This document shows, piece after piece, positions 1-64,000 of a DNA stretch of 64,000 nt. The first letter of the stretch is position 1. Each line of letters opens with the position of its first letter. A program made the translations under genes and the position numbers. The notes beneath the pieces were generated by a model. That model was not told where the DNA came from. It was given only the letters and a program-made list of their open reading frames with translations, and made no database searches. Source of the stretch: an uncultured Gemmatimonadales bacterium (lineage in GTDB: Bacteria; Gemmatimonadota; Gemmatimonadetes; Gemmatimonadales; GWC2-71-9); assembly GCA_963821385.1 (NCBI GenBank), contig CAWGDK010000003.1, forward strand, positions 74,699 to 138,698. The letters are read 5' to 3'.

Positions 1-994
1 GCAGCCACCATAACATCACCGACGAGATCGCCACCATCGATCCCAGCGCCCAGTAGAAGCCCAGTGGGTGATGTGTCATCGGCATCGAGCTGAAGTTCAT
101 GCCGTAGATCCCGCCGACCACGATCAGGGGCAACGCGATCGTGGCGACGATCGACAGCTGCTTCATCACTTTGTTCATGCGGTTCGAGGTCTGGGACAGG
201 TACGTCTCGAGCACGCCGGCCAGCAGGTCGCGCGTGGTGTCCACCGATTCCATGATCCGGATGGTGTGGTCGTAGACGTCCCGGTAGTACAGCTGCGTTT
301 CGGCCCGGATGTAGACGGAGGGCCGGTTGGTGAGCACGTTGAGCACTTCGCGCAACGGGCCGATGTGGCGGCGGAACGCGAACGCCGAGCGCTTCGCCTT
401 GAAGATCTCGTGGATCAGCTTTTCTTCGAACGACTCGAACAGCTTCTCCTCCAAGGTGTCCACGAGATCGTTGAGCGATTCCACCACCGGGAAGTAGGCG
501 TCCACGGCCTGGTCGATGATGGAATGCATCGTCATCTCGGCACCGCGGCCCAGCAGGTCCGGATTGCGCATCAGCCGGTCGCGCGTCGAATCGCAGCTCG
601 GGCTTTCGATCGCGTGCACGGTGACGAGGAAGTTCTTGCCGAGGAAGAAGTAAGTGTTAAACGTCTCAAGGTCGAACGGATCCGGGGTGGCGCGGTCGAA
701 GCGGATGCCCGACACCACGACGAACAGGTAGCGGTCGTACTCCTCGAGCTTCACCCGCGACCCGGGGGACAGCGTGTCCTCGATCGACAGCGGATGGAAG
801 CCGAACACCTTCTCGAGCAGGGCGTGCTGGTGCACGTCGGTCGAGTTGATATCCACCCACAGCTCGCCTTCGCCGTGCTCCACGATGTCCCGGATCCGTG
901 AGGGGGATAACTCCTGCTCGAGCTGGCCGTCGGGACGGCGATACAGGCTGGCGGGCCAGTGTGGGGAGGCGGCGGGAGCGGCGGTCGCGGTCAC
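1..994 (-). CDS. corA: CorA magnesium/cobalt transporter (3' end runs off window)
   Basis: Not in the ORF track. Manual translation from GTG at 994 gives ...LWVDIN...FGFHPLSIED...KLEEYDRYLF... and, near the window start, GGIYGMNF..MP (CorA GMN signature) followed by a hydrophobic helix. Confidence 0.92.
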   Translation of the reverse strand, partial: MTATAAPAASPHWPASLYRRPDGQLEQELSPSRIRDIVEHGEGELWVDINSTDVHQHALLEKVFGFHPLSIEDTLSPGSRVKLEEYDRYLFVVVSGIRFDRATPDPFDLETFNTYFFLGKNFLVTVHAIESPSCDSTRDRLMRNPDLLGRGAEMTMHSIIDQAVDAYFPVVESLNDLVDTLEEKLFESFEEKLIHEIFKAKRSAFAFRRHIGPLREVLNVLTNRPSVYIRAETQLYYRDVYDHTIRIMESVDTTRDLLAGVLETYLSQTSNRMNKVMKQLSIVATIALPLIVVGGIYGMNFSSMPMTHHPLGFYWALGSMVAISSVMLWWL

Positions 995-1000
995 GGTTCA

Positions 1001-1006
1001 ATTATA
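1001..1006 (-). promoter_or_regulatory. -10 element TATAAT for corA, probably leaderless
   Basis: Perfect TATAAT 6 nt upstream of the GTG start; no Shine-Dalgarno sequence. Confidence 0.55.
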
Positions 1007-1172
1007 GTCCCCCGGCCAAATTGCTGCGCCGGTGCAGCAGTTTTTGCCATCGGGTCTGTCAAGACCGGTTTTTCGCCGCCGCACGGCTGATTCGCGTCAC
1101 TTACCTCTTTCTTTTCTGGCCGTCGTTCCTACATTCGGGCCCGTCCCCATACTGCGTAGAGAGCGCCACGGA

Positions 1173-4100
1173 GTGAGCCGTCAGCCGTTGAGGCGAAGAG
1201 CATCGTTGTGCGGATGGTTGGGGTTGCTCGGTCTCGCGACCGCAGTCTCCCCGCGCGCCGCCACCGCACAAATTGTCCGGGCGTTCACCCAGCGTTTCCC
1301 CACCACCAACACCACCGGCTCCATCGTCCTGATCGGCAACACGCTCTCGACGTGTAACGCCGCGGTGGCGAACTGCGTCAATGCGCGCGCCGGTATCGGC
1401 ACCGCCTTGAACCTCAACAACGATGCCTACACCAGCGTCGACGTCGATGTCGATGCTGACGGCACGACGTTCAATTCGAGCAGTGCCACGCTGACCCTGG
1501 CCGCTGGCGATTCGGTGATGTTCGCTGGCCTCTATTGGGGGGCGTACTCGGCGAGCGCGGCGCGAAACACGGTCCTGTTCCAGACGCCGGTCGCGGCCTA
1601 CACCACGATCACCGCTACGCAGCTCGATCAGGACGCCACGACCACCCAGAACTACCAGGGGTTCAGGGACGTCACCGCCCTGGTACGGGCGGGAGGCAGC
1701 GGCAACTACCTCGTCGCCAACGTGCAGCGCGAGTTGGCGGCCGCCCGGTACGCCGGCTGGACGCTCGTGGTGGTGTTGTACAATCAGGCTTCCCTCCCGC
1801 GCAGCCTGGTCGTGTACGACGGCTACGCGCGGGTATTCACCGGCGTCCCCGTCTCGATCGCCGTCAGCGGATTGAACACGCCGCCGGCCGGCGCGGTGAA
1901 CACGCAGCTCGGCATCGTCGGGTACGAGGGGGACCTCGGCATCGTCGGGGACGTGCTGCAGCTCAATGCGACGACCATCAGCGACGCCCAGAACCCGGCC
2001 AACAACCCCTTTAACAGCAGCTTGTCGGCCCTCGGCGTGCGCTTCAGCGCCAAGAACCCCGATTATGTGAACCAGCTCGCCTTCGATGCGGACATCCTCG
2101 ATGCAAGCAACATCCTGCCCAATGGGGCCACCACCGCCACGATTTCCCTGACGTCGACCGGCGACCAGTACTACCCCGGGGTGGTGACGTTCGCGAGCCA
2201 GCTCTATTCGCCCAATCTCTCGGGCCCGGGAAGCCTCGAAAAGACCGTCGTGGACGTGAACGGCGGCTCGATCCTGCCGGGCGATACCCTGGAATACACC
2301 ATCAACATGACCAATACGGGCCTGGACACGGCCGTGTCGGTCGTGCTCATCGACACGATCCCCGCGAACGCCACCTATGCCGCAGGGTCGCTGACGTTCG
2401 TCTCCTCGGTGACCGGTGGTCCTCCGGCTGGCGCCAAGACGGATGCCACGGGTGACGATGCCGCCAATCTCGACGTAGCCGGCAACCGGGTCTTGTTCCG
2501 GATCGGGGCCGGCGCCACGGCCGCCGCGGGCGGCAAGTTGGGGCCCACCCAGACCACGGTGGTGCGGTTCCGAGTGGTCATTTCCGGAGCCGCCGCTGCC
2601 GGCACCGTCGTGTCGAACCAGGCCCGCGTCAGCTACGCAGGCCAGAGTCTCGGCAATACCCTGATCGGCGTGAGCGACGATCCTGGGGTCGCGGGGCAGC
2701 AGGCGACGCAGGTGACTGTGACGGCGCCGGACCTCTCGATGGCCAAGAGCCACTCCGGCAACTTCACGGCCGGCGTGGCGGCGACGTACACGCTCACCAT
2801 CACCAATTCCGGAACCGCGGCCACGTTCGGGACCATCACTGCGATCGATTCCGCGCCGGCGGGGCTCACGCCCACGGGGGCGAGCGGCAGCGGATGGGCC
2901 TGCGGCGTCGCGGGTCAGGTCGTGACCTGCACCAACCCGGGCCCGCTGGCCGTGAGCGGTGTCAGCACCATCACCGTCAACGCGACCGTGCTGGCGACGG
3001 CCGTGCCGTCAGTGACCAACATCGCGCGCGTGGCCACCGCGGGTGACGCCAACGCGGCCAACGACCGCTCCACTGACGTCACCACCGTGGGCGCCGGGGC
3101 CGACCTCCAGATCACCAAGACGGATGGCGTGACGTCCGTGAACCCGGGCACGGCGCTCGTCTACACCATCATCGCGACGAATGCCGGGCCGAGCGCCGTC
3201 ACGGCGGCCCCGGTGACCGACACCTTCAACCCGAGCTTCTTCACCGTTGCGGGCGTCACCTGGACCTGCACCGCATCCGCCGGGTCGAGCTGCACCGCGA
3301 GTGGCAGCGGCAACATCAATACCACCGTAAACCTCCTGAGCGGCGGCACCGCCACGTTCACGGTTACGGCGCCGGTGCTGGTGAGCGCCAGCGGCACGAT
3401 CACCAATACCGCCACCATCGCCGTGCCGGCGGGGACGACTGAGCTGGCGGCGCCCAACAACAGCGCAACCGACAACAACACCGACGTCTCGACGGCCGCC
3501 GATATGGCGCTGACGAAGACGGACGCGCCCGACCCAGTAAATGCCGGTGCAACAATAACTTACACGCTGACCGCAACCAATAACGGCCCGTTGCCGGCCC
3601 AGACGGTCGCGATCCAGGACAATACGCCGGCGAACACGACCTTCCTCTCGGCAACCCCGAGTGCCGGCGGCAGCTGCATCACGCCGTCGGTGGGCAGCAC
3701 GGGGCTCGTCAACTGCTCCTGGGCCGGAGCGACTGCCACGGGGGCACCCAGCGCCCGCAGCGTGACGCTCGTCGTGACCGTGGGCTCCGGCACCGCCACC
3801 GGCACCATCATCTCGAACACCGGCACCGCGTCGAGCACCACGTTCGACCCGGTGGCCGGCAACAACAGCGCCACCACGACGACCACCACCGCCCTGTCCG
3901 CTGATGTAGCGATTACCCAGAGCGGACCGGCCAGCGTCGTTCCCGGAACGAACCTCGTCTACACGGTGACGGTGACGAACAACGGCCCCAGTGACGCGGC
4001 CGCGGTTTCGGTCGCCAACGTCACGCCCAGCGGCCTGACCTTCGTCTCGAACGCCGGTGCCTGCACCACGGCCTACCCGTGCAGCCTCGGGTCAGTTGCC

Positions 4101-7100
4101 GCAGGCGCCACCCGGGTGATCACCACGACGTTCAGCGTTCCGTCGGGCTACGCCGGCGCCAATCCGATCGTCAACACGGTGACCGTGAGCGCCACCACGG
4201 CGGACCCGGTGGCAGCGAACAACACGGCGTCCACCTCGACACCGGTGGCCGCGGGCTCCGCCAACGTACAGCTCACCAAGACCGGGCCCGCGACGGTCAC
4301 GCCGGGACAAACGGTCGCGTTCACCGTCACCGTCACCAACCTCGGGCCGTCCGACGCCGCGGGGGTTTCGGTCGCGGATCCCACGCCGGCGGGATTGACG
4401 TTCCTCTCGAACACCGGCTCGTGCGTGAGCGCCTACCCCTGTGCCCTGGGCACGGTGGCCTCGGGTGCGACGCGCACCATCACGACGACCTACCAGGTGC
4501 CGTCGGGCTATGCGGGCGCCAGTCCGATCGTGAACACCGCGACCGCGAGCGCCGTCACGAGTGATCCCGTGGGGGGCAACAACGCGCAAACGGCCAACGT
4601 GACGGTGAACGCCGCTTCCGCGGACCTCGCGATCACCAAGACCGGGCCGGCGAGCGTCGTCCCGGGCACCAGTGTGGTCTACACGATTACGGTGACGAAC
4701 AACGGGCCGAGTGATGCCGCGGCCGTCTCGGTGGCGGATGCGACTCCGGCCGGGTTGACCTTCAGCTCCAACAGCGGCGCCTGCGTCACCGCGTTCCCCT
4801 GCGCCTTCGGCACCATCACGGCCGGGGCGACCCGGACCATTACGACCACGTTCTCGGTCCCGTCGGGCTACAGCGGCGCGAACCCGATCCTCAACACGGC
4901 CACCGTCACCTCCACCACCAGCGATGCGGTCGCGGCCAACAACAGCGCCACGGCCTCGACCACGGTCAGTGCGGGATCCGCTGACGTGAGCATCACGAAG
5001 ACGGGCCCGGCGAGCGTGGTGCCGGGCACGAACGTGGTCTACACGATCACCGTGACGAACGCGGGGCCGAGTAACGCGGCCGGCGTCTCGGTCGCCGACG
5101 TCACGCCGGCGGGTTTGACCTTCGTCTCCAACGCAGGGGCATGCAGCGGTGCGTTCCCCTGCGCGCTCGGTACCATTGCGGCCGGGGCGAGTCAGGTCAT
5201 CACCACGACCTTCTCCGTGCCGCCCGCCTATGCCGGCGCGAACCCGATTCTGAACACCGCCACGGCCAGCGCCACCACGGGCGATCCGGTGCCTGCAAAC
5301 AATTCCGCCACCGCCTCGACCCCGGTGGCCGCCGGGTCCGCCAACCTGTCGCTGACCAAGACCGGGCCGGCCAGCGTGACCCCCGGGCAGACGGTCGCGT
5401 TTACCATCACCGTCACCAACGCGGGCCCGTCGGATGCGGCGGCCGTGTCGGTCACCGATCCGACGCCCGCGGGGCTGACGTTCCTGTCGAACACGGGGAA
5501 CTGCGTGACGGCGTTCCCGTGCGCCTTAGGGACCGTGCCGTTCGGTGCCACACGGACCATCACCGCGACCTACAGCGTGCCCTCCGGGTACGCCGGCGCG
5601 AGCCCGATCGCGAACGCGGCCACGGTCTCGAGTGCGACGTCCGATCCCGTCGCGGGCAACAACTCCCAGACGGCCAACGTCACGGTCAATGCGCCATCGG
5701 CCGATCTCGCCATCACCAAGACGGGCGCGGCGTCGGTGACCCCGGGCCAGACGGTCGTCTACACGGTCACGGTGACCAACAATGGACCCAGTGACGCCGC
5801 GGGCGTCTCTGTGGCCGACCCGACGCCGTCTGGGCTCACGTTCGTCTCGAACAGCGGTGCCTGCGTCGCCGCCTATCCCTGCGCCCTGGGCACGGTGACC
5901 GCCGGATCGACTCGGACCATTACGACCACGTACCAGGTCCCGTCGGGATACGCCGGCGCCAATCCGATTCTCAACACCGCCACGCTCAGCTCGCCCACCG
6001 CCGATCCGGTGGCCGGCAACAATACCGCGACGTCGTCCACGACGGTCGGTGCGGGATCGGCGGACCTCGCCATCACCAAGCTCGGGCCGGCGAGCGTCGT
6101 CCCGGGCACGAACGCGGTCTACACGATCACACTGACGAACAACGGCCCCAGCGATGCGGCCGCGGTCTCGGTCGCCGACATCACCCCGTCCGGCACGAAC
6201 TTCGTCTCGACGTCGGGAGACTGCGTCACCGCCTTCCCCTGCAGCCTGGGCACGGTCCCCGCCGGGGCGAGCCGCGTCATCACCGCCACGTACGCCGTGC
6301 CGTCGGGCTATGCGGGCGCGAACCCGATCGTCAATGCGGCCACCGCGAGCGCGTCGACGAGCGATCCGGTGGCCGGCAACAATACCGGCACGGCGTCGAC
6401 CCCGGTGGCGAGCGGCTCGGCCAACCTGCACGTCACGAAGACCGGACCGGCGACGGTCACCCCCGGCCTGAACGCCACGTTTACCATCACGGTGACCAAC
6501 AACGGGCCCAGTGACGCGGCCGGTGTGAGCGTGGCGGACGCCACGCCTGCCGGGCTGACGTTCCTCTCGAATGCGGGCAATTGCGTCTCCGCGTTCCCCT
6601 GTGCGCTGGGCACGATCCCGGCGGGCACGACCCGCACGATCACGTCGACCTATCAGGTCCCGTCCGGGTACGCCGGCGCGAACCCGATTCTCAATACGGC
6701 CTCGGCGACTTCGTCCACCGGCGACCCCGCTCCCGGCGATGAGGCCCAGACCGCGTCGGTCGCCGTCAACGCGCCCTCGGCCGACGTGCACCTCGCGATG
6801 ACGGGACCCGCCTCCGCGACGCCGGGCCAGTCGATCGCGTACACCATCACCGTCACCAACAACGGGCCGTCGGACGCCGCCAGCGTGTCGGTCGCGGACG
6901 TGACCCCGACCGGGCTCACCTTCGTTTCGACGAGTGGGGCCTGCACCGGGGCGTTCCCATGCGCATTGGGCAGCGTCGTGGCGGGCACGAGCCGGACCAT
7001 CACCGCCACGTATCAGGTGCCCTCGGGGTACGCCGGGCCAAATCCGATCGTCAACAGCGCCACGGCGAGCACACCTACGGCCGATCCGGCTCCGGGCGAC

Positions 7101-10100
7101 GAATCGGCGAATGCGTCGACCACGGTCACCTCGAGCTCGGCCGATCTCGCGATCACCAAGACGGGGCCCGCCAGCGTGGTTCCGGGCACCGATCTGGTCT
7201 ACACCATCACGGTCACGAACAACGGACCGAGCGATGCGGCCGGCGTGTCGGTCGCGGACGTCACCCCGGCGGGTGTGACCTTCGTATCAAACGCGGGTGC
7301 TTGCGTCACCGCGTTCCCGTGCAGCCTCGGCGCGATCACGGCTGGGGCGAGCGTGACGATCACGACGACCTACAACGTGGCGTCCGGATACGCAGGCGCG
7401 AACCCGATCGTCAATGCGGCCACCGTGAGCGCGTCGAGCGCGGATCCGGTGGCGGCGAATAATTCCTCGGCGACGTCCACGCCGGTGGCGTCGGGCCTGG
7501 CCGACCTCGTGCTCGCCCTGAGCGGACCGGCGTCGGTGACCCCGGGCCAGACGCTGGCATTCACGATCACCGTCACCAACAACGGCCCCAGCGACGCGGC
7601 GGGTGTGTCGGTCGCGGACGTGACGCCCTCGGGTCTCACGTACGTGGCGACCAGCGGCTCGTGCGCGAGCCCGTTCCCGTGCGCGCTCGGCACCATCCCC
7701 TCGGGGCAGGTGCGGACCATCACCGTGACCTATCAGGTGCCGTCGGGATACGCGGGACCGAATCCGATCGTCGATGCCGCATCCGTCACCTCGGCCACCA
7801 CGGATCCGGCACCGGGCAACGAGGGCCAGACCCTGCCGGTGACGGTCAACCCCGCCTCGGCGGATCTGAGTCTCACAGCGAGTGGCCCCGCGTCCGTCAC
7901 CCCGGGTCAGACCGCGGTCTACACGATTTCGATCACCAACAACGGGCCGAGTGACGCGGCGACGGTTACGGTGACTGATGCGACGCCGGCCGGGCTGTCC
8001 TTCGTCTCGACCAGTGGCGACTGCACCACCGCGTTCCCCTGCGCGCTGGGCACCGTGCCGGCGGGCGCAACCCGCACCATCACGGCCACGTTCCAGGTAC
8101 CGTCGGGATACGCAGGGGCCAACCCGATTCTCAACGTCGTGTCGGTCAGCTCGCCGTCGGCCGATCCGGTCCCCGGCAACGAGAGCCAGACGGTGACCAC
8201 GGTCGTCAATCCGCCCTCGGCCGACCTCGCGATCACGAAGACGGGACCAGCGAACGTGCTGCCAGGCACCGATCTCGTCTACACGATCACCGTCACCAAC
8301 CTGGGACCGAGCGACGCGGCCGCGGTCTCGGTCGCCGACCTCACGCCCGCTGGTTTGACCTTCGTCTCCACCGCCGGGGCCTGCGCAACGGCGTTCCCCT
8401 GCGCGTTGGGCGTCGTCACCGCAGGAGCGAGTCAGGTCATCACGGCCACGTTCGCTGTCCCGTCGGGCTACGCCGGCGCCAACCCGATCGTCAACACCGC
8501 GTCCGTGAGCTCTCCCACAGGCGACCCGGTGGCGGCGGACAATGCCGCCTCGACGTCCACGCCCGTGACGGCGGGTTCCGCCGACCTGAGCCTCACGGCG
8601 GTCGCCCCGGCATCGGTCGTGCCCGGTGTCTCGATCGCCATCGCGATCACCGTCACCAACTCGGGGCCGTCCGACGCCGCGGGCGTCTCCGTCGCCGACG
8701 TCACCCCGGCCGGGTTGACCTTCGTCTCGAATGCGGGGGCGTGTACCACCGCCTTCCCGTGCAACCTGGGCACGGTGCCGGCCGGGCAATCGCGCGTCAT
8801 CGCCGCGACCTATCTCGGTCCCGTCGGGCTACGCGGGTGCCAACCCGATCCTGAACACGGCGTCGGTGACCTCGGTAACGAGCGACCCGAACCCGGGGAA
8901 CGAGGCGCAGACGGTCAGCATTGCGGTCGACCCAGCGTCCGCCGACCTGGCGATCACGAAGACCGGTCCTGCGTCGGTCACGCCCGGCCTCGATGCGACG
9001 TACACGATCACGATCACCAACAACGGCCCCAGTGACGCCGCCAGCGTCGCGGTCGCCGACCTGACCCCCGCCGGCCTCGGGTTCGTGTCAAACGCCGGCG
9101 ATTGCACCAGCGCCTTCCCCTGCACTATCGGCACGGTGGTCGCCGGGACGACGCGGACCATCACGACCACGTACCACGTCCCGTCGGGCTATGCCGGGGC
9201 GAACCCGATCGTGAATACGGCCTCGGTCAGCTCGCCCACCGGCGACCCGGTCAGCGGCAACGAATCGGCCACCACCACGACGCCGGTAAATCCGCCCGCG
9301 GCAGATGTACAGATCACGAAGACCGGGCCGGCGAGCGTGGTCCCGGGCGGGTCGCTCGTGTACACCATCACCGTGACGAACAACGGCCCGTCGGACGCGG
9401 CCGGCGTGACGGTGAAGCGACCTCACGCCGTCCGGGCTGACGTTCGCTGCGAACGCGGGTGCCTGCGTGACGGCGTTCCCGTGCACCCTGGGATCGATGC
9501 CCGCCGGGTCGAGTCAGGTCATCACGGCCAGCTTCGACGTCCCCTCGGGGTACGCCGGCTCGAACCCGATCGTCAACAGCGCGTCGGTGTCGGCGACGAC
9601 CGGCGATCCGCTGGCGGGGAACAACTCCAGCACGACCAACACCCCGGTGTCCGCGGGCACCGCGGATCTCACCCTGACCAACACGGGACCGGCGTCGGTG
9701 ACCCCGGGTCAGAACGTCACGTTCACGATTACGGTCACCAACGCGGGGCCGAGCGACGCGGCGGGCGTCAGCGTGGCCAACGCGACGCCGGCGGGCCTGG
9801 TGTTCGTGTCGACGACTGGGGACTGCGCGACGACGTTCCCGTGCAACCTGAGCACGATCCCGGCGGGCGAGACGCGCACCATCACCGCGACGTTCCTGGT
9901 GCCGTCGGGCTACAGTGGGGCCAACCCGATCCTCAGCACGGCGTCGGTCACATCGGTGACGCCCGATCCGAGCCCCGGAGACGAGGCCCAGACGACCGGC
10001 GTGGCCGTGAACCCGGCGTCCGCGGATCTGGTGGTCACCAAGAGCGGCCCCGCGAACGTGATCGCGGGCCAGGACGCCGTCTACACCATCACCGTCACGA

Positions 10101-13100
10101 ACAACGGCCCCAGCGATGCGGCGAGCGTCTCGGTGGCCGATCCCACGCCGGCCGGGCTGGCGTTTGTTTCGACGACGGGGGCGTGCACGACCGCCTTCCC
10201 GTGCGCACTGGGCGCCGTCCCTGCGGGGGCCACGCGGACCATCACGGCGACCTACCACGTTCCGGCGTCGTACGTGGCGCCGAGCGCGATCGTCAACACG
10301 GCGACGGTGAACACGCCAACGGGCGATCCGACCACCGGCAACGAATCCGGGACCGCGTCGACGACTCTGGGGCCGGCTTCGGCGGATCTGACGATTACGG
10401 CGACCGGGCCCGCGGTGTCGACGCCGGGGACGAACATCGACTACACGATCACCGTCACCAACGCCGGGCCGAGCGACGCGCAAGGCGTCACGATCGACGA
10501 TCCGACGCCGAGCGGGCTCGTGTTCGTCTCCGCGACGCGGGCCGTGCGCGGGCGGCTTCCCCTGCTCCGCCGGCACTCTCGGCGGCGGGAAGCAGCATCA
10601 GCCTCACCGTCACGTTCCAGGTCCCGCCCGGGTACGCCGGACCGAACCCGATCGTCAACGCCGTCTCGGTGACGGCCACTACCGCCGACCCTGCCGGCGG
10701 CAACAACGCCACGTCCGCCGCGACGACCGTCGCCACGGGCGCCGCCGACCTGGCGTTGACCATGACTGGCCCGGCCAGCGTCACGCCGGGGACGAACGTG
10801 GTATTGACGATCTCGGTCACCAACAATGGGCCGAGTGATGCTTTGGCGGCGAGCGTCGCCAACCCGACACCCGCCGGCCTGACCTTCGTCTCCACGACCG
10901 GGGCGTGCAGCGGCACCTTCCCGTGCACCATCGGGACGGTGCTCGTCGGGCAGACCAGCACCATCACGGCGACCTACCTGGTGCCGTCCGGCTACTCCGC
11001 GCCCGATCCGATTCTCAGCACCGCGTCAGTGTCCGCGGCGACCACCGACACGATTCCGGCCAACGACGCGGCCACCGTGTCGGTGCCGCTGGCGGCGGCC
11101 GATGCCGATCTGGGCGTGACGATCGCGGCGCCGGCCTCGGTGGTGGCCGGGCAGAACGTGGTCTACACGATCACGGTCACCAATGGCGGCCCGGCCGACG
11201 CATCGAGCGTGACGCTCGCGAACCCGACGCCCGCCGGTCTGACGTTCGTCTCCAACGCCGGCGCCTGCGCCACCGCGTTCCCCTGCGCGCTCGGCACGGT
11301 GCCGGCGGGAGCGGTGCGGACGGTCACCGCAACGTATCTCGTGCCCGCGAGCTACAGCGGCGCCAATCCGATCGTCGCGACGACGACCGTGTCCTCGCCC
11401 ACGGCGGATCCGGCGGCGGGCGACAACAGCGCCACCGCCCAGACCGCGGTCACCATGTCCGCCGATGTCGCCATCACCAGCGCCGGTCCGGCGACGGTGA
11501 CGCCCGGTCAGACGATCGCGCTCACGATCCAGGTGACGAACGCCGGCCCGAGCGACGCCACGGGAGTCTCGGTCGACAACCCGACGCCCGCCGGCCTCAG
11601 CTTCGTGTCCAACGCCGGCGCCTGCACCACCGCGTTCCCGTGCGCCTGGGCACCCTGCCACCAGGATCGAGCCGCACCATCACGGCCACCTTCCAGGTGC
11701 CGCCGGCGTACAGCGGTCCCGACCCGATCGTGAACACCGCGACCGTCAGCACGACGTCGACCGATCGCGGCGCCCGCGAACAACAGCGCCACGGTCTCCA
11801 CGACGTTGACGGCGTCCTCGGCCGACGTGTCGGTGACCAAGACCGGGCCCGCGAGTGTGTTGCTCGGGACCAACGCGGTCTACACGGTCACGGTCAGCAA
11901 CGCCGGCCCGAGCGATGCCGCGGGCGTCTCGCTGGCGGATCCCACCCCCGCCGGCCTGACGTTCGTTTCGGCCTCCGCGCCGTGTGCCGCGGGATTCCCG
12001 TGCGCCCTCGGCACCATGACGCCGGGCGCCTCGATTGTCGTCACGGTGACGTACCTGGCACCGCTCGGATACGCCGGACCCGATCCGATTGTGAACACCG
12101 CGACTACGAGCACCACCACCGCCGATCCGAATGGCGCCAACAATCAGGCGTCCGCCTCGACTGCGATCGCCGCGCCCAGCGCCGACCTCTCGGTGATCAA
12201 GACGGGGCCGGCGAGCGTGGTGCCCGGCACCAGCATCTCGTACTCGGTGACGGTGGCCAACGCCGGCCCGAACGACGCGACAGGCGTTTCCCTGGCCGAT
12301 CCCACGCCCGCCGGCTTGAGCTTCGTCTCGGCTTCGGCGCCTTGCAGCGGCGGCTTCCCCTGCGCGCTCGGCACGATGGCCACCGGGGCCAGCGTGGTGG
12401 TCACGGTCACGTACGACGTGCCGGCGGGCTATGCCGGGGCGAGCCCGCTCGTCAACACGGCGACGGTCAGCGCCGTGACCGCAGATCCGGTCGCCGCCAA
12501 CAACAGCCAGAGCGCGTCCGCGACCGTCACGCCGATGGCGGACCTCGGGATCACCAAGACCGACGGGCTGACGACCGTCACCCCGGGCGGCCCCGTGACG
12601 TACACCATCGTCGTCACCAACGCTGGCCCGAGCGTGGTGACCGGTGCTGCCATCGACGACCCGGTTCCCGCGCAGCTCACCGGCGTGACCTGGACCTGCG
12701 TCGCGACCGCTGGCAGCTGTGGCTCAGGCGCGGGCACGGGGAGCGTCGCCTCGACGGTGGACCTGTTGGTGGGCGGAACCGCCACCTTCTCGGTCACCGG
12801 CACGGTGGGTCAGACGAGCGGATCGCTCACCAACACGGCGACCGTTGCGGCCCCGGCGGGCACGATCGATCCGGTGCTCGCGAACAACAGCGCCACCGAC
12901 GTCACCACGGTGAATGCGGTCGACGTCCAGATTGCCAAGACCCACAGCGGCGCTTTCACCCTGGGCAGCACCGGCACCTACACCCTCACCGTGACGAACA
13001 TGGGCACGGTGGGCACCACCGGCACCCTGACGGTGCTCGATTCCTTGCCGGCCGGACTCACCTACAGCACGGCGAGTGGCGCCGGGTGGAGCTGCTCGAC

Positions 13101-16100
13101 CGCCGCACCGGTCGTCACCTGCACCACGGCGGCGCCGCTCGCGGCCAGCGCGGCGAGCTCCATCGCGCTGACGGTCTCGGTGCAACCCGGCGCCGCCGCG
13201 TCGGTGACGAACGTCGCCCGGGTGCAGGCGGCGGGTGACGTGAACGCCGCCAACGATCGGGCCTCCGATCCCACGGCAATCACGGCCGTCGATCTGGCGC
13301 TCGCCAAGCGGCACAGCGGCGTGTTCGCGGTTGCCCAGACCGGCGTCTATACGCTGGCCGTGACCAACAAGGGGACCGCCGCCACGATCGGGCCGGTCAC
13401 CATCACCGACACGCTACCACAAGGTCTCGGATTCCTCTCCGGCACGGGCTCGGGCTGGACCTGCTTCGCCACCGGCGCGGTAGTGACCTGCACCAACGCC
13501 GGACCGCTGGCCGCGGGTGATTCCAGCCTGGTCACGCTGTCGGTCAGCGTCGGATTTGCGGCCGTGCCCCAGGTGACCAACGGCGCCGTGGTGGTCACGC
13601 CGGGCGACACGTCTTCAGCCGACAACAGCGCTCTCGACGCTCCCACCGTGGTCGTGGCGGTTGCCTCGCTGGCGATCGAAATGGACGCGTCGCGGACCGA
13701 GGTCGAGATTGGCGATCAGTTCGAATACACGATTCGGGTGCGCAACACGGGCGTCTCGCCCGCTCCCGACGTCACGGTCGACGATCGCCTGCCGGCCGGG
13801 TTCTCCTACGTCACCGGTACGGCGCGGCGCGACAATGTGCCGGTCGCCGATCCGGCGGGCGGCCACGGGCCCGGGCTCGTCTTTACGCTCGACACCCTCG
13901 CGCCGACGTCGCAGACCACGCTGACGGTTCGCGTGCGCGTGCTGCCCGGTGCCGCGACCGGCGACGGCATCAGCCGCGCCATTGCCCGGTCGCCGTTGGG
14001 ACCGTCGCAATCGAACGAGGCCGCGGTCAAGGTCCTGCTCACCGGTGGCGTGTTCACCGATGAAGGGCTGATCGTCGGCAAGGTCTATGCGCAGTCGGGC
14101 GGTGCCGGCGTGCCCGGCGTGCGGATCTACATGGAGGACGGCACGTCGACGGTCACCGACGGCGAGGGCAAGTACAGCTTCTACGGGGTCACCCCGCGCC
14201 TGCACATCGTGAAGGTCGACGCCACGACCGTGCCGGACGGCGCGACCCTCGTGCTGGTGTCGAATCGCCAGGCCGGGAACGCCGCCAGCCACTTCGTCGA
14301 CGTGCAACGCGGCGAGATGCACCGCGTCGACTTCGCCCTGGCGGGTACCTTCACCGCGACATCGAACGTCAAGATGCCGGACACGGCGGCCGGGGCGTTT
14401 GGGTTGCGGCCGGCGGAGCTGCCGAGCGTCGGCGCGTTCGCGCCGGGCGTGCCGCAGTACTCGCGTGACTCCTCGGGCGAGGTGTACACCGGCCTCCTGC
14501 CGGCCCGCACCCTGACCAACGACAACTCCAACTCCCCGGCGTTGCCGGATGCGGAGCTGGTGCCGACGCTCTCCATTGGCCGCCACGGCGTGATCTCCGT
14601 CCAGGTGCCGCTGGGCGCGATCCCGGCCGACGGCCAGACGGTGGTCCCGGTGGCGATCCGGCTGCTCGATGCGCTGGGCGCCCCGCTCGCCGATCGCACC
14701 GTGGTGACGCTCGAGGCGAGCGCCGGCCGCTGGCAGGTCGAGGACGAGGACCCGGTGGCGCCGGGCGTGCAGACCACCATCACCGGCGGGGCCCGCAATC
14801 TCTCCCTCGTCGCCGCGGGTCAGGCGGGCCAGGCGCAGCTGCGGGTGAGCGCGAACGGACTCAGCGGCTCGGCGACGCTCGTCTACGTCCCGGCGAGCCG
14901 CCCGCTTCTGGCCGCCGGCGTGATCGAGGGCCGGGTCGACCTGCGCTCCTGGTCGCTACCGCCGGACCGCATCCGCGACCGGTTTGAAGACGAGCTCCGT
15001 GCCCTGTCGCTCAAGAACGCGAACGACCGGATTCACGCGGGTACCCGCGCCGCCGTGTTCGTGAAGGGAACGGTGGGACCGGAGTTCGTGATCGACCTGC
15101 GTCTCGACACCGAGCGCGACCCGCGGGCCCGGTTGTTCCGCGACATCCGGCCGGAGGAGTTCTATCCGGTGTACGGCGATGCGTCGGTCAAGGAATTCGA
15201 CGCGCAATCCACGAGCCGGCTGTACCTGCGGGTCGAGAAAGCCCGGAACTACTTCCTGTTCGGCGACTACGGCACCATGCCGGCCACCGAAAACCGGATG
15301 CTGGGCGCCTATTCCCGCAGCCTGAACGGCGCGCTGCAGCACTTCGAGAACCAGCGCTCGCAGGCCAATTTGTTCGCCAGCCGCGGGCACGAGTCGCAGG
15401 TGATCGACGAATTCCCGGGGCGCGGGATTTCCGGACCGTTCGTCCTGAGCCAGCGCAGCGGCCTCACCAACAGCGAACGGGTGGAGATCATCACGCGGGA
15501 CCGGAACCAGCCGGCCGTGATCCTCAAGACCCAGCTGTTGACGCGGTTCGCCGACTATACGATCGAGCCGTTCACGGGCCGGCTACTGCTCAAGGCGCCG
15601 GTGCCCAGCGTGGATCAGAACCTGAACCCAGTGTCGATCCGGGTGACCTACGAGGTCGACCAGGGCGGCACGCCGTTCTGGACCTTCGGCGCCGACGCGC
15701 AGATCCGGGCCACCGACCGGCTGGAGCTGGGCGGCTCCGCCGTCCACGACGACAATCCGCTGGGCGCCCGCAGCCTGGTCTCGGCCAATTCGACGATCCG
15801 GTTCGGGGACCGCACCTATCTCCTGGCCGAAGTGGCGCATGCCGACTCGGCGGGCGCGGCCCGGGGTGACGCGTTCCGCTTCGAGCTGCGCCACTTCTCC
15901 GAGCGCTGGGAAGCCCGGCTGTTCGGTCTCGATGCGGAAGCCGACTTCGCCAATCCGTCGTCCGCGGTGGGACGGGGCCGGCGCGAGCTGGGCCTGCGGG
16001 GCACGGGCATTCTCGACCGCCACACGCGGGTGCGGGCCGAGGCGCTGCGCAGCGAGGATCTGGTCACGCTGGTGCGCCGCATCGGGATCGACGTCGGGGT

Positions 16101-17322
16101 GGAGCGAGAGCTGACCAACCGGTTGCGGGCGGAGCTGGGCCTGCGGCACGCCGAGCTGAATACCGATTCAGCGAAGACGAACAGCATTCACTTCCGGCTC
16201 ACCGGCCAGGTCGGGCCGCGCGCCTCGGTATTCGGCGAGTACGAGCAGGCCCTGTCCGCCGGCGACGAGCACCGCGCGCTGATCGGCGGCGACTACCGCT
16301 TCGCCCAGCGCGCGCGGGTGTACGCCCGGCATGAGCTGATCTCTTCGTTCACGGGACCGTACGACCTGAACGGCTCGCAGACGCAGAACACCACGGTGAT
16401 CGGGCTCGATGCCGACTACCTGCGCAACGGCTCCGTGTTCACCGAATACCGTGCGCATGACGTGTTGAGTGGCCGCGAGGCCGAGGCGGCGATCGGACTG
16501 CGCAACCGGTGGACGCTGGCCCCGGGGCTGCGGCTGAATACCTCGTTCGAGCGGGTCAGCCCGCTCGCCGGAGCGGGTAGCGGTGAGGCGACCGCCCTGA
16601 CGGGCGCCCTCGAGTACTCCGACAACCCGCTGTGGCGCGGCTCCGCGCGGCTCGAATACCGCACCGCCCCGAGCGGCGACAACTGGCTGGCGTCGCTCGG
16701 CTACGGTCGCAAGCTGAGTCAGGACTGGACGGCCCTGGGCCGCAGCGTCCTGAGCGCGCTGCCGTCCGATGAGCTGCACGAGCGCACGCAGATCGGCATC
16801 GCGTTCCGCCAGACCGACCAGAACCGGTGGAGCCTGCTGGGACGCTACGAGCACAAGTACGACCGTGCGGCCTCGCTCACCGGCGCCGGCATCCGCGACG
16901 CGGCGCACGTGTTCTCGAGCCACGTCAACTTCCAGCCGGTGACCACGTGGACCTTCTCGGGCGAGCTGGCGCTGAAGTTGGCGTCGGAATGGGCGCCGGG
17001 CGGCGTGGTGCACACGCACGCCGAGCTGGTCGATATTCGCGCCGTTCGCGATCTCAACGCGCAGTGGGATGTGGGCGCGAGCACGCGGGCCCTCGTCAGC
17101 CTGAGCACCGGAACCTCCCAGTACGGCATCGGGCTCGAAATCGGCCGCACGCTGCGGACCGATCTGCGGGTGGCGCTCGGCTACAACCTGTTCGGATTCC
17201 GGGATCGCGACCTGACGGGCGAGAACTACACGGACCAGGGTGCCTACGTGCGGTTCGGCCTGAAGTTCGACGAGAGCTTGTTCGGTCTGCGGCCTACGCC
17301 AGCGCGGCCACCAGCGCCGTAA
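1173..17322 (+). CDS. Giant surface protein: signal peptide, DUF3344-like head, 32 DUF11-type Ig-like domains, SdrD-B/Ig-like linkers, C-terminal outer-membrane beta-barrel-like region (split by 6 apparent indels)
   Basis: ORFs 1032-9035, 8731-11733, 9467-10672, 10905-13238 (short part) and 11806-17322 join into one repeat protein, with frame changes at ~8817, ~9417, ~10538, ~10581, ~11646 and ~11767. The GTG start at 1173 gives a Sec-type signal (MSRQPLRRR...GLLGLATAVSPRAATA-Q). Repeats read ADLxITKTGP..PG..YTITVTNxGPSDA. The C-terminus has amphipathic strands ending YVRFGLKFDESLF. Confidence 0.85.
3900..12537 (+). repeat. 24 tandem ~360-bp coding repeats (120-aa DUF11-type domains)
   Basis: Unit starts at 3900, 4260, 4620 ... 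8580, 8941, 9301, 9662, 10022, 10382, 10744, 11104, 11461, 11821, 12181. The period is 360 bp except at indels and one slightly shorter unit. Confidence 0.95.
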
Positions 17323-18193
17323 CTCCGGCGGCCAGCAGGTCCAGCCGGTACCCGCCCTCCAGCACCGCCACAACCGGACAGTCCGGCAGCCGCGACCGCA
17401 GCTCGGTCGTCCAGGTCGTGATGTCGTCCGGCTCCAGCGTGAATCCTCCCAACGGATCCCCGGCCAACGCATCGAATCCCGCTGAGACGAGTAACACGTC
17501 TGGCGTCCAGCCGGAGAGCGCGGCCTCCACACCCGACAACAGGTCCCGTACGTAGCGAAACCGCGGCAATCCCGGCGGCCGGGGCACGTTGAAGACGTTG
17601 CCCACGCCGCGCTCGTCGGCGGCGCCGGTGCCCGGATACCAGGGAAACTGGTGCAACGACACGTACCGGATGGATGGGTCGGACCGGACCAGCGCTTGCG
17701 TGCCGTTGCCGTGATGCACATCCCAGTCGACGATGAGAACCCGTTCGGCACCGGACGCCTGGGCATGACGCGCGGCGACCACCACGTTGTTCACGAAACA
17801 GAACCCCATCGCGCGCGCGGCCTCGGCATGATGTCCCGGCGGACGCGTCGCGGCGAAGGCGGTGCCGCCGGCCATCGCCGCGGTCACGGCCCGAATCGCC
17901 GTGCCGGCGGACGCCGCGATCGCTTCCCAGCTGCGCGGGCCTATGTAGGTATCGGGGTCGATGGAGCCGCCCCCGGCGGCTGCCATCGCGGCGAGCGCAT
18001 CCAGATGGCTCGCCGGGTGCACCCGTTCGAGCGCCGCGCGATCCGCGGGGGCGGCCTCCACCCACGTGACCATTGGCGCCAATTCGGGGGCCCGCAGCGC
18101 CTCGAGCACCGCTTCGATACGTTCGGGACGTTCCGGGTGCCCGGCCCACGCCTGATGCAGCCGCGTCGCCGGGTGGTAGGTGACGGTGGTCAG
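17294..18193 (-). CDS. Histone deacetylase / acetoin-utilisation family deacylase
   Basis: Motifs HPERPERI, DPDTY, RPPGHHA, GFCFVNN, DWDVHHGNGTQ, SAGFD..GDPLG, LEGGY. Start placed at the CTG overlapping the upstream stop; the 3' end overlaps the giant gene convergently by 29 nt. Confidence 0.93.
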   Translation of the reverse strand: MTTVTYHPATRLHQAWAGHPERPERIEAVLEALRAPELAPMVTWVEAAPADRAALERVHPASHLDALAAMAAAGGGSIDPDTYIGPRSWEAIAASAGTAIRAVTAAMAGGTAFAATRPPGHHAEAARAMGFCFVNNVVVAARHAQASGAERVLIVDWDVHHGNGTQALVRSDPSIRYVSLHQFPWYPGTGAADERGVGNVFNVPRPPGLPRFRYVRDLLSGVEAALSGWTPDVLLVSAGFDALAGDPLGGFTLEPDDITTWTTELRSRLPDCPVVAVLEGGYRLDLLAAGVTALVAALA

Positions 18194-18456
18194 TTGGAGA
18201 GGTGGCGCTCTTTGAGGAGCTGACGGAGCGCCTCGGCCTCCGCCTTCATCTCCCGACGCCCCTGGTCTACGTCCTGGAGGGTCTGCCGGTACTGCCGCCA
18301 CACCACCACGACGGCCGCCGCGGCCCCGGCACACACCATGCCGCCCCACACTAACCCCGGGCGTTTGAGCTCGAGTCCGCCCCACACCAGCAGCACGGCG
18401 TCGAGCAGCAGAAACCCGACGGCGAACGTGGCCAGCGGGCGGCCCGGCGTCTTCAC
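18190..18456 (-). CDS. Small membrane protein (two TM helices plus coiled-coil tail)
   Basis: 88 aa, two hydrophobic segments, 4-nt overlaps with both neighbours. Confidence 0.75.
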   Translation of the reverse strand: MKTPGRPLATFAVGFLLLDAVLLVWGGLELKRPGLVWGGMVCAGAAAAVVVVWRQYRQTLQDVDQGRREMKAEAEALRQLLKERHLSN

Positions 18457-18728
18457 CGCACCGCTCTCCGTCGCGCCGGCAGAACGATGAACGGCGCATT
18501 GGCGCCCGCTCCGAGCGCCCGCAGGGTGGTGGAGTCGTCGGTGACCGCCGCGCCACGGAACTTCACGATGTACGCCGACGCGGGCAGGTCGCTCCGCTTC
18601 AGGGCGCGGGTCAGCGCCTGCCGTTTCAGGTCGGCGATCGTGGTCTCCGGCGTGACGGCGATGAAGACCTGGTCCCAGGCGTCGGTGACCATGACGCGCA
18701 CGGCAAAGCGATCGGCAGCGACCGTCAT
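18453..18728 (-). CDS. Ubiquitin-like (beta-grasp, YukD/EsaB-like) protein
   Basis: TTIADLKRQAL...AYIVKFRGAAVTDDSTTLRALGA parallels ubiquitin DTIENVKAKI...[20 protein letters not shown]; ends RRRAVR with no GG; ATGA-coupled. Confidence 0.65.
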   Translation of the reverse strand: MTVAADRFAVRVMVTDAWDQVFIAVTPETTIADLKRQALTRALKRSDLPASAYIVKFRGAAVTDDSTTLRALGAGANAPFIVLPARRRAVR

Positions 18729-19003
18729 GCGACCTCGACTGCGCCGGCCAGCGGCAACGTCGCGAAAAAACGGTCCACCGCCTGGTCGAAAAACAGGGTC
18801 GAAGCGCGCACCCGCGTCACCCCACCCTCCCCCGCGGCCGCGTGGAATACCACTTCTTCTCCGCCCTGGCCGCGCAGCGCGACGAACTGCGGCCCTTCTT
18901 TTTCGACGAACGCCGCATTGTGTGGCAGCCGCTCGGCGAAGAAGGACTTGACTCGGGCCAGCACGTCGGCCGGGGGAAGTGTCACGGTCGTCGTATGGGT
19001 CAT
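18725..19003 (-). CDS. Hypothetical protein, possibly minimal helix-grip-like alpha/beta fold
   Basis: 92 aa with a strand-helix-strands-helix pattern; ATGA overlaps on both sides. Confidence 0.7.
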   Translation of the reverse strand: MTHTTTVTLPPADVLARVKSFFAERLPHNAAFVEKEGPQFVALRGQGGEEVVFHAAAGEGGVTRVRASTLFFDQAVDRFFATLPLAGAVEVA

Positions 19004-20079
19004 GGCAGGCGCAGGGTGACGATGCCGGTGGGCTGCAACGGCACCGACGCGGTCGCCACTTTGGCGCGAGTGGTCAAATCGATCACGTCCACCGCTCCGG
19101 GATCCATGCCAATGCTCTCCTGACTGATGAAGGCGTAGCGGCCATCCGGTGAATAGGCCACCCCGTGGGGAATCTTCTTGGTGGTCGGGATGCGGGCGAC
19201 TTCCGCCAGCGAATCGGCCGCGATGAGCGACACGCTCTGCGCCTTCTTGTTGGTTACGATCACCCAGCGCCCATCGGGAGACGGTTCCACGTTGTAGGCC
19301 CCGGCCCCCGTCGGGATCTCCTTGATCAAGGCGAGGGTGGCCGCGTCCAGAACCTGGAGTGTGTTGCCGTGGTTGCAGGCGACGTACAACCGCTTGTCGT
19401 CCGCCGAGAGTGCCACGAACGTAGGCGCGCAGTCATGCGCGGGGATGGAGGCGCCCGTCATAGCCGCATGGCCCATCCCCTCTCCGGTCTTGTGTCGTCG
19501 CGAAATCGCCAGCGACTGGCGATCGATCTCCAGCACTTCGTCCGAGTTCATGCACGTCACGTAGACGAACGTCCCGGCGTGATTCACCTTGACCCCGTGG
19601 GGCATGTCGCAGGCGGCGATGGTGACCAGCGGCGCCATACGCGGCGTGTACACGACGGAGACCACGTTGGTGCGCGGATGATCGCCGTGGAAATCGGAGT
19701 TGGCGACGAACGCCAACTCCCCGTCCGGTGTGATCGAGATCGTGGTGGGGAACATCTCGACCGGCGCCCGGCCGATCAGCGTGTCGCCATCAACGGCCAT
19801 CTTCCAGAGCGAGCCATACGGTTGGCCATGCGCGATGGTCACGTAGTAGTAGCGGCCATCGGGCGATACGGTGACGTTGTGCGGGCCATCGATGTCGGAC
19901 GGCATGATGCCGACGGGCACCGTCTTCAGGGTCGTGAGCGCCGTACCATCCCAGCCCAGCTGGGTGACGATGTCGCCCGATTCACTCACCACGTACAAGC
20001 GATACCGGCTTTGCGCCGTGGCTCCAGCAACGGCCATGCACAGCCACAGCATGGCCCCGAAAACGCGCGAAACGGTCAT
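19000..20079 (-). CDS. YncE/YVTN-type secreted beta-propeller protein
   Basis: Signal peptide ending ATA-Q; repeated PHNVTVSPDG / PHGVAYSPDG blades. Start could also be the TTG at 20088. Confidence 0.85.
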   Translation of the reverse strand: MTVSRVFGAMLWLCMAVAGATAQSRYRLYVVSESGDIVTQLGWDGTALTTLKTVPVGIMPSDIDGPHNVTVSPDGRYYYVTIAHGQPYGSLWKMAVDGDTLIGRAPVEMFPTTISITPDGELAFVANSDFHGDHPRTNVVSVVYTPRMAPLVTIAACDMPHGVKVNHAGTFVYVTCMNSDEVLEIDRQSLAISRRHKTGEGMGHAAMTGASIPAHDCAPTFVALSADDKRLYVACNHGNTLQVLDAATLALIKEIPTGAGAYNVEPSPDGRWVIVTNKKAQSVSLIAADSLAEVARIPTTKKIPHGVAYSPDGRYAFISQESIGMDPGAVDVIDLTTRAKVATASVPLQPTGIVTLRLP

Positions 20080-20090
20080 GGTGATCAATA

Positions 20091-20402
20091 TCACTCCCCT
20101 AGCCGGTCCATCAACAGTCGCTCGACCTGCGAGTTTGGGACGGCCTCCGCGCCGAGTTCCCGAGCCTGGCGGAGCAAGTCGGCCTTCATGTGGGAGCCGA
20201 ACGCCAGCACCGGGATGCCGCGGCCGTGGGCGTGGCGAATGCAGTCTTCCCATCCGCGCGCCTCCAGCTCTACCACTGCGAGATCGCACACCGCCTCGTC
20301 GCGCGTGACTTCCCCCCCGATGGTTGCTACCACGCCACCGAGTTTGCCCCGAAACATGAGATCGCGCGTCAACAGGTAGACGCGTCGCGGTGCGGGACTC
20401 AC
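20091..20402 (-). CDS. Small degenerate response-regulator receiver-like protein
   Basis: 103 aa: LLTRDLMF, DLAVVEL, IPVLAFGSH, ARELGAE; GTGA overlap with the upstream M13 gene. Confidence 0.6.
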   Translation of the reverse strand: MSPAPRRVYLLTRDLMFRGKLGGVVATIGGEVTRDEAVCDLAVVELEARGWEDCIRHAHGRGIPVLAFGSHMKADLLRQARELGAEAVPNSQVERLLMDRLGE

Positions 20403-22462
20403 CAGATCTGGGGCACCAGTGCGGCGGCCCGCACCATCGGGTCACCCGCCTTGCAACCGAAGGCCTGCGCAAAGGCCGCGCTGTTGGACAGGGGGCCGTT
20501 GACGCGCCAGCGCTCCGGCGCATGGGGATCGACGGTCACCCGCGTGCGCAGCCGGGCGTCGCGATTGTGCACGCGCCAACTCTGGGCGTATCCCAGAAAA
20601 AACCGCTGCTCCGGCGTGTAGCCGTCGATCAGCCCGGGCCGGCCATCGCGTTGCAGTGCCCGTTCGAGGGCGTCGTACCCCGTCAGGATACCGCCGTAGT
20701 CGGCGATGTTCTCTCCCAACGTGAGCTGCCCGTTCACGTGGAACGTGTCCACCTGGATGTAGGAGTCGAACTGACGCACGACGATGTCGGCGGCCTGGGT
20801 GAAATGCGCGGAGTCGGACGGCGTCCACCAGTCGCGCAGGTTGCCGGCCGCATCGTAGTGGCGCCCTTCATCGTCGAAGCCGTGCGTCAGCTCATGACCG
20901 GCCCAGCTGCCACCCAGCGAGCCGTAGTTCGCCCCATCGTCGGCGGCCGGATCGAAGGTCTGCGGGATCAGGGCGCCCGCGGGGAACACCATCTCGTTCT
21001 TCGTCGGCTCGTAGTAGGCGTTCACCGTAGGAACGGTGATGTCCCATTCGGTGGTATCGACCGGGGCACCGGGACGATTGACCGTGCGCTGCCATTCGAA
21101 CGCCGTCGCCCGCGCCACGTTCAGCACGAACGGTCCTTCCGCGATCTGGAGCCGGGAATAGTCGCGCCAGTGCTCGGGGTAGCCGACTTTCTCGCCCATT
21201 TTCGCGAGCTTGTCGAGCGCCTGGGACCGCGTCGAGTCCGACATCCAGGTGAGGTGACGTAGCCGCTCGCCGAAGGCGGCGCGGATATCGTCGATCACGG
21301 CCTTGGCCCGGGCGCGCGCTTCGGGCGGGAACGTCTTGGCGACGTACGCCTGGCCCAACGCCTCGCCAAGATCGCCGTCGGTTTCCTGCAGGCAGCGTTT
21401 CCAACGCGGCAGCAATTGCTTGGCCCCGCTGAATCGTGCCGTGAACGCGAAGTCCTCGTCCACGAATGGCGTGCTCAGCCATGGCGCCGCCGTGGCGAGC
21501 ACGTGATAGCGGAGGTAGGCCCGCCAGCGCTCCAAGGGGGCCGTCCGCAGCAGCGAATCGACGCGCCGCACGAACGCCGGCTCGGCGACATTCAGGTGCT
21601 GCACCGGCGTCCGCAGGCCAAGCGCCTGGAAATAGACGCGCCACGGCAGCGTCGGCGCGAGGCGGCGCAGCTGGGCCATCGTGGTGGGGTGATCGGTCGC
21701 CGCGGGTTCGCGGCGCGCCACACGGGTCAGCGCCGCCTTGGCCAACTCGGTTTCGAGCGCCAGGACGTGCGCGGCATTACGCGCCGCCGCGGGGCCCGCC
21801 TCACCGGCGAGGGTGAACACCTGCGTCACGTGCGCCACGTACGCCTGGCGCAGGGAATCCGCCGCCGCGCCGGTATTCGTGTAGTAGTCGCGGTCGGGCA
21901 GGCCGAGGCCCCCCTGCAGCAGCCAGACCTCGTAGTGGGCGGCGTCATGCGGGTCAGCGAACGGTGCGTAGCGGAACCCCACGTTGACCCCGCGCATCTG
22001 CAGCGCGGCGATTTGGGGCACCAGACGCGCGCGGGTCGTGATCGAGTCTACGCCAGCGAGCCAGGGCCGGATCGGATCCGCCCCGGCGGCTTCGGCCGCG
22101 CTGGAATCCATGCAGGTGGCGTAGAAGGTGCCGAGCTTCCGCGGGGTGCTGTCCGGCGGGAAGGACGAGCGATGGACCGCCGCGTCTTCCAGCACGGAGC
22201 GGACCACCAGTTGGTTGCGCTCGTCCATGTCCCGCGACACGCCGGAGGAGGAGTACGCCGCGGGAATCGTGTCGCGCGCGAGCCAGGCCCCGTTGGCGTA
22301 CAGGAAGAAGTCGCTGCACGCGGCCGCGGTGGTATCGATCCACCGAGGCTCGACCACCCGCAAAGGCGCCAGCGCGGAATCGGCCGGCGTTTGCGCCCGG
22401 GCCGGGGCAAGTCCGAGCGCCGCGAGCGCCAGACCAAGACTGATCATTGAACGAGCGAACAT
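20399..22462 (-). CDS. M13 family metallopeptidase (PepO/neprilysin-like), secreted
   Basis: ACSDFFLYANGAW, VNAYY, GHELTHGFDDEG, GENIADYGG, DPHAP; signal peptide after the ATG at 22462. Confidence 0.95.
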   Translation of the reverse strand: MFARSMISLGLALAALGLAPARAQTPADSALAPLRVVEPRWIDTTAAACSDFFLYANGAWLARDTIPAAYSSSGVSRDMDERNQLVVRSVLEDAAVHRSSFPPDSTPRKLGTFYATCMDSSAAEAAGADPIRPWLAGVDSITTRARLVPQIAALQMRGVNVGFRYAPFADPHDAAHYEVWLLQGGLGLPDRDYYTNTGAAADSLRQAYVAHVTQVFTLAGEAGPAAARNAAHVLALETELAKAALTRVARREPAATDHPTTMAQLRRLAPTLPWRVYFQALGLRTPVQHLNVAEPAFVRRVDSLLRTAPLERWRAYLRYHVLATAAPWLSTPFVDEDFAFTARFSGAKQLLPRWKRCLQETDGDLGEALGQAYVAKTFPPEARARAKAVIDDIRAAFGERLRHLTWMSDSTRSQALDKLAKMGEKVGYPEHWRDYSRLQIAEGPFVLNVARATAFEWQRTVNRPGAPVDTTEWDITVPTVNAYYEPTKNEMVFPAGALIPQTFDPAADDGANYGSLGGSWAGHELTHGFDDEGRHYDAAGNLRDWWTPSDSAHFTQAADIVVRQFDSYIQVDTFHVNGQLTLGENIADYGGILTGYDALERALQRDGRPGLIDGYTPEQRFFLGYAQSWRVHNRDARLRTRVTVDPHAPERWRVNGPLSNSAAFAQAFGCKAGDPMVRAAALVPQIW

Positions 22463-22535
22463 GGGTTCACAACTCCGGTACGGGCTGGCATGCATAACGG
22501 CGGCGAGTCGAACGTATCCAGCGGCACTGCGCTCG

Positions 22536-23246
22536 TCAACGCGAAGCGGTTTCGTCCAGCCGCTCCACCACTGCGGTTCCGGACACCGGCACCGGGGGGC
22601 GCCGAAACGCACCGAACACCGACGGCCGTCCCGGACGAATCAGCATCACGTCTCCCGGCGGCGGCTCTTCCAGACCCTCGAGCGTGAGAAACACCCAGGC
22701 CCGTGGGTCCATTGCCGGCAGGGTGACCCGATACGTCGCCCCGTGCCAGATCACCTCGACCCGCTCTCCGCTCCCCGCTCCCTGGCCAGTCTCGATGAAC
22801 ACGTCATCATCCACCTTTGTCACCCCGGGGCCGAGCGTCTCCCCGTTGCGGTAGAATACCGGGTCGAACGCGTCGCCTTCCTGCCGGGCGAAATTCTGCT
22901 CGGCGGCCCAGTCGTACGCTTCGAGGTTGGCGACGTTCGCCTGCCATTCGAGGTGATGGCGCAGCTCGTGGGTCAGGGTTTCCCACGCTTCCTCGCGCCA
23001 GTCGAACTCACCCAGGCGCGCCAGCGCCTGAAATGATCCGTGATAGAGGACGATGCGCGATTGCAGGCCCGCGCCTGAGTCGCTCCACTCGAGCGGGATA
23101 CACTCGCCCAGGGTGTAGATGTCGGCGCGGATGGGATGGGGAACGGTCTTGGGGCTGACGTCGATCTCGACCACGCCGCCCTGAAACGGCGCGGGAATGT
23201 CTCCCTGGAAGCGCTGCACCATCGTGCGGAAGTCGTCGAACCGCAC
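22536..23246 (-). CDS. Zincin-like metallopeptidase domain protein
   Basis: TLGEC...IVLYHGSF...ETLTHELRHH (HExxH); GTG start immediately after the glyQS stop. Confidence 0.8.
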   Translation of the reverse strand: MRFDDFRTMVQRFQGDIPAPFQGGVVEIDVSPKTVPHPIRADIYTLGECIPLEWSDSGAGLQSRIVLYHGSFQALARLGEFDWREEAWETLTHELRHHLEWQANVANLEAYDWAAEQNFARQEGDAFDPVFYRNGETLGPGVTKVDDDVFIETGQGAGSGERVEVIWHGATYRVTLPAMDPRAWVFLTLEGLEEPPPGDVMLIRPGRPSVFGAFRRPPVPVSGTAVVERLDETASR

Positions 23247-23247
23247 C

Positions 23248-24585
23248 CTAGGCCTTGAGCCTCTCCTCCAGGTGCTCGACCAGACGATCCGCGGCGACGC
23301 GCACCTGCTGCAGCGTATCCCGGTCCCGCACGGTGACGGTCTGGTCCTGGGTCGACTGGCCGTCGATCGTGATTCCGAACGGCGTTCCGGCCTCGTCCTG
23401 GCGGCGGTAGCGACGGCCGATCGACCCGCCGTCGTCGTAGAACGTGTTGAAGCGAGCGCGCACGCCATCGTAAATGCGCCGCGCCAGCTCCGGCATCCCG
23501 TCCTTGTTCACGAGCGGGAACACCGCCGCCTTGAGCGGGGCGAGCGACGGATGGAACCGCATCACCACGCGCTTCTCGCCCTCGACGTCTTCTTCGTGAT
23601 AAGCATCGCACAACAGGACGAGCGTGGTCCGGTCCGCGCCCACTGACGTCTCCACCACGAACGGCACATACCGCTCGTTGGCCGCCGTGTCCATGTACTC
23701 CAGTTTCTTGCCGGTGGCCTCCTGATGCCGCGTCAGGTCGAAGTTGGTACGGTTGTGGATCCCTTCGAACTCGTGCCACCCAAACGGGAACTCGTATTCG
23801 ATGTCGTAGGCATCCTTGGCATAGTGGGCCAGCTCGTCCGCGGTGTGCTGGTGGAAGCGGAGCTTCTCGGGCCGCACGCCCAGGGCGGCGTGCCACTTCA
23901 TCCGTTCGTGCCGCCAGAACTCGAACCATTCATCTTCGGTCCCCGGCTTGACGAAGAACTGCATTTCCATCTGTTCGAATTCACGGGTGCGAAAGATGAA
24001 GTTCCCCGGGGTGATTTCGTTGCGGAACGCTTTCCCGATCTGGGCGATCCCGAACGGCGGCTTCTGGCGCGAAGACTGGAGCACGTTCAGGTAGTTCACG
24101 TAGATCCCCTGCGCCGTCTCCGGCCGCAGGTAGACGACCGCGGCCGACTCTTCCACCGGTCCCATGAACGTCTTGAACATCAGGTTGAACTGGCGGGGCG
24201 CCGTCAGCGTACCCTTCATCCCGCACACCGGGCACTGGGCGTCCGGCTGCCCCGGTGTCCCCTTGATGCGCGGATCGTCGGCGCGAAACCGGTTCTTGCA
24301 TTGCTTGCAGTCGACCAGCGGATCGGTGAAGCCGGACACATGGCCGGACGCTTCCCACACCTTGGGATGCATCAGGATCGCTGCATCGAGCCCTTCGATG
24401 TCCTCCCGCTCGTGCACCATGGAGCGCCACCAGCGCTCTTTCACGTTCTTCTTCAGCTCCACTCCCAGCGGTCCGTAGTCCCATACCGACCCGAGACCCC
24501 CGTAGATCTCGGATGACTGGAATACGAAACCGCGTCGCTTGGCGAGCGACACGAGCTTGTCCATCACGTTGTCGGCAGGAGGCAT
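23248..24585 (-). CDS. glyQS: Glycine--tRNA ligase (alpha2 dimeric type)
   Basis: KRRGFVFQSSEIYGG, YLRPETAQGI, FRNEITPGNFIFRTREFEQME, SIGRRYRRQDE. Confidence 0.97.
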   Translation of the reverse strand: MPPADNVMDKLVSLAKRRGFVFQSSEIYGGLGSVWDYGPLGVELKKNVKERWWRSMVHEREDIEGLDAAILMHPKVWEASGHVSGFTDPLVDCKQCKNRFRADDPRIKGTPGQPDAQCPVCGMKGTLTAPRQFNLMFKTFMGPVEESAAVVYLRPETAQGIYVNYLNVLQSSRQKPPFGIAQIGKAFRNEITPGNFIFRTREFEQMEMQFFVKPGTEDEWFEFWRHERMKWHAALGVRPEKLRFHQHTADELAHYAKDAYDIEYEFPFGWHEFEGIHNRTNFDLTRHQEATGKKLEYMDTAANERYVPFVVETSVGADRTTLVLLCDAYHEEDVEGEKRVVMRFHPSLAPLKAAVFPLVNKDGMPELARRIYDGVRARFNTFYDDGGSIGRRYRRQDEAGTPFGITIDGQSTQDQTVTVRDRDTLQQVRVAADRLVEHLEERLKA

Positions 24586-24609
24586 AGGGCCGGGAAGTAT
24601 AGGAACGCG

Positions 24610-25692
24610 TCAGGGGAGGGGCAACCCGAATGCCTCGCGCGTGGCGCGCTCACCGAGCCGGACCAATCCGGCAGCATCGAGGATCCGACCCTCCCCGCTC
24701 AAGGCGGGAACGCCCGGTGCATCGGCGACCTGGCCGGCGACGATCGCGGCGCGTTTGCGCGCGTCCCGTGCGCGCCGCAGCACTTCGCCCGTCGCCTTTC
24801 CCAATCGCGACGTGCGGTCGAACGCACCCTCCCCCGTAATCACCAGGTCGGCCTTGGCGAGCGCGGCATCAAACCCCACGCGGTCCAGCACCCAGGGGGC
24901 CCCGGGCACGAGCTCGGCCTTGGCGAAGAACACCAGCCCGGCTCCCAACCCCCCGGCCGCGCCGCCGCCGGACATCGTCGCCAGCTCCGGATGACCGTGG
25001 CTCGCCCAGGCCGCGGCGAGCCGGTCCAGTCCCGCGGCAAGCTGTTGGACCTGCTCCGGCGTCGCGCCTTTTTGTGGCGCGAATACCGCGGCCGCGCCGT
25101 CGGGCCCGACGAGGGGTGAACGAACGTCGGTGAGCGCCACGATCCGCACCGGCATCGCCCACCCCGGACTCCAGTCGGCGAGGACCGACAACGCCGCGCC
25201 GCCCTCGGGGAGCTCCGCGCCGCCCAAGTCAGAGAACGTCCATCCCAGCCCGCGCGCGGCCCCCACCCCACCGTCGACGCTCGCCGAGCCGCCGAGTCCG
25301 ATGATGACACTCTTCGCCCCGCGGTCGACGGCTTCCACCAGGAGCTCGCCCACGCCACGGCTGGTCGCGGCGAGGGGGTTGCGTCGCTCGGCGCTGAGCA
25401 AGGCGAGGCCACACGCGCTGGCGCTCTCGAACAGCGCCGTCTCGCTATCGATCCATCCCAGCTCCGCTTGGACTGGAACACCCAGCGGACCGGTCACGGC
25501 GACGCGTTCTCGCACGGCGGTTGGCTCGAGAACCGCTTCCAGCAGACCGTCCCCGCCGTCCGACAGCGGGCACACGAGCACGATCGCGTGCGGCAACGCG
25601 CGACGTGCCCCCTCGGCCAACGCGTCGGCCGCCTGGCGTGGACCGATGGTTCCTTTGAATGCGGCCGGGGCAACGAGGATGGTTTGGGTCAT
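24610..25692 (-). CDS. glxK: Glycerate kinase
   Basis: APAAFKGT, PLSDGGDG, GLGGSASVDGG, FAPQKGA, GAAGGLG, VITGEG. Confidence 0.92.
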   Translation of the reverse strand: MTQTILVAPAAFKGTIGPRQAADALAEGARRALPHAIVLVCPLSDGGDGLLEAVLEPTAVRERVAVTGPLGVPVQAELGWIDSETALFESASACGLALLSAERRNPLAATSRGVGELLVEAVDRGAKSVIIGLGGSASVDGGVGAARGLGWTFSDLGGAELPEGGAALSVLADWSPGWAMPVRIVALTDVRSPLVGPDGAAAVFAPQKGATPEQVQQLAAGLDRLAAAWASHGHPELATMSGGGAAGGLGAGLVFFAKAELVPGAPWVLDRVGFDAALAKADLVITGEGAFDRTSRLGKATGEVLRRARDARKRAAIVAGQVADAPGVPALSGEGRILDAAGLVRLGERATREAFGLPLP

Positions 25693-25719
25693 CGCATCCT
25701 GCTAGAAGATGAGGGGAAA

Positions 25720-25743
25720 CACCGTGGCGCAGGCACCACGGCG
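25720..25743 (-). terminator. Hairpin upstream of glxK (weak terminator-like)
   Basis: Minus strand CGCCGTGGTGC-CT-GCGCCACGGTG followed by TTT; its G.U pairs only work on the minus strand. Confidence 0.4.
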
Positions 25744-25855
25744 GTGATGGAAGTCTCTGTTCTTACAGCACTTAGATGCTGGGCCCCCGCTTGCCATTAC
25801 TGCTGGCAGCCGGTGCGCTTGGTCGGATAGGGCGCTCGACTCGAGCGGCTGGCTA

Positions 25856-25890
25856 GCCCTCCGGGGGAAACTCCGGGGGGCGTTGTGTTT
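25856..25890 (+). terminator. Plus-strand intrinsic terminator with GAAA tetraloop
   Basis: GCCCTCCGGGG-GAAA-CTCCGGGGGGC followed by GTTGTGTTT; the two G.U pairs, GNRA loop and U-tract all fit the + strand. Confidence 0.6.
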
Positions 25891-25894
25891 GCAG

Positions 25895-28237
25895 TCAGCG
25901 GCTATCGGCCGCGACGAGTGTCAGCGTATCAATCGCACGGACGCGATGCACGTCGACCGGGACGATCCACAGGTCGCCCTGCATCCAGCGCGCGGTTTGA
26001 TCGCGGTAGTGCCGGGAGCGCGGATTGCCGGATTGCCCGGTGGGCAGGATGAACCCGCCTGATCCATCGACGTCGCCGAAATCGACCACGTGCCGCATCG
26101 AGGGCCCCTCCGTACAGCGATAGGGCGGCGTGTACTGAGGCGCGGGACACACATTGACGGTCTGATTGCCGCCGCCCAGATGCAGCGGACCCACGTTGAA
26201 GCCCGCCAACCACCCGAGCACCGGCACTGATCCGAGCGGATGACGCTGGGTATGGACGTGCACCTCCCCCCACGGTCGTGGTGCGCCACGGGCCAGCACG
26301 CTGTCCATCGCATGTTCTGCGAGCGTCGCCAGGTCCTCGGGCTCGGGCGTCCGCACATCGTCGAACCAGAGGCTCTGGCCCGCCAAGAGCCAGCGGTGCA
26401 TCGGCGCCGACGGCCGGAAGTCCGGCGACTCGTCGTCGTAGGTCAGGGCCTGCAGCTCGCGATACCAGGCCCACACCAGCGTCGGCTCGGTCCGATCGAC
26501 CGCCATGTCGCCGTTCCAGCCGCGAATCTGTTCGGCCAGGGCATTGCCGCGCGTCCCCACTTCGCCGCATGGTCGCGGATTGGGTGCCGGGGGATGCGGC
26601 CGGCACGCCGCCTCGATGGCGTCTGATGCGATCGGGGCCACCTGCCGCAGAAAGATGCTTACCTGGTCCACCTGCTCGCGGGCGACCATGGCCGCGGTGG
26701 CGGCGGTGTCGCGCCGGACCATCTCCCAGATCCGTTGCGCGCGATCCGGAAAGTCGTAGTCGGCCCGAATCCGAATCGGAAACACATCCCCCACGATGCG
26801 ATTGTTGGCCGTGACGATGAAGCCGCTCGCCGGATTCACCATCCGGGGCAGCTCCGCCGTGGTCAGGTTGCGGGTCCACCCGCCGCCCGCGCTCCAGCCC
26901 GGCTCCGGACGCGAGCCATCCCCCGTCCGCCGCACCGGGACGAATCCCGCGAGGTAGTACGCGATCGTTCCCCCGGTGTCGGCGTACACGACGTTCTGTT
27001 CAGGCGAGCGAAATGTCTCGAGGGCCGACTCGAACTCCTGACGGGTCGTCGCGCGAGCCATGCCGATCAACGCCGCCAGCTCGTCGGAGGGCTGCTGCGC
27101 GGTCCACCGCAACGCAAAGGCCGTCTGGGAATCGGGCCGCCAGCCCACCTCGACCAGGGGGCCACTCGCCGTCCGGTGGCGCTGATAGATCACCGCGTCG
27201 CGCCCCTTCACCTGCAGCGTCTCCACCACGACTTCGACCGTCGACCACCCGGTGGGGGTGAGGTAGCGCGCGGTGTCGTTCGAGATCCGCTCCTGCACGT
27301 AGTCCACATCGTCGATCATGCCATTGGTGAAGCCCCAGCCATGACCCGCCGTATGGCCCAGCACGACTGGCGGCAAGCCCGGAATGGTGACCCCCACGAC
27401 CTCGTAGCCCGGCGCATGCGCGCCGACCAGATACCACAGCGACGGAGCCCGGAGCTCCAGATGCGGATCGTTCTCGAGGATCGGCTTGCCCGACCGGGTG
27501 TGACCGGGGCCGATGGCCCAGGAATTCGAGGCCGTGGCGTGGGCGTCTTCCGTCGACGAGCGCCAGGTGGTAGGTCCGTGACCGTTGGACCCTTCCACGA
27601 TCACCGGGGCGGAATTCGGGTACGGGACGAACAAATCCGCCGCCTTGGTTGCTCCCAGACTGGCGATGGCGCGGGCGTGCGCGATTTCGCCGTTGTCGCT
27701 GCGCAGCTCCCACGCTTCGAGCAGACCGATCTCGATCGAGTGGACAGTGCGCCAGGGTTCGGGGGTGTGCCCGACCACGCGGAATTCCACGGCGCGGTGA
27801 CCGGTGGCGATCCAGGCGTTGACGCCGCGCGCGTACGCCGCGCCGGCGGCGCGCGTGACCGCGGACGCGACGGCCTCTCGGGCGCGGGCGATGCGGCTCA
27901 TTTCCCGTTCCCGCAGTGCCCGGTCGTCCTCGATGGTCTGGGCGCCGAACAGCTCGCTCAGGCGTCCTTCCGCCGCGTGCCGCAGCAGGTCCATTTGCCA
28001 CAGGCGATCCCGGGCATGCAGGTAACCCAGCACGGCAAAGAAATCCGAGTCGCTGTGCGCGATGACGTGCGGGACTGCGAGCGAATCCCACAGGACGGTG
28101 ACCGAATCCCCCAGCCCCGGGATCGATGCGCGGCCGCTCCGCGCGGGCTCGAGCGACCCGATCCACCACCGGACGCCCACCAGCCCAAGGCCGGCGAGCA
28201 CCAGCAACGCAAGGAGGATACGCCGCACCACGCGCAT
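25895..28237 (-). CDS. Penicillin acylase family Ntn-hydrolase
   Basis: N-terminal membrane anchor, GYLHARDRLWQMDLLR, catalytic SNSW, NDPHL, PTGQSGNP.SRHYRDQ. Confidence 0.93.
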   Translation of the reverse strand: MRVVRRILLALLVLAGLGLVGVRWWIGSLEPARSGRASIPGLGDSVTVLWDSLAVPHVIAHSDSDFFAVLGYLHARDRLWQMDLLRHAAEGRLSELFGAQTIEDDRALREREMSRIARAREAVASAVTRAAGAAYARGVNAWIATGHRAVEFRVVGHTPEPWRTVHSIEIGLLEAWELRSDNGEIAHARAIASLGATKAADLFVPYPNSAPVIVEGSNGHGPTTWRSSTEDAHATASNSWAIGPGHTRSGKPILENDPHLELRAPSLWYLVGAHAPGYEVVGVTIPGLPPVVLGHTAGHGWGFTNGMIDDVDYVQERISNDTARYLTPTGWSTVEVVVETLQVKGRDAVIYQRHRTASGPLVEVGWRPDSQTAFALRWTAQQPSDELAALIGMARATTRQEFESALETFRSPEQNVVYADTGGTIAYYLAGFVPVRRTGDGSRPEPGWSAGGGWTRNLTTAELPRMVNPASGFIVTANNRIVGDVFPIRIRADYDFPDRAQRIWEMVRRDTAATAAMVAREQVDQVSIFLRQVAPIASDAIEAACRPHPPAPNPRPCGEVGTRGNALAEQIRGWNGDMAVDRTEPTLVWAWYRELQALTYDDESPDFRPSAPMHRWLLAGQSLWFDDVRTPEPEDLATLAEHAMDSVLARGAPRPWGEVHVHTQRHPLGSVPVLGWLAGFNVGPLHLGGGNQTVNVCPAPQYTPPYRCTEGPSMRHVVDFGDVDGSGGFILPTGQSGNPRSRHYRDQTARWMQGDLWIVPVDVHRVRAIDTLTLVAADSR

Positions 28238-29517
28238 CACGTGACCTCGATGATCTGATCGCGATGCGTGCCCACGCTCACGTAGCGGATTGGCGCGTGG
28301 GACAGATCCTGCAGCCGGTCGAGATAGGCGCGGGCCGCGGCCGGCAGATCGGCCATACGTCGCGCCTTTGCGGTCGACTGCTGCCATCCGGTCAGCGTCT
28401 CGTACACCGGCTGGACCCGCTCCATGCGCTCCAGGTCGGCGGGCATCCCGTCCATCGCCTCGCCGTCCAGCCGGTAGCCGACGGCGACCGGGATTTCTGC
28501 GAAGCTGTCGAGCACGTCGAGCTTGGTGACCGCCAGCCCGCTCAGACCGTTGACGCGCACCGCGTAGCGGACCACGACGGCATCGAACCACCCGCAGCGT
28601 CGCGGCCGCCCGGTCGTGGCGCCGAACTCGCCGCCCAGCTTGCGGATCCGTTCGGCCGTGGCCGGCTCGGCCTCGGTCGGCAGCGGGCCGTTCCCGACCC
28701 GCGTAGTGTACGCTTTGACGACGCCCAATACCGCATCGATCGCGGTAGGACCGATCCCGGCGCCCACGGCGGCGCCCCCGGCGGTGGTGTTGGACGACGT
28801 CACATACGGGTAGGTGCCGTGATCGACGTCCAGCAGCGCGCCTTGTGCGCCTTCCAGCAGCACCGAATCACCGCGTTGCAGGGCATCGTAGACCGCTCGT
28901 CCCGCATCGATCGCCAGTGGCAGCAACCGCGGTGCGATCCGGGCCAGCAGGTCGCGGTGCTCCCGCTCGTCCGCACGCTCGGTCGCGCCCAGGAGCTGCA
29001 GCATCTCGTTCGCCGCGATCACGCGCTCGGCGACGTGCTGCTGCGCCCGGTCCAGCTGGCGCAGGTCGCCCACCCGGATGCCGCGGCGCCCGTACTTGTC
29101 TTCGTAGGTCGGCCCGATGCCCCGTCCCGTGGTCCCGATCCGCTCCCGCCGCTCCCGCGCCTGATCCAGCAGCTTGTGGAACGGCATGGTCAAATGGGCC
29201 CGATCCGAGACGAACAACCGCTGCTCCAGCTTCACCCCGCGGGTAGCGAGGGTGTCGAGCTCGGTGAAGAAGGTCTCCGGGTCGAGGACGACGCCGTTGC
29301 CGACCACGCACACGGCGCCCTGCAGGATGCCCGACGGGATTTGATGCAGCACGAACGCGCCGGCCGCGGTGTGCACGGTGTGGCCTGCGTTCGCCCCTCC
29401 CTGGTAGCGGACGACCAGGTCGGCGCGCTCGGCGAGCACGTCCACGACCTTCCCTTTGCCTTCGTCGCCCCATTGGGCGCCGACGACGACGACGCAATGA
29501 ACCTTGGCTCCGAACAA
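28237..29517 (-). CDS. purA: Adenylosuccinate synthetase
   Basis: GAQWGDEGKGK, GGANAGHT, IGTTGRGIGPTY, GATTGRPRRCGW. Confidence 0.98.
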   Translation of the reverse strand: MFGAKVHCVVVVGAQWGDEGKGKVVDVLAERADLVVRYQGGANAGHTVHTAAGAFVLHQIPSGILQGAVCVVGNGVVLDPETFFTELDTLATRGVKLEQRLFVSDRAHLTMPFHKLLDQARERRERIGTTGRGIGPTYEDKYGRRGIRVGDLRQLDRAQQHVAERVIAANEMLQLLGATERADEREHRDLLARIAPRLLPLAIDAGRAVYDALQRGDSVLLEGAQGALLDVDHGTYPYVTSSNTTAGGAAVGAGIGPTAIDAVLGVVKAYTTRVGNGPLPTEAEPATAERIRKLGGEFGATTGRPRRCGWFDAVVVRYAVRVNGLSGLAVTKLDVLDSFAEIPVAVGYRLDGEAMDGMPADLERMERVQPVYETLTGWQQSTAKARRMADLPAAARAYLDRLQDLSHAPIRYVSVGTHRDQIIEVT

Positions 29518-29531
29518 CGACCCCCCTCAGT

Positions 29532-29554
29532 AAAAAAGCCCCGACAGGCGGGGC
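29532..29554 (-). terminator. Intrinsic terminator-like hairpin directly upstream of the purA RBS
   Basis: GCCCCG-CCTGT-CGGGGC-TTTTTT on the minus strand. Confidence 0.65.
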
Positions 29555-29596
29555 GGGAATCCTCTGACAGAAACTACAGACGAGTCGCTCAGACGG

Positions 29597-30457
29597 CTAG
29601 GCAGTCGTCAGGAAGGCGGCGACGGCGCCAGCCACCTCCTCAACGCCATTGAGGTTGAGACGGTCTGCGGCATCACGCGTGGTGTGCACGACGCGCATCG
29701 TTCCCCAGTTGCCTTTCATGATGGTGACGCACTCACGCGCGGCGGGGGCGAGCGCCATGCCGTCTACCACCACGGGCAGCCGGCGCCACACGCCGGCGCC
29801 GAGTGACGTGGCGACACCGGTGACCGTCGGTCCGGCCCGGTGCATGAGCGCCGTGATCCCGCCGCAGTCGTCGATGCCATCGAAATTGATCACCGCCGTC
29901 CCCTCGAGCAGATTGGCCCGATCGCGTGCCAGCGCCCGGGCGCCCACGAGACCCATCTCCTCGGCGTCGAGCAGCAACGCCCCGACCGCCGCGGACGGCG
30001 GCAGGGCGTCGAGGGTGGCGAGGACCGTCAGCACCCCACTCATGTTGTCGAGGGCGCCGGGGGAGTGGTTGGTGACGCGGTTCAGTCCCAGGAACAGTGC
30101 CGCCGCCAGGACGGCGGGGATCCAAATGCCAAAGGGGATCGCGAGTAGGGTGGCGACGACGATTCCCACCAGCACCAGGCGCGCCGCCATGGAGGCGGGT
30201 TGGCCCTTCGAGTCGTAGTGGGCCGCGAGCCAGGTGGTGACGCGGGTCTGGGGCCGCACGGCGATGAGATTGACGCCGTCCGCGGGGTGGACGCCCCACA
30301 GCGGGAAGCGGGACGTCGCGCGGAATCGGTGCTCCAGCACGACCAGGCCGCGGCGGGTCAGCTCGCGCTTCAGGACGTCGCGGGCTCGTGCGTGATTGGG
30401 GGTCCCGACCAGGCGCGGCGCGGCGAGCTCGGCCAACAGCGCGCGTGCGTCGGTCAC
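29597..30457 (-). CDS. M28 family peptidase with internal hydrophobic hairpin
   Basis: PRLVGT, AAHYDSK, PGALDNMSG, DAEEMGLVGA, INFDG, VVHTTRD; GTGA overlap with the upstream gene. Confidence 0.85.
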   Translation of the reverse strand: MTDARALLAELAAPRLVGTPNHARARDVLKRELTRRGLVVLEHRFRATSRFPLWGVHPADGVNLIAVRPQTRVTTWLAAHYDSKGQPASMAARLVLVGIVVATLLAIPFGIWIPAVLAAALFLGLNRVTNHSPGALDNMSGVLTVLATLDALPPSAAVGALLLDAEEMGLVGARALARDRANLLEGTAVINFDGIDDCGGITALMHRAGPTVTGVATSLGAGVWRRLPVVVDGMALAPAARECVTIMKGNWGTMRVVHTTRDAADRLNLNGVEEVAGAVAAFLTTA

Positions 30458-31338
30458 GCCGCCAACAGCTGTCCGATGCGCTCCCGTTCTGGGTCTGCGA
30501 GCGGCGCGAGCGGGTCGCGCACCGGTCCACCGTACAACCCGACGGCGTCCATGGCCGCCTTGATCGCCGCCGGCCCCCGGGCCACGATCTCCTTGTCGAG
30601 CTTTGCCAGGCGGGCCTGCAGCGTACCGGACCGGCCGTAGTTTCCGGCTCGGAACGTCGCCAGCAACTCCGCGGACATGGCCGACGCGAAACACGCCACC
30701 GCCACGATGCCACCGACAAACCCCGCCTCGAGCGCAGGGACCAGCAACGAGGCCGAACCCATGAACAGCGACCATCCGGGAACGGCCGCGCGATAGGCGT
30801 GCAGGTTTTCCAGATCTCCCGAGGAGTCCTTCGCCCCGACGATGTTGCCGTGGGCGGCGAGGCGGTTCAACAGCTCGGGCGGGACCGGCAGCCGCGTGTG
30901 CTTGGGAATGTTGTAGACGAGTACTGGGACCGGGCTGGCATCCGCCACCGCGCGGTAGTACGCCCCAAGGCTATCGGCGGAATGCGCGGTGCTGAAATAG
31001 CTCGGTGGCCGCACCAGCACGGCATCGGCGCCCTCCGCAGCGGCGGCGCACGACAAGGCGATCGCGGCGCGCGTGGACTCCGCGCCGGTGCCGGCCAGCA
31101 ACCAGCGGTCGCCTGGCACCACCGGCCGCAACGCGCCGACGAGCCGCCGGTGCTCGTCCGGCTCGAGCAGCGCCGCCTCGCCCGTCGTGCCGGCGACGAC
31201 GATGCCGTTCAACCCGTTCGCGAGCAGCCGCTGGACGTTCTGGACCGCCAGGCGCAGCGCCAGTTCGCCCGTGCCCGGCTCGAACGGCGTCGTGACCGGA
31301 GCCAGGATCCCCCCCAGCACTCGGGCTGGCGCGGTCAT
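30454..31338 (-). CDS. Dihydrodipicolinate synthase family aldolase
   Basis: PVTTPF, GTTGE, VYNIP, GAKDSSG (Schiff-base Lys). Confidence 0.9.
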   Translation of the reverse strand: MTAPARVLGGILAPVTTPFEPGTGELALRLAVQNVQRLLANGLNGIVVAGTTGEAALLEPDEHRRLVGALRPVVPGDRWLLAGTGAESTRAAIALSCAAAAEGADAVLVRPPSYFSTAHSADSLGAYYRAVADASPVPVLVYNIPKHTRLPVPPELLNRLAAHGNIVGAKDSSGDLENLHAYRAAVPGWSLFMGSASLLVPALEAGFVGGIVAVACFASAMSAELLATFRAGNYGRSGTLQARLAKLDKEIVARGPAAIKAAMDAVGLYGGPVRDPLAPLADPERERIGQLLAA

Positions 31339-32510
31339 TCCTTGGGGAGCATCGAGCTCAAGTCGTCGGTAAACCCGGCGGGCCGATCCTCTTCGGCAAC
31401 CGCCGGGGCCGGCTCCTCAACCGGCGCGGCGGTCGACATGGTGCGGCGCCGCAACGTGCGCATCTGTAGCTCGAAATCGGCCGGGTTCGAGGAGGCCGTG
31501 GCCGCCGTCTCGTAGGTCACGGTCCCGTCACTCACCAGGTCCATGAGATGCTGGTCGAAGGTCTGCATCCCGTATTGCTCGCGCGATCCCTTGATGTACT
31601 CGTGCAGCTCCGGCGTCCGGTCCGCGTCGCGGATCATGTCCCGCGCGGTGGCGGTGCACAACAGGATCTCCAGCGCCGCTGCCCGTCCCTTGCCGTCGGC
31701 GCGCGGCAGCAGGCGCTGTGACACGACCGCCTGCAGCGCCTCGGCGAGGCGCAGCCGGGCGATGCCCTGCTCTTCCGACGGAAACATCGCGATGATGCGG
31801 TTGACCGTGCTGACCGCGTCGGGCGTGTGGAGGGTCGAGATCAGCAGGTGCCCGGTTTCGGCGGCCTTCATGGCCGTGTCGATCGTTTCGGCATCGCGCA
31901 TCTCCCCGATCAACACCACATCGGGATCCTGCCGCAGTGCGGCGCGCAGCCCCATGCGGAAGTCGTCGGTGTCGGTGCCGATTTCCCGCTGCGTGATCGA
32001 GCAGTTGACGTCGCGGTGCAGGAACTCGATCGGACTCTCGAGCGTCAGCACGTGCTTGTGCTGCGTCTGATTGATGTGATTCACGATCGCCGCCATGGTC
32101 GAGGTCTTCCCCGACCCGGTCACGCCGGTCACCAGGACCATGCCTCGCTCCGCAGTGGCGACCTGGCCCAGCGCCGTCGGCAATTTCAGAGACTCGAACG
32201 TGGGAACGTCGAACGGAATGACCCGCATCACGATCATGAACGACGAGCGCTGCCGCAGGATATTCACGCGGAACCGGCCGATGCCCGGCATCCCCCACGA
32301 GCAATCGTAGTCCCGGATCTTGTCGATCCGAGCCTTGTCCTCTTCTGTGGGAATCAGCTGCTTCGCGATGGCCTTGGTCTGCTCGGGGGTCAGCCGCTGC
32401 TTGGTGAGCGGCACCAGGCGGCCGTTGATGCGCGCCCGAAACACGTCGCCCGCCTTGATGTGCAGGTCCGACGCCCCACGATCGACCGCCGCCTTGATGA
32501 TCTTCTCCAT
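31335..32510 (-). CDS. pilT: PilT/PilU-family type IV pilus ATPase
   Basis: ASDLHI, TGVTGSGKTST, LRAALRQDPDVVLIGEMRD, AETGHL..STLHT, GMQTFDQ. Confidence 0.88.
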   Translation of the reverse strand: MEKIIKAAVDRGASDLHIKAGDVFRARINGRLVPLTKQRLTPEQTKAIAKQLIPTEEDKARIDKIRDYDCSWGMPGIGRFRVNILRQRSSFMIVMRVIPFDVPTFESLKLPTALGQVATAERGMVLVTGVTGSGKTSTMAAIVNHINQTQHKHVLTLESPIEFLHRDVNCSITQREIGTDTDDFRMGLRAALRQDPDVVLIGEMRDAETIDTAMKAAETGHLLISTLHTPDAVSTVNRIIAMFPSEEQGIARLRLAEALQAVVSQRLLPRADGKGRAAALEILLCTATARDMIRDADRTPELHEYIKGSREQYGMQTFDQHLMDLVSDGTVTYETAATASSNPADFELQMRTLRRRTMSTAAPVEEPAPAVAEEDRPAGFTDDLSSMLPKE

Positions 32511-33538
32511 TAGTACCCCGCGTCCAGGTCCACCTGGTTCACGAGCGACGACCCCGCAAGATAGCGCCGGATGTTCTCCAGAATGAGCCCGGATTCCCGC
32601 TCCCAGAACCGGTCCGTGACGGGGCTGATATGCGGGCTCACGAGCACGCGCGGGTGGGTCCACAAAGGATGCTCGGGCGGGAGCGGCTCCGTGGCGAACA
32701 CATCGAGCGCGGCCCCGCGTAACCGGCCCGCGTCGAGCTGCTCCAACAGCGCCTGGTCGTCGAGCAGGGTGCCGCGCGACACGTTGATCACCACGGCGCC
32801 GTCCGGCAGCCGGGCGAGCACGTCACGTCCCACGGCGGCATCGGTCTCGTCCGTACGCGGCGCCGAGATCACCAGCGCATCGCTCTCGGCCGCGAGCCGC
32901 GGGAGATCCGCGCGCCCGCCGACCCAGGCGACGCCGGCCGGACCGCCGCGTTCCGGATGGCGGCGGATTCCCGCGACACGCATCCCCAGCGCGAGCGCCC
33001 GCCGGGCGACGGCCGTCCCGATCCCCCCCAGGCCCAGGATGCCGAGGCGAATATCGGCCAGCTCCCGGACCCGGATCGTGCGCTCGCCGTACGCGCCCTG
33101 GATCCATTGTCGTGCGGCCTGCGCGCGGACCACATGATCGAAGCCCTTGGCGAAGTGCGCCAGAGCGGCGAGTACCCAGTCGGCGATCGGCTCGGCGTGA
33201 ATCGCGGCGGAGTTGGTCAGCTGGATGGTGCTGCCGCGCAACGCGGCCAAACTGGCTCCGATGCCGGCGGTGCAGCTGTGGATCCACCGCAGGGTGTCGC
33301 GGCCGGCCGCGACCACGCCGGGGGGAACCCCGAACCCGATGTACACCTCGGCTCCCCGCGCCGCGGCCACGGCTTCCGGGGAACCCGAGCCGCCGTCGCC
33401 GTCCGACGAAACGGGGGCGGCGATTTCGATCAGCTCCCAGCCTCCGCCCAGAGCCCGGCGCACGGCCGTGACGACCTCGGGAGTGACACGCCACACCGGC
33501 CGTTGCGTCCGGAGATCGAGAATGAGACGGCGGCTCAC
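32510..33538 (-). CDS. D-2-hydroxyacid dehydrogenase family protein
   Basis: GLGGIG Rossmann motif, INVSRG, AALDVFATEPLP, SPH. Confidence 0.9.
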   Translation of the reverse strand: MSRRLILDLRTQRPVWRVTPEVVTAVRRALGGGWELIEIAAPVSSDGDGGSGSPEAVAAARGAEVYIGFGVPPGVVAAGRDTLRWIHSCTAGIGASLAALRGSTIQLTNSAAIHAEPIADWVLAALAHFAKGFDHVVRAQAARQWIQGAYGERTIRVRELADIRLGILGLGGIGTAVARRALALGMRVAGIRRHPERGGPAGVAWVGGRADLPRLAAESDALVISAPRTDETDAAVGRDVLARLPDGAVVINVSRGTLLDDQALLEQLDAGRLRGAALDVFATEPLPPEHPLWTHPRVLVSPHISPVTDRFWERESGLILENIRRYLAGSSLVNQVDLDAGY

Positions 33539-34203
33539 TCCCCGGTCGAAACGGATCGCACGCCCGGTTGATGCAACACGGCGGTGCGCGCCTGATCGTG
33601 CAGGCGCTTGGGGCCGCGCAGCTCGAACTCGATCACGAGGTCGACGTTTTCACGGCGCGATTCCATGCGGATCACATCGAGACCGGTCCGGCGCACCAGC
33701 GTCTCCAGCGATTCGAGCGCGCCGTCGGTCGGCGAAGTGTGGACCACGAGCCGGCTGTGGGTGGCCCGCCGGGCGATGAAGCGCTCCACGAACCCCAGGC
33801 CGGCCAGGACGATCATGACGAGCAGCGTGGTGCCGGCGGCTTCGACGTACGCCGCCGACCCGACCGCCATGCCGATCGCCGACACGACCCAGATGGTGGC
33901 CGCGCTGGTCAATCCCGTCACGGAGCCGCGAGAATGCAGGATGGTGCCGGCCCCGATGAACCCGACGCCGGTCAGGATCTGCGCCGCCACCCGTCCCGGA
34001 TCGCCCCGCCCGGCGGCCATCTTCATCGATAGCACCGTGAACAACGTCGCCCCGACACAGATCAGAATGTTGGTTCGCAGGCCGGCGGGTTTGCCCGACA
34101 GCTCCCGCTCCATCCCGATCGCCCCCCCCAGCAGCGCCGAGAGCGCCAACTGCACCAGCAGCTCGAGATGCAGCGATTCCGCGACGCTGGGGAATGCCGG
34201 CAT
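33535..34203 (-). CDS. MgtC/SapB family membrane protein
   Basis: IGMERE...PAGLRT, DPGRVAAQILTGVGFIGAGTI, GLTSAATIW. Confidence 0.93.
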   Translation of the reverse strand: MPAFPSVAESLHLELLVQLALSALLGGAIGMERELSGKPAGLRTNILICVGATLFTVLSMKMAAGRGDPGRVAAQILTGVGFIGAGTILHSRGSVTGLTSAATIWVVSAIGMAVGSAAYVEAAGTTLLVMIVLAGLGFVERFIARRATHSRLVVHTSPTDGALESLETLVRRTGLDVIRMESRRENVDLVIEFELRGPKRLHDQARTAVLHQPGVRSVSTGE

Positions 34204-35189
34204 CACTCCGCCTCGCTGAGGAAACCCATGCGGCGGCGTACCTCGTGCATGGTACGGCGTGCAATGTCGCGCGCGCGCTCCGCCCCACTGGTCAACAACG
34301 CGCGGACGCGGCCGGGATTGCCCTGCAACGCGACGGCGCGCTCGCGGACCGGTGCCAGGGCGGCTATCATTTGGTCCGCCAGCACGCGTTTGCAGTCGAG
34401 GCACCCCCAGCCAGCGGTGCGGCAGTTCACCGCGACCGTCTGCTGTACGTCCGGCGGCGAGAATCCCTGATGGATGGTGAACACGTTGCACAGATCGGGG
34501 TTGCCGGGATCTTTGCGCGTCTTGCGGGCCGGATCGGTGGCGGCGGGCCGCAGCTTCTCCCAGATCGCCTCCGGCGATTCGAGCAGGCCGATCGTGTTGC
34601 CGAGACTCTTGGACATCTTGGCTTTCCCATCGAGTCCCAACACGCGCTTGGACGTCGTGAGCTGAGCCTGGGGCTCCGGGAAAAAACCGGCGCCGTATCT
34701 TCCGTTCCACCGGCGAGCGATTTCCCGCATCAGCTCGAGGTGCTGCAGCTGGTCTTCACCCACCGGGACGAGCGTCGCCAGATAGAGCAGCACGTCGGCG
34801 GCCTGCAGCACGGGGTAGTTCAGGATCCCCGCGGGAATGCTTTCCATTTGTTGCGATTTGTCCTTGAACTGGGTCTGTCGTTCAAGCTCACCCAGCGGCG
34901 TCACGGTGGTGAGGATCCAGTTCAGCTCGGTGTGCTCGGCGACGTGCGACTGAACGAATAGGATCGCCTTGTCCGGATCGATCCCAGCGGCCAGCAGCCC
35001 GACCGCCATGTCGTGCGTGCGCTGCGGCAGCTCGGCCGGGTCATAAACTTGGGTGATCGCGTGCAGGTCGACGATTGAGAACAGGCACTCGTGCTGATGT
35101 TGTAGGCGGACCCAGTTCTGGACCGCCCCGAGGTAGTTTCCGATGTGCAGGTCCCCGGAGGGCTGGATGCCGCTGAACACGCGCGCCAT
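34203..35189 (-). CDS. trpS: Tryptophan--tRNA ligase
   Basis: SGIQPSG.LHIGNY, YPVLQAAD, VPVGEDQ, KMSKS. Confidence 0.97.
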   Translation of the reverse strand: MARVFSGIQPSGDLHIGNYLGAVQNWVRLQHQHECLFSIVDLHAITQVYDPAELPQRTHDMAVGLLAAGIDPDKAILFVQSHVAEHTELNWILTTVTPLGELERQTQFKDKSQQMESIPAGILNYPVLQAADVLLYLATLVPVGEDQLQHLELMREIARRWNGRYGAGFFPEPQAQLTTSKRVLGLDGKAKMSKSLGNTIGLLESPEAIWEKLRPAATDPARKTRKDPGNPDLCNVFTIHQGFSPPDVQQTVAVNCRTAGWGCLDCKRVLADQMIAALAPVRERAVALQGNPGRVRALLTSGAERARDIARRTMHEVRRRMGFLSEAE

Positions 35190-35228
35190 GGCGTCACAAC
35201 CTAAGGCTGTGGAGGGAAGAGCCGCAAG

Positions 35229-36017
35229 GTGCAGGCACTCAAGGACTTAGTCAACGTCGCCGAGCGCGCCGCGGAGCGGGCCGCCAACCTGATCCGGGGC
35301 GCTCGTCCGCCGACCGCGGAGGCGTGGACCGAGAAGACGCGACACGACTTCGCGACCCAGGTGGATCGCGAGGCGGAGGAGTTGATCGCCGAGACGCTCA
35401 CCGACCTGGTGCCCGGCTCGGAAGTCGTCGGGGAAGAACTCTCGCCCGACGCGGAGCGTCGCGCGCAGGTGGTGTGGCTGGTCGACCCGCTCGACGGCAC
35501 CACCAACTATCTGCACAGCTACCCGCAGTTCGCGGTGTCGATCGCCGCCGTGGTGAGCGGCGTCCTGAGTGTCGGCGTGGTGCACGACGTGGCGCGCGAC
35601 GTGGCGTACCGGGCCTCGCGCGGACAGGGTGCCTGGTCCGGAGGGCGCCGGCTCGCGGTATCGACCCTGGCGGATCCATCTCGCGCCCTCGTCGGCACCG
35701 GCTTTCCGTTTCGGCAGCTGGACCAGCTGGACACCTACCTCACCCAGTTCGCCGCCGTCACACGCGCGGTGAGCGGCATCCGTCGCGCCGGGTCTGCCGC
35801 ACTCGATCTGGCCGACGTGGCCGCCGGCCGCTTCGATGCGTTCTGGGAGCTGACCCTTGCGCCGTGGGACGTCGCCGCGGGCGTGTTGCTGGTGCGGGAA
35901 GCCGGTGGTCTGGTCACCACGCGCGAAGGCTCCGAGGACGTGCTCGGACACGGATCAATCGTGGCTGGGAATCCGGCGCTGCACCAATGGCTGATCACAC
36001 TGCTGCGGAATCCCTGA
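35229..36017 (+). CDS. suhB: Inositol monophosphatase (SuhB family)
   Basis: WLVDPLDGTTNY, RRAGSAALDL, WDVAAG. Confidence 0.9.
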   Translation: MQALKDLVNVAERAAERAANLIRGARPPTAEAWTEKTRHDFATQVDREAEELIAETLTDLVPGSEVVGEELSPDAERRAQVVWLVDPLDGTTNYLHSYPQFAVSIAAVVSGVLSVGVVHDVARDVAYRASRGQGAWSGGRRLAVSTLADPSRALVGTGFPFRQLDQLDTYLTQFAAVTRAVSGIRRAGSAALDLADVAAGRFDAFWELTLAPWDVAAGVLLVREAGGLVTTREGSEDVLGHGSIVAGNPALHQWLITLLRNP

Positions 36018-36019
36018 GC

Positions 36020-37468
36020 ATGCCCGCCCCGCTCGTCGAATGCGTGCCCAATTTCTCGGACGGTCGCGACCCGGCGACCCTGGAGGCGCTGCGGGCGGCA
36101 CTGACCGGCGTTCCCGGCGTGCGGCTCCTGGACGTGCAAGCCGACGCGTCTCATCACCGCTCCGTCTTCACGTTGGTCGCTCCACCCGAGGCGGCCGCCG
36201 AGGCGGCCTTCCGCGCGATGCGCGTCGCGCGGGACCGGATCGATCTCACGCGTCACACGGGCGAGCACCCGCGCATGGGCGCCACCGACGTGGTGCCGTT
36301 CATTCCGGTCCGCGACGTCACGATGGACGAGTGCGTCGCGCTGGCGAAGCGTCTGGCGGACCGCGTGGGGACGGAGCTCGAGATCCCGGTGTTCCTCTAC
36401 GCCCGGGCGGCGACCCGGCCCGAGCGCGAGCGGCTGCCCGACATCCGTAAAGGGGAATTCGAAGGGCTGCGCGGGCGGATCGGGACCGATCCTGCCGTGG
36501 CGCCCGATGCCGGTCCGCCCCGCATCCACCCGACGGCCGGCGCGACGGCCATCGGGGCCCGGCCGTTTCTCGTCGCCTACAACATCTATCTCGATTCGAG
36601 TGACGTCGGGCTCGCCAAGGACATCGCCAAGCAGATCCGGACGTCCGGCGGCGGCTTCCCGGGCGTCCAGGCGAGCGGGTTCGACGTGGGCGGACGCGCG
36701 CAGGTCTCCATGAACCTGCTCGACATCGATGTCACCGGCCCGGCCACGGTATTCGCCGCCGTGGAAACCGCGGCCCGGGCGCGTGGCGTGGGCATCCTGA
36801 AGAGCGAAATCGTCGGCCTCATCCCGGAGCGTGGCATCCTGGGCGCGGGCGCGGCGGCGCTCAAGCTGCCCGACGCCGCGGATCACCTGCTGGAAGCAAA
36901 GATCCGGGCGGCGGAGGGGCCCACCCTGGACGGCTGGATCGACGAGCTGGCAGGAGCGACCCCCGTGCCCGGCGGCGGCAGTGCGGCGGCCCTCGCCGGC
37001 GTCCTGTCGGGGGCGTTGATTGCGATGGTGGCCCGTCTGACGATCGGACGGAAAGCGTACGCGGCCGTCGAGCCTCGGGCCCGGGTCATCCTGGCGGAGG
37101 CCGAGTCGCTGCGGGGCGAGCTGCGTCGCCTCGTCGATGAGGATGCGGCGGCATACACCGCCGTGAGCGAGGCCTACACGGTGCCCAAGGATGATCCGAC
37201 GCGCGCGGCCCGCATCGATCAGGCGCTGCTGGGCGCCGCGCACACGCCGCTCGAAGCCGCGCGACGAGCCGACCGGTTGATGGGCTTGGCGCGGGAGATC
37301 GGGGCCATCGGGAACAAGAATGCCCGGTCCGACGCGCTCGTGGCCGAAGGGTTGGCCCGGGCGGCGCTGGCGGGAGCGCTGGAAAACGTGCGGGTGAACG
37401 TCGCGGCGCTGTCGGAGGCGGCCCTCGGGAACAGCCTGCTCGCCGCGGCGGAGGGACTCGGCCGCTAG
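36020..37468 (+). CDS. ftcd: Glutamate formimidoyltransferase fused to cyclodeaminase domain
   Basis: VECVPNFSDGR, GEHPRMGATDVVPF, QVSMNL; C-terminal PVPGGGSAAA and NVRVN cyclodeaminase motifs. Confidence 0.92.
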   Translation: MPAPLVECVPNFSDGRDPATLEALRAALTGVPGVRLLDVQADASHHRSVFTLVAPPEAAAEAAFRAMRVARDRIDLTRHTGEHPRMGATDVVPFIPVRDVTMDECVALAKRLADRVGTELEIPVFLYARAATRPERERLPDIRKGEFEGLRGRIGTDPAVAPDAGPPRIHPTAGATAIGARPFLVAYNIYLDSSDVGLAKDIAKQIRTSGGGFPGVQASGFDVGGRAQVSMNLLDIDVTGPATVFAAVETAARARGVGILKSEIVGLIPERGILGAGAAALKLPDAADHLLEAKIRAAEGPTLDGWIDELAGATPVPGGGSAAALAGVLSGALIAMVARLTIGRKAYAAVEPRARVILAEAESLRGELRRLVDEDAAAYTAVSEAYTVPKDDPTRAARIDQALLGAAHTPLEAARRADRLMGLAREIGAIGNKNARSDALVAEGLARAALAGALENVRVNVAALSEAALGNSLLAAAEGLGR

Positions 37469-37472
37469 GCGG

Positions 37473-38228
37473 TCATTGCGTCAGGATGCGGGGGGCGGCC
37501 CCCTCCGTGCCGATGGCCACCGTATGCTCGAAGTGCGCCGACAGCTCTCCGTCGGCGGTCACCACCGTCCATTTGTCCGGCAGCGTCCGGATCTCCGGAC
37601 TCCCCACATTCACCATTGGCTCGATGGCGATCGTCATGCCGGACACCAGGCGGGGACCCCGCTTCGGCTTGCCGTAGTTGGGGACCTGGGGCTCCTCGTG
37701 GAAACTCGCCCCGATGCCGTGCCCGACCATCTCCCGCACCACCGAAAACCCGGCCGCCTCGGCCACCTGCTGCACCGCGTGCCCGATGTCCCCGACGTGG
37801 TTGTCGACGCGCGCCTCCGCGATCCCTGCGGCCAGCGCCGCCTGGGTGATCTCGAGCAGCCGACGGGTCTCGGGAGCGATCGGTCCCACCGGAAACGTCG
37901 CCGCGGAATCCGCGTGCAGGCCTTCGAGCTGCACGCCGACGTCGATGCTGATGACGTCGCCCTCGCGCACCACGCGCTTGGCCGATGGAATCCCGTGCAC
38001 GACTTCATGGTTGATCGATGTGCACAAGGTGGCGGGGAAATCGTACAGCCCCTTGAACGACGGGCGGGCCCCGGGGTGCGAGCGGATGAATTCCTCCGCC
38101 ACGCGGTCCAGCTCTTTGGTGGAGATGCCGGGCCGGACCGTCCGTCCCATCAGCGCCAGCGTGTCGGCGACGATGCGGCCGGCGGCCGCCATCGTTTCGA
38201 TCTCCCGCGACGACTTGATGGTGATCAT
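37473..38228 (-). CDS. map: Methionine aminopeptidase type I
   Basis: CTSINHEVVHGIP, GHGIG..FHEEP, AIEPM, SAHFEHT. Confidence 0.97.
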   Translation of the reverse strand: MITIKSSREIETMAAAGRIVADTLALMGRTVRPGISTKELDRVAEEFIRSHPGARPSFKGLYDFPATLCTSINHEVVHGIPSAKRVVREGDVISIDVGVQLEGLHADSAATFPVGPIAPETRRLLEITQAALAAGIAEARVDNHVGDIGHAVQQVAEAAGFSVVREMVGHGIGASFHEEPQVPNYGKPKRGPRLVSGMTIAIEPMVNVGSPEIRTLPDKWTVVTADGELSAHFEHTVAIGTEGAAPRILTQ

Positions 38229-38788
38229 CGGCCCAGAATCCGCTGAATCTCCAGCGCGATGTCGTCGATCGTGCCCAGGCCCGGCACCCGGTGCACGATG
38301 CCGCGTTCGGCGAAATGGGCGATGAGCGGGGCCGTTTCCTGCCGGTACACGTTCAACCGGGTGAGAATCGTCTCCGGGGTGTCGTCGGTGCGGCCTTCCT
38401 GGATGGCGCGGCCATGCAGCCGGCGCACCAGCTCTTCTTCCGGGACATCGAGCAGCAGGACGTGGTTCAACCGCAAGCCACGCAGCGCCAGCGTCTTGTC
38501 CACCAGCTCAGCCTGGGCGGCGGTGCGGGGAAACCCGTCGAAGATGGCGCCCTGCTGGGCTTCGGGCTTCGCCAGCTCGGATTTGATGAGCTCGAGGATG
38601 ACCGTATCGGGGACCAGCTTCCCGGCGTCGTAGAAGCGCTTCGCTTCCTTGCCGAGCGGGGTCTCGGCCTTCATGGCGGCGCGCAGGATGTCGCCGGTGG
38701 CGATCTTGGGCACCCCCAGGCGTCGCGACAGAATCAGTCCCTGCGTGCCCTTGCCCGAGCCAGGTGCGCCAAGGAGCAGGATGTACAC
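38225..38788 (-). CDS. adk: Adenylate kinase (short-lid type)
   Basis: GAPGSGKGTQ, TGDILR, DGFPRT, GRTDD. Confidence 0.96.
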   Translation of the reverse strand: MYILLLGAPGSGKGTQGLILSRRLGVPKIATGDILRAAMKAETPLGKEAKRFYDAGKLVPDTVILELIKSELAKPEAQQGAIFDGFPRTAAQAELVDKTLALRGLRLNHVLLLDVPEEELVRRLHGRAIQEGRTDDTPETILTRLNVYRQETAPLIAHFAERGIVHRVPGLGTIDDIALEIQRILGR

Positions 38789-38797
38789 GGCGGCTGG

Positions 38798-40108
38798 CTA
38801 GCGGGGCCGACCGCGGAACTTGATTCGGCCTTCCTTCATGAAGCCGTCGTAGTGACGCAGCAGCAGATGCTGTTGCACCTGCTGGACGGTATCGAGCGCG
38901 ACACCGACGACGATCAACAGCGCGGTGCCGCCAAAGCCGAACGGCATGTTCATGATGTTGCTGACCAAAATCGGCAGCAACGCGATGAGGGTGAGGAAGA
39001 TCGAACCGGGCAACGTGATGCGCGACAGTACTTCATCGATGTAGTCGGCCGTCGCCGCCCCCGGCTTCACGCCGGGGATGAACCCGCCCTGCTTCTTGAG
39101 GTTCTCCGCCAGGTCCACCGGATTGAAGATGATGGACGTGTAGAAATAGGCAAAGAAGATGATCAACAGCGCCATCGTGATGAGGTAGGCCGGCGAGGTA
39201 GTGGTAAAGTAGCTCGCCAGCTGCTTCAGTACCGGCACGTTCGTGAACGTGGCGAACGTCGCCGGCAGTACGATGATCGATTGCGCGAACACGATGGGCA
39301 TCACGCCCGACGTGTTGATGCGTAACGGAATGAACGTCTTGCGGCCCTCCGCGATCCGACCCCGCCCCATCACCTTGCGCGGAATCTGAATCGGGATGCG
39401 GCGGGAGGCCACGGTCACCGCCACCGTGCCCGCCACCACCAGCACCATCATGGCCAGGATGACGAGCAGCACACCGAACTTGATCGATCCGGCTTGCAGC
39501 GCCTCGATGGTCCGCCCCATCTCCGGCCAGAGGCGGTCGACGATCGAGAAAAAGATCATCAGGCTCTGACCGTTGCCCAGACCGCGCTCGGTGATCTGCT
39601 CCGCGAGCCACATCACCAGCACGCCGCCCGTGGTCAGAATGAGCGCGGTCGTGAACTCGAAGCCCAGCCCGGGGTTGGTCACCGCGCCCTGCACCTGGGC
39701 TTCCAGGAACTTCGCATAGCCGACGCCCTGCCCCAGGCAGATGAGCACGGTGAGATAGCGGGTCCACTGCGTGATCCGCTTCTTGCCTTCCTCGTCCCGT
39801 TGCAGCTTCTCGACCACCGGGAACACCGGCCCGGCCATCTGGAACACGATGCTGGCGGAGATGTAGGGCATGATGCCCAGCGCGAATACCGATGCCCGCC
39901 AGAACCCGCCGCCCGCGAACAGATCGTACAGGTTCAGCAGCGTCCCTTGGGCCGCGCCACGCGTATAGTCCGCGATCGCCTGGACGTTTACTCCCGGCAC
40001 GGCCAAGTGGGCGCCGAGCCGGTAAATGACCAGGCAGAGGAGCGTGAAGAGGATCTTTTCCTTCAGCTCCGGAACTTTGAAGAGATTCGGAATCCGCGGG
40101 GCGGTCAC
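38798..40108 (-). CDS. secY: Preprotein translocase SecY
   Basis: SVFALGIMPYISASI, EQITERGLGNG, FIPGVKPG, GGTALLIVVGV. Confidence 0.98.
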   Translation of the reverse strand: MTAPRIPNLFKVPELKEKILFTLLCLVIYRLGAHLAVPGVNVQAIADYTRGAAQGTLLNLYDLFAGGGFWRASVFALGIMPYISASIVFQMAGPVFPVVEKLQRDEEGKKRITQWTRYLTVLICLGQGVGYAKFLEAQVQGAVTNPGLGFEFTTALILTTGGVLVMWLAEQITERGLGNGQSLMIFFSIVDRLWPEMGRTIEALQAGSIKFGVLLVILAMMVLVVAGTVAVTVASRRIPIQIPRKVMGRGRIAEGRKTFIPLRINTSGVMPIVFAQSIIVLPATFATFTNVPVLKQLASYFTTTSPAYLITMALLIIFFAYFYTSIIFNPVDLAENLKKQGGFIPGVKPGAATADYIDEVLSRITLPGSIFLTLIALLPILVSNIMNMPFGFGGTALLIVVGVALDTVQQVQQHLLLRHYDGFMKEGRIKFRGRPR

Positions 40109-40641
40109 GCGCCGGCGCCCTCGATGGTGCCGCCCGCCGCCTCGATCTTGGTGCGCGCCGACCCCGACACGCCGACCCCCTTCACCACGAAGCCACGCTT
40201 CACCTCACCCATCCCGAGCAGTTTGATCGGCGTATCCGGCCGTCGCACCAGACCCGCCCCGAACAGCGTTTCGGGCGTGACTTCCGCCCCCTCCGCCAGC
40301 AGTCCGAGGTGACGGACGTTGACCACCTGGGCTTCCTGCTTGAACGGATTCGTGAAGCCCCGCTTGGGGATGCGGCGAATGAGCGGCATCTGGCCGCCCT
40401 CGAAGCCTGGCCGCGTACCGCCGCCAGCGCGCGCCCGTTGGCCCTTCTGGCCGCGGCCCGATGTCTTGCCGATGCCCGAGCCCGGGCCACGTCCCACGCG
40501 GCTGGGCTTGTGGGTGGAACCGCGGGGCGGTCGCAGCGTGGACAACGTCACCACCGGCATGGACTCGGCCGGTTTCTTGGTGCGGGGCTTCGCGGGCTTG
40601 GCAGCGCGCCGAGCCTTCGGTTTTGCTTTCGCTTTCGCCAT
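40105..40641 (-). CDS. rplO: 50S ribosomal protein L15 (Lys/Ala-rich N-terminal extension)
   Basis: RVGRGPGSG.GKTSGRGQKGQ, FEGGQMPL.RRIPKRGF. Confidence 0.96.
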   Translation of the reverse strand: MAKAKAKPKARRAAKPAKPRTKKPAESMPVVTLSTLRPPRGSTHKPSRVGRGPGSGIGKTSGRGQKGQRARAGGGTRPGFEGGQMPLIRRIPKRGFTNPFKQEAQVVNVRHLGLLAEGAEVTPETLFGAGLVRRPDTPIKLLGMGEVKRGFVVKGVGVSGSARTKIEAAGGTIEGAGA

Positions 40642-40647
40642 CGTTGC

Positions 40648-40908
40648 TTACCCTTTGACCGCGGTCACCCGGACGAGGTGCCGCACCTGGTACAACATGC
40701 CGCGCAGTGCCGGATGATCAGCCTGGACCACGATGTCCTGGTGGTGCTTCAGGCCCAGCGCCACCAGCGTGCGCTTCACGCGGGCGGGTTTGCCGGAACC
40801 TGAGCGCATTTGGCGGATCTCGAGCTTCCCCTTGCCGGCCGGGGGCATCACGGGATCGACGCCTTTGACCTTCTTGCGGTGCTTTCGTGTGGGCGGATTC
40901 CTAGACAT
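40648..40908 (-). CDS. rpmD: 50S ribosomal protein L30
   Basis: [18 protein letters not shown]; position in the spc operon. Confidence 0.92.
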
Positions 40909-41620
40909 GGGTCGTTTCCTGGCGGGCCTTGTAGTGAATCGCCTCGACTTCCACTCCGCGCTCGCGCGCGACGCGCCGCGCCGTGGTCAGGCGCGACAGG
41001 CCGTTCATCGTCGCCCGCACCATGTTGTGCGGGTTGGTCGAGCCCAGGCTCTTGGTGAGGATGTCGCGCACGCCGGCGCACTCGAGCACGGCGCGCACCG
41101 GGCCCCCGGCGATCACGCCGGTGCCGCTGGCGGCCGGCTTCAGGAGCACCCGTCCGGCGCCATGCTCCCCGATGATCTCGTGCGGGATGGTGCCGCCGGT
41201 GAGCGGGATTTCGACCATGTGACGCCGGGCGGCTTCGACGGCTTTGCGCACCGCCTCGCTCACCTCGTTCGCCTTGCCGGTCGCCATGCCCACCTTCCCC
41301 TGGCTGTCGCCGACGGCAACGAGCGCGTTGAAGCTGAACCGCCGGCCGCCTTTGACGACCTTCGCCACCCGGTTGATGGCGATGACGTTCTCGACGATCC
41401 CGTCCGAATCCCGGCCCTGCCGGTCTCCGCCCGGCCGATCACCGCCCCGCCCGCGACCCCGCCCGCGACCACCCCGTCCGCCGCCCCCACCACCGCCGCC
41501 GCCGCCGCCGCGCCGCGGATGCTCCGCGGTGGTCGTGGTGGGAGTCGACTCGGCCGGCGTCGTGACCGTTTCGGGTGCCGTCTCGGGAGCCTGCGCCCCC
41601 GTGTCCTGTGGGTTCGTCAT
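40901..41620 (-). CDS. rpsE: 30S ribosomal protein S5 (long N-terminal Thr/Pro and Gly/Arg extension)
   Basis: [32 protein letters not shown]. Confidence 0.97.
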
Positions 41621-41991
41621 TAGAACTCCAACCCGCCTTTCCGGGCGCCTTCGGCGACCGCTTTCACACGCCCGTGATACTGGTAGCCACCGCGGTCGAA
41701 TACGACCTTCGCGATGCCCTTCTCCTTGGCTTTGACCGCGATTAACCGGCCCAGGGCGAAGCTCTTCGCCGTCTTGCCGGTCCCGTCGATCGTGATGCCT
41801 TCGGTCCGATCGGACGCGCCCAACAGCGTGACGCCCTTGTCGTCGTCGACCACCTGGGCGTAGATGTGCTTGGACGAGCGAAACACGACGAGGCGCGGTC
41901 GCGCCGAGGTGCCGCGCACGCTCTTGCGGACGCGCAGGTGCCGCCGGGCGCGCCGGTGGGCCTGCGTCTTGATCTTTCGAATCGCTCGCAT
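41620..41991 (-). CDS. rplR: 50S ribosomal protein L18
   Basis: [27 protein letters not shown]. Confidence 0.97.
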
Positions 41992-41994
41992 GGC

Positions 41995-42540
41995 TTACTT
42001 GGCCGCCTGGGCGGTCTTGCCGGCCTTGCGCCGGACCTGCTCGCCCACGTAGCGGATCCCTTTCCCTTTGTACGGCTCCGGCGGGCGCACGGCGCGCAGC
42101 TCGGCCGCGACCTGCCCCACCAGCTCCTTGTCCATGCCCTCGACCTTCACCTGCACGTTGTTGTCGACCGAGATCTTGATGCCCTTCGGCGCGTGGTAGG
42201 GCACCACGTGCGAGTATCCGACGATGAGTTGCACGCCGAACGGCTTGACTTCGGCTTTGTAGCCTACGCCCTGAATCTCCAGCGCCTTGGAAAACCCTTT
42301 GGTCACGCCCTCGACCATGTTGGCCACGAGAGTGCGTGTGAGCCCGTGCAGCGCCTTGTGGCGCGGCTCGTCGGAGGGGCGCCGTACGACGACCGTGTTG
42401 TCCTCGAGCGCCAGCGTCAGCTCCCGATGGACCGTGCGGCTGAGCTCGCCCTTGGGCCCTTTCACCGTGATGGCCTGCCCGGCGATCGTCGCCGACACAC
42501 CGGACGGCAGGGGCACGGGTCGCTTGCCGATACGAGACAT
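41995..42540 (-). CDS. rplF: 50S ribosomal protein L6
   Basis: [20 protein letters not shown]. Confidence 0.98.
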
Positions 42541-42550
42541 GGCGCGCCTC

Positions 42551-42946
42551 CTACCAGACCATCGCGAGCAGCTCGCCGCCCACCCGGGCGGTGCGGGCTT
42601 CGCGATCGGACATGACGCCGCGCGGCGTGCTGAGAATGGCCATCCCCAGCCCGTTCTTTACCCGGGGGATCTCGCGCGCCTTGACGTAGCGGCGGAGCCC
42701 TGGCGCGGACACGCGTTGCAGCTCGCGGATGACCGGCGCGTCGTTGTGGTATTTGAGGTAGAGCCGCAGCAATCCGAAACGCCCATCGTCCAGCACCTTG
42801 AAGTCCTGGATGTAATGGTTGTCGCGGAGCAGCCGCGAAATCTCGACCTTCAGTTTCGACACCGGCATGTCCACCCGGCGGTGGCCCGCCGTACAGGCGT
42901 TGCGCACCCGGGTGAGCATATCGGCGACGGGATCAGTCACACTCAT
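42551..42946 (-). CDS. rpsH: 30S ribosomal protein S8
   Basis: DPVADMLTRVRN, GLGMAILST, VGGELL. Confidence 0.97.
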   Translation of the reverse strand: MSVTDPVADMLTRVRNACTAGHRRVDMPVSKLKVEISRLLRDNHYIQDFKVLDDGRFGLLRLYLKYHNDAPVIRELQRVSAPGLRRYVKAREIPRVKNGLGMAILSTPRGVMSDREARTARVGGELLAMVW

Positions 42947-42961
42947 TCGGCCTCCCGCCCC

Positions 42962-43147
42962 TTACCAACTGGCTTTGCGGACGCCGGGGATTTCCCCCCG
43001 GAGCGCCAGCTCTCGGAAACAGATGCGGCACAACCCGAACTTGCGCAGCGTCGCGCGACTGCGGCCGCACCGCTGGCAGCGGTGGTACGCCCGCACTTTG
43101 AATTTCGGGGTCCGCTTGACGCGTTCGATCCAGCACTTCTTCGCCAT
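42962..43147 (-). CDS. rpsZ: 30S ribosomal protein S14, Zn-binding short type
   Basis: MAKK...RCQRCGR...[10 protein letters not shown]...IPGVRKASW, 61 aa. Confidence 0.95.
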
Positions 43148-43158
43148 GCCGTTCTCTC

Positions 43159-43834
43159 CTAGCCCGCCGCGACAGGGGATTCGCCGCGGAAGGGCATGCC
43201 CATCTCGCGCAGCAACGCGATGGCCGTGTCGTCGCGGCCGGCGTTGGTGACGAACGTGATATCCATCCCGTGGATCTGCTCGACCTTGTCGTAGTCGATC
43301 TCCGGGAACACCATCTGCTCTTTGAGCCCTACCGTGTAGTTGCCCCGCCCGTCGAAGCTCTTGGTCGGGAGCCCGCGGAAATCCCGCATCCGCGGCACCG
43401 TGACCGAGATGAACCGGTCGAGGAACTCGTACATGCGCGCGCCCCGCAGCGTCACCGCGCACCCGATCGGCACGCCCTCGCGCAAGTTGAAGTTGGCAAT
43501 CGACTTCTTGGCGCGCGTCACTACCGGCCGTTGTCCCGTGATGGCACCCAGCTCGGCCACCGCAACCTCCAGGGCCTTCGGGTTCTTCAGCGCCTCCCCC
43601 ATGCCGACGTTCAGCACGATCTTCACGAGCTTCGGAATCTGGTGCCGGTTCGAGAACCCGAACTGCTGCTGCAGCGCGGGCCGCACCCGTTCCTCGTAGT
43701 AGGCGCGCAGCCGGGCCGGCGGCGCCGGCTCGGCCGGCGTCGTGTCGATCGACGGCCTCGGGCTTCGCCCCCTTCTGCTTGCCCTTGGGGTCTCCCCCAG
43801 GCGCCTTCTGCTTCTTTTCTTTCGTGTCCGCCAT
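43159..43834 (-). CDS. rplE: 50S ribosomal protein L5 (one apparent +1 indel near 43760)
   Basis: KIVLNVG, ITGQRP, FDGRGNY. The ATG at 43834 is out of frame by 1 nt (676 nt total); the conserved ARLRAYYEE lies upstream of the ORF-track start. Confidence 0.92.
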
Positions 43835-43836
43835 GG

Positions 43837-44220
43837 CTACCTCACCCGCGGGATCGGCTGACCGGACCGGACCGCGATCCGCTCGACCGTCCCATCCTTG
43901 TCCCGCCGCCGCCGCACCCGCGTCGGGTTCCCCGATTTGGGATCGAGCAGCATCACCTTGGAGGCCGCGATCGGTGCCGGCATCTCGATGATCTTGCTCT
44001 CCTGCTCCGGCGTCCGCGCCTTCTGGTGCTTCTTCACGATGTTCACGCCTTCGACCGTGACCCGGAACGTCTTGGGGTAGACGTGCAGCACGCGCCCATC
44101 CTTGCCGCGATCGTCCCCGCGGATCACCCGCACCGTGTCGCCCTTGGCGACGTGCAGCTTGTGACGGACCGGCTCCGTGCCGCGCACCCGCCGCGACTTC
44201 TTATAGACGAGCGGCTTCAT
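43837..44220 (-). CDS. rplX: 50S ribosomal protein L24
   Basis: [26 protein letters not shown]. Confidence 0.96.
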
Positions 44221-44221
44221 G

Positions 44222-44590
44222 TCAGATCACCTCCGGCGCGAGCGACACGATCTTCATGAACTTCTTTTCGCGCAGCTCGCGGCCGACCGGGCCGAAAATG
44301 CGGGTGGCCCGTGGCTCGCCCGTATCGGTGATCAGCACCGCGGCGTTCTCGTCGAACCGGATGTAGGACCCATCCCGGCGTTTCGTCTCTTTGGCTGTCC
44401 GCACGATCACCGCCTTCGCCACCTCGCCCTTCTTGATCTGGCCGGTGGGGATGGCGTCCTTGATCGTGACGACCACGATGTCGCCGAGTCCCGCGTAGCG
44501 CCGCTTGGACCCGCCGAGCACGCGGATCACGAGCGCTCTGCGCGCGCCCGAGTTATCCGCGATCTTGAGAATCGATTCCTGCTGTACCAC
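44222..44590 (-). CDS. rplN: 50S ribosomal protein L14
   Basis: [25 protein letters not shown]. Confidence 0.98.
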
Positions 44591-44605
44591 GGTCCCCTCC
44601 CGGCC

Positions 44606-44857
44606 TTACTTCGCGCGCTCGACGATTTCAACTACGCGCCAGCGCTTGGTCTTGGAGAGCGGACGCGATTCCACGATGCGGACCGTGTCGCCCGCCTTGG
44701 CGCCCTGCTCGTCGTGGGCCGCCACCGTCTTGGTGCGGACCACCTGCTTGCCGTAAAAGCCGTGCGCGAAGCGGCGCACCAGCGCCACGGTCACGGTCTT
44801 CTGCATTTTGTCGCTCACCACGACCCCAGTGCGCGTCTTGCGACGGCCCCTCATCAT
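44606..44857 (-). CDS. rpsQ: 30S ribosomal protein S17
   Basis: [22 protein letters not shown]. Confidence 0.96.
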
Positions 44858-45054
44858 GCCTGCCTCCGCTCGCGCAGAATGGTCTCGATCCGCGCGATGT
44901 CGCGCCGGATACTGCGGAACTGGAGCGGATTGGGAAGTGCCTCGGTGCCCGTCCGGAACCGCAGCCGGAACCGCTCTTCCCGCAGGCCGGACAGCTTGTG
45001 CTGCAGCTCGTCGTCCTTGAGCTGCCGCAGATCGTCGGGACGCTGCCTCGCCAT
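44854..45054 (-). CDS. rpmC: 50S ribosomal protein L29
   Basis: FRLRFR...[12 protein letters not shown]. Confidence 0.94.
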
Positions 45055-45468
45055 CTACCGCTCCTCCCGTTTCACGAACTTCGACAACAGCGGCAACTTC
45101 GCCGCGGCGAGGTTCAACGCATGACGTGCCAGCGTCTCCTCGATGCCCTCGACCTCGAACATCACCCGGCCCGGCTTCACCACGGCGACCCACCCTTCGG
45201 GGTTGCCCTTCCCTTTTCCCATCCGGGTCTCGGCGGGCTTCTTGGTGATCGGCTTATCCGGAAAGATCCGGATCCACACCTTGCCGCCCCGCTTCATCTC
45301 CCGCGTGAGCGCCACTCGGGCCGCTTCGATCTGACGGTTCGTAATCCAGCCCGGCTCGAGCGACATCAGGCCGTAGTGGCCGAACGCCACGGTGTTGCCC
45401 CGGGTCGCCAGACCGTTGGTGTTGCCCTTGAACCGCTTGCGGAACTTGACGCGCTTGGGTGCCAACAT
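45055..45468 (-). CDS. rplP: 50S ribosomal protein L16
   Basis: [25 protein letters not shown]. Confidence 0.98.
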
Positions 45469-45470
45469 GG

Positions 45471-46131
45471 TCAGGCGCCCGTCGAGTACGTGCGGCCCGA
45501 CATCTCCTCGGTCCGCTCACCTTTGAAAATCCACACCTTCACACCGATCGTCCCGTAGGTCGTCTTCGCGGTCGACGTGGCGTAATCCACGTCGGCCCGG
45601 AGCGTGTGCAGCGGCACCCGGCCCTCATGGTAGCCTTCCACGCGCGCGATTTCGGCGCCGCCCAGGCGGCCGCCGCACTTGATCTTGATGCCCTGCGCGC
45701 CCATGCGCATCGCGCTCTGGACCGCTCGTTTCATGGCGCGGCGGAACGAAATCCGCTGCTGCAGCTGATGCACCACGCTGTCGCCCACCAGCTGCGCATC
45801 CAGCTCGGGCCGCTTGATCTCCTCGACGTTGATGCCGACTTCTTTCCCCGTCAGCTGGGCCAGCTCATCACGCAGCTTGTCCACCTCGGCGCCGCGCTTG
45901 CCGATCACCACGCCCGGACGTCCCGTGTGCACCGTCACCGTCGACCTTGCCGGGGCGGCGCTCGATGTGGATGTCCGCGATCGCCGCGTGGGAGAGCCGC
46001 GTCTTCAGGTAGCGGCGAATGAGATCGTCTTCCTTCAAGAGCTCGGGGAAGTTGCGCCGCGCGTAATAACGCGAGCGCCACGGCTTGACGATCCCGAGCC
46101 GGAAGCCGTAGGGATGTACTTTCTGGCCCAC
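45471..46131 (-). CDS. rpsC: 30S ribosomal protein S3 (one apparent +1 indel near 45943)
   Basis: N-terminal half [13 protein letters not shown] and C-terminal half [10 protein letters not shown]...[10 protein letters not shown] are in different frames; 661 nt total. Confidence 0.95.
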
Positions 46132-46632
46132 TTATTTGCTCCCTTTCCGTTTGGCGGCCGTTGTCTTCTTCCCGGCCGTCGCCTTCTTGTCCTCGGCCTT
46201 CTTTCCCGCCGCCTTGGCCTTCGGGCGCGCCGCCTTCTCCGCCGCCGCGGCCGCGGTGGGCGCCGCCGGCTTCGGCTTGGCCCCTTCGACCGCCGCCACA
46301 TGAATCTCCACGTGGCTCGTCCGCTTGCGGATCGGCGTGGCGCGGCCCATGGCGGCCGACGTAAAGCGCTTCAGGGCCGGCCCGTCATTCACCACCGCGT
46401 AGCCGACGCGCAGGGCGTCGACATCGAGCGGCACGTTCTCCCGCAGCGCCCGCTGCTCGGCATTGGCCACGGCCGACTTCAGCACCTTGTGGATCTGCTT
46501 CGCCGCGCCCTTCTTCGAGAAGCGCAGAATGGCGTACGCCTCCGGCACCGCGCGACCCCGGATCTGATCAATCACCAGGCGCATCTTGCGCGCCGACTGG
46601 CGCACCGACCGTTGAATCGCTCGCGCTTCCAT
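46132..46632 (-). CDS. rplV: 50S ribosomal protein L22 (Lys/Ala-rich C-terminal tail)
   Basis: SARKMRLVID, SAVANA, KRTSH. Confidence 0.96.
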   Translation of the reverse strand: MEARAIQRSVRQSARKMRLVIDQIRGRAVPEAYAILRFSKKGAAKQIHKVLKSAVANAEQRALRENVPLDVDALRVGYAVVNDGPALKRFTSAAMGRATPIRKRTSHVEIHVAAVEGAKPKPAAPTAAAAAEKAARPKAKAAGKKAEDKKATAGKKTTAAKRKGSK

Positions 46633-46635
46633 GGG

Positions 46636-46947
46636 TTACTCCGGTGCCTTTTCCGCGGCTTTCGCCTCGGCCTCGCGCTCCGCGGCCGTCTTGGTCGTGT
46701 GGCCGCGGAACAGGCGCGTGGCGGAAAACTCGCCCAGTTTGTGCCCCACCATGTTCTCGGTCACGTACACGGGGACGAACTTGTTCCCGTTGTGCACCGC
46801 CAGCGTGTGCCCCACGAACTCGGGAGTGATCGTGCTGCGTCGCGACCAGGTCTTGAAGACCTTCTTCTCGTTCCGGTCGTTCAGGCCCTGGATCTTCTTC
46901 AGGAGCGACAGCTCCACGTACGGGCCCTTTTTCACCGAACGTGCCAT
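46636..46947 (-). CDS. rpsS: 30S ribosomal protein S19
   Basis: [24 protein letters not shown]. Confidence 0.98.
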
Positions 46948-47788
46948 TACTGCGTCGCCTTCCCGCGCCTACGCCCGCGCACGATGAGTTTCGTCGAAGC
47001 CTTCTTTTTGTGTCGCGTCTTCTTGCCTTCGGGCTTGCCCCACGGCGAGACCGGAGGCCGACCTCCCGAGGACTTGCCTTCGCCGCCGCCCAGCGGATGA
47101 TCCACCGGGTTCATGGCGACGCCACGCACGCGGGGCCGCCGCCCCAGCCAGCGGGTCTTGCCCGCCTTGCCCACCGACTGCAGCTCGTGCTCCGCGTTGC
47201 CGACCTCACCGATCGTGGCCAGGCACTCGCCCCGCACCATCCGCATTTCGGTCGAGCGCAGCCGCAGCGTCACGTAGTTGCCTTCTTTCGCCACGACCTG
47301 CGCGGCGGTGCCTGCCGAACGGCACATCTGCCCGCCGCGGCCGATCTTCAGCTCCACGTTGTGCACCGTGGTGCCGAGCGGCACCTCGAACAGCGGCATG
47401 CGCGTTGCCGGTGCGGATGTCCGAGCCCGGCCCGGACACGATCTTGTCGCCCACGCCGCAGGCCCTTGGGGTGCAGGATGTAGCGCTTCTCGCCGTCGGC
47501 ATACACGATCAACGCGATGCGCCCGGTCCGATTCGGATCGTACTCGATCGCGCTCACGGTGCCGGTCACGCCGAACTTCTCGCGTCGAAAATCGATGCGC
47601 CGGTACTGCCGCTTGTGGCCGCCACCTTGATGCCGCGTGGTGATGTGTCCCTGGTTGTTGCGGCCACCAGTGCGGCGCAGCGGCTCGACCAGCGACTTTT
47701 CCGGAGTCGACTTCGTGACCTCGGCGAAGTCCGCCACCGACCGAAACCGTGTGGCCGGGGTCACCGGTTTGAACTGTCGAATGCTCAT
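46947..47788 (-). CDS. rplB: 50S ribosomal protein L2 (two apparent +1 indels near 47458 and 47402)
   Basis: [30 protein letters not shown] spread over three frames; 842 nt total. Confidence 0.95.
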
Positions 47789-47789
47789 A

Positions 47790-48077
47790 TCAGCCCTCGA
47801 AGACCTGGATCGTGTCGCCTTCTTTCAGCGTCACGATCGCCTTCTTCCATGCTGGCCGGCGGCCCACATGCCGGCCATAGCTGCGCCGCTTGGCGCGCAT
47901 GACGAGCGTGCGGACGTCGGTCACGGTCACGTTGAACAACGCTTGAATCGCGGTGCGGATCTGCGGCTTCGTCGCCTCAGAGTGAACGCGGAACGCGTAT
48001 TCCTTGCGCGCCTGATACGCGGCCGAGGACTTCTCGGTCACCACCGGCCCGACGATCAGCTGGTGCAGATCAGGCAT
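47790..48077 (-). CDS. rplW: 50S ribosomal protein L23
   Basis: [15 protein letters not shown]. Confidence 0.96.
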
Positions 48078-48714
48078 CATCGCCTCCCGACTCCACTTCG
48101 GCGCCCGTGAACGCCGTCGCCTCGACGACCACCGCGTTGGACCACAGCACGTCGTACGCCGTCGCGTCGGCGAAGCGCTGTACCCGTACCCCCTCGATGT
48201 TGCGGCCCGAGAGGTAGACGTTGTGCGCCGTCGGCGAATCGGCCGTCAGCAGCAGCACCTTCTTCGCCTCGAGCCCGAGCTTGCCCAGCAGCTCCACCAG
48301 CGGCTTCGTTTTGGGCTTCTCGTAGGCGAGCGGATCCACCACCAGCACCGCGCCTTCGCGGGCGCGCGCGTTGAGGGCGGATTTCTTGGCGATCTGCCGC
48401 ACCTTCTTCGGAATCCCGAGCCGGTAGTCGCGGGGATGCGGCCCGAAGACCACACCGCCGTGACGCCAGTGCGGCGCCCGCGTCGAGCCCTGGCGGGCGC
48501 GGCCGGTGCCCTTCTGCTTCCACGGCTTCTGATTGCCGCCCGAGACGAAGCTGCGTGTCTTGGTGGCCGCCGTGCCCTGGCGCTGGTTCGCGAGATAGGT
48601 GACCACGGCGCGATGCAGCACGTCCTCGTTCACGCGGCCGTCGAAAATCGACTCCGGCAGCGCGATCGCCTTCTTCTTCGCCCCGGCCGGGGAAAAGTGC
48701 GGTGCCTCAATCAT
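48070..48714 (-). CDS. rplD: 50S ribosomal protein L4
   Basis: RQGT..TKTRS.VSGG, QKGTGRARQG, GGVVFGP. Confidence 0.97.
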   Translation of the reverse strand: MIEAPHFSPAGAKKKAIALPESIFDGRVNEDVLHRAVVTYLANQRQGTAATKTRSFVSGGNQKPWKQKGTGRARQGSTRAPHWRHGGVVFGPHPRDYRLGIPKKVRQIAKKSALNARAREGAVLVVDPLAYEKPKTKPLVELLGKLGLEAKKVLLLTADSPTAHNVYLSGRNIEGVRVQRFADATAYDVLWSNAVVVEATAFTGAEVESGGDDA

Positions 48715-49327
48715 GGCGGCTCTTGCCTCCCTGCTTGCGCACCGTGACCAGCCCGTTCATCGGACCCGGCACGGCTCCGCGCACGAACAACAGGTTTTTC
48801 TCCGCGTCCACCCGCACCACGATGAGGCCGAGCTCGGTGGTCCGGCGCGCCCCCATGTGGCCCGGCATGCGCTTGCCCTTGATGATGCGGGACGGATCGG
48901 TCCCCGGCGCGATAGAGCCGGGCTTGCGATGCCGGGTGTTACCGTGCGTCGCCGGCCCGCCACCGAAGTGGTACCGGTGCACGACGCCCTGGAACCCGCG
49001 GCCCTTACTGACGCCGGTGACCTTCACGCGCTCACCCGGGGCGAAGATCGCGACGGTCAACTGGTCGCCCGCCTTGGGTGGGTCACCCGCCAGCGGGAAA
49101 CTCCGCAGGACGCGGGGCGCCGTTTCCAGCCCCGCCAGCTTGGCGTGTCCCAGCAGCGCTTTCGCGGTGCGCTTGGGTTTCTTGGCCTCGAAGCCGATCT
49201 GCACGCGGTCTCCGGCGATCTGGACCACCGGGCATGGGCCGGCCTCGATGACGGTCACGGGCACGTGGGTGCCCTCCTCATTGAAGAGGCGCGTCATTCC
49301 GAGCTTGCGTCCGATGAGTGCGTTCAT
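48707..49327 (-). CDS. rplC: 50S ribosomal protein L3
   Basis: GRKLGMT, SKGRGFQG, KGKRMPGHMG, GAVPG. Confidence 0.97.
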   Translation of the reverse strand: MNALIGRKLGMTRLFNEEGTHVPVTVIEAGPCPVVQIAGDRVQIGFEAKKPKRTAKALLGHAKLAGLETAPRVLRSFPLAGDPPKAGDQLTVAIFAPGERVKVTGVSKGRGFQGVVHRYHFGGGPATHGNTRHRKPGSIAPGTDPSRIIKGKRMPGHMGARRTTELGLIVVRVDAEKNLLFVRGAVPGPMNGLVTVRKQGGKSRHD

Positions 49328-49361
49328 GAATCGCTCTCAGCTGTCAGCCGGTGGCTGTCAG
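49328..49361 (-). repeat. GCTGA-core short tandem repeats between rpsJ and rplC
   Basis: mRNA strand: (TA)GCTGACAGCCACCGGCTGACAGCTGAGAGC. Confidence 0.6.
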
Positions 49362-49670
49362 CTACTCCACTTTGATCTCGACATCCACGCCTGCGGGGAG
49401 GTCGAGTTTGGTCAAGGCATCCACCGTTTGCGAGCGGGAATCGAGGATGTCGATCAGCCGCTTGTGCGTCTTCAACTCGAATTGCTCCCGGCTCTTCTTG
49501 TCGATGTGCGGGCTCCGCAGCACCGTCCACATCTGGCGCTTGGTCGGCAGCGGAATCGGGCCGGACACCTGGGCGCCCGTCTTCTCCGCGGTGCGCACGA
49601 TGTCGGCCGCCGCCTGATCGATCAGCGCGTGGTCGAATGCCTTGAGCCGGATGCGAATTTTGCTGGCCAT
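49362..49670 (-). CDS. rpsJ: 30S ribosomal protein S10
   Basis: [23 protein letters not shown]. Confidence 0.98.
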
Positions 49671-49682
49671 TGAAAAACCTCT

Positions 49683-49724
49683 CTATCAGCTGTCAGCTGA
49701 ACGCTGATGGCTGAATGCTGATCG
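49683..49724 (-). repeat. 7-nt-period TCAGC/GCTGA repeats between tuf and rpsJ
   Basis: mRNA strand: CGATCAGCATTCAGCCATCAGCGTTCAGCTGACAGCTGATAG. Confidence 0.65.
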
Positions 49725-50927
<1,203 letters not shown>

Positions 50928-50945
50928 TGCTGACCTCTCCTCTGT

Positions 50946-53042
50946 CTAGCCTTTCACCTTCGCCATGATTTCTTCGGCCTTCGATTTCGGCACTTCCTGG
51001 TAATGACTGAACTGCATGCTGTAGATGGCGCGGCCCTGGCTCATGGAGCGCAGCGTCGTCGAGTAGCCGAACATCTCGGACAGCGGGACGCTGGCGGCGA
51101 CGACATGCGCGTCGGCGCGCTGCGTCATGCCCCCGATCTTGCCGCGGCGTGAAGACAGGTCGCCCATCACCTCACCCATGTAGTCGCCCGGGGTCACCAC
51201 CTCGACGTCCATGATCGGCTCGAGCAGCACGGGATGCGCCTGCCGGGCCGCTTCCTTCACGGCCATCGAGCCGGCGATCTTGAACGCCATCTCGCTCGAA
51301 TCGACGTCGTGGGAGGAGCCGTCCACCAGCTCCACCTTCACGTCCACCATCGGATAGCCCGCCAGCACGCCGTTCTCGAGCGCTTCCTTCACGCCCTGCT
51401 CGACCGGCCCGATGTACTCCCGGGGGACCGAGCCGCCGACCACCTTGTCTTCGAACACGAACCCGGTGCCCGGCTCGCCCGGCTCCATGTTGATCACCAC
51501 ATGCCCGTACTGGCCGCGGCCGCCCGTCTGGCGGATGAACTTGCCTTCCACGTACTCCACCCGTTTGCGCACGGTCTCGCGGTAGGCCACCTGCGGGCGC
51601 CCGACGTTTGCCTCGACCTTGAACTCGCGCTTCATCCGGTCGACGATGATTTCCAGGTGCAGCTCGCCCATGCCGGAGATGATCGTCTGCCCCGTTTCCG
51701 TGTCGGTGTGGACGCGGAACGTGGGGTCTTCCTCGGACAGCTTCTGCAACGCGATCGACAGCTTGTCCTGGTCGGCTTTCGTCTTGGGCTCGATGGCGAC
51801 CGAAATGACCGGGTTCGGAAACCGCATCGCCTCGAGGATGATGGGGTTTTCCTCTTTGCACAGCGTGTCGCCGGTCTTCGTATCCTTCAGCCCGATCGCG
51901 GCGGCGATGTCGCCGGCGCGCACTTCCTCGAGCTCCTCGCGCTTGTTGGCGTGCATCTGCAGCAATCGGCCGATACGCTCGCGGCGGTCCTTGGTGCTGT
52001 TGTAGACGTAGGAGCCGGCCGCAAGCACGCCCGAATACACCCGGAAGAACGTCAGTTTCCCCACGTAGGGATCAGTCGCGATCTTGAACGCGAGCGCGGC
52101 GAAGGGCTGCTCGTCCGAAGCCTGGCGCTCGATATGGGTCGCGTCGTGGTGCGGCAGATGCCCCTGAATCGCGGGCACATCGATGGGCGCCGGCAGGTAG
52201 TCCACCACGGCGTCGAGTAGCTGTTGCACGCCTTTATTCTTGAAGGCAGCGCCTGCGATGACCGGGACGACATGTCCCGCAATGGTCGCCTTGCGCAGCA
52301 CGATGTTGATCTCTTCAACGCTCAGCTTGTGGCCTTCGAGATACTTGTGCAAGATCGCGTCGTCGTGCTCCACCACCGCTTCCAGCAGTTGGTGGCGCAT
52401 CTCGGCCACCTTGGCCTCGAGTGCCTGCGGCACCGGGCCCTCCACGTACTTCTTGCCCATCGAGTCGTCGTCGTACACGATCTCGATCTGCCGGATCAGG
52501 TCGATCACGCCGGTAAACAGCTCGCCCGACCCCAGCGGCAGCTGGATCGGGATCGCCTTGGCGCCGAGTCGCTCCCGCACCATCGACAGGCAGCGATCGA
52601 AGTCGGCCCCCACCCGGTCCATCTTGTTCACGAACACGATGCGCGGCACGCCGTAGCGGTCCGCCTGGCGCCACACCGTCTCGGTCTGGGGCTCGACGCC
52701 GCCCACCGCGTCGAGCACGGTCACGGCCCCGTCCAGCACACGGAGACTGCGCTCCACTTCGACGGTGAAATCGACGTGGCCCGGCGTATCGATGATGTTG
52801 ATGCGGAAAGATTCGCCGCGGCGCGGCCAGAAGCAGGTGGTGGCGGCGGACGTGATCGTGATCCCCCGCTCCTGCTCCTGCTCCATCCAGTCCATCGTGG
52901 CCGTACCGTCGTGCACCTCACCCAGCTTGTAGGTGCGGCCCGTGTAATAGAGGATACGCTCGGTCGTGGTCGTTTTCCCGGCATCAATGTGGGCCATGAT
53001 GCCGATATTCCGAATCCGTTCGAGCGGTGTCGTGCGTGGCAT
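50946..53042 (-). CDS. fusA: Elongation factor G
   Basis: [36 protein letters not shown]. Confidence 0.99.
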
Positions 53043-53180
53043 TGCAGTCCTTTATTCAGCAAAAAGACGGGGCGACCGTGGCGCCCATGAGGGCCGGTCT
53101 CGCTCCGCCACCATCGGGGGGACGTGCCCCCTCGATGCAGGATCCCTTAACCCAGGGTCCCGAGTTGTCCGTTTAGCGGT

Positions 53181-53647
53181 TTACCACCGGTAATGTGCGA
53201 AAGCCCGATTGGCCTCCGCCATCCGGTGCGTGTCTTCCTTCTTCTTAATGGACTCGCCCTCGCCCTTCGAGGCGAGGATCAACTCGGCCGCGAGCCGTTC
53301 CGACATGTCCTTCTCGCGCCGCGCGCGGGTGTACGAAATGATCCACCGCATCGCCAACGCGGTGCGCCGCTCCGGCCGGACTTCGACCGGCACCTGATAG
53401 GTGGCGCCGCCGACGCGTCGGGACTTCACTTCCAGGGACGGCTTGGCATTCGACAGCGCCTGCTTGAACACGTTGACACCAGGCTGCCCAGTCCGCTGCT
53501 CGATCATGTCCATCGCCGAGTAGAACACGCGCTCCGCCAGCGACTTCTTGCCCCGCTCCATCAGGTTGTTGACGAACTTGGAGACGGTCTGGCTGTCGTA
53601 GCGCGGGTCGGGCGGCACCGGCCGCTTGACCGCCTTCTTGCGACGGC

Positions 53648-53651
<4 letters not shown>
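53181..53651 (-). CDS. rpsG: 30S ribosomal protein S7
   Basis: [27 protein letters not shown]. Confidence 0.98.
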
Positions 53652-54031
<380 letters not shown>

Positions 54032-54074
54032 ACCCCTCGAAGCCCGGGCCAAAAAAGTTGCGAAACAGACTTCA

Positions 54075-54104
54075 AAGCTAAGCGGTGACTTCGATTTAGG
54101 TCAA
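54075..54104 (-). promoter_or_regulatory. Sigma70-type promoter of the str operon
   Basis: TTGACC-18 nt-TAGCTT, ending 43 nt upstream of the rpsL ATG. Confidence 0.6.
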
Positions 54105-54210
54105 CCCCCACGGAACCAGGTTCGGGACCTGTCCGGCGTACCCTCCCGCCCCTTCCGTCGACCCGGGCAGGCCGTAAAATGGCAGCCTCTCCCCATCCCC
54201 GAGCGCGCAC

Positions 54211-56878
54211 ATGTCCAGCTGGGTTCGACCGCTCTTCGCCGCCGCCCTCGCCGCCGTCTTGACCGCCTGCGCCAGTGGGGCCGCCAAGCCCGCGACCACT
54301 CCCACCGCCGTGGCCGATACGGGCAAGAAAGACCTCCCCTGGAAGCCCTGGGCGGAAGTCATCAAGGACGCCCAGCAGGTCCAGGGCCTGTTTACCGCCT
54401 ACTTGAAGCGGGACAACGTCTACCTGGACTTGAAGCCCGAGCAGTTCGATCACGATTTCCTGCTCGTCACGGAGCTGGCCCAGGGACTCGGCGACTTCGG
54501 CCTCGATGGCGGGACCGATATGCGCTCCGATCTGGTCCGGTTCCACCGCACCCCGACCAAGGTCGAGTTGTGGATCGTCAATCCGTACCTCACGGCCACG
54601 CCCGGGACGCCGATGGCCCGGACCGTCGCCTACTCGTTCGGCAGCTCGTTGGCCTACGCCTTCCCCATCGCGAGCGTGCGCGATTCGACCAATGAGGTCC
54701 TGGTCGACCTGGCGCCGTTCCTCGTGTCCGACTGGGCGGATGTGGGGGGATTCTTCGACTTCGTCGTGCAGGCGCTCAACATTCACGGCGGCGTGTCACT
54801 GGATCGCGAACGCTCGGCATTCCAGAGCCTGCGCATGTTCCCCACCAACCTCGAAGCCGAGGCGCGCGTCAGCTTCCTCGCCTCCAAGCCGTTGGGCATC
54901 CAGACGGTCCCCGATTACCGCTACCTCCCGCTGACCGTGCACTATTCGCTGGTCGAGCTGCCCGCCACGCCAATGCGGCCCCGCTACGCCGACGACCGGG
55001 TGGGCTACTTCATCTCGGCGATGATGAACCTCTCGCGCGACACGGCCAGCTCGTTCTTCGTCCGCTACGTGAACCGCTGGCGGCTCGAGAAGACAAGACC
55101 CGGCCGCCGCCGTCAGCGATCCCGTCCGCCCGATCACTTACTACCTCGATCGCACCATCCCGCTCGAATGGCGGCCCTATGTGCGGGCCGGCATCCTCGA
55201 GTGGAACCGGGCGTTCGAGGAAGCGGGGATCCGCAACGCGATTCAGGTCCTGGACGCCCCGGATGACACGCTGTGGAGCGCCGAGGATGCGCGCTACAGC
55301 ACCGTGCGATGGATGGGCAACTTCGGATCGATCTACGCCGTCGGGCAATCCGACGCCGACCCGAGAACCGGCGAGATCCTCAATGCCGACATCCTGGTGT
55401 CGGCCGAATGGATCCAGGCGTGGCAGGGGGAATACCGCGAGTACTCGGGACCCGACGCCATGACCCGCGCCGTGTTCCGCGAGGACTCGCTGTTGCGCGC
55501 CGATCCGAGCGGCCGGTTCCAGCGCCAGTGCCGCTACGCGGCCGGGCTCACGCGCTATGGCACCCTGTTGCGCGCCACGCTGGCCGCGAGCGGGGCGATC
55601 CCGCCGGGAGCGCCGGTGCCGAAGGAGTACATCGGCCAGGCCTTGAAGGAGCTGGTGATGCACGAAGTGGGACACACGCTCGGGCTGCGGCACAATTTCC
55701 GGGGGACGTCGGCCATCACGGAAGGAGCGCTGGGGGACCGGCAGTACACCGCCACACACGGGACCTCGGCCTCGGTCATGGACTACAACCCGCCCGCCAT
55801 CGCGCTCGATCGCAACAAACAAGGTGACTACTACTCCACCACCATCGGGACCTACGATCGGTGGGCGATTCAGTACGGCTACGCCACCGTCGGCGGGGAG
55901 ACGCCGGACGCCGAGCGGCCGGGCCTGGCCCGCATCGCGGCCCAATCGGCGGACCCCGACCACGTCTACGGCAGCGACGAAGACGCCGGCTTCGCCGGGT
56001 TCGGCGCCGACCCCAATGTCACGCGCTACGACCAGACGTCCGACCCGATCGGGTGGGCCAAGGAGCAGGTGGCCCTGGTCAACCGCCTGTTCGATTCCCT
56101 GGAAACCCGGCTGGTCGCTCCGGGAGACGGGTATCCGCGGCTCCGGGCCGGGTTCACCGACCTCCTGTTTCAACGCTGGTTCGCCACCCTCGTGACGACG
56201 AAGTACCTGGCCGGCGTGTACACCGCCCGTGACCATCGTGGCGACCCCAATGCCCGTCCGGCCTTCACCCCCGTGCCCGCGGCCCGGCAACGCGAGGCGC
56301 TGGCGTTCATCGCCGAGGCCGGGCTGGGAGAGAACGCGTATCGATTCCGCCCCGATCTCCTGAACCGCCTGGCGCCTTCGCGGTGGTGGCATCGGGGCGC
56401 CAATCCCTTCAGCGAAGGCCGGATCGATTTTCCGTTGCACGATTGGGCGCTGGCGTTCCAGGGGACCCTGGTCGATCTGTTGCTCGACCCCGGGGTGCTC
56501 GCTCGCATTCGCGACAATGAGCTGCGCGCCGCGCCGGGAACGGCCGTAGTGACGATTCCTGACGTGCTGCGGACCATGACCAACACCATCTGGGCCGAAG
56601 CCGCGGCGGGACGAAACACGGGGTCGATCCGTCGCGATCTTCAGCGGCTCTATCTGGTGGATCTGTTGCGGATGGTGGTGAACCCCGACCTCGGCACGCC
56701 GGACGATGCCCGGACGGTCGCCCGCATGACGCTTGCGGACTTGAACGGCCGGCTCGGCCGGGCGCTCGCCTCGAGCCGGCTCGATGCCTACACACGAGCG
56801 CACTACGCCGATTCGCGCGCGAGAATCGAGCAGGCGCTGAGCGCGCAGGTGGTGGTGCCGGCCTCGCAAGTGCGCTGA
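54211..56878 (+). CDS. Zinc-dependent metalloprotease lipoprotein (DUF5117/DUF4953 met-zincin type), one apparent +1 indel near 55093
   Basis: Lipobox LTAC; RYADDRVGYF, RWRLEK | DP...PITYYLD, WNRAFEEAG, DPRTGEILNAD, HEVGHTLGLRHNF, SVMDY, YDRWAIQYGY. Confidence 0.9.
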
Positions 56879-56953
56879 CGACCCCCTGACGAGTAAGCCG
56901 GGAGATCAGCAGGGCTTGAGAAACACTTGAGGGCGCTGGATAGCATTCAGATC

Positions 56954-57322
56954 ATGAACGCCAGATCCTCGACTCTCGCGCTGCTGATCCTCGTGAGTCC
57001 GGTCTCCCAGGCCGGAGCGCAGCGACTCACGACCTTCGCCTCGACCCGCCCGGCGGCCTATCACCCCTCCCGGCTCTTTCCCGCGGCTCCGGATCATCGA
57101 TGGGAAGGCGTGGTGATCGGAGGGCTCGGGTTGGGCCTGTTCGGCCTCAGCGTCGCCAGCTCGTTCTGTGGCGACAGGGACAGCGGCCGATCGGGCGGCT
57201 GTCTGCTGCCCACCGTCGAGGGCTTTTTCATCGGCGCGACCATCGGCACCGTCGTGGGCGGCATCATCGGGGGCGCGATCCCCAAGCATCGAGCACCGGC
57301 CGACTCGAGCGCAGGTCCGTAG
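56954..57322 (+). CDS. Hypothetical exported protein with glycine-zipper-like hydrophobic segments
   Basis: Signal-peptide-like N-terminus (AGA-Q), GxxxG-rich segments flanking a Cys pair. Confidence 0.65.
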   Translation: MNARSSTLALLILVSPVSQAGAQRLTTFASTRPAAYHPSRLFPAAPDHRWEGVVIGGLGLGLFGLSVASSFCGDRDSGRSGGCLLPTVEGFFIGATIGTVVGGIIGGAIPKHRAPADSSAGP

Positions 57323-57336
57323 CCACCGCCGGCGGG

Positions 57337-57372
57337 AAAACACAGGCGCCCGGGATCGCTCCCGGGCGCCTG
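57337..57372 (-). terminator. Intrinsic terminator after rpoC
   Basis: Perfect 13-bp stem CAGGCGCCCGGGA / TCCCGGGCGCCTG with a 4-nt loop, followed by TGTTTT on the minus strand. Confidence 0.8.
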
Positions 57373-57392
57373 GCCCACCAACTGACTCACTA

Positions 57393-60300
57393 CTACTCGA
57401 CTTCGGCTTCTTCCGGCACCGGCACCGCACCCGGAGCGATCAGCTCCGGCGGCGGCTGCGGCGGCTCGAACCCTTCCGGCGGTTCGATCTCAATATCGTG
57501 GTAGCGGTAGATACCGCTCCCGGCCGGGATGAGATGCCCGATGATGATGTTCTCCTTCAGGCCCAGCAAATCGTCTCGGGCGCCGCGAATCGCGGCATCC
57601 GTGAGGACCCGGGTCGTCTCCTGGAACGACGCCGCCGAAATGAACGACTGCGTCGTGAGGCTCGCCTTCGTGATCCCCAGGAGCAACGGCTCGCTCGTCG
57701 CAGGCTTGCCGTCTTTCTTCCGGGCGCGCTCGTTGACTTCGCGGAAGTGGAGCTTGTCGACGTTCTCCCCTTCCAGGAACTCGGTATCGCCCGGATCGAC
57801 CGTCTTCACCTTCTGCAGCATCTGGCGCACGATCACGCCGATGTGCTTGTCGTTGATCTTCACACCCTGCAGCCGGTACACCTCCTGCACTTCGTTCAGG
57901 AGGTATTCCTGCACCGCCCGCGGTCCCTTGATCCGCAAGATGTCGTGCGGGTTCACGGGCCCCTCGGTGAGCCGGTCACCGGCGCGCACGCGGTCGCCCT
58001 CGTGCACGCGCAAGTGCTTGCCGGCGGGGACTTCATACAGCTGCGGTTCGCCCTCTTCGGGGTGCACGAAGATCTCGCGCTTGCCCCGCTTGATGTCGCC
58101 GAACCGCACCGTGCCGTCCACCTCGGAGATGGTGGCCGGATCCTTGGGCCGCCGGGCTTCGAACAGCTCGGCCACCCGCGGCAGGCCGCCCGTGATGTCG
58201 CGCGTCTTGTACGCCTCGCGACTCACTTTGGCGAGTACCTGGCCCGCGTAGACCTCCTGCCCGTCCTCCACCGTGAGCTGGGCGCCCTCGGGGATGACGA
58301 AATCGCGCAGGCGCTTCTCCTTCTCGCCCTTCTTCTGCACGACTTCGATGTGCGGGTGCAGCTTTTTGTCCCGGTCCTCGATGATGACGCGCTGACGCCG
58401 GCCGGTGATTTCGTCCAGCTCTTCCCGGACCGTTTCGTCTTCGACGATGTCGACGAACCGGATAATGCCCGGCACGTCGGTGAGAATCGGATTCGTGTAC
58501 GGGTCCCAGGTAAACAGGACGCCGTCCTTGGCCACTTTCTGGCCGTCGGCCACCATGATCGTGGCGCCGAGCGGCACGTGGAAGCGGGAGTGCACCGCGA
58601 GCTTGCCGGTGGCCCCTTCTTTGGGACCGTGCGCCGCGGCCTTCAACACCAGCTCCCCTTCGTAGCTGGTGACGATCTTCTGTTTCTCCGGCGTATCGAC
58701 GAACGCCAGCCGTTCGCCGTATTCGATCACGCCTTCGACTTTCGTCTTGCGCACCGTCTGCTCCGCAATGCGGGCCGCGGTGCCGCCAATGTGGAATGTG
58801 CGCAGGGTCAGCTGCGTCCCCGGTTCGCCGATGGATTGGGCCGCCAGGATGCCGACCGCTTCGCCCAGGTCCACCATGTCCATGGTGGCCAGGTTCCGAC
58901 CGTAGCACATGCGGCAGATGCCGCGCCGCGCCTCGCACGTCAGCACCGACCGGATCCGCACCGACTCGATGCCGGCGTCCTCGATCGCCTGTGACGTGTC
59001 TTCGTCGATCTGGCGGCCGGCCTCGACCAGGATCTTGGCCTGGCCATGCTCGTCCAGTTCATGCGGATCGGACACTTCCTCGAGCGCGACCATCCCCACC
59101 AGCCGCTCCCGCAACGGCTCGATGATGTCTTCGCCCTCCTTCAGGGCCGACATTTCGAGGCCGAGGATCGTGCCGCAATCCTCCTCGGTGACCGTGACGT
59201 CCTGCGCCACGTCCACCAGGCGGCGCGTGAGGTAGCCGGCGTCGGCTGTTTTCAGCGCCGTGTCCGCCAGACCCTTGCGCGCCCCGTGCGTCGAGATGAA
59301 GTACTCGAGCACCGACAGCCCTTCGCGGAAATTCGACTTGATCGGACTCTCGATGATCTCCCCGATGCCGCCGGTCAGCTTCTTCTGCGGTTTGGCCATC
59401 AGTCCGCGCATCCCGGCCAACTGCCGGATCTGGTCGCGGCTGCCGCGGCTGCCGGAATCGAACATCATGAACACCGGGTTGAAGCCGCCCTTGGACTTCC
59501 GCATCGTGGCGACCATCGCCTCGGCGATGTCGTTGTTGGCGTGGGTCCAGGCGTCGATCACCTTGTTGTAGCGCTCGCCGAAGGTGATCTGGCCGGTGGC
59601 GTAGGCGCGCTGGAACCGCTCGACGCGCGCTTCCGCATCGTGCAGCAACGCCGACTTCTCCGCCGGAATCTCCAGATCCTCGACCCCGATCGACACGCCA
59701 CCCATCGTCGCGTACCGGAACCCGAACTCCTTCAGGGCGTCCAGGAACTGCACCGTGGGGGACAATCCGGCCCGGCGGTAGCTCTCGAACACCAGCTCCG
59801 ACAGGTCGCGCTTGCGCATCGCCTTGTTCTGGAACCCGAGGTCGCGGCGCAGCATATCGGGCAGAATACTGTTGAAGATCACCCGGCCCGCCGTGGTGCT
59901 GATCCAGTGCGCCTCACCGGCGTCCACCGGCGGCACGTACCAGTAATGCACCGGGGTGTGGAACTCGAAGCGGGTGAGCCCCAACCCCATCTCCAGCTCC
60001 GCCATCGATCCGATGCGCGGCGCCTTCGCGAGCCGCGCCTCGAACTCGGCCGGTTCCTTGGTCAGGAAGTAGCACCCCAGCACCATGTCCTGGCTGGGCT
60101 CCGCCACCGGGCGACCGTCGGACGGCTTGAGCACGTTGTTGGAGGAAATCATCAGCAGCCGGCACTCGAGCTGACTCTCGAACGAGAGCGGCACGTGCAC
60201 GGCCATCTGGTCACCGTCGAAATCGGCGTTGAACGCCGCGCACACCAGTGGATGGATGCGGATCGCTTTGCCTTCCACCAGCACCGGCTCGAACGCCTGG

Positions 60301-61679
60301 ATTCCCAGGCGATGGAGTGTCGGGGCACGGTTCAACAGCACGGGATGGTCCTCGATAATCTCCTCGAGGATCTCGAACACCTCCGTGCTCTCCTTCTCCA
60401 CGATCTTCTTGGCCCGCTTGACCGTCTCGGCGATGCCCTTCTCCACCAGCTTGTGGATGATGAACGGCTTGAACAGCTCCACCGCCATCGCTTTGGGCAA
60501 CCCGCACTGGTGCAGGCGCAGCTCTGGGCCCACGACGATCACGGACCGGCCCGAATAGTCCACGCGCTTGCCGAGCAGGTTCTGCCGGAACCGGCCCTGC
60601 TTGCCCTTCAGCATGTCGGACAGCGACTTGAGCGGCCGTTTCCCACGTCCGCGAATCGCCTTGGAGCGGCGGCCGTTGTCGAACAGCGCGTCCACCGCTT
60701 CCTGCAGCATGCGCTTTTCGTTGCGCAGGATGACTTCCGGCGCCCGGTGCAGGATCAGCTTCTGCAGACGGTTGTTGCGGTTGATCACGCGCCGGTACAG
60801 GTCGTTGAGATCGGATGTGGCGAAGCGCCCGCCGTCCAGCGGCACCAGCGGCCGCAGGTCGGGCGGAATCACCGGCACCACGTCGAGGATCATCCACTGC
60901 GGGTTGTTGCGCGCTTCCCCCGCATTGCCCGAGTTGCGGAACGCATCGACGATCTTGAGCCGCTTCAGCATCTGCTTCTTGCGATGCTGGCTCGTCTCGG
61001 TCGCCACGACTTCCCGCAGCTGGTCGGACAGCTTGTCGACGTTGATACGCTCCAGCAGTAACCGTACGGCCGGCGCCCCGATCTCGGCCTTGAACGCGCC
61101 GTCCCCCTCGGCCTTGGCTTTGGCGCGCAGCTCCAGGTACCGGTCCTCGTCGAGCAGCTCCTTGTCTTCCACTTCCTGCTCGCCGGGATCGATCACGACG
61201 TAGTTCGTGTAGTAGATCACCCGCTCGAGGTCCCGCAGCGTCATGTCGAGCAGGTTGCCCATCGGCGACGGCAGCGTCTTGAAGAACCAAATGTGCGCCA
61301 CCGGCACCGCGAGCTCGATGTGACCCATGCGCTCGCGGCGCACCTTCGACAGCGTGACCTCGACGCCGCAGCGGTCGCAAATCACGCCGCGGTAGCGGAT
61401 GCGCTTGTACTTCCCGCAGTGGCATTCCCAGTCCTTCACCGGACCGAAAATGCGCTCGCAGAACAAGCCGTCCCGTTCGGGCTTGAAGGAGCGGTAGTTG
61501 ATGGTCTCGGGCTTGGTGACTTCTCCCCAGGACCACCACTGGCGCTGTCCCTGCAGCTCCAGGCGCTCGCGCTCCTTGGAATCCTTCGGACCCCGGATCT
61601 CCTCGGGTGAGGCGATCCGGATCTGGATGTAATCGAAGCTCGCGTTTTTCGGCTCGCGACCGCTCCGGAAATCGATCAT
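57393..61679 (-). CDS. rpoC: RNA polymerase beta' subunit
   Basis: [36 protein letters not shown]. Confidence 0.99.
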
Positions 61680-61698
61680 CGGTGTGCTCCCTTTCCCC

Positions 61699-64000
61699 TT
61701 ACTCTTCGACGTCTTCGGTGGTGCCCAGAGTCACTCGGAGACCCAGGGCCTGCAGCTCCTTCACCAGCACGTTGAAGGATTCGGGGATGCCAGGTTTCGG
61801 CAGGTTCTGTCCCTTGACGATGGCTTCGTACACGCGGCTGCGACCGTTCACGTCGTCCGACTTGACGGTGAGGATCTCCTGCAGCGTGTGCGCCGCGCCG
61901 TACGCCTCGAGCGCCCAGACCTCCATCTCGCCGAACCGCTGCCCGCCGAACTGCGCCTTGCCGGCGAGCGGCTGCTGGGTCACGAGCGAGTAGGGCCCGA
62001 TCGACCGGGCGTGAATCTTGTCATCTACCAGGTGCGACAGCTTCATCATGTAGATCGCACCGACCGTGACGTCGGACGTGAAGTACTCGCCCGACCGGCC
62101 GTCACGCAGCCGGGCCTTGCCGGCCGGCGACAACCCGGCTGCGCGCAGCAGCTCGTGCACCGCCTGGTCCACATCCGCTTCCGACGCGGGTCCCAACATG
62201 CCGGCCAGGGCCGGCATGTTGGTGCTCACCAGCACTTCATTGGGCTTGTCGCGCTCGAGTAGTTTGTCGCTCTCCTTCATACCGGCCTTGAGCGCCGTCT
62301 TCTCGACCTTGCCGAGATCCTCGTGTGTCAGCCGGACCTCATGGAATTCCCGCTCGGCGCGGCGCTGCCCGAGCTCACGCTCGGCCAACTCCTTGGCCGC
62401 GAACTTGAGGAAGTCGACCAGCTTGTGGTACACCTCGCGCGTCTCGGCCGTGAGGGCCCGGGACCCCAGCGACGCGATCCCGGCGGTCGATACGTCGGGC
62501 CGGTCCCCGTTGGTGTGGGGCAAACGTCGCAGGTCGGACACGATGCGCCGCACCAGATCGGTATCGATCTCCGGCGGCCGCACCTGGAGCCGCAGCGCTT
62601 CCGCCGCCCAGGTCAGCCCGGACAACCGGAGCAGCACACCGATCTCCATCTCATCGGCGCCCTGGAACACCGGCGTCTTGGCGTCGAAGCCGAGGATGCG
62701 CGCCGCCCAGCCCAGATGCGTTTCCAGGATCTGGCCGACGTTCATCCGGGACGGGACGCCCAGCGGGTTGAGCACGATGTCCACCGGCGACCCGTCCGGC
62801 AGGAACGGCATATCCTCTTCCGGTACGATGCGGGCGATGATGCCCTTGTTCCCGTGCCGTCCGGCCATCTTGTCGCCCACGGAGATCTTCCGCTTCTCGG
62901 CGACGTACACCTTGACGAGCTGAATCACCCCGGGGGGCAGCTCGTCGGGCTGGAGGATCTTGTCGATCTGATCCTCTGATTTTTCCTCGATCTTGGCCCG
63001 CTCGCCGGAGGCCGCATCGAGAATGCCGCGCAGCCGCTCGTTCACGGGCTTCGCCGCCACACGCAACGTCTTCAAGTCGACGTCGGTGAAATCGATTTCC
63101 GCGAGCTGCGCCCGCGTCAGCTTGGTCCCAGCGGGGAGATACTCCTCCACCGTGCCGGCCTTCAGCATCAAGCCGACTTCCTGGTTGGCCAGGAGATCGT
63201 TCAGCTCGGCGGTCATCGCCTCCGAGATCCGCGCCTTCTCCTCGCCCTCGAGCCGGCGCACCTCCCCGATGCGCTCGCCGCGGTCCTTTTCGACCACCTG
63301 GTCCTCGATGCGCGAGAAAATCTTCACATCGATGACCACGCCCTCCATGCCCGGCGGCACCTTGAGCGAGGAGTCCTTCACGTCCTTGGCCTTCTCACCG
63401 AAAATCGCGGTGAGCAGTTTTTCTTCCGGGCTCAGCTCGGTCTCGCCCTTGGGCGTGATCTTCCCCACCAGGATGTCGCCCGCCTTCACGTGGGCGCCGA
63501 TGCGCACGATGCCCCGCTCGTCCAAATCGACCAGCGACTCCTCGGCAACATTCGGGATTTCCCGCGTGATCTCTTCGCGCCCGCGCTTGGTGTCGCGCAC
63601 GTGCAGCTCGAGCTCCTGAATGTGGATCGAGCTGTACACGTCGTCCTTCACCAGGCGCTCGGAGAGCACGATGGCGTCTTCGAAGTTGTGCCCGTACCAT
63701 GGCATGAACGCCACAATCACGTTGGCGCCCAATGCCAGCTCGCCGTGCTCGGTGCCGGCGCCGTCGGCGACGATCTGCCCGGCGCGGATCTTCTGCCCCA
63801 CCTGGACCAGCGGCCGCTGATTGATGGCCGTGTCCTGGTTGGTGCGCCAGAACTTCTTCAAGCGGAAGCGGTCGTGCTGCTTCAGCCGGGCGAGGGGGTT
63901 GTCCGTCGTCCGCCGGTCTTCCTCCCCGGTATCGATGATGATCTCGTCGGCGGTGACTCGCGTGACGGTGCCCGCGCGCCGCGCGATCACCACGGCACCC
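61699..64000 (-). CDS. rpoB: RNA polymerase beta subunit (5' part outside window)
   Basis: [39 protein letters not shown]. Confidence 0.99.

What the first reader, a model, noticed from the sequence alone, without database searches (positions are those of the whole stretch)
1173..17322. One-gene giant surface filament: head domain, 32 Ig-like domains and its own outer-membrane barrel in a ~5,380-aa chain
Seen: after repairing six 1-nt indels, a single ORF encodes a Sec signal, a ~310-aa head (AGLYWG...YQGFRDVTALV...YAGWTLVVVLY, DUF3344-like), 32 DUF11-type domains, an SdrD-B-like domain (GKVY...GVPGVRIYMEDG...TDGEGKYSF), an invasin-like Ig domain (IPADGQT) and a ~800-aa barrel-like end. No ABC/T1SS, TpsB, usher, T9SS or sortase genes are adjacent; the gene sits alone between corA and a deacetylase. 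Inference: this could be a self-contained secretion/display module, logically like an autotransporter but with an Ig-repeat stalk and a barrel much larger than the 12-stranded type V barrel. From my recollection, DUF11 proteins and this barrel type are often separate genes in one cluster, so the fusion would link them functionally.
Basis: partly seen in the sequence, partly recalled or inferred. Interest (0 to 1): 0.78.

Follow-up and report, generated by a model that had tools for sequence, protein, structure and literature searches.

The report
Giant barrel-anchored DUF11 surface fibre
A soil Gemmatimonadota bacterium encodes one huge protein made of a sticky-looking tip, about 32 bead-like domains and a very large outer-membrane barrel, and that barrel belongs to a widespread family that nobody seems to have studied.

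Summary
Window 1173-17322 (+) reads as one 5,381-residue chain once six 1-nt frame breaks are bridged. It has a Sec-type signal, a 310-aa head, 32 DUF11 (CLIPPER) units, a CarboxypepD_reg/SdrD_B-like domain, a Big_1/invasin-like domain and a C-terminal beta-barrel.

The six breaks are most likely assembly errors. Public short-read contigs from four studies differ from the window by indels only at these six places, each with the sign that restores the frame.

AlphaFold2 models the tail as about 32 consecutive beta-strands behind a conserved 125-aa beta domain (pLDDT 79). It hits no Pfam or NCBIfam family, and its structural matches are generic (ushers tie with porins).

The barrel is not rare. 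There are 3,144 clusters at 50% identity across Gemmatimonadota, Betaproteobacteria, Verrucomicrobiota, Desulfuromonadales and others. It nearly always ends a long DUF11 protein, so the fusion itself is the norm.

Outside Gemmatimonadota the gene sits in a conserved cluster with three other DUF11 proteins and an OmpA-like protein. There the window's head can open a separate downstream gene.

Best reading: an intact, outer-membrane-anchored fibrillar adhesin. Self-export through the barrel is plausible but untested.

The parts
1173..1271 (+). Predicted Sec signal peptide (33 aa): basic RRR start, hydrophobic LCGWLGLLGLATAV core, ATA|Q end.
   Evidence: Read from the translation. The mature start 'AQ-IVRAF' aligns with homologues such as L021 'AQVLRQF' and with the A2 consensus. 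No SignalP tool was available.
1272..2210 (+). Head: a DUF3344-related domain of two beta-sandwiches, and the likely binding tip.
   Evidence: AF2 gives pLDDT 90.6 and pTM 0.87. 53 homologues were found, and 15 of the 42 alignment rows (window plus 41 homologues) hit PF11824. No close solved fold: best VIA Z 6.8, and CBM-like matches at Z about 4.5 for residues 208-346.
2238..13851 (+). Stalk of 32 DUF11/CLIPPER Ig-like units, 24 of them canonical 120-aa (360-nt) units.
   Evidence: Pfam DUF11 gives 33 stretches and the window's own HMM gives 32 units. TRF finds period 360 with 67% matches over 3927-8497. Canonical units are on average 61% identical. 20 units keep the Lys, 25 the Asn and 19 both; 30 have two Cys.
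8817..8817 (+). Frame break 1 (frame 0>1): the window has one base more than public contigs.
   Evidence: In one search the base is left out in X1, X3 and X7, at all the depth that covers the site.
9414..9417 (+). Frame break 2 (frame 1>2): the window has one base more.
   Evidence: In one search the base is left out at 9414 or 9417 in X1, X2 and X3.
10537..10538 (+). Frame break 3 (frame 2>0): the window has one base more.
   Evidence: In one search the base is left out in X1, X2 and X3.
10580..10580 (+). Frame break 4 (frame 0>1): the window has one base more.
   Evidence: In one search the base is left out in X1 and X3.
11644..11645 (+). Frame break 5 (frame 1>0): the window has one base fewer.
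   Evidence: In one search a base is put in, at 2.7 of 6.14 depth in X1 and 27.6 of 31.5 in X3.
11765..11767 (+). Frame break 6 (frame 0>1): the window has one base more.
   Evidence: In one search the base is left out in X1 (3.7 of 3.7), X7 (4.1 of 4.1) and X3 (27.6 of 32.7). X1 record 8 and X7 record 32 are otherwise identical to the window.
14071..14223 (+). CarboxypepD_reg/SdrD_B-like beta-sandwich (GKVY...TDGEGKYSF).
   Evidence: PF13715 at E 2.7e-5, 24.5 bits, below the 32.2 cut-off. Homologues carry PF17210 or PF13620 before the barrel.
14599..14995 (+). Big_1/invasin-like Ig domain (IPADGQT).
   Evidence: Invasin_D3 E 5.4e-4 and Big_1 E 2.2e-3, both below cut-off. The profile hits invasin 1cwv at E 0.0019. 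The AF2 model shows strands at residues 10-48.
15220..15591 (+). Conserved beta domain before the barrel strands, the best-conserved part of the family (RDRNQP, NPVSIRVTYEV). Possibly a plug or translocation domain.
   Evidence: Invariant and near-invariant columns cluster here. It has strands at model residues 141-264 with pLDDT 84-92. Its position relative to the barrel was not seen, because no coordinates are returned.
15628..17268 (+). About 32 consecutive long beta-strands forming a large outer-membrane barrel. The last strand, GAYVRFGLKF, has the form of a beta-signal.
   Evidence: AF2 DSSP shows 32 strands between residues 277 and 823. Matches are only to outer-membrane and mitochondrial barrels. 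F823 is nearly invariant. Reading the last strand as a beta-signal is recalled knowledge.
17269..17322 (+). Short C-terminal tail (DESLF helix, then a Pro-rich end) and the stop codon.
   Evidence: K822, F823, D824 and E825 are nearly invariant.

Best explanation
The gene is intact and encodes a giant fibrillar adhesin that carries its own outer-membrane anchor.

Proposed sequence of events:
1. The chain is exported by Sec.
2. The C-terminal barrel of about 32 strands is inserted into the outer membrane by the general barrel-assembly machinery, using its terminal beta-signal.
3. The N-terminal 4,600 residues are displayed outside the cell as a stalk of Ig-like DUF11/CLIPPER domains, more than 100 nm long, with a DUF3344-type beta-sandwich head at the tip. 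Most stalk domains keep a Lys-Asp-Asn isopeptide triad and a Cys pair.
4. The likeliest export route is through the protein's own barrel, as in an autotransporter. The conserved 125-aa beta domain and the Big_1-like domain would then sit in or at the pore.

Shown here: the domain order, the barrel fold (predicted), the intact frame in relatives, the family's size and architecture, and the absence of partner genes nearby.

Inferred: surface exposure, adhesion, self-translocation and the stalk length.

The six frame breaks are taken to be assembly errors in a repetitive stretch.
For: - One continuous reading of 5,381 aa with no stop inside any of the seven segments.
- All 10 indel rows against contigs of four runs from four studies fall on the six break sites, each with the compensating sign. 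Two contigs are identical to the window apart from the gap.
- Other long genes nearby are unbroken: GlyRS, M13 peptidase and acylase in the window, PriA in the 14-kb upstream flank.
- The DUF11 array is strong: E = 0 and 33 stretches. DUF11 is the CLIPPER stalk domain of fibrillar adhesins, with a solved Lys-Asp-Asn isopeptide (PMC12617251, passages read). 19 of 32 units keep both Lys and Asn, and 30 of 32 have two Cys.
- Head homologues sit at the N-terminus of DUF11, cadherin-like and Big_9 proteins in several phyla. DUF3344 was listed as an N-terminal cluster of predicted fibrillar adhesins (PMC9210967, passages read).
- Barrel: AF2 gives pLDDT 79.2, pTM 0.75 and 32 strands. Every listed Foldseek row and every listed VIA row is a membrane barrel.
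- Family: 3,144 clusters at E<=1e-3. 19 of 19 sampled members carry DUF11. The barrel ends the frame within 125 nt in 41 of 48 loci.
- No secretion genes lie within about 14 kb upstream or 9 kb downstream. The assembly holds no second DUF11 gene and no second barrel.
Against: - Topology was never observed. The tools return no coordinates, so it is unknown whether the conserved domain plugs the lumen or on which side the Big_1-like domain lies.
- In most other phyla the barrel gene sits with three more DUF11 genes and an OmpA-like gene. This suggests the barrel may serve other subunits and is not always self-sufficient.
- The window's own reads were not seen, so the six indels could be real in this strain. 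They are not in homopolymers, so the usual long-read error type does not explain them. At two sites a minority of depth lacks the change.
- The CarboxypepD_reg and Big_1 hits are below their curated cut-offs.
- There is no expression data.
- The genome is 78.8% complete, so partner genes could lie in the missing part.
Confidence: 0.62

Rival explanations
1. The barrel is an usher-like assembly pore for separate DUF11 subunits. In most lineages it would export or polymerise the neighbouring DUF11 proteins. The window's chain would then be a derived form in which a former substrate (head plus stalk) has been fused to the pore protein.
For: - A conserved same-strand cluster surrounds the barrel gene among the 44 loci examined (43 relatives plus the window itself, which has none of the four): C2 (about 183 aa) in 27, C1 (about 929 aa) in 29, an OmpA-like C3 in 16 and a DUF11 protein C4 in 15.
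- The window's head is 42% identical over 519 aa to the N-terminus of C4 in L040. It also opens C4 in L043 and L059.
- The ushers FimD and PapC take ranks 1-5 of the second-look structural list (Z 14.2-15.6, 310-357 residues aligned, rmsd 6.4-13.4). PapC is rank 1 in the wide search (Z 14.7, rmsd 7.9, 323 aligned).
- C1 (21 of 30) and barrel proteins in cluster loci (10 of 29) share an N-terminal G-T-x-I-x-N-Q-A-x-A-x-Y motif that resembles the last strand of a DUF11 domain.
Against: - VDAC and maltoporin score Z 14.0-14.2, so they tie with the ushers. Foldseek TM-scores are only 0.17-0.25.
- The window's tail gave no Pfam Usher hit at E<=10.
- No PapD-like chaperone family was hit among the cluster proteins scanned: 12 and 8.
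- Gemmatimonadota loci and the window lack C1 and C2.
- The barrel protein always carries its own passenger.
Confidence: 0.2
2. The gene is a real pseudogene in this strain. The six frameshifts are true mutations and no full-length protein is made.
For: - All six indels are in the assembly as given.
- None lies in a homopolymer run, so they are not the classic long-read error.
- The window's own reads were not available.
Against: - No in-frame stop occurs in any of the seven segments over 16 kb.
- Every unit after each break still scores as a full DUF11 unit (E 1e-45 to 1e-61 for canonical units).
- Contigs from four other studies carry the frame-restoring state at all six sites. They include stretches identical to the window apart from the gap.
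- All six breaks are confined to 3 kb of the most repetitive part, while the other long genes nearby are intact.
Confidence: 0.12
3. The barrel is only an anchor or a porin. The Ig-like part stays in the periplasm, or is moved out by a machine encoded elsewhere (TAM-like, T2SS-like or unknown).
For: - Nothing here shows translocation.
- Many outer-membrane barrels carry periplasmic N-terminal domains.
- An OmpA-like peptidoglycan-binding gene directly follows the barrel gene in 16 of the 44 loci examined (43 relatives plus the window), often with a 4-nt overlap. This points to a periplasmic connection.
- The genome is incomplete.
Against: - A stalk of 32 Ig-like domains is far longer than a periplasm is wide (inference from the usual size of an Ig domain, recalled).
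- CLIPPER isopeptide domains and DUF3344 heads are reported in extracellular fibrillar adhesins (PMC12617251 and PMC9210967, passages read).
- No other secretion genes are adjacent in the window.
Confidence: 0.15

Closest known systems
Classical autotransporters (type Va secretion)
   Same: One chain with a Sec signal, an N-terminal passenger and a C-terminal outer-membrane barrel. No dedicated partner genes lie beside it.
   Different: The type Va barrel has 12 strands and about 280 aa with a helical linker, and the passenger is usually a beta-helix (recalled). Here there are about 32 strands plus a conserved 125-aa beta domain, and the passenger is Ig-like. No autotransporter family appears among the Pfam hits at E<=10.
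Inverse autotransporters (intimin/invasin, type Ve)
   Same: Big_1-type Ig domains lie next to the barrel. There are weak Big_1 and Invasin_D3 hits, and a profile hit to invasin 1cwv.
   Different: The order is reversed: in type Ve the barrel is N-terminal, 12-stranded and preceded by LysM (recalled). No IAT_beta hit was found.
Chaperone-usher ushers (FimD, PapC)
   Same: They give the highest structural scores (Z 14.2-15.6). Both are large barrels with an internal beta-sandwich. In other phyla the barrel gene lies among genes for secreted Ig-like proteins.
   Different: The scores tie with porins and VDAC. There is no Usher Pfam hit and no chaperone gene was found. This barrel has more strands than an usher's 24 (recalled). 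The window has no partner genes.
CLIPPER/DUF11 fibrillar adhesins, such as Acinetobacter silvestris B9T28_05395 (PMC12617251)
   Same: An N-terminal adhesive domain and a tandem DUF11 stalk with the Lys-Asp-Asn triad.
   Different: That protein ends in an OmpA-like anchoring domain. The words 'barrel' and 'outer membrane' do not occur in that paper's main text. Here the anchor is a large barrel.
Giant RTX adhesins (LapA / MpIBP type, T1SS)
   Same: Size above 5,000 aa, an Ig-like repeat stalk and a ligand-binding end.
   Different: RTX adhesins use a C-terminal RTX secretion signal, an adjacent ABC/MFP/TolC system and an N-terminal retention module (recalled). None of these was found here.
Deinococcus SlpA (30-stranded barrel)
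   Same: A very large barrel. It gives the longest structural alignment (408-438 residues, Z 11.5-13.7, rmsd 14.5-15.1).
   Different: SlpA has an SLH domain and a coiled coil at its N-terminus and forms trimers (recalled; entry titles). There is no sequence similarity.

Membership tests
DUF11 / CLIPPER repeat proteins (PF01345, TIGR01451) | Pfam or NCBIfam model hit above the curated cut-off | tested here: met
   PF01345 scores 1100.5 bits with 18 stretches in segment 1, and 33 stretches in total. TIGR01451 scores 44 bits against a cut-off of 24.
DUF11 / CLIPPER repeat proteins (PF01345, TIGR01451) | Lys-Asp-Asn isopeptide triad (Lys715, Asp748, Asn806 in 9IFR; PMC12617251) | tested here: inconclusive
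   By motif, 20 of 32 units have the Lys, 25 the Asn and 19 both, and most have V-x-V-x-D at about +34. The spacing is similar to 9IFR. Bond formation cannot be tested with these tools.
DUF3344 (PF11824) | Pfam model hit | tested here: inconclusive
   The window's own head gives no hit at E<=10. 15 of the 42 rows of the head alignment (window plus 41 homologues, 29-54% identical to it) hit PF11824, best E 8.2e-8.
Classical autotransporter (type Va) | Autotransporter beta-domain model hit and a 12-stranded barrel | tested here: not met
   No such family appears among the Pfam hits of the 840-aa tail at E<=10. AF2 shows about 32 strands.
Classical autotransporter (type Va) | The passenger is exported through or with its own barrel | not testable with these tools
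   No coordinates and no experiment are available. The claim that the protein works like an autotransporter rests on domain order and the lack of partner genes.
Inverse autotransporter (type Ve) | N-terminal IAT_beta barrel followed by a Big_1 passenger | tested here: not met
   The barrel is C-terminal. There is no IAT_beta hit. Only weak Big_1 and Invasin_D3 hits were found, below cut-off.
Fimbrial usher (PF00577) | Usher model hit | tested here: not met
   Usher is not among the Pfam hits at E<=10. The PDB profile search at E<=1 returned only invasin and OmpT porins.
Fimbrial usher (PF00577) | Usher-like fold: a 24-strand barrel with a plug | tested here: inconclusive
   FimD and PapC score Z 14.2-15.6 with rmsd 6.4-13.4 over 310-357 residues. 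VDAC and maltoporin score Z 14.0-14.2, which is a tie.
Fimbrial usher (PF00577) | Adjacent periplasmic chaperone and pilin genes | tested here: not met
   There are none in the window. In cluster-type relatives the neighbours are DUF11 and OmpA-like proteins, and no chaperone family was hit.
T1SS RTX adhesin | C-terminal RTX repeats or secretion signal, with adjacent ABC/MFP genes | tested here: not met
   The C-terminal 1,140 aa gives no RTX family. The annotated neighbours include none of these genes.
T9SS cargo / sortase substrates | C-terminal Por_secre_tail or CHU_C domain, or an LPXTG motif | tested here: not met
   These are not among the Pfam or NCBIfam hits of the tail. The chain ends in a barrel strand plus 22 aa.
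Outer-membrane beta-barrel proteins (generic) | Closed antiparallel barrel with a C-terminal beta-signal ending in an aromatic residue | tested here: inconclusive
   There are 32 consecutive strands at pLDDT about 80-95, and only barrel proteins are matched. OMP_b-brl hits weakly at E 0.0086 on the last strands. F823 is nearly invariant. Closure of the barrel could not be inspected.

The most novel reading that the evidence does not exclude
The barrel defines an undescribed, widespread outer-membrane pathway for building isopeptide-locked DUF11 (CLIPPER) fibres on diderm bacteria. One barrel of about 32 strands, with a conserved inner beta domain, would act as both translocon and anchor.

In Proteobacteria, Verrucomicrobiota, Desulfuromonadales and Acidobacteriota the pathway would work with separate DUF11 subunits and an OmpA-like peptidoglycan tie. 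These subunits might be joined by an N-terminal strand that resembles the last strand of a DUF11 domain. In Gemmatimonadota the whole fibre (tip, stalk and pore) is condensed into one chain. The window's gene would be the natural single-chain proof that tip protein and barrel belong together.
Probability: 0.3. Interest if true: 0.85.

Novelty: new variant of a known kind. Interest (0 to 1): 0.55.

Why it matters
Diderm bacteria are known to display long adhesins by only a few routes: type I and type V secretion, chaperone-usher, and type IX. This barrel hits no Pfam or NCBIfam family and has no close solved fold. Yet it heads 3,144 sequence clusters across at least six phyla of soil and water bacteria, always attached to the CLIPPER stalk domain that was only recently characterised.

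If the barrel exports its own passenger, it would be a new class of self-contained display system. It might also be usable as a surface-display scaffold for large cargo. If it serves neighbouring subunits, it would be a new fibre-assembly pathway. Either way, the family gives a concrete and testable target, and cultured carriers exist (Noviherbaspirillum suwonense DSM 26001 and Betaproteobacteria bacterium GR16-43).

The window's gene itself is one more member of the family, though an unusually long one.

Tried and rejected
- Pfam and NCBIfam on the tail and the head gave nothing above cut-off for either.
- The profile of 69 tails against PDB sequences returned only invasin on the Ig part and OmpT porins at E about 0.005.
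- Foldseek on the barrel returned generic large barrels at TM 0.17-0.25. Two VIA runs gave no clear winner.
- The head fold searches gave a best Z of 6.8. PNGase F and CBM-like matches were weak, so no function could be assigned.
- The ESM Atlas returned only 'outer membrane protein' or 'hypothetical' clusters with no common Pfam family.
- Phase variation was rejected as the cause of the breaks, because the six sites are not in simple repeats or homopolymers.
- A second copy or a partner elsewhere in the assembly was sought. There is no second barrel. Homologues of C1 and C2 are absent (one weak 92-aa match, inside the gene itself), and C4 matches fall only inside this gene. OmpA-domain matches elsewhere cover the generic OmpA domain only. 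No other DUF11 gene exists in the assembly.
- Literature: seven searches were run, with the terms 'DUF11 + outer membrane + beta-barrel', 'DUF11 / adhesin / Gemmatimonadetes', 'DUF11 + autotransporter', 'DUF3344', 'fibrillar adhesin / Gram-negative / C-terminal beta-barrel / Ig-like' and 'TIGR01451 + outer membrane'. From the listings, and from passages of two papers, none describes this barrel or the gene cluster. Supplements were not opened. Subscription journals are not covered.
- The runs found held at most 0.20 of the sampled words. None is shown to be the window's own sample, so no habitat claim is made.
- Uncovered bins are not counted as evidence.

Full report
**What is in the window.** The + strand between 1008 and 17322 is covered by four overlapping stop-to-stop frames of 2,675, 1,004, 799 and 1,862 codons. 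Reading the three forward frames side by side shows the same 120-residue repeat continuing from frame to frame. The frame changes lie at about 8815, 9415, 10540, 10590, 11660 and 11770. Seven in-frame segments, joined with X at each break, give 5,381 residues with no internal stop.

**Are the breaks real?** One search for public runs found only partial holders, with at most 0.20 of the sampled words. I laid the Logan contigs of four runs from four studies on 8500-12000. The table of inserted and deleted letters has ten rows, and all of them fall on the six break sites.
- One base is left out at 8817 (X1, X3, X7), at 9414/9417 (X1, X2, X3), at 10537/10538 (X1, X2, X3), at 10580 (X1, X3) and at 11765/11767 (X1, X3, X7).
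- One base is put in at 11644/11645 (X1 2.7 of 6.14 depth; X3 27.6 of 31.5).
- In each case the sign is the one that restores the frame.
- Two contigs are identical to the window apart from the gap (X1 record 8 and X7 record 32). One has 5 other differences in 427 bases (X7 record 27).
- At the last two sites a small part of the depth in X1 or X3 lacks the change.

The sites are not in homopolymers, so slipped-strand phase variation and the classic long-read error do not explain them. Other long genes nearby are unbroken: GlyRS, M13 peptidase and penicillin acylase in the window, PriA in the 14-kb upstream flank. The genome has 9 contigs and is 78.8% complete. I read the breaks as consensus errors inside a repetitive stretch, at roughly 85% confidence. 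The window's own reads were not available, so a strain-specific pseudogene is not excluded.

**Anatomy.**
- Residues 1-33 look like a Sec signal: an RRR start, a hydrophobic core and an ATA|Q end. No predictor was available.
- Residues 34-346 form the head. AF2 with 41 homologues gives pLDDT 90.6 and an all-beta, two-sandwich model. The closest solved folds are weak: Foldseek TM <=0.26 to PNGase F, and VIA best Z 6.8 with CBM-like matches at Z about 4.5.
- The head's own sequence hits no Pfam family. 15 of the 42 rows of the head alignment (window plus 41 homologues) hit DUF3344. A survey of predicted fibrillar adhesins listed DUF3344 as an N-terminal cluster of ambiguous function (PMC9210967, passages read).
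- Next come 32 DUF11 units, counted as 33 Pfam stretches or 32 units with the window's own HMM. 24 of them are canonical 120-aa units that are on average 61% identical. TRF finds a 360-nt period.
- DUF11 has been renamed CLIPPER, and a crystal structure shows a Lys-Asp-Asn isopeptide (PMC12617251, passages read). Here 20 units keep the Lys, 25 the Asn and 19 both, and 30 have a Cys pair.
- Before the tail lie a CarboxypepD_reg-like sandwich and a Big_1/invasin-like domain. Both hits are below the curated cut-offs.

**The tail.** The last 840 residues hit no Pfam or NCBIfam family. With an alignment of 69 sequences, AF2 gives pLDDT 79.2 and pTM 0.75. The model has four parts:
- the end of the Ig domain;
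- a low-confidence but highly conserved linker (RDI-P-E-YPVYGD);
- a beta domain at residues 141-264 that holds most of the invariant columns;
- 32 consecutive long strands from residue 277 to 823, ending in GAYVRFGLKF.

Foldseek matches only large barrels (TonB-dependent receptors, LptD, SlpA, MtrB, PapC, SprA) at TM 0.17-0.25. In the wide VIA search PapC leads at Z 14.7, with maltoporin at 14.0. In the second look FimD and PapC take ranks 1-5 (Z 14.2-15.6), but VDAC and maltoporin reach 14.0-14.2. The tail is therefore a large membrane barrel with no clear relative. The usher resemblance is a lead, not a finding. I could not inspect coordinates, so barrel closure, any plug and the sidedness of the passenger are unknown.

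**The family.** An exhaustive phmmer search finds 3,144 cluster representatives at E<=1e-3 and 1,312 at E<=1e-30. In the listed top 150 most proteins are 1,500-5,000 aa with the match at the very end. 19 of 19 sampled members carry DUF11 (1-24 stretches), and most also carry SdrD_B or CarboxypepD_reg.

In GTDB genomes 548 stretches encode a relative. They occur in Gemmatimonadota, many Betaproteobacteria (including Noviherbaspirillum suwonense DSM 26001 and strain GR16-43), Verrucomicrobiota, Nitrospiraceae, Geobacteraceae and Desulfuromonadales, Steroidobacter, and Terriglobia.

I examined 48 of the 80 kept loci. In all 48 the barrel lies in one long frame with at least 295 aa upstream. In 41 the frame ends within 125 nt of the match, 6 have a 480-1,143-nt extension, and 1 is interrupted. 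Fusion of DUF11 and barrel is thus the rule, not a peculiarity of this gene.

Short forms also exist. They consist of a signal peptide, a Big_1-like domain and the barrel, about 1,030-1,090 aa in total.

**Neighbourhoods.** I clustered flanking ORFs of 43 loci plus the window. This revealed a same-strand cluster outside Gemmatimonadota:
- C2, about 183 aa, a DUF11-type repeat protein, in 27 of 44 loci;
- C1, about 929 aa, in 29 of 44;
- the barrel gene;
- C3, an OmpA/Pal-like protein, in 16 of 44, often overlapping the barrel gene by 4 nt;
- C4, a large DUF11/DUF7933 protein, in 15 of 44.

Gemmatimonadota loci lack C1 and C2. Some have the OmpA-like gene, but the window has none of the four. 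Its assembly holds no C1 or C2 homologue and no second DUF11 gene.

The window's head is homologous to the N-terminus of C4 in three loci: L040 (42% over 519 aa), L043 and L059. The head is fused to the barrel protein in the window, in L021 and L020, and in P0121, P0167 and P0128, which is 3 of the 256 stored proteins.

**How it most likely works.** Domain order, the absence of partner genes and what is known of CLIPPER stalks point to a fibrillar adhesin anchored by its own barrel, with the head at the far end. Export through the barrel, in the logic of an autotransporter, is the simplest route for the single-gene Gemmatimonadota form, but it is an inference. The cluster form in other phyla keeps an usher-like or multi-subunit reading alive.

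**Novelty.** Seven literature searches and the passages read from two papers did not turn up this barrel or the gene cluster. Supplements and subscription journals were not seen. The window's gene is a long member of a large, unnamed family. The family itself, not this gene's fusion, is the interesting object.

Noticed in passing
L012, L014, L022, L026, L029, L030, L034, L035, L037 and other loci (about 3-7 kb upstream and 0-7 kb downstream of the barrel gene): Outside Gemmatimonadota there is a conserved same-strand cluster. It runs: small DUF11-type protein (about 183 aa), about 929-aa DUF11 protein, barrel protein, OmpA/Pal-like protein, large DUF11/DUF7933 protein. The OmpA-like gene often overlaps the barrel gene by 4 nt.
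   Followed up: partly
N-termini of C1 proteins and of barrel proteins, e.g. L035:2998-5682, L075 and L042: After the signal peptide, 21 of 30 C1 proteins and 10 of 29 barrel proteins in cluster loci carry G-T-x-I-x-N-Q-A-x-A-x-Y. The motif resembles the last strand of a DUF11 domain, including the Asn. It could be a donor-strand-like joint between subunits. The window's protein lacks it.
   Followed up: partly
P0112, P0118, P0119, P0097, P0101, P0113, P0114, P0054: Short forms of the family consist of a signal peptide, about 100 aa, a Big_1-like domain and the barrel (1,030-1,090 aa), with no DUF11. Their neighbourhoods could not be fetched.
   Followed up: no
L059:13798-19083: This separate downstream DUF11 protein carries the DUF3344-type head twice, at residues 15-352 and 792-1095.
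   Followed up: no
L002, L004, L015, L017, L039, L043; P0007: In 6 of 48 loci the frame runs 480-1,143 nt past the end of the barrel match. P0007 (1,198 aa) carries a precomputed OmpA domain. These may be barrel-OmpA fusions or run-on frames in GC-rich DNA.
   Followed up: no
window 8500-12000: Short-read contigs of all four runs break up or jump within the repeat array. 15 joints are listed and 7 more are not shown (table 5). Short-read assemblies therefore collapse this gene, and family lengths taken from such assemblies are unreliable.
   Followed up: no
window 17294-17322: The longest frame of the convergent Hist_deacetyl gene (17294-18556, - strand) overlaps the last 29 nt of the giant gene. 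Its Pfam domain starts only at residue 140, so the true start is probably further in.
   Followed up: no
P0125 (3,217 aa): One family member has the barrel in the middle (residues 1201-2052), followed by MAP3K_TRAF_bd and TPR-S domains. This is probably two genes called as one. Several other listed proteins (P0130, P0133, P0165, P0196) also have the match far from the end.
   Followed up: no
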